DNA of 64,000 nt from Saccostrea cucullata (Eukaryota), in contig NW_026928013.1 of assembly GCF_032062105.1 (NCBI RefSeq), positions 1-64,000 on the forward strand, read 5' to 3'. Below the pieces are notes generated by a model that had not been told where the DNA came from, did no database searches, and saw only the letters and a program-made list of their open reading frames with translations. The translations under genes and the position numbers were made by a program. Every line of letters starts with the position of its first letter. Position 1 is the stretch's first letter. Shown piece after piece: positions 1-64,000 of the stretch.

Positions 1-902
1 TAGTTTGATCCAAGCTCTAAAGTTTTACCTTGACCATAGCTTTTGAATGGTTGCTGCTTGGGCCTTTTTTATAATACAGGTACAGGTATATTCCTTGTGG
101 CAAGCCTTCTCTTTGGGTACCAACAATTTTACCCTTTGACCATGATCTAAGAGTTCGGCCTCCTTTTGAACAAAATTAAACTTGTGCATGTCTTTCGAAC
201 AATTGTTGCTATAGGACCTTCATATATCAAGTTTATTCCTTGTGACGACCTTTTCTCTAGCACCACAAATTTTGACCCCTTGACCTTGTCCTCCTTTTGA
301 AAACTTTAACCTCAGAACCTTTAAAGGGTTACTGCTAGTGCTTTCTTATTTCACGCACGCTTTTATGTCCCCGTAATCGAAAATTCGGGGGTATATAGTT
401 TTTGTTGTGCACGTCCGTCTGTCTGTCTGTTTGTCCGCAAAAACTTTAACCTTGCCCTTAACTTTTAATTTAGTGGAGCTATGACTTTCATATTTCACAT
501 GTGTATTCCTTGTGACAAGACCTTTCTTTCTGGTACCTTCAAATTTGATTTGACCTGGGAGTTGGACACACTTTTACACAAAAATTCCAAACTTTTACTT
601 TGGCCATAAATTTTGAACGGTAGATACATGCACTAGGACTTTCAAACTTCACATATGTAATCATTGTGACAAGAAACCAACAACTTAGACCCTTTGACCT
701 TGGAGTTTGACCTTCCTTTTAAAAACTTATCATTGGCCATAACTTTTGAACAGGTGGTGCTAAGGCTTTCATATTTACAACTGTATTTCTTGTGAGAAGA
801 CCCTACTTTGGGTACCAATATATTCAATTTGATTTTAAGAAAAGTTTAATCTTTGCCATGTTGCCATACGGGGGCATTAGTGTTTCACAAACACATCTTG
901 TT
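1..902 (-). mobile_element. Helentron/HINE-like non-autonomous element(s) with internal diverged tandem repeats
   Basis: Recurring motifs ccataacttttgaa, ttccttgtgacaagacc and ttgaccttg. GTCY microsatellite at 412-438 after ttttatgtcccc (361). Terminus ggggcattagtgtttcacaaacacatcttgtt at ~870-902. This layout is typical of bivalve Helentron-associated repeats. Confidence 0.65.
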
Positions 903-2231
903 CTGTAGACAAATTGACAAAAACGTTTCTTTGTATCATTAGTTTTTTTTTAATCTCTACCCTCGTACAACCCTTTGTGGAGAACGTATGATGAACCAAA
1001 TATAATGATAAGAGAGACTATTATACTGCTTATAACGGGTTTATTTTAAATAATACAAAGTTAACAGTAACATTGATATCGGTATATAAACAGTCATAAC
1101 AAAACTAAACGTGTCATAGGAAGTGGCATCTTAGATTAACGCTAGAATGCCTCTCACGTATGTTCTAATTAATTTTTCAGGCCCAGTAAGTGTATTAGTC
1201 AATTCAGACAGGGACAATATTTCCTACTTCAAAGCTTCACAATAAAACAAAACCTTTTTTTTTGTTTAGGTGATATTACCGCATTCTTCCCTGTGGAAAT
1301 GATGTAAATACCAGTTTATTTCTCTATGGAAAGGGGGGTTCAATCACTACCATTTTTCTCACTTTATTGAGTTTATTCTGAAGAAAAGGATTTGCAAATA
1401 CATGTATTTTTTTTTTGAACAGTTATATTTCTAAGATATTTTTGGTGATAATTTAAACAATAAAATTTTTTTTCTGGAAACAATGTTCACAGTTATACTA
1501 ATAACAAACCTTTTATTGTTTATATTCATATCTGTTTAAATAATAATTTAAAGTAGGATTAAAAAGATTAATAATTATTGTATTAATGATACGAATGTCT
1601 TTATACGTTTCATTGATGGAACAGCCACTGATCAAGAAATCTGTACAGGCGACATGCCTATTGTAGTTCATGCAGTGATTAACGCAATGGGTTTTCTTAA
1701 GAAATAAAGGAGAAAATATTTAGTGGATGTAAATATTAGGTAATATTGTGCAGAAGGTTTAAAGAAGAAGTCAAAAACGTAACAAATTAGCGGACATTTC
1801 AAAAAAAATTTTCACAAGAAAAGCTCTCCTGTGCTTTCTACTCAGATGAGCAAATACAAAAAAAATAAAATTAACATATCTGACGACTGTCTTTAGTCTG
1901 CAGTGTGAAACAAAACAAAAAAAGTATCAGTTGCTGCAGCAACCAAATTTAACAAAGCAAATAATAGTCTAAACACAAACCAGATTCTTTCTTTTCTTTT
2001 GACTACAGAAGAAAAACAATAAAATATCAACAACAACAAAGCCCATCATCTAAATCTGAATGATGGCACTAGTTTAAATATAACCCTTGTTGATTTTTTA
2101 ATTTATTATAATTAATTTTTGGAATGGTAATATACCTTTCTCCCCATCCTTTGGAATTTTTTTTGGCAGGTCCTATATTTGGTCAAAACTTTGGTCAATA
2201 CTTAGTCTACTGAATCTATATTTGGTATAAA

Positions 2232-5200
2232 TTATCCAGGTTTGGTATGAGAAACTGGAGAAGATTGCTCCTGCAAATCATCTGGTTTACTTTTGCTGTA
2301 TGCAATAGGCAACACTGCATTAGGATTGACATAATCCGTTAGACCACTCATGTTGAAGCCGCTGGCCATGGCTCCATTGCTGTAGAAGTGAAACAGCATC
2401 TGGCTGTCCATGTAGACACTCTCTCGCTCCATCTGCTGTTTGTTGGGGGTGGTGGGGGTGTAGTAAGGAGGGGCGATGTATCCGTCATAAGCACCATACA
2501 CACGACAGGGGGGATCGTACTCACCATACAGTAGATGAGGAGAGAGCTGGTGATAGGGGTATCCAGAATAGGGGGTATGGTCTGGATTAAAAAAAATATT
2601 ATACCTTTAATTGTTGTGCAATAAATTTGCTAAAATTGCAAAAAATAGCATGAAATAAAGTTATCAAATTTCTTTTGAATAATAAAGTAACTCTAGCATT
2701 ACTTATTTTATCTCCTAATATAACCTTGTAAAGATCGTTTCAGATGAAAATAAAGATGAATTCAAAATTAAATCACTTATACTCTGTTATTGCTGTCAAT
2801 GGTTTTAGATATCATCCAGACACTTAAGCGTTATATACAGAAAGAATGACAACTAAACATATAAACTCAAATTTATAATATCCCCTCTTTGAACAAATGC
2901 AGGGGACAAAAATATTAAAATTCTGAAATTTTAATATCTATATCTTTTTTCTATTCTCATTAAAGTATGGTGGCTCAAAAATGTAATTTCATTATGGGAC
3001 ATTTAATGCCTTGATAGTTAAAGGAAACACAGACTTTTTAGTACTAACCTAGCCCAGAGAAGTTATTTTCTTTCTTTGTGACTTTCAGGGCTTCAATAGA
3101 GGGCAGCACAGTCTGAGGTTTCTGGACATGACTGTATTCCTCTGTTCCTGACTGGATTCGGATCCTTTTCACTGGGAACTGGCTTCCATTTCCATCCACC
3201 AAATCTGAGGGGAAAATACAAATTCAACTTATTCAAAGAAGAGCAATGCGTAAAATAGATCCTTGTTAAACTGTAAAAGAAAAACTTACCTCTTTTGAAA
3301 CCTGTCTGTTTAGACTCTTCATTGCTCAATTGTCTACAAAATTAAAATTAAAAAAATCTATCATATGGGGTGCCATTTTGGTATTTACTGCCAAAAAGTG
3401 ATATCATCTATTCGAATAAGTGATATCACCTATTCAGATTTTGAAAAGGTGATATCACCTATTCGAATAGGTGATATCACCTACATGAATAAGTGATATC
3501 ACCTATTCGAAAATGTGATATCACTTATTCGAATAGGTGATATCACTAATTTGAATAGGTGATATCACCATATCATTTTGAATAGACGATATCACTTATT
3601 TGAATAGGTGATATCACCTATTCAAATTATTTTTGAAATAACAACAGCTCCCAAGAATATAGGTCCCTAAATCTTATTTACTTTCACTTTCGTTTTACAA
3701 CTCATCATTCTAGGAGACAATAGATTACAGTTTTGCTTTTAATTTTAATCAACCCCAATAGAAATTGTAGTTTGTTTTGCTCACAAATTAATTTATTTCA
3801 CTTATCTATCATGTACACTTTAAGAAAAATTGGAAAAACGCATGAAAACTGGGTAGTCCGAATTTTCTTGGTTCCAGTGGTAATCTATACATTATAGGGA
3901 GCATTCATTATTTATTTGTTGTAAGAAATTCAAATAGGTGATATCACCTATTCGAATTGGTGATTTCACTAATTCAAATTGAAAAGGTGATATCACCTAT
4001 TCAGCACAAATAAATGATATCACTTATTCGAATAGGTGATATCACCTATTCGAATAAGTGATATCACCTTTTTGAATAGGTGATGTCACCTATTGAAAAT
4101 GAATAGGTGATATCACCAATTCGAATAGGTGATATCACTTTTTGCCAGTAAATACCAAAACGGCACCTCATAGTATAATCATCTTCAATTTTGTATTTAT
4201 ATTTGTTCTAAATTATATACATGTAATAAACACCACAGTATATCATCTAGTCTTCAGACTTACTCTGAGTCTATAGATGACGTCACTATGTTGGACTCCC
4301 CTGGGGACATTGGTACTCTGGTAGATTTTCCTCCTTTTTCACATCTCTTCCCATTTCTACCTATTCCCTCAATTAAAGGACCTTTTGTCATCAGTTCAGC
4401 TATCTATCAACAAAACAAATAATGTATCGTTACTTATGTACTTGTATCATCATACAAATTCATCTACATGTACCATTTGTACCATACAATCATGTGATAA
4501 GCTGTAGAAATGAAAGCAACATTTTGGCATCTTTTCTTTTAAAAAAGTACTTAATAAGCAATGTAGAAGTACCTGATTTTGAAATTCCTGGGGCAGTGAT
4601 TCATTAACAAGTTTCAGATACTCTACACACATTTCCAGTATGGAAGCCATGTCTGTTTTGCGGCCCCTGACGTAAGGTAACAAAACTCTCAACTGGTCAC
4701 AGCTGTCTTTAATTCGTTCTCTACATAGAGAATTGGAATAGAATTATAATTCCTCAGTGATACATTTCCAATGTTCATTCTTAAGAATTTCAGTGGAAAT
4801 AATATAGAACCATTTCTTATCAATATTATTTATTTTACCTTCTAACTTTCTCCTTTGTTGTGTGGTCAATAGCACTGCTATTCCTAGGTGGTTTGTTTTG
4901 TCTTAGTTTGGGTACCATGGCTTTAAGTTGAGAAAATGACGGCAGTTGCACTGAGCACTTGTTTAAAGTCTGGTTAAATGCAGGGGATTCTATACCACTG
5001 TCCAAAGATATCCTGCCAAATGTAAAACAAAAAGTGCAAAAGTCGTCTGCTTTGTGCACTGTTGAAATAAACTATACACGTATAGTCAATTTCATCTTTG
5101 AAATTGATAACTTTAGAAATAAAACTGCATCGTGCATGCATATTTCAAATGCATCTTTATTTATCACTGGTATTTCTTACGCCACACTAGATCCGTCCCC

Positions 5201-8200
5201 ACTTTCGGAGGCAGGTGTGGATGGTGTTGTCGGAGTCGCAGGGGTTGATGGCGTTGCCGGTTCTGAAAATTCTGGAGGTTCACTCTCCTGTGTATCTTTC
5301 GTGTCCACTAAAAATCGTTTTTGAAAATTATTTGATTTTCTTTTTCACTTTTTTAAAAGATTTCTTTCCGTTTATAATTTTTTTAAAGGGTGGAGTGGAA
5401 GGGGGTGATATGTGCGCCATGTTATTATTTATGGATTCTTCATTCTGTGTAAAATTGTTTTATAATTTTTAATTTGACTTCATACGTAAAATCTGCTGTC
5501 AATTGTTTAGAGGACACACCTGTAGTGATTTGTGTTGACGTCCAGTTCGTGTATTTCTCACGTACGTCTTTGTTGGTAACAGGATGGAGAATTATTTCAT
5601 CGATTCCATGTAATCTCAAATCAGCTAAAATCATCAAAAAAAGTAGTTTCGTCTACAGAATATTGCTATAATAAAGATTAGGCAAAGACTAGATGACACA
5701 AAGCTGACGTTTTCTGAGAGAGACCTACCAACAGCTGAGCCATCAGATACGCCGATGATGACGGTTCCTCTGTTGCAACTACTTGCATACCTAATAAAGA
5801 ACATATTACTGTTCACTTAAAATTATATATACATGTTGTATTTTTTCAAAACCATTTTAACCAAGTCTACAAACTTTCTCCAAGAAACATTTTCATACCG
5901 AAAAATGCATCTTAATGTCACAGATCTGTAGCTCGCTGGTTCGAAAAAAATTTGGATAGACGACCATATATATTTTTTTTCTGTGAGCTACAGTTCTGCA
6001 GCTTCTTTATTTTTTATTACATTTTATTCATTTAAATCCCCTGAATATTACATGAATGAGAGTCGAAAAAAGCTTTAGGAATACACATCATACCAGACAA
6101 CGGTCTAAAGTAAGTACCAAGCAAAAAACTGCTTTGTGGATTTCAAAATGAAAAGAGCTAGGAAACGAACTAGCTATTCATTGAGCCCATCACAGCATAT
6201 CAAAATTTCTGAATGGAAGTATTATTTCATCACAACAAGTCCCCCCCCCCTTTTTTTTGTTGCTATAATCAGGAAATCTAAAGTTCTGGTGAAACGACAG
6301 GACATCCAAAAACTCGGATTAGGGTATGGTCACGGGAATCGTTTAATTTCGGTAAAGAAGTTGTATGAACTGCTTTCTTCGAGGCGCAGAACAAATCAGA
6401 ACAGCACATATTACTCCAAGCAAGATACTAGTATACGAAATAATTGTAAATAATAGTTTGTGACATTCACTAACGTGTGTCTGTCAGGGAAATGGGCGAA
6501 AACCAAAGTACCGCATTTTACTGTACGGAAAAAAGCATTTAGAACAGGCACATTGTATCGGGGGGAGGGGGGGGTGTTGCAAAGAGGTTTTTTTACTATT
6601 GAAAATGTTTATTGAAAGGCTGGTTGCTCAAGCCCATCCCCTACCCCAACCCAACCCCTCACATAGTTTTTTTGTGGCAATATAGTCAATATTTAGGATG
6701 ACTTGGTATTCTGCATTTTGTTATGAAAGAAGTTGGAACCTATCCCCCACCCCCTCCCACAGGAAATAGGACTTTCGAGTTTGGACAACCCCTTCTTGTT
6801 TTTTGTTTGTTCAAGCTTCCCCCTCCCTACACGCACACGGGCTTTGAAAAAAACAATACTACATACCTTTTGAAATAATTTTGTAACTCAATTACGTTAA
6901 TGATACAAAAGATATTCCACTGTGTGTATCTTTAAAAAGCATCCAATTTTAGTGTTCCGTTGTCCATGCTTCAAGTTTACATCACATGATAAGCAGTGTA
7001 ACAAAGACTTTACAGATTAAAAGAATTACGTATACTTTAAATGTGGAAATTTCACCCCAAGAAAACCACTGTCAACCGAGGCGCAGCCGGGGTTGACATG
7101 GTTTTCGAGGGGTGAAAATTTTCAATGTTACACTCAACTACATGCAATATTTATTATATTATATTGAATGTTTTATATAAATACATATAACAGAGAACCG
7201 TGCGCGCATAAATTCTGCGCAGTCGCTATTTTTTGGAATATCACCCGTCGTCAAGCAATGTTGACTGTTGCTAAGCAGGAGGGCGTGGCTTCATTATTCA
7301 GCGGGTAATAGTGTTTTTTAACAAATGTTTCTCGACGAATCAGATTCAAGTAATTTACATGAAAGTATAATATACTTATGTTTAATATTACTCTGCATCG
7401 TTTATGGTTCATAGGAAAACGATTTTTAAGAAAACTCCCATCAGTCATATACTATTGCATTATAAGCCCTATATTCCTACCGGATGGAGGTGGTGAGACT
7501 AAGGACTCCCTGGGCCACAGGCATGTCAATGAGCACCCAGATCAGGAGGTAACACTGCACGTTACAGGCCTCGAACGCCTCCTCCAGACGACATACCCTC
7601 ACCTCGTGGGCCACCGTCTGGTTAGAGATCATGCCCTTCAGGTTTTCTGCCTGCGGTCCCTCTCCAACCACTAGTGACATCAAGCCCATTCCAGGGGCCT
7701 GAAATGAAATAAAGTGTATTGACTGGAAAAACTAGTGACCCAGATTCCGTCCACTTGCCAACAGCAACGAAACTCGCCTTGAGACGAACACCTGCACTGT
7801 ATTTTTATGGAGGGCTGATCGTACCATTAAGCTTAGCAAGACTAGGACCACTGCTTGTCTTAAAGCAAATAAGAAAGGACAGATTATCAATGGGAGATAT
7901 ACAACTTACTGTTAGACAAAAGTCCAGGTGGACTTGAATCTTTTTGATGGTCACCTCGACACCCTAATTAAAATTATGAATACATAGCTTTTCATTCATA
8001 CATGCACCTACCAAATCTGAGAGTTCTTCGATAGGGAAAGTTGCGTCGTCTGGTGGGTTATCATTATATATGGAGATGTCATCGAAGCCGAGGAAGGCTT
8101 CAGGACCAATGTTCAGGTCGATCTCGTCACCATTATTATCGCCGCTTACATCGTCAAGGGACGACGATGACACAATTTCATCTGTTTCTTTGTCTTTCTC

Positions 8201-8299
8201 CTTCTCAGAACTCGAAACATCCAGTTTATTTTCTGTTTTGGGGGTTTTGGACCGTCCTTTACGCTCGTTTTTTCGCTTGCCTTTTCCCACAGGTTTCAT
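2232..8299 (-). CDS. SOHLH2: SOHLH2-like spermatogenesis/oogenesis bHLH transcription factor with N-terminal pseudo-receiver domain (~621 aa, 12 exons)
   Basis: Exons 8299-8012, 7963-7910, 7698-7481, 5790-5729, 5624-5520, 5307-5181, 5012-4839, 4720-4573, 4403-4264, 3333-3290, 3204-3049, 2581-2232. All GT-AG, phase-compatible, 1866 nt total. The bHLH HTTKEKVRR-ERIKDSCDQLRVLLPYVRGRKTDMASILEMCVEYLK closely matches the SOHLH2 bHLH as I recall it (HSSKEKLRRERIKYCCEQLRTLLPYVKGRKND). Confidence 0.85.
3364..4172. mobile_element. MITE/foldback element with ~40-bp TIRs and subterminal arrays of a 22-bp palindrome
   Basis: Left end tatggggtgccattttggtatttactgccaaaaagtgatatc; right end reverse-complements to tatgaggtgccgttttggtatttactggcaaaaagtgatatc. 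About 10 copies of GAATAGGTGATATCACCTATTC-like units per arm (3398-3625, 3932-4140). The terminal TA may be the target-site duplication. Lies in SOHLH2-like intron 9. Confidence 0.85.
7044..7125. repeat. Long imperfect inverted repeat (hairpin), probably part of a non-autonomous transposon
   Basis: tttcacccc..gaaaacca.tgtcaacc pairs with ggttgacatggttttc..ggggtgaaa around a short GC-rich loop. Intronic. Confidence 0.7.
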
Positions 8300-10384
8300 T
8301 TTTTTACTCTCAGCTTTGTCCTAATACCGTCATGGCTATTCAATATCGACCAAGGTCAGCTATTTGTATTTTATACAAAAACAACTCCCGTTGGAGCCTC
8401 ATTGTTCAGTGATTGGGCAGCGCTTGACACTCGTGTCCTGAATGTATTCGAAATGTTATTCCGCTGTGTGACACCCGACATTTAACATTATAACGGTGTC
8501 ACACGTGTGATACGATAAGCTTTATACTACTGGAATTTATACAGGGCCTGTTGAAAGTGAAAAGCTCATATCATACGAGTTAAAAAGAAAGTTACCATAA
8601 TATTTTCTCTTTTTCATTATCATTCGAATATAAAGATCTCACAAAGATATATATATTCATTAATGAGGTTCCTACAAACATTTGAGGAAGTGGAATGAGT
8701 AATCAGCGGTCGATCATATTCCTTATTTCGCTGCTTCCTCCAGAAAATAAAGACTTTGAACAACTGAAATGCCAATCCAATGATTTCATCCTATATATTT
8801 ATAAATCTTTATTGTTAGTCGTTAATTACTTAGAATGGTTACATGCAGACATATGCAAACTACTCATTGGACTTTAAAAGCGTACCATAATCTTTGAACT
8901 ACTAGAGTTCAGTGTTGATGCCACAGGCAGTCAGACAATTTCTACATTTACTGCAAGATGTGAGTAGTTTTGGGCACAGAAATGTTTACCACTGCTTATA
9001 CATGTAACGTGAAAAACTTCTTTTGTTGGAGGTATGGGGACGACTATATAATATAGGACTCACCCTGTATTTAGGTTTCTTTGGTAGAAGTTTTCGTTTC
9101 ATCTTGATGATGAATGGGTAGCTGACCAGCAGTCTCTGTACAACTTTCAAAATCTCCTCCCCGGGCCTAAAGTCTGAGCTGAAATAGAGAGGCGGATCAA
9201 ACAATATGTCAAAACGTTTGATTAAAAGAAAGAATAAATATACATGTACATGAGATCTTCATTTGTAATTTTTTTCACCATCATGCTTACATCTTTGAAT
9301 AACTGCTTCAGGTCATAAGCGTATTATATAATTTCATTTTTTTAAATGAAAATAATTCTTGATATTTTCAACAATTTACATAATTTGTTTTGCCCTCTTA
9401 CTTTTTTAAAGATACCTGTATATTAATGATTCTGTTACAAAAATTTCAAATACCCTCAGAATGCGAGCAGTTATCTAGATATGATGATGCTAAAATAAGT
9501 GAAAAAAAATACTTCGTAAGTACACATCAAGAAAATCCTTTCAGTTTTGTTGTATCTTCATTATTACAAGTTCTTACTTATTCCTTCATTCATCTTTGTA
9601 AAGTCACAGTCTTTCTGGTAGATGTATAAAACTCCACTAACCTCGGTTTCTTACGCCTTTGCACGGGTAATGCGAAATCCATCGTGCGTACTTCTGTCAA
9701 AATGCCGTTCAGAAAGAAAACGAAGGGCGCTATTCATTTACAACATCATAAATAAGAAGTTTTCTTTCAAAAATGTTTCATTGACTGAAATTTGTCTAAA
9801 CTCTCTGTGATCTTGGTTCACGTGAAAACATGTCCAGGCATGCCGATCGCGATTCAGAGTATGGGAATTCCTTGGAACACCCCTGTTCTATTTATAGACG
9901 GAGAACTTTTCATTTGCACGAAACTCGTGTACGCCCTATAGGTAAGTATTTTGTCTTTAATTATTGAACTTCGTTTTTCAAATGAGAACATGTCACTAAA
10001 CAATTTTCACAACCTTGGTATCAAACTTACAAGACACTAATTCGATTTAACACTTTATTCTCAAATTACAGTTTAATTTGCATAAAATTCGATATCGTAA
10101 GATACGTGTATAGATAAATAATTAAATATTTTTAAATTTTAATCTGTAAACTCTCTTAAAAAATCAAGGAAAAATACATAAATTTAGCATTGTCTTATTT
10201 GAAAAGTACTCCACATTAAGCTAATACTGAAAAAGAAAAGAGAAGTTTAACAAACATCTATCGATACTTGGAATAAAATGTTTTTTATTCGACATACGAG
10301 TCACCAATTCAAAAACTTAATGTTTGCGTAAGTAGAAGGAAATATTTCTATCAGAATTTTGTGAGTAGTTTTTTGTTATCCAGA

Positions 10385-13300
10385 CTACCCTGGAAGTTTG
10401 ACCGGGGAAGCAAACACGGGTGTAACGCTGGCTAGCGGGGATACCGGGGGTGAGGTCCACGAGTGACTGAGATTCCTCCGCACGGACGGGGACCCCGGGG
10501 CACTTCTGGTCAGCCGGAGGGGGGTCTTGATTGGAGTGGAGGTCCTGTTCATACTGCTTCTGAAAGTAAGTTTATAAAATTTGAAACATCACTGACGAAC
10601 AGTTTGAATCGAAATAGCTTAGGAGAAATTCAATTTATAGACGTTTACAAATGTTGTAGTCTACTCCTTTTATGCCTCCATAATCGAAGATAGATGGATA
10701 AATCATAGTTTTTGTCCTGTCCATCCGTCTGTCTGTCTTTGCTAAAAAACTTTAAACATTGTCCATGATTTTTAATTGGTTGGAGTTATTGTGTATTTCC
10801 TGTGATAAGACTTGTTTTGGATACTAGTACCTTCATATTTGACTTCTTGTGGAAGTCTTGACCTAGGCTTAGAATTTGACCCACTTTTGAAAAACACGTT
10901 TAGAGTATCGGCTTACTGACGGGGTTATGGACAGGTTTCCTGATGTGAAAGTGACTCACCTGTTATTAACGTTTAGGGCTGGCTTACTGATGGGGCTTAT
11001 GATACTAGGTTTACTGACGTGACAGTGTGTTACCTGTTACTGAAGTTTAGGGCTGACTTACTGATTGGGCTTAGGATAGGTTTACTGACGGGGCTATGTA
11101 CAGGTTTACTGATGTGACAGTGACTCACCTGTTACTAACGTTTAGGGCTGGCTTACTGATGGGGCTTAGGATAGGTTTACTGACGTGACAGTGTGTTACC
11201 TGTTACTGAAGTTTAGGGCTGGCTTACTGATTGGGCTTAGGATAGGTTTACTGACGGGGCTATTGACAGGTTTACTGACGTGACAGTGTCTTACCTGTTA
11301 CTAACATTTAGGACTGGCTTACTGATTGGACTTAGGATAGGTTTACTGACGGGGCTATGGACAGGTTTACTGACGTGACAGTGTGTTACCTGTTACTAAC
11401 ATTTAGGACTGGCTTACTGATTGGACTTAGGATAGGTTTACTGACGGGGCTATGGACAAGTTTACTGACTTGACGGTGACTTACCTGTTACTGACGTTTA
11501 GGGCTGGCTTACGGGTGGGGCTATGGACAGGTTTACTGACTTGACGGTGACTTACCTGTTACTGACGTTTAGGGCTGGCTTACGGGTGGGGCTATGGACA
11601 GGTTTACTGACTTGACGGTGACTTACCTGTTACTGACGTTTAGGGCTGGCTTACGGGTGGGGCTATGGACAGGTTTACTGACTTGACGGTGACTTACCTG
11701 TTACTGACGTTTAGGGCTGGCTTACTGATTGGGCTATGGACAGGTTTACTGACGTGACGGTGACTTACCTGTTACTGACGTTTAGGGCTGGCTTACTGAT
11801 TGGGCTATGGACAGGTTTACTGACGGGGCTATGACTAGAGGCGTTGTAGATTTCCTCCTCACTTGAGTCCGAGCTACTTATGGAGTAATTCTTTGTTTCG
11901 TCCGATCTTTACGCGCAAAAACAAAATAAAAGTACAAAAAAATTGATTGCACTGTCAAATCTTTTGTTATAGAAATAACATGTTTATACGTCACGTATAT
12001 TGGTAATGACTGAACAACTTACAACACTATATACTTTTTGCCGGTTTTGGGGTCGTGCATTCGAGAAAATGTAGAATAACGTTCTTTGTAACTCTCTGGT
12101 GGACAGTTAAAATTCAAGTCGAGGGGTCTATGACTGCCATCATTTTTTCTGGAAAAGAAAATAGTTCTGCATAAATAAATAGTTACATACATCCTATACA
12201 TGTATGTTTTTAGATTATGAAAGCCTTATGCCATATAAAAAAATGTACTGATCCAGTGTCCTATCACTGAATATATCCGCCTCTCAGATAGAGCAATAGA
12301 CTTTGTATGTACGTGTAAAAGTATTTTGTGTCGAAAAGTTATTTCTTGTAAAATTGTATAATGCACAAACACCACGATTGTTCAGAGACAAAAAAAGAAG
12401 AAAGAAAGAAAAAAGAAGCTAAATGCAGTACATCTACTAGTATGTCTGTGATATCAATGTACGTACATCTATGTCTGTGATATCAATGCACGTACATCTA
12501 TGTCTGTGATATCAATGCACGTACATCTATGTCTGTGATATCAATGCACGTACATCTATGTCTGTGATATCAATGCACGTACGTCTATGTCTGTGATATC
12601 AATGCACGTACTTCTATGTCTGTGATATCAATGCACGTACATCTATGTCTGTGATATCAATGCACGTACATCTATGTCTGTGATATCAATGCACGTACGT
12701 CTATGTCTGTGATATCAATGCACGTACGTCTATGTCTGTGATATCAATGCACGTACATCTATGTCTGTGATATCAATGCACGTACATCTATGTCTGTGAT
12801 ATCAATGCACGTACATCTATGTCTGTGATATCAATGCACGTACATCTATGTCTGTGATATCAAGGGATTTGCATGTATGAAAAAAAATAAATGTATTGTT
12901 ATAAATGAATACTAACCGTCTGAAGGTACGATACAACACTGCGATGAAGTAACACACGGCAAAAACGAAAACAGCGACCCCACATCCCACCACAAGTCCC
13001 ACCCAAAACGCCTGGTCTGAAACAAAGTTTGATAAAACTTGTATGAATTACAAAAATACTTAAAATGTGTTCCGAAAATCATACGAATTCATTTTATTTT
13101 GACTGTATTAATAAAATATTTATTTATTTGTCTGCCAAATTTCATGATTTTACTTACATGTAAATGTAACATGAAATCTGTCTTCAAGAATGTTTTGAAT
13201 TACATCTAAATTACACATAATACTATTAATAACGTAACCTTGAACAAAGAATTATATTCATATTTAAAATATTAATAAGTAGTTTTGCTCAAAACATCCA

Positions 13301-16300
13301 TAATAAGTGCTATTCAAATAATATTTTTATACATAAATGATATACATAGTCCTTTTCTACATGAAGTTTTTGGTTTTCTTTCATAAACTAAACTTTTTTG
13401 CATTTAGATTTACATGACAGGCCGTAGGAACTTGGAAGCAATTTCATTGGGAAAAGGGGGGGGGGGGGGCGGGGGTTAACATGTGTTTGTCCAGAAAGTG
13501 AACGCAACATGTCATACTAGTAATTGTTTGATGAGAAAATGTCAAAAAAAGCTCCATAAGTAAATACTGCATTAATTTAAATAGTAAAAGAAATTAAATG
13601 TAGGTAATACTTAGTATATGATTATTTTAGCATTTCATACATTCTAGATATCACAACCTGAGTGTATGCAACTTTTCGTAAAGCATTCATGCAGATCACT
13701 CATTAGTACATACAAGTGCAAAATATGAAGTGAATATAAGAAAATATAAACCTTCCGTAATATCGCGTGGTCTTTCCTTTTCTGTCTTCTGTTGCATCTC
13801 AGAATGCTTTGGCTTGTCTTTCCAGAAGGTCGATACGTTAGCCAGGACGCCAAGTTTGTGTACGAGTGCAGAAAGGTCAGCTAAGTTGTCCTCACGTGAT
13901 GAAGGGGTTTTACTTTTAAGGATCTGCTTTTCTATTTTCTTTTTGTCATTCGCGACTTCGTCATCCTGGGTTGCTGCCGCCGTTGGTTCAGTCTTTATTA
14001 TAATTGGCTTTGATACCTCGCCATAATGAAATGGACCTAAAATAGAGCGATTAATCGAATGCATAAAAAATTAAAAAGGAACATGACAGAAAATAATTTT
14101 TCCTTTTTCAATTGTAAGATATGTATTTAAAAAAAAAAACCTTTTCAATAACTCATGTCATTTTTAATACATAAAAATATTTGTTTGTCCTCTCTCGACT
14201 CAAATTGAAAGAATGAGTTGAAAGATAGGTTAGAATTTTTTCCCAAGAAATTTCAAGATCAATGATAAATTTTCAAAAATCTATTTTCCTGAAATAATAT
14301 GAAAAAAATAGTAGTTTCTTGGAGGTGAAAAAGATTTTAGTCTCAAGTTTGACCATTTTTACTTAGTGAAGAGATGGCATGCAAACAATTTTTTTAAGTC
14401 GATTTATGCCCAACCTTTTCTAGGATCATGCTTTCCGAGTCGTATTTTCTCTCGCTCGCTGGTAAGTAAATGCCGTAGGTGTTTTACCAGCCTCTGATGT
14501 TCAGCTTGTCGCGATGTCTGCTGACTCTCCGTTGTTTCTTTCCGATGATTAGGTATCTTGACGACGACATTTTGTTTCTTGTCGGATGGAAATAAGGGAA
14601 CACTTTTCAACTTTGATTTTTCTTCATTGTTTACTCTTTCTTTTTCTTCTTGTCTATTCTTTCTGTTTTCTTCCTCGTTATTTTTTACCAGCGACTTTTT
14701 GACATCTCGGATCAGGTTTAAGATTTTAGCGTATTCCCTCTCCTTGTTGAAGGGTGTGGGTGCACTGGGAGTTACGGATCCTTTGTTTTGGATTGTGCTG
14801 GGTGGTCGGGTTGTGAACCAAGTTTCAGCAGGCTCGTAGGGGTCAGCGAGAATCCTTTCACAGTCTGAAAGAACATTTTCAGAATCAAAGTAAAAAAAAA
14901 ATAGCCTCCTAAAATGTGCAGGAAACATCAGTATATATTCACTTCCCCAATTTAATCAATGTCTGAAAAAAAAATAAACAATAAAATTCATTTTTTGATA
15001 AGTTAATGTATAGTTCATTTTTTCAATTTTCATCTAAGAAAGGATTAAAACGAGACCTTTAAAAGGTCTTCATCGCGATACATTAAACACATGTTTTCAG
15101 GGGAATGTTTGATTTATTTAGCGTCTTCTAACTTTTAGAAATATAGTGTACGTACTGTTAAGACCTCTGAATATTCAGTAATAAGCATTAATTAATATAC
15201 ATACATCAAAGTATATGTAGTCTAATAAAATGAAATATTAGATTAGAGCTGGTCCATTTCTTAATCTATGAAAACGAATAGCTGTTACCAAATGTAAAGA
15301 AGTATCAAAATATAAATTAAGTTTGTAATCCTCTACGTATACAGTTCTTCTCAACATTAAATTGTTTTTGATTTGCTACGTGGCAGCAGAGATACTCATT
15401 TATTCAATTTATGCACTAGGCCTTTTTAAATGAATAATTTAAATAACAAGAGGCCCACGGGCCTTATAGGTCACCTGAGCATTATGCAACAACTTTCCAG
15501 TTATTGAATTTGATTAATGTTTTAAGCCAGATGGTATATGACATTCACAATTTTGAAAGAGGCACCATTGATCATCATAACAATACACTTAGCAGTTGCT
15601 TAGCTTGGTTACTGAATACGCAGGGTAGGGGAACAAAAATGCATTCCAACTAATCAGTAGTGCCTCTAACACTGTGACCTAAACCCCTGACCCTTAAGGT
15701 CCACACATTGCACAAATTTTAAAAAGGCACCCTTAATATCAATAAATAAATGGTTTATAAATACAAAAGAGCAGATTTCAAACAATAAATTCATTTTCAG
15801 TATATAAGTAGAGCCCCCACCCCACCCCTGACCCTGGGGCCTTGAAATTCACAAGTCTGCAAGATTAGGGCCCTTGCTGATAATAACTATAAAGGTAGTT
15901 CATCTGCTTTATACCCAGAGACAGAGAAGAAAATTTTCAAATATTTAATGTATTTTCACTATATAATCAATAGCGCCCCCCCCCCCCACAAACACCAGAA
16001 CCCCTGACCCTGGGGCCATAAAATTCATAGTTTTAAAAGAGGCATTCGTGCTCATCATAACTATGTACTTAGTTTATTTAATTTCTAGGAGCAGAGTAGA
16101 AGATTTTCAAAGAATTCATGTATTTTCAAAATATAACCAATAGAGCCCCCCCCAACACCAGAACCCTTGACCCTGGGACCATAGAATTCACAATTTTGGT
16201 AAAAACACTCTTGCTCATCATAATTATGCACTTAGTCAGTTTATTTAATACCTTGGATAAGAGTAGTAGATTTTCAAAGAATTCATGTATTTTTACTATA

Positions 16301-18131
16301 TAATCTATAGAGCCCCACCCTAACACCAGAACCCCAGACCCTGGGGCCATAAAATTAAACAATTTTGGTAGAGGCACTCTTGCTCATCATAACTTGCACT
16401 TAGTTAGTTTATTTAATACCTAGGAGCAGAGAAGAAGATTTTCAAAGAATTCGTTATTTTCACTATATAATCAATAGAGCCCCCCCTCCCTAACACAAGA
16501 ACCCTTGACCCTGGGGCCATAAAATTCACAATTTTGGTTGAGGCACTCTTGCTCATCATAACTATGCAATTAGTTAGTTTATTTTATACCTAGGAGCAGA
16601 GTAGAAGATTTTCAAAGAATTCATGTATTTTCACTATATAATCAACAGACCCCCCCCCCCCCCTCCCTTACACAAGAACCCTTGACCCTGGGGCCATAAA
16701 ATTCACAATTATGGTAGCTAGGCTCTCTTGCTCATCATAACTATGCACTTAGTTAGTATATTTAATACCCAGGGGCAGAGAAGAAGATTTTCAAAGAAAT
16801 CATGTGTTTTCACTATATATAATCAATAGAGCCCCGCCCTAACACAAGAACCCCTGACCCTAGGGCCATAAAATTCACAATTTTGGTAGAGGCACTCTTG
16901 CTCATCATAACTATGTACTTATTTGGTTTATTTAATACCCAGGAGTAGAAAAAGATTTTCAAAGAAATAATGCATTTTCACTATATACTTATTTAGCCCC
17001 GCCCTAGCACTAGAACACACCTGACCCCAGGGCCATGAATTTCACAATTTTGGTAGAGGACTAAATTTTTGCTGATTACAATCATGCATTAACAGTTAAT
17101 TAATATACATGTATAAAAGTATATGTAGTCTAATAAAATGAAATATTAAGTTAGATTGCATTTCTTAATTTTAGTGGTTTTGTTACCAAATATAAAGAAG
17201 GGGCAAAATATAAATCATAATTTTTGTAACCCTCTTCACGTATACATGCTATATGCTAAAATTATTAAATTGGTTTTTTTTTGAAAATGTTATGTGGCAG
17301 CAGAGATACTCATTTATTCAATTTATGCACTAGGCCTTTTTTTTTTAAATAAATATTTTAAATAAATAAATAATAAAGTCATGGCATTTTAAAAATCTGT
17401 GATGTAGGCCTATGTAGAATTTCTGTGTACGTGTGTGTTGGGAGGGGGGCACTTTTTCTTACATACAGGACATCCCTATTTACTTTACTAAACAAGTGCC
17501 TGGGGGTCCCATTCTCTATCCAGAGTTGTCGTTCCCGCTACAGTGAAAGCGTAGTGGCAGACAAGCTGACAACCCTGGATAGAGAAGGATGGGAGGTATT
17601 CCAAGTAGGTAAGGTAAAAGAGCGGTAACTCCTAAGTGCATGTGAGTATAGTTTTGTATGAGAAGTCTGACATAAATCATAATAAAATCACTGTATGTTA
17701 ATATGCAAGAAAATCTCATTATAAACAAAGCAATGAAAGCTTACCAGATATATAATCTCTAACATACACCCCAGCATTGTCAATGTCCGAAATCATATGA
17801 CAGCAAGATGGAACTTACAAAGAATATTGTGTGGTGTTTTCTTTTGTAGTTATAATGTGATCTTAATGAGTGTAAAATTGTAAACATACATTTTATAAGA
17901 AAATAAACGTTTCGAATGTACGCAAATATCGACAATAGGCTTATAAAAAACGGTATCTACAACTTCTGTCTTCATCGCTTTATCCATACTGGAGCTATGT
18001 ATGCAATGCTTCATCTTGTCTACGACGTCATGCATAAAAAAAAACAAGTTGTAGATAATCTAAAATGAAAAGAAAAACTTACAGGCATCAAGAATCAGAC
18101 TGAAGAGCAAAAGTCGAATTATCTTTAGCAT
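10385..18131 (-). CDS. Uncharacterised type-I single-pass membrane protein (~440 aa, 7 exons)
   Basis: Exons 18131-18083 (signal peptide MLKIIRLLLFSLILDA), 14864-14415, 14036-13752, 13016-12917 (TM FWVGLVVGCGVAVFVFAVCYFIAVLY then RTFRR), 12148-12023, 11906-11769, 10559-10385. GT-AG, phase-compatible, 1323 nt. Cytoplasmic tail is Ser/Pro-rich. AATAAA on the minus strand near 10285. Confidence 0.7.
10668..10897 (-). mobile_element. Truncated Helentron/HINE-like fragment, same family as 361-902
   Basis: ttttatgcctcc...atagtttttgtcctgtccatccgtctgtctgtc...aaaaactttaa...tgtgataagac...ttgacc mirrors 361-600. Confidence 0.6.
10900..11833. repeat. Tandem array of 71-bp (and ~90-100-bp variant) units derived from an exon end plus splice donor
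   Basis: Unit gacttacctgttactgacgtttagggctggcttac...gggctatggacaggtttactgac starts at 11478, 11549, 11620, 11691 and 11762 (71-bp period). More diverged copies run down to ~10950. Confidence 0.9.
12442..12862. repeat. 29-bp minisatellite, ~14 near-identical copies
   Basis: Unit atgtctgtgatatcaatgcacgtacatct, in an intron of the membrane-protein gene. Confidence 0.95.
15445..17085 (+). mobile_element. Helentron-like element carrying a Cg170-like ~170-bp satellite array
   Basis: Starts aacaagaggcccacgggccttataggtcacctgag. About 8-9 diverged units of agaacccctgaccctggggccataaaattcacaattttggtagaggc...ggagcagagaagaagattttcaaagaa...ttttcactata. Resembles the oyster 166-bp Cg170 satellite as I recall it. 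Confidence 0.75.
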
Positions 18132-21100
18132 AATTTCTTAACATACCGGTTAGCACTTATCTATGACGTCACATTCTACGTCATTTTAATTTTGTTATAT
18201 TCCGATCCCGACGTTATTTTTTTCGACTCGAGATTATTGCTTTGCTTTAGGTCTAACACTATTTTCAAAACAAGTAAAATTTGTTTAATTTACGACACAA
18301 TAGAAAGCTTAAATAAAAAGAAAAGAATCAAATAAATGTATACAGCGAAAGTGAATAAGCTTTTAGTATGTGATTTTTAGGTAAGTATAAGTTTTATAAC
18401 CTCAATACAAGTCATTTCGTGTCATATTCCTCCTAGTTTCATGACTCTGGATCAAAATAACCGTTTTCCCGGTTTTTTTGCTGTGTGCCTGAATTGTCAC
18501 ACCTGTCGCCTGTGGCAGTCGCTGCTTGGAAAACCGACATGTGCAGCGTGAATGGCGAAAAAGGTTCCGTGAGATCGGAGGATTTACTCTGAAGAATACT
18601 TTCAGGAAGGGGCCCTGAGGTATTTCTTCACGCAAATATAGTATCGGAAACGTCAGATTGTGTTCGCCAGACGAGCAAGGTGTAATCAGGGGAATAGCAA
18701 GCCGACCATTGTCATTAACTTCTTTAGTGAAGTTTTGCCGGAGCGTGGCTTTCTTTTCTTTCGGAGACTTCTGATCATTCTATTAACGTTTTGCAGGGAT
18801 GCTTAAGAAATTAGAACAGTTTGTTTTTCCTTATATTTATAATTCTTGTTTAAAGAACTGGATCGCGTATCAAGTATTTTTGGCGCGTGTTTGAAATACT
18901 GAGAGACGTCGAAAGAAATTAAAAAGTTGCACATAATACTACTATTTAGTACAATCTATCATTACCAACAAACGCCATTTCCCCCAATGATATGAATATA
19001 AAAAGGAAAGCATAAATCGCATCGCAATCCAAACAATATGCAGCGCACTGTATAAACCGTAATATATATTTCCGCGAAATAATTGTACACATTTTATTTT
19101 TTGTCAAGAATAAACTCATTGACTTTATTTTAGTGATAAATTCCATTTGAACTTTAATACGGATGCTATAAATTGTCTGCTTTAACCGATTAATTAAGGG
19201 AAAAAATACTTTTCTCAGCAGAATATATAATTGCTACCGAATGCATTGCCCATGTCATGAAGTTTAAAGTTGTTCCAAAAAGTTATCCCTTGATTCATCT
19301 TCTCAAACCACTGTTCGGATTCCGCATACAGCTTTTTCCAGAATGGGAGAGGATCGTACTTTTTGGACTTAGTTTGCGACGATGCCTTTGATTAAGATGT
19401 AGAAGAACATTACATCCATTAAATTAATCTTTTAAGAAATCTTAACATATTTTATTTCTGTTATTTTCACAAAATATTTCATGGTCGAACAAGGAGAATA
19501 GTTTTATCATTTAATCATTTAATTCGAAAACAGGTACAGTTTTATAATCTTTTAATCTGAAGTAAACACATTAATTTGTGTTAAGGTGAACGACTTTATC
19601 ACCAGAACCTCAAGTCTAAAAGAAATTCGATTGTCGCCTGGAACCATTCCTAGTGTGTGTGACCAATTTGTAATGTCGGCACCATGAAACATTTCTAACG
19701 TCAGTTTTCTTTTTAATTTCTCAATGACGATCATAATGATTGGAAGAGGTTGTCAGCAGACGACAACTTATCCTTTATATCATTAGCGCGCTGGACGCGG
19801 CAGCTGAGACACCGCCACTTCCGTGCGCAGCAGAAGAGTGCGGGCGGATGTAGGGGACTTCGGGGCCCCCTCGATATCAATAAAATGAGCAGTCTATGAC
19901 AGTTAAATGATCAGCCAGAGGGTTGGGGTTTCATGCTTAAAAGTTTTTATTTCTTGAATTTCAAATAAATAAACGGATAGCTGTCAAGACGCTACTGGGA
20001 CATCAGGATTACCTTGATGCTGTGAAGTTATTGCTAACAGGGGAAACATTCCGAAAATGTTTTGGAAAATTCCTGGCTGTACATGTGTGTTCAAGATCTT
20101 GAAAATCAATGATTTTATTTATTCTTTTTTTTTTTGCTCAACTTATATATATATATATATATATTATGTTTTCTCCGTTCTTGTTTCCATTCAAATTATT
20201 TTTTGTTAAGATAACAAGTTAATCTAACTGTGTCTCGGGACAAGCTCTCGCTACACCGGGTCCTTAGTACAGTATCATTTTAATACGATAGAAGGTTCTA
20301 TCTAGCAATAATTATATTCAAAGACATTTTTCCTGCAAAACTAAAACTTATAGGCTAAATATAGCTACTTAAATAACGGGAAATAAACACCAAATTTCAA
20401 TGTAATCCTAATGAAACATGCGCTTGACATGTATATATTGAAGATGATGACGTCGTCGTCCATCTATACTTGCCACCCTCCTTATCTTGTCAACGGGACG
20501 AGCTTTAGAAATAACAGACCCTCATATACTGATTAGAAACAAATTAATGTCAATTTCACAAGACCCAAATGAAGAAATGATACTGTCGGAACCAATATTG
20601 GTATCTACGGTAGAAATTTGTCCGGGGTTCAGGTCATTCATCATGCAATCAATTACCCCTGACGCCGTCTTCAGCATACGCTTGCCAGAGAAAAAAAGTT
20701 TTATCAAAGTCCTATCAAATTGTATCGGAGGGAATAAATTCCGATTTGTCAAATCATGACCGTCGACTAACGGTAGGCAGGTCCCCGGAAAACTCCATAG
20801 TGTATAGGAAGGGCAACGCATTGTGGCGAAGGTTCTGAAACAAATATGAATCAAATCTTCTTTTATACTTTATCAAAGCTTGGCTCAGAAATTGATTATT
20901 TTGCATCATCATAATTATTGTTTCAACATGATTCATATTAGTTATAGTTCTATCATTGAAAATTTGCCCCCGTTTCCCCTCTTCCACGAATAGGAATCAA
21001 AGTCGAAGAAAGTTAAAGACAACTTTATAGCATGATGAAAACTTTATTTTTGATATTTACAAAATATATGTTTTATTGACAAATACTTTGTGCTACAAAT

Positions 21101-22482
21101 GCATGTACATTTATTTAGTTTCTGTAGCTTTTTTATGTAAAAATAATTTTGTTCCAGTCTAAAAAGCTTCGAACTTTTTATTTAAATCTAAATTCTATTT
21201 AGTTTTATATTTTAAAAAATATGACCATTTTTATATTCAAGAACCTTTCTTTCGCATGAATTAAATTCTAGTTTAACCATCCCCAAAAATATCTTTTGTT
21301 GAACAGGTCTGTTGAAAGATCTATATTTTTAAACTTTTATAGCTCTTAAAAGTTATCGAAACATTATTATCATTAATAAAAAGCACTGTAATTTAGTACT
21401 TTTAAAGTGCAGATGAAAACTCCAATAAAAGGATATAAAATCTGTGCGTTTCCCTCAAGATGATTCTTAGGAATATGCAGTTAAAAGGCTGTACTCATCT
21501 CGAAAATAAAGGAAGGGTTTTAATAAACAGTTGGTCCTTATTAGTTTCGTTAGCCATTTTTCCCTTGTTGCTGAAGAAAATACCCCCGTCAAGACGAGGC
21601 ATTACAGCTCCATTAAATCATCATTTGCAGATAAAACATTCCAATTTGTAGATCTAAACAAGAGCTCGTCGTTCGTTGTTTTACGGTCCTAGGGTTCGCT
21701 CCAAAATCTATAAACGTGGCTTTCCATTGATTTCGGACCAAAAGCGGAAAAAATGTAGAATAATTTCAAGTCGTCCTAAGTTAGACACGTGTTGTTTCGA
21801 GATGATGTCTGAAAGTCCTCGTTTCGTTTCCTCATTATGAAGGACGATTGCTTTTAAATTGAATGTTGCGCTATCACTTTGGGCATTGAAGTCGTTTGAT
21901 AAAGAATTATCACTGAGTTGTTTATAGAATTTGAATTTATCATCTCGTATAGTTGTATGTTTAACTTTCTGTGATGTAGAAAAACGTTTACATTTTTATC
22001 AACATGTCTGTCCGTATTTTTTTGGTATATAAAATCTATCAATATCTATTTTCATTTCTTGTAAACGTTGATAGGTATAAGATTACAAATATAACTTGAA
22101 TGTGTCTACTAAAAATAGTTTTTCTAATGCAAAAAATGAATATTTCAAAAAAATTCATATACTTCCAAAATTTGCAATTTAGCCTTAAAACTTTCTGACA
22201 GGAATATTGCATCGATACACCTTGTGTTATTTCTATAACTATAAAAATATTGGCTATCATTTTATCATTGTTTATTTACTAATCAGAATTTTTTGCAAGA
22301 AAGTTTGTACACATGCACAACATTCTTTAATTTTGATTCAACAAATAAAAAGCACAATTCTAAAGATAAAATAATGTACAAAACTAAAATAACAAATCAG
22401 AATACCAAGTTTTAAAAATAATTACAACACAATTATACACGCATTTATTAAATATATATTTTAAAAATAATTACAACAAAAC

Positions 22483-23418
22483 AAAGTTATTGGTATCATA
22501 TGTAAGGTCTTGCCACAAAGAATATAAATATTTAAAATATGATAGTCCTAGTTTCTACCGTTCAAAAGTTGTATATAAACTCCAAGGTCAAGGTCAAATC
22601 TAGGTTATACTATGTTAATGGTTAAATTAAATAACCAAAATACTCTTAGTTTCCCTAGAATCTTTAAAAACTACCATTATACAGCACTATGTACATATAG
22701 AAAGAGGTGAGCTATATACATTTGCAATTTTTTTTTTGGGTCAAAGTTCTTGGTATGCAATGAAAGGCCTTCTCTTAGGGATTACATACGTGAAGTACGA
22801 AAGCCCTAGCCCTTACCGTTTAAAAGTTATGGTCAAGGTTAAAGTTTTTCAGAAGTACGTAAATTTCCAAGGTCAAGGTTAAAAGGTCAAAATTGTTGGT
22901 ATCCAATGAAAGGTCTTGCCACAAAGAATATATATGTGAAACATAAAAGTCCTTGTATCTACTGTACAAAAGTTGTGACCAAGGTTATAATTCTTAAAAA
23001 GTAGTTAAAACTCCAAGGTCAAGGTCAAAAGGTCAAAGTTCTTGGTATCCAATGAAAGGTCTTTTTACAAGAATAACTTATTTGAAGTATAAAAGCCATA
23101 GCCCTTACTGTTCAAAAATTATGGCCAAGGTTAAAGTTTTTTCATAAGTACGTAAATTTCCAAGGTCAAGGTCAATAGGTCAGTGTTGTTGGAAAGTCCT
23201 AGTACCTACCATTCAAAAGTTATGGCCAAAGTAAAAGTTTAAAAATTTTGTGTAAAAGTGGGACAGACTCCAAGGTCAAAAGGTCAAATTTGGTGGTACC
23301 CAAAGAAAGGTCTTATCACAAGGAATACACATGTGAAATATGAAAATCATAGCTCCACTAAATCAAAAGTTATGGGCTAAAGTTTTTGTGACGGACAGAC
23401 TTGGAATCCCCTCGCTTT
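22483..23418 (+). mobile_element. Helentron/HINE-like element with internal tandem repeats, interrupted by a duplicated flank
   Basis: Repeated aaagttatggccaaggttaaag, caaggtcaaggtcaaaaggtcaaa and ggtatccaatgaaaggtctt motifs. Ends gacggacagac..atcccctcgcttt. Related in reverse orientation to the 1-902 repeats. Confidence 0.7.
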
Positions 23419-49736: not shown

Positions 49737-52149
49737 CTCTTATCAGAGGGTCAAGAAACCTTGTAACATTATCGACTTAAAGACCCAATTTTTTTACCGT
49801 ACGGTTACCTGAGAAGGGGGAGTGGTCCAAGTAACAGTGATGTTATTTACCTGGAGACCCCCAATACACAAGATGTCAAAAATCTATATACACGTAGCAT
49901 TACACAGGAAGTCTGTGTCTGGTGATCAGGGTCAACATTCTGTGTTTCGTGTCTAAATTTGAGTGAAACTACGTGAAATGATTGAAATATTTCAATATAT
50001 TTATCTATTTATACTTTCAGCGATATCTAATGAATAAAAAAATGTAAAGAAATATAGTTTTTATATTCAAAAAATATTGTAAAATTAACGAAAAGAACAC
50101 AGAGTAAAACTACAAAGTAAACATATCTTTTTATTTTAAATTAAACTTGTGTAAATAACAAAATTAAAAAAATAATAATAAAACATTCCATTCATAGGCC
50201 TACCCGTCGTGTGAACATATACAATGTACCGCGATAGGAATATTGCTTACGTTCTGACCAACAATAATGTCGAAAATATTCACCATTTCCGGGTGTTCGT
50301 GTGTTTAATTTTTTTTATTGTTTGCAAGATTTCTTTCATACGTACTTTTAAGAATTCATCTTTGGCTTCATATATTCACTGTTTAATTTCGAATGTTGTG
50401 TATTGACAGACGTTAGGAAATTCGAACTAAAAGTTACAATCTCGAAACTCGTTTCTGACATTTCAGAACTTTACAACATGTACAACGCAACATGGTGTAA
50501 ATTGTATTCATATATACATAGCATCATAGATAAAACATGATATAAAGGAATTTTTTTTATCCATGCCGTTTGTGCTAAATATCTTTTCTTATGTTTATCA
50601 TATTCCAATTTTAATCGGCAAATAGCGTTTCTGTGAACGGACCAGTCTCAATTCGACAGCAGATATCTTGGACGAAATATCGCCTAAAATACAATTATAA
50701 CCGTTGAGATTGAAAGCATATACATGTATTTTATGAAGTCATGTATTAATTATCTACTCTCAATTGTTTTTTAATTAAAAATTTACCAAGATTCTTTTTT
50801 TAACCCCCGTGTACACAAGGCGGCTACATGAAAGTGTTTGATGCGTGACCAGGCAATCGTTTTCAAAGGACACCAATTCAGATTATCAGGTAGCACGGGT
50901 AGCTGGCCTGTCAATCAATTCAGAAGCTATTGTTTTTTTTAATGATTGACAGGCGGTAAATTATTGATCTTGAATCAGGTAGATTTTGGGGGCGTTAACA
51001 TAAAATTGGGTGTTTAATTACATTTAATTGTATTCTTTGTAAGTGATAAGAGTTACAATAAAGCTACCGAAATTTTCTATGATGTTTCACTATCTACACT
51101 GTCTTAAATGTCTTAAAGTATGTTCGTATTTTAAAATAAAATTAAAATCAACCATTGATTCATTATTATGTATATCTAGTATACAAATTTTGTAGCAATC
51201 TAAATATTTGTTTTTAATCTCATCAAAGATCTGAACAATTCCTATTGACTAACATTTTGAATCTCATAAATCATAATATTTAAAACATAGCCGACATGAA
51301 TATAATTCCAGGACCTTTCCTTCTATTTGTTGCATTATAGCACGAAACTGGGAAGACAAACTATAAGTTAACTTTCTGATTTAATTTTACCAGATATTTT
51401 TTAAAAAGCGTCCTATTTTTTCTTGTGTGCTGTATTTAAGCGCGGGGGTGGGGGTGGTGGGGAGGGGGAGGCTACTTTTTATGCACACACACACGACTTG
51501 CCGTCTTAGACTTATTGCTTGAATAAACGTGCGTATATATATCTTGTAAGCAATGTGTCTTTTTCCTAATGAAGTGTAAAATAGTAATAAACAGTATTGT
51601 TTTACAAAATATGAAAAGGAATACTCCTAAATATTGTTCTGAATGTATACCATTTATTCAAAATTAAGAAAGAGAAAATATTTTCTGATATTAATAGTCA
51701 TATTTTCTCACACATCCCCGCTCTTGTTATACGCTTTGCAAACGTTTCACATTGATAAATTAAATGCACGTTGTTTGAAGTTCCATTCCATAAGAAATTT
51801 CTCATATATAAAGACTTCACTGTTTTCTGGTGATGGACTCAAAATTTAGACCTACAATGTACATTGTATACTTAATGCATAAGGAAGTTTCTTAAGAACT
51901 TATATATCTACAGCAATCAGGAATTTATACAGTTGTTATAAGGAATTCCTTGTAACTACTGATCTATACATACAGTTTACTGTTCTCCGCCCTAATTTTT
52001 CACCCTCTCTGTACAAACAGAAGGGAGATATACGGCCCATCTGGAGAACTTCCTCATCTTTAACTGAAATGTCTTTCAATATCAAATATCCCTTCCTTGT
52101 GATCATAAAACTTTAAGATACTTTTTTTATATGATTTTTTCCCTCTGCG

Positions 52150-52620
52150 CCTTTAAGCTAACCTGATCGTCTTTTTTCCAGCCTCTGTCCGTGTGTCTGT
52201 CCTTAACATAGTTTCAATTTCATCTCAAGAATCATTGAGACTACTTCAACCAAACTTGGCGCACAAAATTCTCTAGTTAAGTGGATTCTGAAATTGTTCA
52301 AATGAAGGTCGGCGCTCATTCAAAGGAGAAATTATAATAATTTTTTTGGAAAAAGAGTAGAAAAGGGGAACAAAGATATGGTAGAATTCATATGAAAAGT
52401 CATTTCGATGAACACTGGGCTAGAAAAAAACTTAAAGAGATAGCATTCTGTGATGTATATAGGGGGTGAATCATCATGCAGTTCTTCAAATCATAGCTCC
52501 CGTATATACCGGGACTGTCCGGGAGGGTATAGGGTGGGATCATTTATATGGGATCAATGATTGATATATAAAAGAAAATACTTTTTTAAATTTTAAGAAG
52601 CAATATGGATTATGCAACTA
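52150..52620 (-). mobile_element. Decayed Helentron-associated (CvA/pearl-like) repeat
   Basis: agctaacctg...gtccgtgtgtctgtcc...catctcaagaa...ttcaaccaaacttggc...ttcaaatgaagg motifs, typical of oyster interspersed repeats. Confidence 0.45.
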
Positions 52621-53848
52621 TTGGCATTTTCGTCTATAAGTAAAATGAATCGCTGCTTTAATCTCATCTTTTTTCATTTTTTTTTTTTGAATGTATTTTT
52701 TAAATCGTATTTATTTGTTGCGAGAAATCATGCTTCTGTTGAGGTTGGAACATCCTCTTTTACATACATTTTGTACTCTTAGACACATTTCGTACATTTG
52801 TTGAATAAGGCCCACTTAATCATTCTGAGTTAGCAAGAATTATAAAAAGAAATTAATAACCTATATCCGCCTTTCTGTTATCGTCAGATCTATGTCTTTT
52901 ACTCCCCCTAGTCTTCTCTTTGAACAAAGTACAAAACTCTTTTGTGAACTCATTATTTGTATTGTAATATTAAGTGGGGATATCACTAGTGTGCCTCCTT
53001 CTTTAAGTTTCTTTCTATATAAAAAAGGGGCGTACATCGCCCTTCGAAAATGGAAATCTTAACCGTGTGTTTCAATTTGACGAGAAAGGTTTTACAAAAG
53101 CTACAGCGAAGTTTTATTTAATTTTTTAATTCGTTTTAAGTTTCTGTAAATAATGGACGCATTAGAAATGTGGTATCGATTGGAATGTCAATACTAAAAG
53201 ATAGACGAACGTAATACTCCAAAAACAGATGAAAGACCGGTCACTGAACATATCTGTTTGTCTTCAAACACAAGATTACTTTATAATAAAAGAAGGAAAA
53301 TCCCCAGAATCGGAATTAAATCATGTACAGTTTTCATAAACTGACTCGGACAGGGGGTCTCTATTTCATGAAACTCGATATGTGGAGTGCATTCCTCGAT
53401 TAGTGCTCATATTTCACACTTCAGATTTACTTGTACAAAAATTGGAAAATCAAATTTGGCTTGCTGTCTTTAAAAAAAAACCTAAAAACTCCTCTCCCCA
53501 GTAATGCCCAAATACTTATAGATCTAGTTAGCAAATGCTCTTTTTGTTTGTTTGTTTGTTTGAATGTTTTATGGGCTTTCTTTCAATTAGATATAGATGA
53601 AAAATTAGAATACTATATCAATAGCATATCAAAATATGGACCATAATTAAAATACCAGCAACGCTGAAACTATTCATGACGCCATGAAGTTTCCCCCCAA
53701 ACTTCTCGAGCAGCATATTTGACATCTTAAACTACAACGTCACAATCGATAGGACGTCGTCGTTTACACAGAAACTGATGACGTCAATCGATTGTCTTGA
53801 AACTACATGTTATGGAACCTTTAGCAACAACAAGTAAATGTTTACGAT

Positions 53849-55108
53849 ATGAGCATCGAACCTGAACTTAAAAAACGCAAAATGGAGCCACATATTGGAG
53901 GAGATAACGGGACTGTCCAAAATGATTCTTCGAAATCTGTTCACAATTTGGCATCTCAATCAGCGAGTGGCGATTTTGGAGCGGACGATTTGCACCAGTA
54001 TGTAATGGCATTACCAGGAGAGGAGGGCGAGTCAAACCCTGCCAACTACAAGATCATTCGTCAGGGGTGTGCCCTGGGGGACGAGTGGGTCCAAACATAC
54101 CCTCCGCCACTTAGCTCGTATCCTGCTCGAAGCATCAGAACTGGAAACAGTTTCTATGATAGTTTTGTTCATAATATTACAAAGTTAGCAGGTTTTCGAC
54201 CCCTGAGAACATTAGCTAAAGGAAGATCAGGAGCGATTATATTAGCTCAAGACCTACACAAGGTGAACCATTATAAAGAGAGCGAGTATATCCCAGTGGT
54301 GCTGAAACTGAACTCCTCCAAACCGCGACGGAAAACCAAAATCACCCTCAAAACAGACATGGATGAGGAAATGAGAATTTTCAAAGAGTTAAATCATTGT
54401 AACATTGTCTCTTGGATTAGCAACATAAGCTGTCATGGTCGAATCGGAATCGTTATGGAATTTTGTGAAAATGGGAATTTGGAACAGATACTGCGAATAC
54501 ACGATGCACGTTTTTTAACAGAACCCGTATGTAGGAGATATTTCAGAAATATCTTTGACGCAGTAGAGTATATTCACCTACAAAATATTGCCCACAGAGA
54601 CATCTGCACGCAAAACGTCTTCTTAACTTCTCAAAATACTCTAAAGTTAGGAGATTTTGGACATGCTGTGTATTTCTTTACAGGAGATCAGTTGCTAAAG
54701 GACGAGTGCGGAACCATTGGGTTTCAAGCCCCAGAAATCGTCAACGAGGAAGCATACAATCCTAAATATGCTGACATTTGGTCATTAGGCTGTACCCTGT
54801 ACCGTATGTCTACCGGTCGGCTTCCTTTGGGAGTAATCCCTAACCAAATCAAGGAGCGTGCATCCAAAGAAATCCAGTTTCCAGAGAAGCGTGTTTTGGA
54901 TATTTCGCAACCTCTGAGAGAGATCGTCCGTGGCGCCCTCGCCTTCAATCCTGGTCTACGCTTTACTTTGAATCGGATCAAACATTGCGATTGGATAAAG
55001 GATTCCTGTAGTAAAGTCCAGATAGGGAACTTTCACATAATTCGACAACCTCGGAAGATCCGAGAAGGGGAGGTGGAACAAGCGCTCAAGAAGCGTTATG
55101 AAATTTAA
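53849..55108 (+). CDS. Intronless testis-specific serine/threonine kinase (TSSK)-like CAMK-group kinase, 419 aa
   Basis: VVLK lysine, HRDICTQN, GDFG, CGT..FQAPE, YNPKYADIWSLG. The YxPK..D.WSLG segment and single-exon structure are TSSK-like. AATAAA at ~55185. Confidence 0.8.
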   Translation: MSIEPELKKRKMEPHIGGDNGTVQNDSSKSVHNLASQSASGDFGADDLHQYVMALPGEEGESNPANYKIIRQGCALGDEWVQTYPPPLSSYPARSIRTGNSFYDSFVHNITKLAGFRPLRTLAKGRSGAIILAQDLHKVNHYKESEYIPVVLKLNSSKPRRKTKITLKTDMDEEMRIFKELNHCNIVSWISNISCHGRIGIVMEFCENGNLEQILRIHDARFLTEPVCRRYFRNIFDAVEYIHLQNIAHRDICTQNVFLTSQNTLKLGDFGHAVYFFTGDQLLKDECGTIGFQAPEIVNEEAYNPKYADIWSLGCTLYRMSTGRLPLGVIPNQIKERASKEIQFPEKRVLDISQPLREIVRGALAFNPGLRFTLNRIKHCDWIKDSCSKVQIGNFHIIRQPRKIREGEVEQALKKRYEI

Positions 55109-58100
55109 GTTTTAGTATGCCTAGAGAATCTTCAATCATGTGTCTCATTTCCGGCCCATGTTCCTCATTTAATTCTTGAACAGCAATAAATTTTTATCAA
55201 ATTGATGCAATACATGTATATCAGTAAAACAAGTTTTAGTCCTATTTTAGATGTCAAAGTAACTTTTTTATATATCAGGTCTTATAAACCAAACTGTTTT
55301 GATAAATCATATGAAAGAAATTACCAATCTTTTTTTTAAAATTATCATTACTATTCCATTATGTTCAATTAAAAAAATGAGTGTTCTTAATTAAAAGGAA
55401 TTTTTAGTCTTTCCGTATAGTGTACATCAAAAATTATATAAAAGATTTTCAATTTGAACATCTTCAATATCGGATTCCATCAAAAATATGTCAAAGCTTG
55501 AATCAAGATTATTTGACCAATAACGGTATAGAATGCTCGTGAAAAAAGATTCCGTCTTATTAATGTACAGGATTTTCTGTGGCATCGATCGCCTTATTAA
55601 CGAAGCCAGTTACAGAACTGACTAACGAAAGAAGAAGAAAAACATTTTTCACCGATAATGACCGGCAAAATAATGGAAATACTATAACAATAGAATCTGC
55701 GCAATATTCTTAGTTAAAAATATTTCTCTTGTTTAATCCGTTTACGTCTATTTCTTTGGTATTCAATGACTACATGCTCATTAATTTTACAACGTTCGAT
55801 ATTGTAAGATATTTTTTATTTTTAATAAAAAGTGGAAGGTATAATTACTGATAACGATGAAAACTTACGTAACAAAAAAAAATGTTGACGTGCTATTTTC
55901 TTGAGAGAATTTATTGAGTATAAGATGATGTGAAATGTCAAATCATGACGTGAAAGCAGAATAATTAAAAGTGTTCAAAACGAATACATCGAGTTAAAAC
56001 ATTTCATAGAAATTCTTGGGATGCTTATTTCCCTCCTTATTTTCAAACTTGTATAATTATATGCAGGAGCTCGAGTGAGTAAATGTATATAATGTATTTT
56101 GACAGAATTAGATGGCCTTTCTTACAAAAAATCATTTTATTTAGTCGTCATTTAAACAATTTTCCTCAATATAACTACAACTAAGCAACTCTTAAAATTA
56201 TTGTTTATATCTATTAAACTGTATTACATTAAGATATTTTCATGCAATAATATTCATTTTATGCTTCTTAGTTTGATTTGTTACATTTTCAATCCACTTG
56301 AAAAAATTATGAAAATGTAAACTTGAATAACAAGTAGAGAAACCGTAAAATTTTAACAATATTCACATTTAATTTTTAATTTTGAAAAAAACTATTTTCC
56401 TTTAAAAATAAAAATGTATGTGAAACGACATGCTATTCAAAGTACGTGTACCACATCCACATTAGATGTAATATATATTTACATGTATTCAAACCGTGTG
56501 GTTTTAATGAATTCGAATTACATGTTTGTTTATTTAATTTGCATTTTTGACGCCTAGACATTCTTCATCTTCCATTCTGTTTAGATGATCCTTGTGTAAG
56601 TCCTGATAACTTCTTTTAAAAAAAATAACAAATCGACAAACTACGCAAGAAATGTTACCCTGTTCCTTATAATTATAGCCTCATCGCAGAATTCACAATG
56701 CACAAAAGAGTGAAACACAGATGTAATACATTTATTTATTATACTAAAGTTTGAATTCTACCTTACAATTTTATAACTTCCTACTGGTAAACCAATTTAT
56801 GTCTTTATTTGATATTGAACAATAATTAATAATGTCCTCCTTGGACCTTAAAGATCTCTGTTTGACTTTCTCAAGGATGTTCTTGATGTGTGTGTTTTTT
56901 TCGGGGGGGAGAGGGGTCTTCATACACTAGCTAGAACAAGGACTATTTTCTTCCAATTTAAAATTTTTAAAAATTGTTTCAATTGTCCTTACAAAACATT
57001 ATAGATTTACAAAAAATATACTAAACAGATTACAAATGTACAAGTAGCATCAACATTCCGTTAAACAAAACAACTCAACCACTCAACAAGGATGTCGTAA
57101 TATGTTTGAAAGGAAAAGGGCATTTGTATATTAATCTCACCTGAACCATAATCTGAAATAAACATCTGCATGACCGCTCGCACTCGTGAAAAATCAAAAA
57201 TCCTGGCCCAATCGTGAAATAAATTCCACTTTCAACTACAAAACATTAAATATCCTCTATTTATTTGTAAGAATTCACGAGGACATGAACAATACGAAGC
57301 TGTATGGCAGAAGATGTTCAAAAACGTTTGTTAACTTTCAGTATCTAGACAACAGTTTAAGTTTTCTAAAATACTATCACCCATATACATGTACATTACT
57401 TTACATTAATCCTCCTTGGCATTGGTTTTTGGAAAGGAGTTCTGTTTTTTCCGCAAAGAATGCGATGCGTTTTGATTTTAAGCAATAACTGACCATTTTC
57501 CATGATTTTTCATATATATGCAATCTTTTTCAAATACTATTTGGAAATACTTTAGCATACCGGTATTTGGACAGAGTAGAATTTTGTGATTATTATAGTT
57601 TTTGTTGCGAGTTTTCGAAGAAAAACTCAATTTATAAATTCATACAAGGTACATATAAATAGGGTATCCCATTGAAAAAAGTTAACCACCCCCTTCCATA
57701 TCTTTGTTTCCATTTCATATATAGCTTTTTTATCTCTACTTCTATATGCATGTAACTATGTTACAATTAATCTGTGAATATTCTCTTACTTTATCCAGTT
57801 TTTCAAGTAGATTATTTCTTTTATTTTTTAAACCATCTTCTTTCCATGAAAATTCGATACAGTGTCGGAATTTTTTATACTGAGTTGTTCCAAATCATAC
57901 TTTAAATTTTGAAGATCCTGACCAACTATTTTTAAGGAATTTCAATAAAATTTCATCAACAAAATATTTTTTGATGAATGTCAATGAGTTGTACATTGGA
58001 ATCCCTAATAAAATTACAGAAGAATAATATGTTACAAAATCTAATTCAGTATCTGTAATCTTTTCATCTAGCTGTAATAAAATATAGATCTAGTAATTTT

Positions 58101-59218
58101 TTTTCATTGTAAAATATATACATGTAATTCCCTTGAATTCATGACAATGAATTTATAAAATTTAAAGCTCAGATATTTTGAGTACTATTTGTTGAATTAT
58201 CGCAAATACAACTTGATTGCATTCCAAACGACAGATGATGTCAGTTGGATGGTACATCCCGTCAAATCAATGACTTATTTACTCTAATTTGTTTAGGATA
58301 TTTCAATAAAAAGGGGTATATGTGGAAGAAGAGAGGTCATACATATCTATACATTAGTATATCAAACATTACCCAAAACTTACCTTCAATTTCAGTTGTG
58401 ATGGTGCTTCTTGAACATTGTATAATAGATCCGGAGCTACAATATTACACAAGAAAAAGGGACAATTCTAAAATGATCACCTTGTCTTCAGTGGTGATTT
58501 TTACCAAAATGAAATCAAAAGTACTTGCAATTGAATAAATCAAGAGAAATCAGGAATAGAATGTTATAAAATGAGCCAATTATTTTAATAAGGTGAGATT
58601 TTCGACCCCTAGAGGAATAGGATCTAAGAATAATGAGGGTGCATTTGGGCGCTCTGTTTTAATTAGCACTAAGGCAGTAAGTGTAACGAGAAAAGTCACA
58701 GCCAAAATTTCACTAACGAGAAGGGTCCATGTTTTTTCAACAAATCAATCTCGCCTTAATGAGACTTTCGTCTATGAGGATCTGGTAGTTGGATTCAAGC
58801 TTTCGACGTCTGGCAGTATTTTATCAATATCTTTATCTGAGATGCATTGATGACTTTTAGTATACCCTGTATATCTTATATCTACAGACACATAAACTTG
58901 GACGCAAATGAGGGGAGACCAAATCATTACCAGTGTCACGTGACCCTATCTGATGTATAGTGCTCACTCTCCATCGTATATCATTATAGATTCTGATCAT
59001 CAGATTTATGCAGTGTTAATAACCTCGAGGAATATTCTGGTGTAAATACAACGATTATTTTAAAAACCAATTTTAGTCATTTATCTATTTCCACTCAAAA
59101 CATACTATAACATTAATAAAAATTAAATTTTTATATATGTACGCACTGAGGTGATTAAAGAACTGATTCCTAATGATGGGTAGTATATGTAAAATTGGGG
59201 GGGCTGTTTTGTTTTATA

Positions 59219-59249
<31 letters not shown>

Positions 59250-61916
59250 GTTTCTTCATTGACAAGGCTCTCACAGTTCTGTGGGAGATAAATTTATCAT
59301 TCAATAAAATTATCATATTAATCAAATAGTTGAAAGTGTGACATGAGACGATTCCAACAACTTAAGAAAGATAACTCAATTAGCAAGACCCGTTTTAAAC
59401 CAAATCCGCGATAAGATCTAGAGTTATTCCTCTTTCACTGTTGAGGAATACAACGCGTAATTATTGACGTGACGGAGTTTTGAAATTGCTTTGTAAATAT
59501 ACTCTTTAAAAATATAATAATAAAATAAAAGACAAATCATTTATATATAAAACATTATAAGGAAAGAATTGTTCGCAATATTTCAGATATTTCGCCCTGA
59601 CCTCAAAAAGTCAAGTATTTTAAAAATTACTTTAAATCCATTTAGACTTTAGAATCACATTCCATTAAATCAATGATATATATGACCTTTTATTACAGCA
59701 TTTTTTCTCTATTTTGTGTTTTTTAATTCTTTTAAAATCGTTAAAATTAACCCCTTCCCCTTCCCGCCCCCTAACAGAGAGAAAACTGAAGGTTCTTTTT
59801 TAGTTTGACCCCTCTCCGAACCCCTCATATATTTCTCCTTTTTTCAAATGTTCACTACACTTTTTTCCTTCTCTGATATTTAAGTGGTGAAATAAGAAAT
59901 GAGAGATACTTCTAATTCAGTGTCCAAGCAACATGTAGAAAAGTTTGAAGCAAAAATTGGTAGTCTGACTTTTAACATGGCATCTCTGTTCTAAAAACGA
60001 CAATCAGGCCAGTACCTCACTAATACATGCACTTTGACTCATTTTATTTTTAATAGGAGTTCGTTTGCAAAATATGGAATATCGTTTTTGCTTAACAGGA
60101 CTAAACTTAAAAACATTTGTATCAAAGTTATCTAAGAATCAGTAAGGTGATCATCTTTTACGTCATAATAAAGTCTCTACAGAATTATGAAAAAGTTCTC
60201 ATTGTTTGTCATTTTTCCATTTATAAAAATCGAGGTAATCCTATCCACTGTTCATTGATAGTAAGTTACGACACAAATCTATTTTATCCGAGGCATGTCC
60301 CACACAAAGAATTCTTTGTAAAAGGTAAAAACAAACCTTTGTAAAATTACATCATAGGGGTTCCAGGAAGACATTTTCGTTACCTCGAAGGAGTGAATAT
60401 AATTGTAAAATAAGCTCATATCTACAGCACAGTCAAAAGTTTTGAAAAGAGAAAAATGCGGAAGTGATAAACGCATACGAGTTGGGGTAAAAATTTGACA
60501 TGTGTTCAGAAAATTTAAAAATAACTCATTGCATCATCCGTGTTTGAATATGGTAATTAGGGGGGGTTTAAACTAATAATTACTCAATCGAAACAGTTCA
60601 GGTTATATAAAGAAGAGTTGATGTGAGTTCATTAATTCGTTCATGTACAATTACTGGTTTCCTATAGTTTACATGTGATTCACTCTGTTGATCTACTTAT
60701 GTATGTTCTGTATATAAGTAGCTGATAAGGTAGCAGGGATTTTTGATAAAAACAAACTTTGTTTTCTTGGAAGTGAATTTAGGACAGAAAGAACAAATGT
60801 AAGTATCAGTTTCTAAGAATATACCACCTTTAGAAAAGATATACAAAAGTTTTACCATCTATATATCTTTATATACGTGATAAAAATTGATTTTTCAGTA
60901 AAAGATACACATCTTTTGTATGCAATAAACCTTTTAATTTTGAATGGGCACAAATGCAAAAATTATTTTAAAACAAAATTGTGCTTTATAAATTGGAAAA
61001 TTTGCCCCACTCCCACTGTTTTTCGGACCCAAAATATATTTATCAGTTTATTTAGTGTGCAATTATGTACAAAGAACTTGGCAGTTATATAGTAATCAGG
61101 TATTGTTTAATTAAAAAATATATACAAATTTTAACTTTAGTTTACATATTATTTACACACAAATGAAATAAAACACAGGTGGTGTAAAATTATTTGTAAA
61201 TTTTATTTTGATTGAATTAACTTTGTAGTACATAAAGTTATTCATTTACATATTACACATTCATTGACATGTATAAATCTGACTATGCACACGTCTGAAT
61301 CCGGTTTACATGTCTTCTGTTGACATCACAGGTAATTGTTTTCGATCAGCTGATCGATCATTATACAACTGGTCAATGTAATATATACGACTAGGACAGC
61401 TGTAGGAAATATATATGTAACGGTATATATACCAAATTCATTTATCCTTTCGCTAAGTCTAGACTCGATGTTTTGGGGCTATCTTTTAAAGGTTAAAACA
61501 GATAAACCTGTAAATTAAAATAACTTTGGGGTGCAGACAAGTTGCATCACAACAGCTGACACCTGATATCGCGTCCTATTTCTTTATCAGTCGTGAACAG
61601 CATCAAATACGTTCTTTTTCTATCTAGTCCCTCTCCAGATCGGAGGTTACTTTTCATCAGGGTGTAAAATCACATAGGCAAGTCAGTTTATTTTTTTTTT
61701 TTTAATATCTATACATCCTTTTTTAATTTGTTCATTGTTAAGAAAAAAGGAAAAGATTTATCGATATACATGCATTTAAATTATTTTTTCAATTTTGAAA
61801 CGGGGTGGGGCCGTGGAGAAAGACCGTAAAGTAAAATGGTGATGCCAAAGGAAAGAAAATGAACATTTATTTTCTTCTTAATTTTGATCACTAAATTTAA
61901 ACTTTCAGAAGTAACA

Positions 61917-63701
61917 ATGGTTTCTTTGACGGAGAAGGTGGTCCTGAAACGTTACATGACCCTCCCTCAGCCCGAGGACAGGGTGATGTGTGAGTACATC
62001 TGGATAGACGGCACGGGGGAGGGGATCCGCTCCAAGTGTAAGACTATGGACTTCGAACCAAAACACGCCAAAGGTAAAAATTGATGTTTTTAACACGAAA
62101 CGTACTCACTAAAAATTTCATCATTTCAACCACAGTCAAACACAAAATGTAAAATGTGACTGTAGCTCTATTGGTTTGTTTTTAACCGGTATAATAAAGA
62201 AAAGAAAAGTAGCAGTTGGGACTTAAAACTTTACAAAAGCAATGAATAGAATAATGATCCTTGATTAAGTGAGGCAAGATTGCAATAAGACTACAGCTGT
62301 AGGTGTAGCTTTTAATAAAATTTTACTGAATTTTCAATTTAAATTTCTATGGAAACATAAATCATCAAAATCAAAAACACAAAACTGTTAATTATGTATC
62401 TCAGTGTAGTCTGCTTGCATTCCAGATTATATTATAATCAGACTCAAACTGTATTTGGAGTAGCATTTTAAAAGTATTTCACAGATATTACTATTTTTAG
62501 TAACCAAGACAACATCATTAATCAAAAATTAAAAACCGATACACAGAATTATGTATCTTAGTGTAGTCTACTTGTGTGCCAAGTTATATTGAAATCAGAC
62601 CAAAACTGTAGGAGGAGTAGCGGATTTGGAGGGGGTATAGTTACATTTTGAATGATTTTCAAAAAAATTCTATTTTTAGTAACAACGGCGACACCGTTCA
62701 TCGAAATCAAAAACCGATATACAGAATTATGTATCTTAGTGTAGTCTACTTGTGTGCCAAGTTATATTGAAAATTGATCTCAAATCAGACCAAAACTGTA
62801 GTAGGAGTAGCATTTTGAATGAATTAAAAAAAAAATCTATTTTTAGTAACAACGGCAAGACCGTTCATTGAAATCAAAAACCGATATACAGAATTATGTA
62901 TCTAAAAGTAGTTTACTTGTGTGCCAAGTTATACTGAAATCAGACCAAAACTGTAGGAGGAGTAGCATTTTGAAAAATTGTTTACAGACAGACAGACAGA
63001 CAGCTAGACAGACGGACGGACGCCGGACGCATAACTATCGCATAAGCTCATCTGGTCTCTGACCAGTATAGCTAAAAATTAAGACTACGCCCCTTGAATG
63101 ACCGAAATATCGATAAATGGATATGAAAACTGACTCATTTTCTTTTAAATACTTATTGAAATTTTTTTTTTAATCAGAGTGCCCGGTTTGGAATTACGAT
63201 GGTTCCAGTACGTTTCAGGCCGAGGGCTCCAATTCGGACATGTACCTCCACCCCGTGGCGCTGTACAATGATCCCTTCCGACTTGGCAAAAACAAACTAG
63301 TGTTGTGTGAGGTGTACAAATACAACAACAAACCAGCGGGTAAATCAATGCAAACAATACTGTTTATATATATTTCTTGTTTATATATTTCTCACGTACT
63401 TTCAGGAAAACAAGCACTTGAGAGTTCACAGCTGGTCAGCATTACAAACCCTTGTGATCTCTGACCACGTGAAATAAAGCAAACAACTTGATGAACCAGA
63501 ACTGCTCATTGAATGAAAAAAAGTTTGAATCAATAAATTATTATTTATTTTCAGAAAGCAACAACCGTAAATCTTGTAATGAGGTTTGTGAAAAGGTCAA
63601 AGAGGATCAGCCTTGGTTCGGGATAGAGCAGGAATATACACTTCTGGACATCGACAAGTATCCGTTCGGATGGCCGAAAAACGGATTTCCCGGGCCACAG
63701 G
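61917..63701 (+). CDS. GLUL: Glutamine synthetase type II, first three coding exons (gene continues beyond the window)
   Basis: Exons 61917-62073 ([15 protein letters not shown]), 63178-63339 ([25 protein letters not shown]...DPFR...LVLCEV), 63555-63701 ([11 protein letters not shown]...GWP..GFPGPQG). Phase-1 GT-AG introns. Confidence 0.97.
62270..63078 (+). mobile_element. Helentron/HINE-like element with ~4 tandem 160-180-bp units in GS intron 1
   Basis: Repeated aaaaaccgatatacagaattatgtatcttagtgtagtctacttgtgtgccaagttatattgaaatcagaccaaaactgta. GACA/GACG microsatellite at 62987-63022. Terminal palindrome ctggtctctgaccag followed by agctaaaaa. Confidence 0.8.
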
Positions 63702-63714
63702 GTTAGTTAATGCT

Positions 63715-64000
63715 CTTTTTATCACCTCCTCGCGACGGATTTGGAGGGGGTATAGTTACACGCTTGCGTGTGTGGTGGGTGGGTTAGAGTGTCCTTGTGT
63801 GCGTAACGGACATGACGGAACTGATGTCGAATACAGCATTGATTTATAGATATGCATTTTTGCAAGGGGATGCTCTGCTTGGCAGTGATTTTGTAGTTTT
63901 TTTTATGTTTAACCAAACTTTGTAGAAAATGTAAATATAAGTCGCAGACCAAAAAGGAATACAAAATTCTTGAAAATCTATAGTAGAAAGAAACTAAGGA
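63715..64000 (-). mobile_element. End of another Helentron-like repeat in GS intron 3
   Basis: tttttatcacctcc...ggagggggtatag hairpin followed by a GT-rich microsatellite, the layout seen at 361-438. Confidence 0.45.

Follow-up and report, generated by a model that had tools for sequence, protein, structure and literature searches.

Animals are generally regarded as having discarded two-component signalling, with PDE8 as the usual exception. The initial annotation of the 64 000-nucleotide stretch of oyster DNA analysed here (Saccostrea cucullata; hereafter the window) proposed that three exons on the minus strand encode a receiver-like domain joined to a basic helix-loop-helix (bHLH) factor of the germline. 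The question raised by this locus is whether an animal transcription factor does carry a domain of such origin and, if so, what that domain could be doing there.

The exons 7698–7481 (218 nt), 5790–5729 (62 nt) and 5624–5520 (105 nt) are bounded by polypyrimidine-AG acceptors and GT donors, and the phase chain that they form, 0-2-1-1, is stop-free. Three S. cucullata RefSeq proteins, XP_062614413/4/5 (P0198, P0157 and P0199), align to the window along their full length and at every residue; their junctions are those of the three exons, from which they run on into the bHLH exons 5012–4839 and 4720–4573. The orthologue of Crassostrea gigas is one intron-free open reading frame of 609 aa in an assembled Logan contig (SRR5451707). 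The proposed splice and the joining of the domain to the bHLH are thus both confirmed. When the family profile was compared with all stop-free pieces of the window, the three exons matched with E-values of 1e-21, 4e-5 and 4e-9 and the runner-up with 0.53, so the match is not due to chance. The initial annotation was right about the exons of the domain but not in taking them for the protein start: 13–96 residues from alternative first exons precede the domain, and its first exon opens six residues before the claimed Met. The three proteins are isoforms of LOC134276161, labelled uncharacterised in RefSeq, and their first exons are the sole difference between them. Genome searches indicate that the gene is single-copy. 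Its parts are as follows, the mapping being that of the RefSeq proteins where so marked.

9642..9682 (-), alternative first coding exon of isoform X2; residues 1–14 of P0157 map there, conserved in C. gigas X2
9064..9178 (-), second exon of X2, with the start of X3 inside it at 9102 (RefSeq mapping)
8012..8299 (-), first coding exon of isoform X1, a 96-aa tail, first basic and then acidic (residues 1–96 of P0198)
7481..7698 (-), receiver-like domain exon a: beta1 to alpha3, degenerate Asp site (Leu), invariant Arg split by a phase-2 intron
5729..5790 (-), receiver-like domain exon b: alpha3–beta4 loop and beta4 with retained Ser
5520..5624 (-), receiver-like domain exon c: short alpha4, beta5, His-Pro replacing Lys-Pro, alpha5 with conserved terminal Trp
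5181..5307 (-), Pro/Thr/Ser-rich linker exon (RefSeq mapping)
4839..5012 (-), linker and basic region of the bHLH (RefSeq mapping)
4573..4720 (-), helix-loop-helix exon, SOHLH family (Pfam HLH, E 9e-7; best relatives SOHLH)
4264..4403 (-), C-terminal region exon (RefSeq mapping)
3290..3333 (-), C-terminal region exon (RefSeq mapping)
3049..3204 (-), C-terminal region exon (RefSeq mapping)
2232..2581 (-), last coding exon, Tyr/Pro-rich, with the stop (RefSeq mapping)

Introns of this gene contain two arrays of a 22-nt near-palindromic unit (3396–3627 and 3928–4138), possibly the arms of a MITE-like element. Elsewhere in the window there is a tandem array of 71–95-nt units, up to 97 per cent alike and with a donor-like motif on the minus strand (10910–11825), which adjoins an exon-like open reading frame (11908–11768), and a 29-nt minisatellite of 14.6 copies that are 98 per cent alike (12441–12863). 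A stop-free stretch of 238 aa at 24631–25344 (-) matches nothing in Pfam and has the look of a genuine coding region in a single exon. The plus strand carries LIM and homeodomain exons of a LIM-homeobox gene (34764–46302; Lhx2/9-like by eye), an intronless protein kinase reading frame of 427 aa (53825–55105) and glutamine synthetase exons (63174–63703).

Searched with phmmer against 1.84 billion proteins, the bHLH exon retrieved members of the SOHLH family; relatives named SOHLH2-like come from oyster, mussel, scallop, gastropod, octopus, chiton, cnidarian and vertebrate. By its best matches and in a tree whose deep support is modest, the oyster bHLH groups with SOHLH2, and the gene has intron phases in common with SOHLH2 of the bowfin and of a marsupial. 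The gene represents the SOHLH2-like family of germline bHLH factors in the oyster. For the SOHLH1/SOHLH2 family to which it belongs (PMC5381572, PMC6529535), those papers and Pfam give the bHLH only, without the N-terminal domain. CCDC169 (DUF4600) lies upstream of SOHLH2 in the bowfin, but on a separate contig, C6150, in this oyster.

The SOHLH factors regulate the germline, and in mammals SOHLH2 forms heterodimers with SOHLH1 (PMC4086951). By RT-PCR the C. gigas orthologue is gonad-restricted (PMC6529535), its identity being judged here from primer matches: the primers that Qian et al. labelled Cg-Sohlh1 (PMC6529535) match its transcript. The bHLH of this orthologue groups with vertebrate SOHLH2, and its 11 exons fit the Sohlh2 of the same paper. 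The Sohlh1/Sohlh2 labels may be inconsistent, swapped in part of PMC6529535.

The folds and profiles were made from database proteins of the family, and the exons of the window were searched singly. Single-exon searches of Pfam, PDB sequences and the ESM Atlas gave no match to the domain, which is therefore detectable through profiles and folds only. Its predicted fold is (beta-alpha)5, of about 120 residues, and is superposable on receivers. The family profile matched the PDB sequence 3c97 with an E-value of 1.3e-11, and 18 PDB sequences, all two-component proteins, had E < 0.001. The fold-search lists are filled by receivers, with ShkA among the structural matches; two odd entries, 8oyp and 9ckx, presumably reflect receiver-domain crystallisation tags. 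By profile and fold alike, the closest receivers are the C-terminal receivers of hybrid histidine kinases. The possibility of a generic Rossmann/flavodoxin look-alike is ruled out by the sequence-level E-values and the receiver-filled fold lists. These profile matches and predicted folds bear out the claimed CheY-like fold and show descent from a two-component receiver domain. The expected homology was found at the profile level and not with Pfam Response_reg (PF00072), for which no family member rises above the cut-off. The suspected likeness to the N-terminus of vertebrate SOHLH2 is real, as the same domain is carried by the SOHLH2 proteins of the non-human vertebrates examined. Nowhere in the literature searched is SOHLH2 tied to a receiver domain, CheY or a response regulator, nor did an experiment on the domain turn up there, and Pfam also lacks the annotation; a CheY-like label may already be present in automatic structure classifications.

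The active-site positions were anchored on profile alignments and are numbered as in P0157. In the oyster protein, the site of the phospho-acceptor Asp at the end of beta3 is Leu108, beta4 ends in Ser140, aligned with Thr of 3c97 and GacS, and the Lys site after beta5 is His159, followed by the invariant Pro160. These are the substitutions and the retained Ser that had been read from the letters alone. The acidic pair of beta1 is replaced by Glu-Gly. Of the features of a canonical phosphorylatable receiver, the oyster domain thus has the Ser/Thr of beta4 and lacks the Asp, the acidic pair and the Lys-Pro. Across the family, the canonical residues form a mosaic. Asp stands at its canonical site only in anemones and jellyfish (Nematostella, Actinia and Rhopilema), corals having Glu; both beta1 acids are found in several gastropods; Ser or Thr ends beta4 in many molluscs and in anemone (Thr in Nematostella); and the Lys of Lys-Pro is found in the bowfin protein only. 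No protein has the full set. At the Asp site molluscs have Leu, Met, Lys, Tyr, Val, Ser, His, Gln or Arg. In most therian SOHLH2 proteins the Asp site is occupied by Lys and the Lys site by Glu; judged from the residues, this swap of charges could lock the pocket. Two residues are invariant, the Arg at the end of alpha3 and the Pro after beta5; since ordinary hybrid-kinase receivers have both too, they may be structural and their conservation may reflect folding only.

Intron positions were compared between oyster, Nematostella, Rhopilema, bowfin and Tasmanian devil. Five introns occupy matching positions across the lineages: one of phase 0 ahead of beta1, two of phase 2, which interrupt the invariant Arg and the basic region of the bHLH, and two of phase 1, one where alpha4 begins and one behind alpha5. 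This places the fusion of domain and bHLH before the cnidarian–bilaterian split. Spliceosomal introns common to five lineages also rule out contamination or recent gene transfer. The domain profiles of cnidarians and molluscs align with a probability of 98.8. Between oyster genera, the domain exons have dN of about 0.16 and dS of about 1.7, the latter saturated and therefore rough. It had been suggested that the domain may be an old bilaterian relic; it is old, but older than Bilateria, being present in cnidarians with the Asp, and on these rates it is not a decaying relic. After the bHLH, it is the most conserved block of the protein, both across molluscs and across vertebrates. On its surface, the residues of molluscs and of vertebrates diverge strongly, and no single partner surface emerges.

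The receiver-like domain is absent from vertebrate SOHLH1 and from the clam models of Imparidentia. In the SOHLH2-like gene of Mactra, the whole interval to the upstream gene is devoid of domain exons, and the loss is real. The SOHLH2-like genes of Mactra and Dreissena have no receiver-like exons, and the first exon of Dreissena joins in phase 1 at the position following the domain; this suggests loss of the domain in Imparidentia clams. In vertebrate SOHLH1, Mactra and Dreissena, the domain is dispensable. An apparent loss in Potamilus was rejected: the annotated gene model is truncated, and three unannotated receiver-like exons lie 5–8 kb upstream of where that model starts (L011:2052-5300). 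Some mammalian SOHLH2 models (P0036, P0045 and P0050) have the first domain exon only, cut at the conserved phase-2 intron, and may be exon-skipping isoforms or model errors.

An exon-wise search of the oyster genome, which split genes can escape, found no match to HisKA, Hpt or PF00072. Typical histidine kinases are absent from animals, with none in Nematostella, whereas Capsaspora has 11 and Monosiga one (PMC6324907), so that capture of the receiver from a pre-animal hybrid kinase is plausible but unproven. A short-protein search added vertebrate fragments only. A receiver-like domain in an animal is not the first of its kind: PDE8 has the one described previously, an N-terminal REC (PF23198) of uncertain role (PMC12346295, PMC9585345). 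It is also present in the oyster genome, where the N-terminal exon of PDE8 (C18371:671721-671927; PF23198, E 5e-28) shows a receiver-like pattern in which an Asp still ends the third strand. The PDE8 domain is attached to PAS and phosphodiesterase domains, and the SOHLH domain to a bHLH. The SOHLH profile has no detectable similarity to the oyster PDE8 exon in a weak, single-exon test, which points to a probably separate capture.

Hybrid histidine kinase receivers (GacS/BarA, fungal Sln1 and HK3, plant AHK5) resemble the oyster domain in fold and sequence profile, in the Ile-Arg ending alpha3 and in the Gly-x-Asp before beta5, then Pro. The oyster domain differs from them in its replaced phospho-Asp and Lys, its fusion to a bHLH and a genome without detected kinase or Hpt. 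Receiver-type domains are likewise joined to eukaryotic DNA-binding domains in plant TOC1/PRR (pseudo-receiver and CCT), type-B ARRs and fungal Skn7, and the pseudo-receiver of plant PRRs is non-phosphorylatable and mediates protein contacts. In those proteins, however, the DNA-binding domain is another one; the oyster site is far more degenerate, below Pfam detection, and sits in a kingdom without phosphorelays. The SOHLH gene family and the receiver or pseudo-receiver transcription factors of plants and fungi are already known.

Five human SOHLH2 variants have been described in ovarian-failure patients, two of them called deleterious (PMC10002966). Three of the five, including both deleterious ones, would fall in the domain: E79 in alpha3, E105, and L120 in beta5. 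They were mapped indirectly, by residue number, onto four marsupial proteins, in which these residues are identical. E105 is two places past the beta4 Ser/Thr site. A 2017 study by Shin reportedly found mouse SOHLH2 to be cytoplasmic until SOHLH1 appears, which would fit a restraining or partner-dependent module.

Taken together, profile and fold derive the N-terminal domain from a receiver, nearest to those at the C-termini of hybrid histidine kinases, and the shared introns place its fusion to a bHLH before the cnidarian–bilaterian split. The phosphorelay chemistry, whose residues are seen to be lost piecemeal, may have decayed as animals lost histidine kinases. What is left would be a folded, phosphorylation-independent pseudo-receiver, acting through self-association, a partner or its own bHLH half, and could tune dimer choice, localisation or activity of the SOHLH factor in germ cells. 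We regard a phosphorylation-independent interaction module that regulates the factor as the most likely role, and a reasonably probable one. It is unlikely, in our estimate, that the degenerate pocket instead binds a small molecule (nucleotide, metabolite or lipid) that switches the factor, as in some bacterial pseudo-receivers. Among these, that of Caulobacter ShkA binds c-di-GMP, and an antibiotic is the ligand of Streptomyces JadR1; ligand-binding ShkA is among the structural matches, and the position two past the Thr, in the beta4–alpha4 loop, is a conserved Glu in therians and the site of a patient variant, but mollusc pocket residues vary freely, which a shared ligand should not permit. 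We also find it improbable that the domain is a passive folded spacer, or a stability or solubility element without regulatory input. The structural look of the invariant residues and the repeated loss in clams and SOHLH1 would suit such a role, but the domain is 97–98 per cent identical among marsupials, near the level of the bHLH and surface loops included, it has been kept in four very distant lineages, and patient variants fall at exposed Glu positions.

We give little credence to a eukaryotic modification or redox input, through Ser/Thr phosphorylation of the domain or linker or through two Cys: most cnidarian and mollusc rows share Cys88 and Cys97, and the adjacent linker is rich in Thr-Pro repeats, but vertebrates lack both Cys. 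It is very improbable that in cnidarians the domain has remained a switch phosphorylated on Asp, with acetyl phosphate or another donor as the source, despite the canonical Asp of Nematostella, Actinia and Rhopilema and the Thr of Nematostella: neither the Lys nor the acidic pair of beta1 is present in these proteins, corals carry Glu in place of the Asp and Nematostella has no histidine kinase (PMC6324907). Such a switch would moreover be inapplicable to the oyster protein. A bolder reading, which we hold to be doubtful, would make SOHLH2 a disguised animal response regulator: a receiver captured from the pre-animal phosphorelay that would still switch conformation when a ligand or partner acts on the former active site (marked in therians by the swap of Asp to Lys and Lys to Glu), with the human ovarian-failure variants breaking the switch.

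The SOHLH domain is a second receiver-derived domain of animals, borne since the cnidarian–bilaterian ancestor by a transcription factor on which egg and sperm development in mammals depends. Its retention from sea anemones to mammals despite the lost chemistry suggests that a control module has been overlooked in this fertility gene. For SOHLH2, whose N-terminal third had no explanation, it supplies a fold and testable surfaces; the patient variants gain a structural reading, and the inability of SOHLH1 and SOHLH2 to replace each other gains a possible explanation. The graded natural series, with the Asp kept in anemones and lost in bilaterians and the whole domain lost in some clams, bears on how a signalling domain outlives its pathway.
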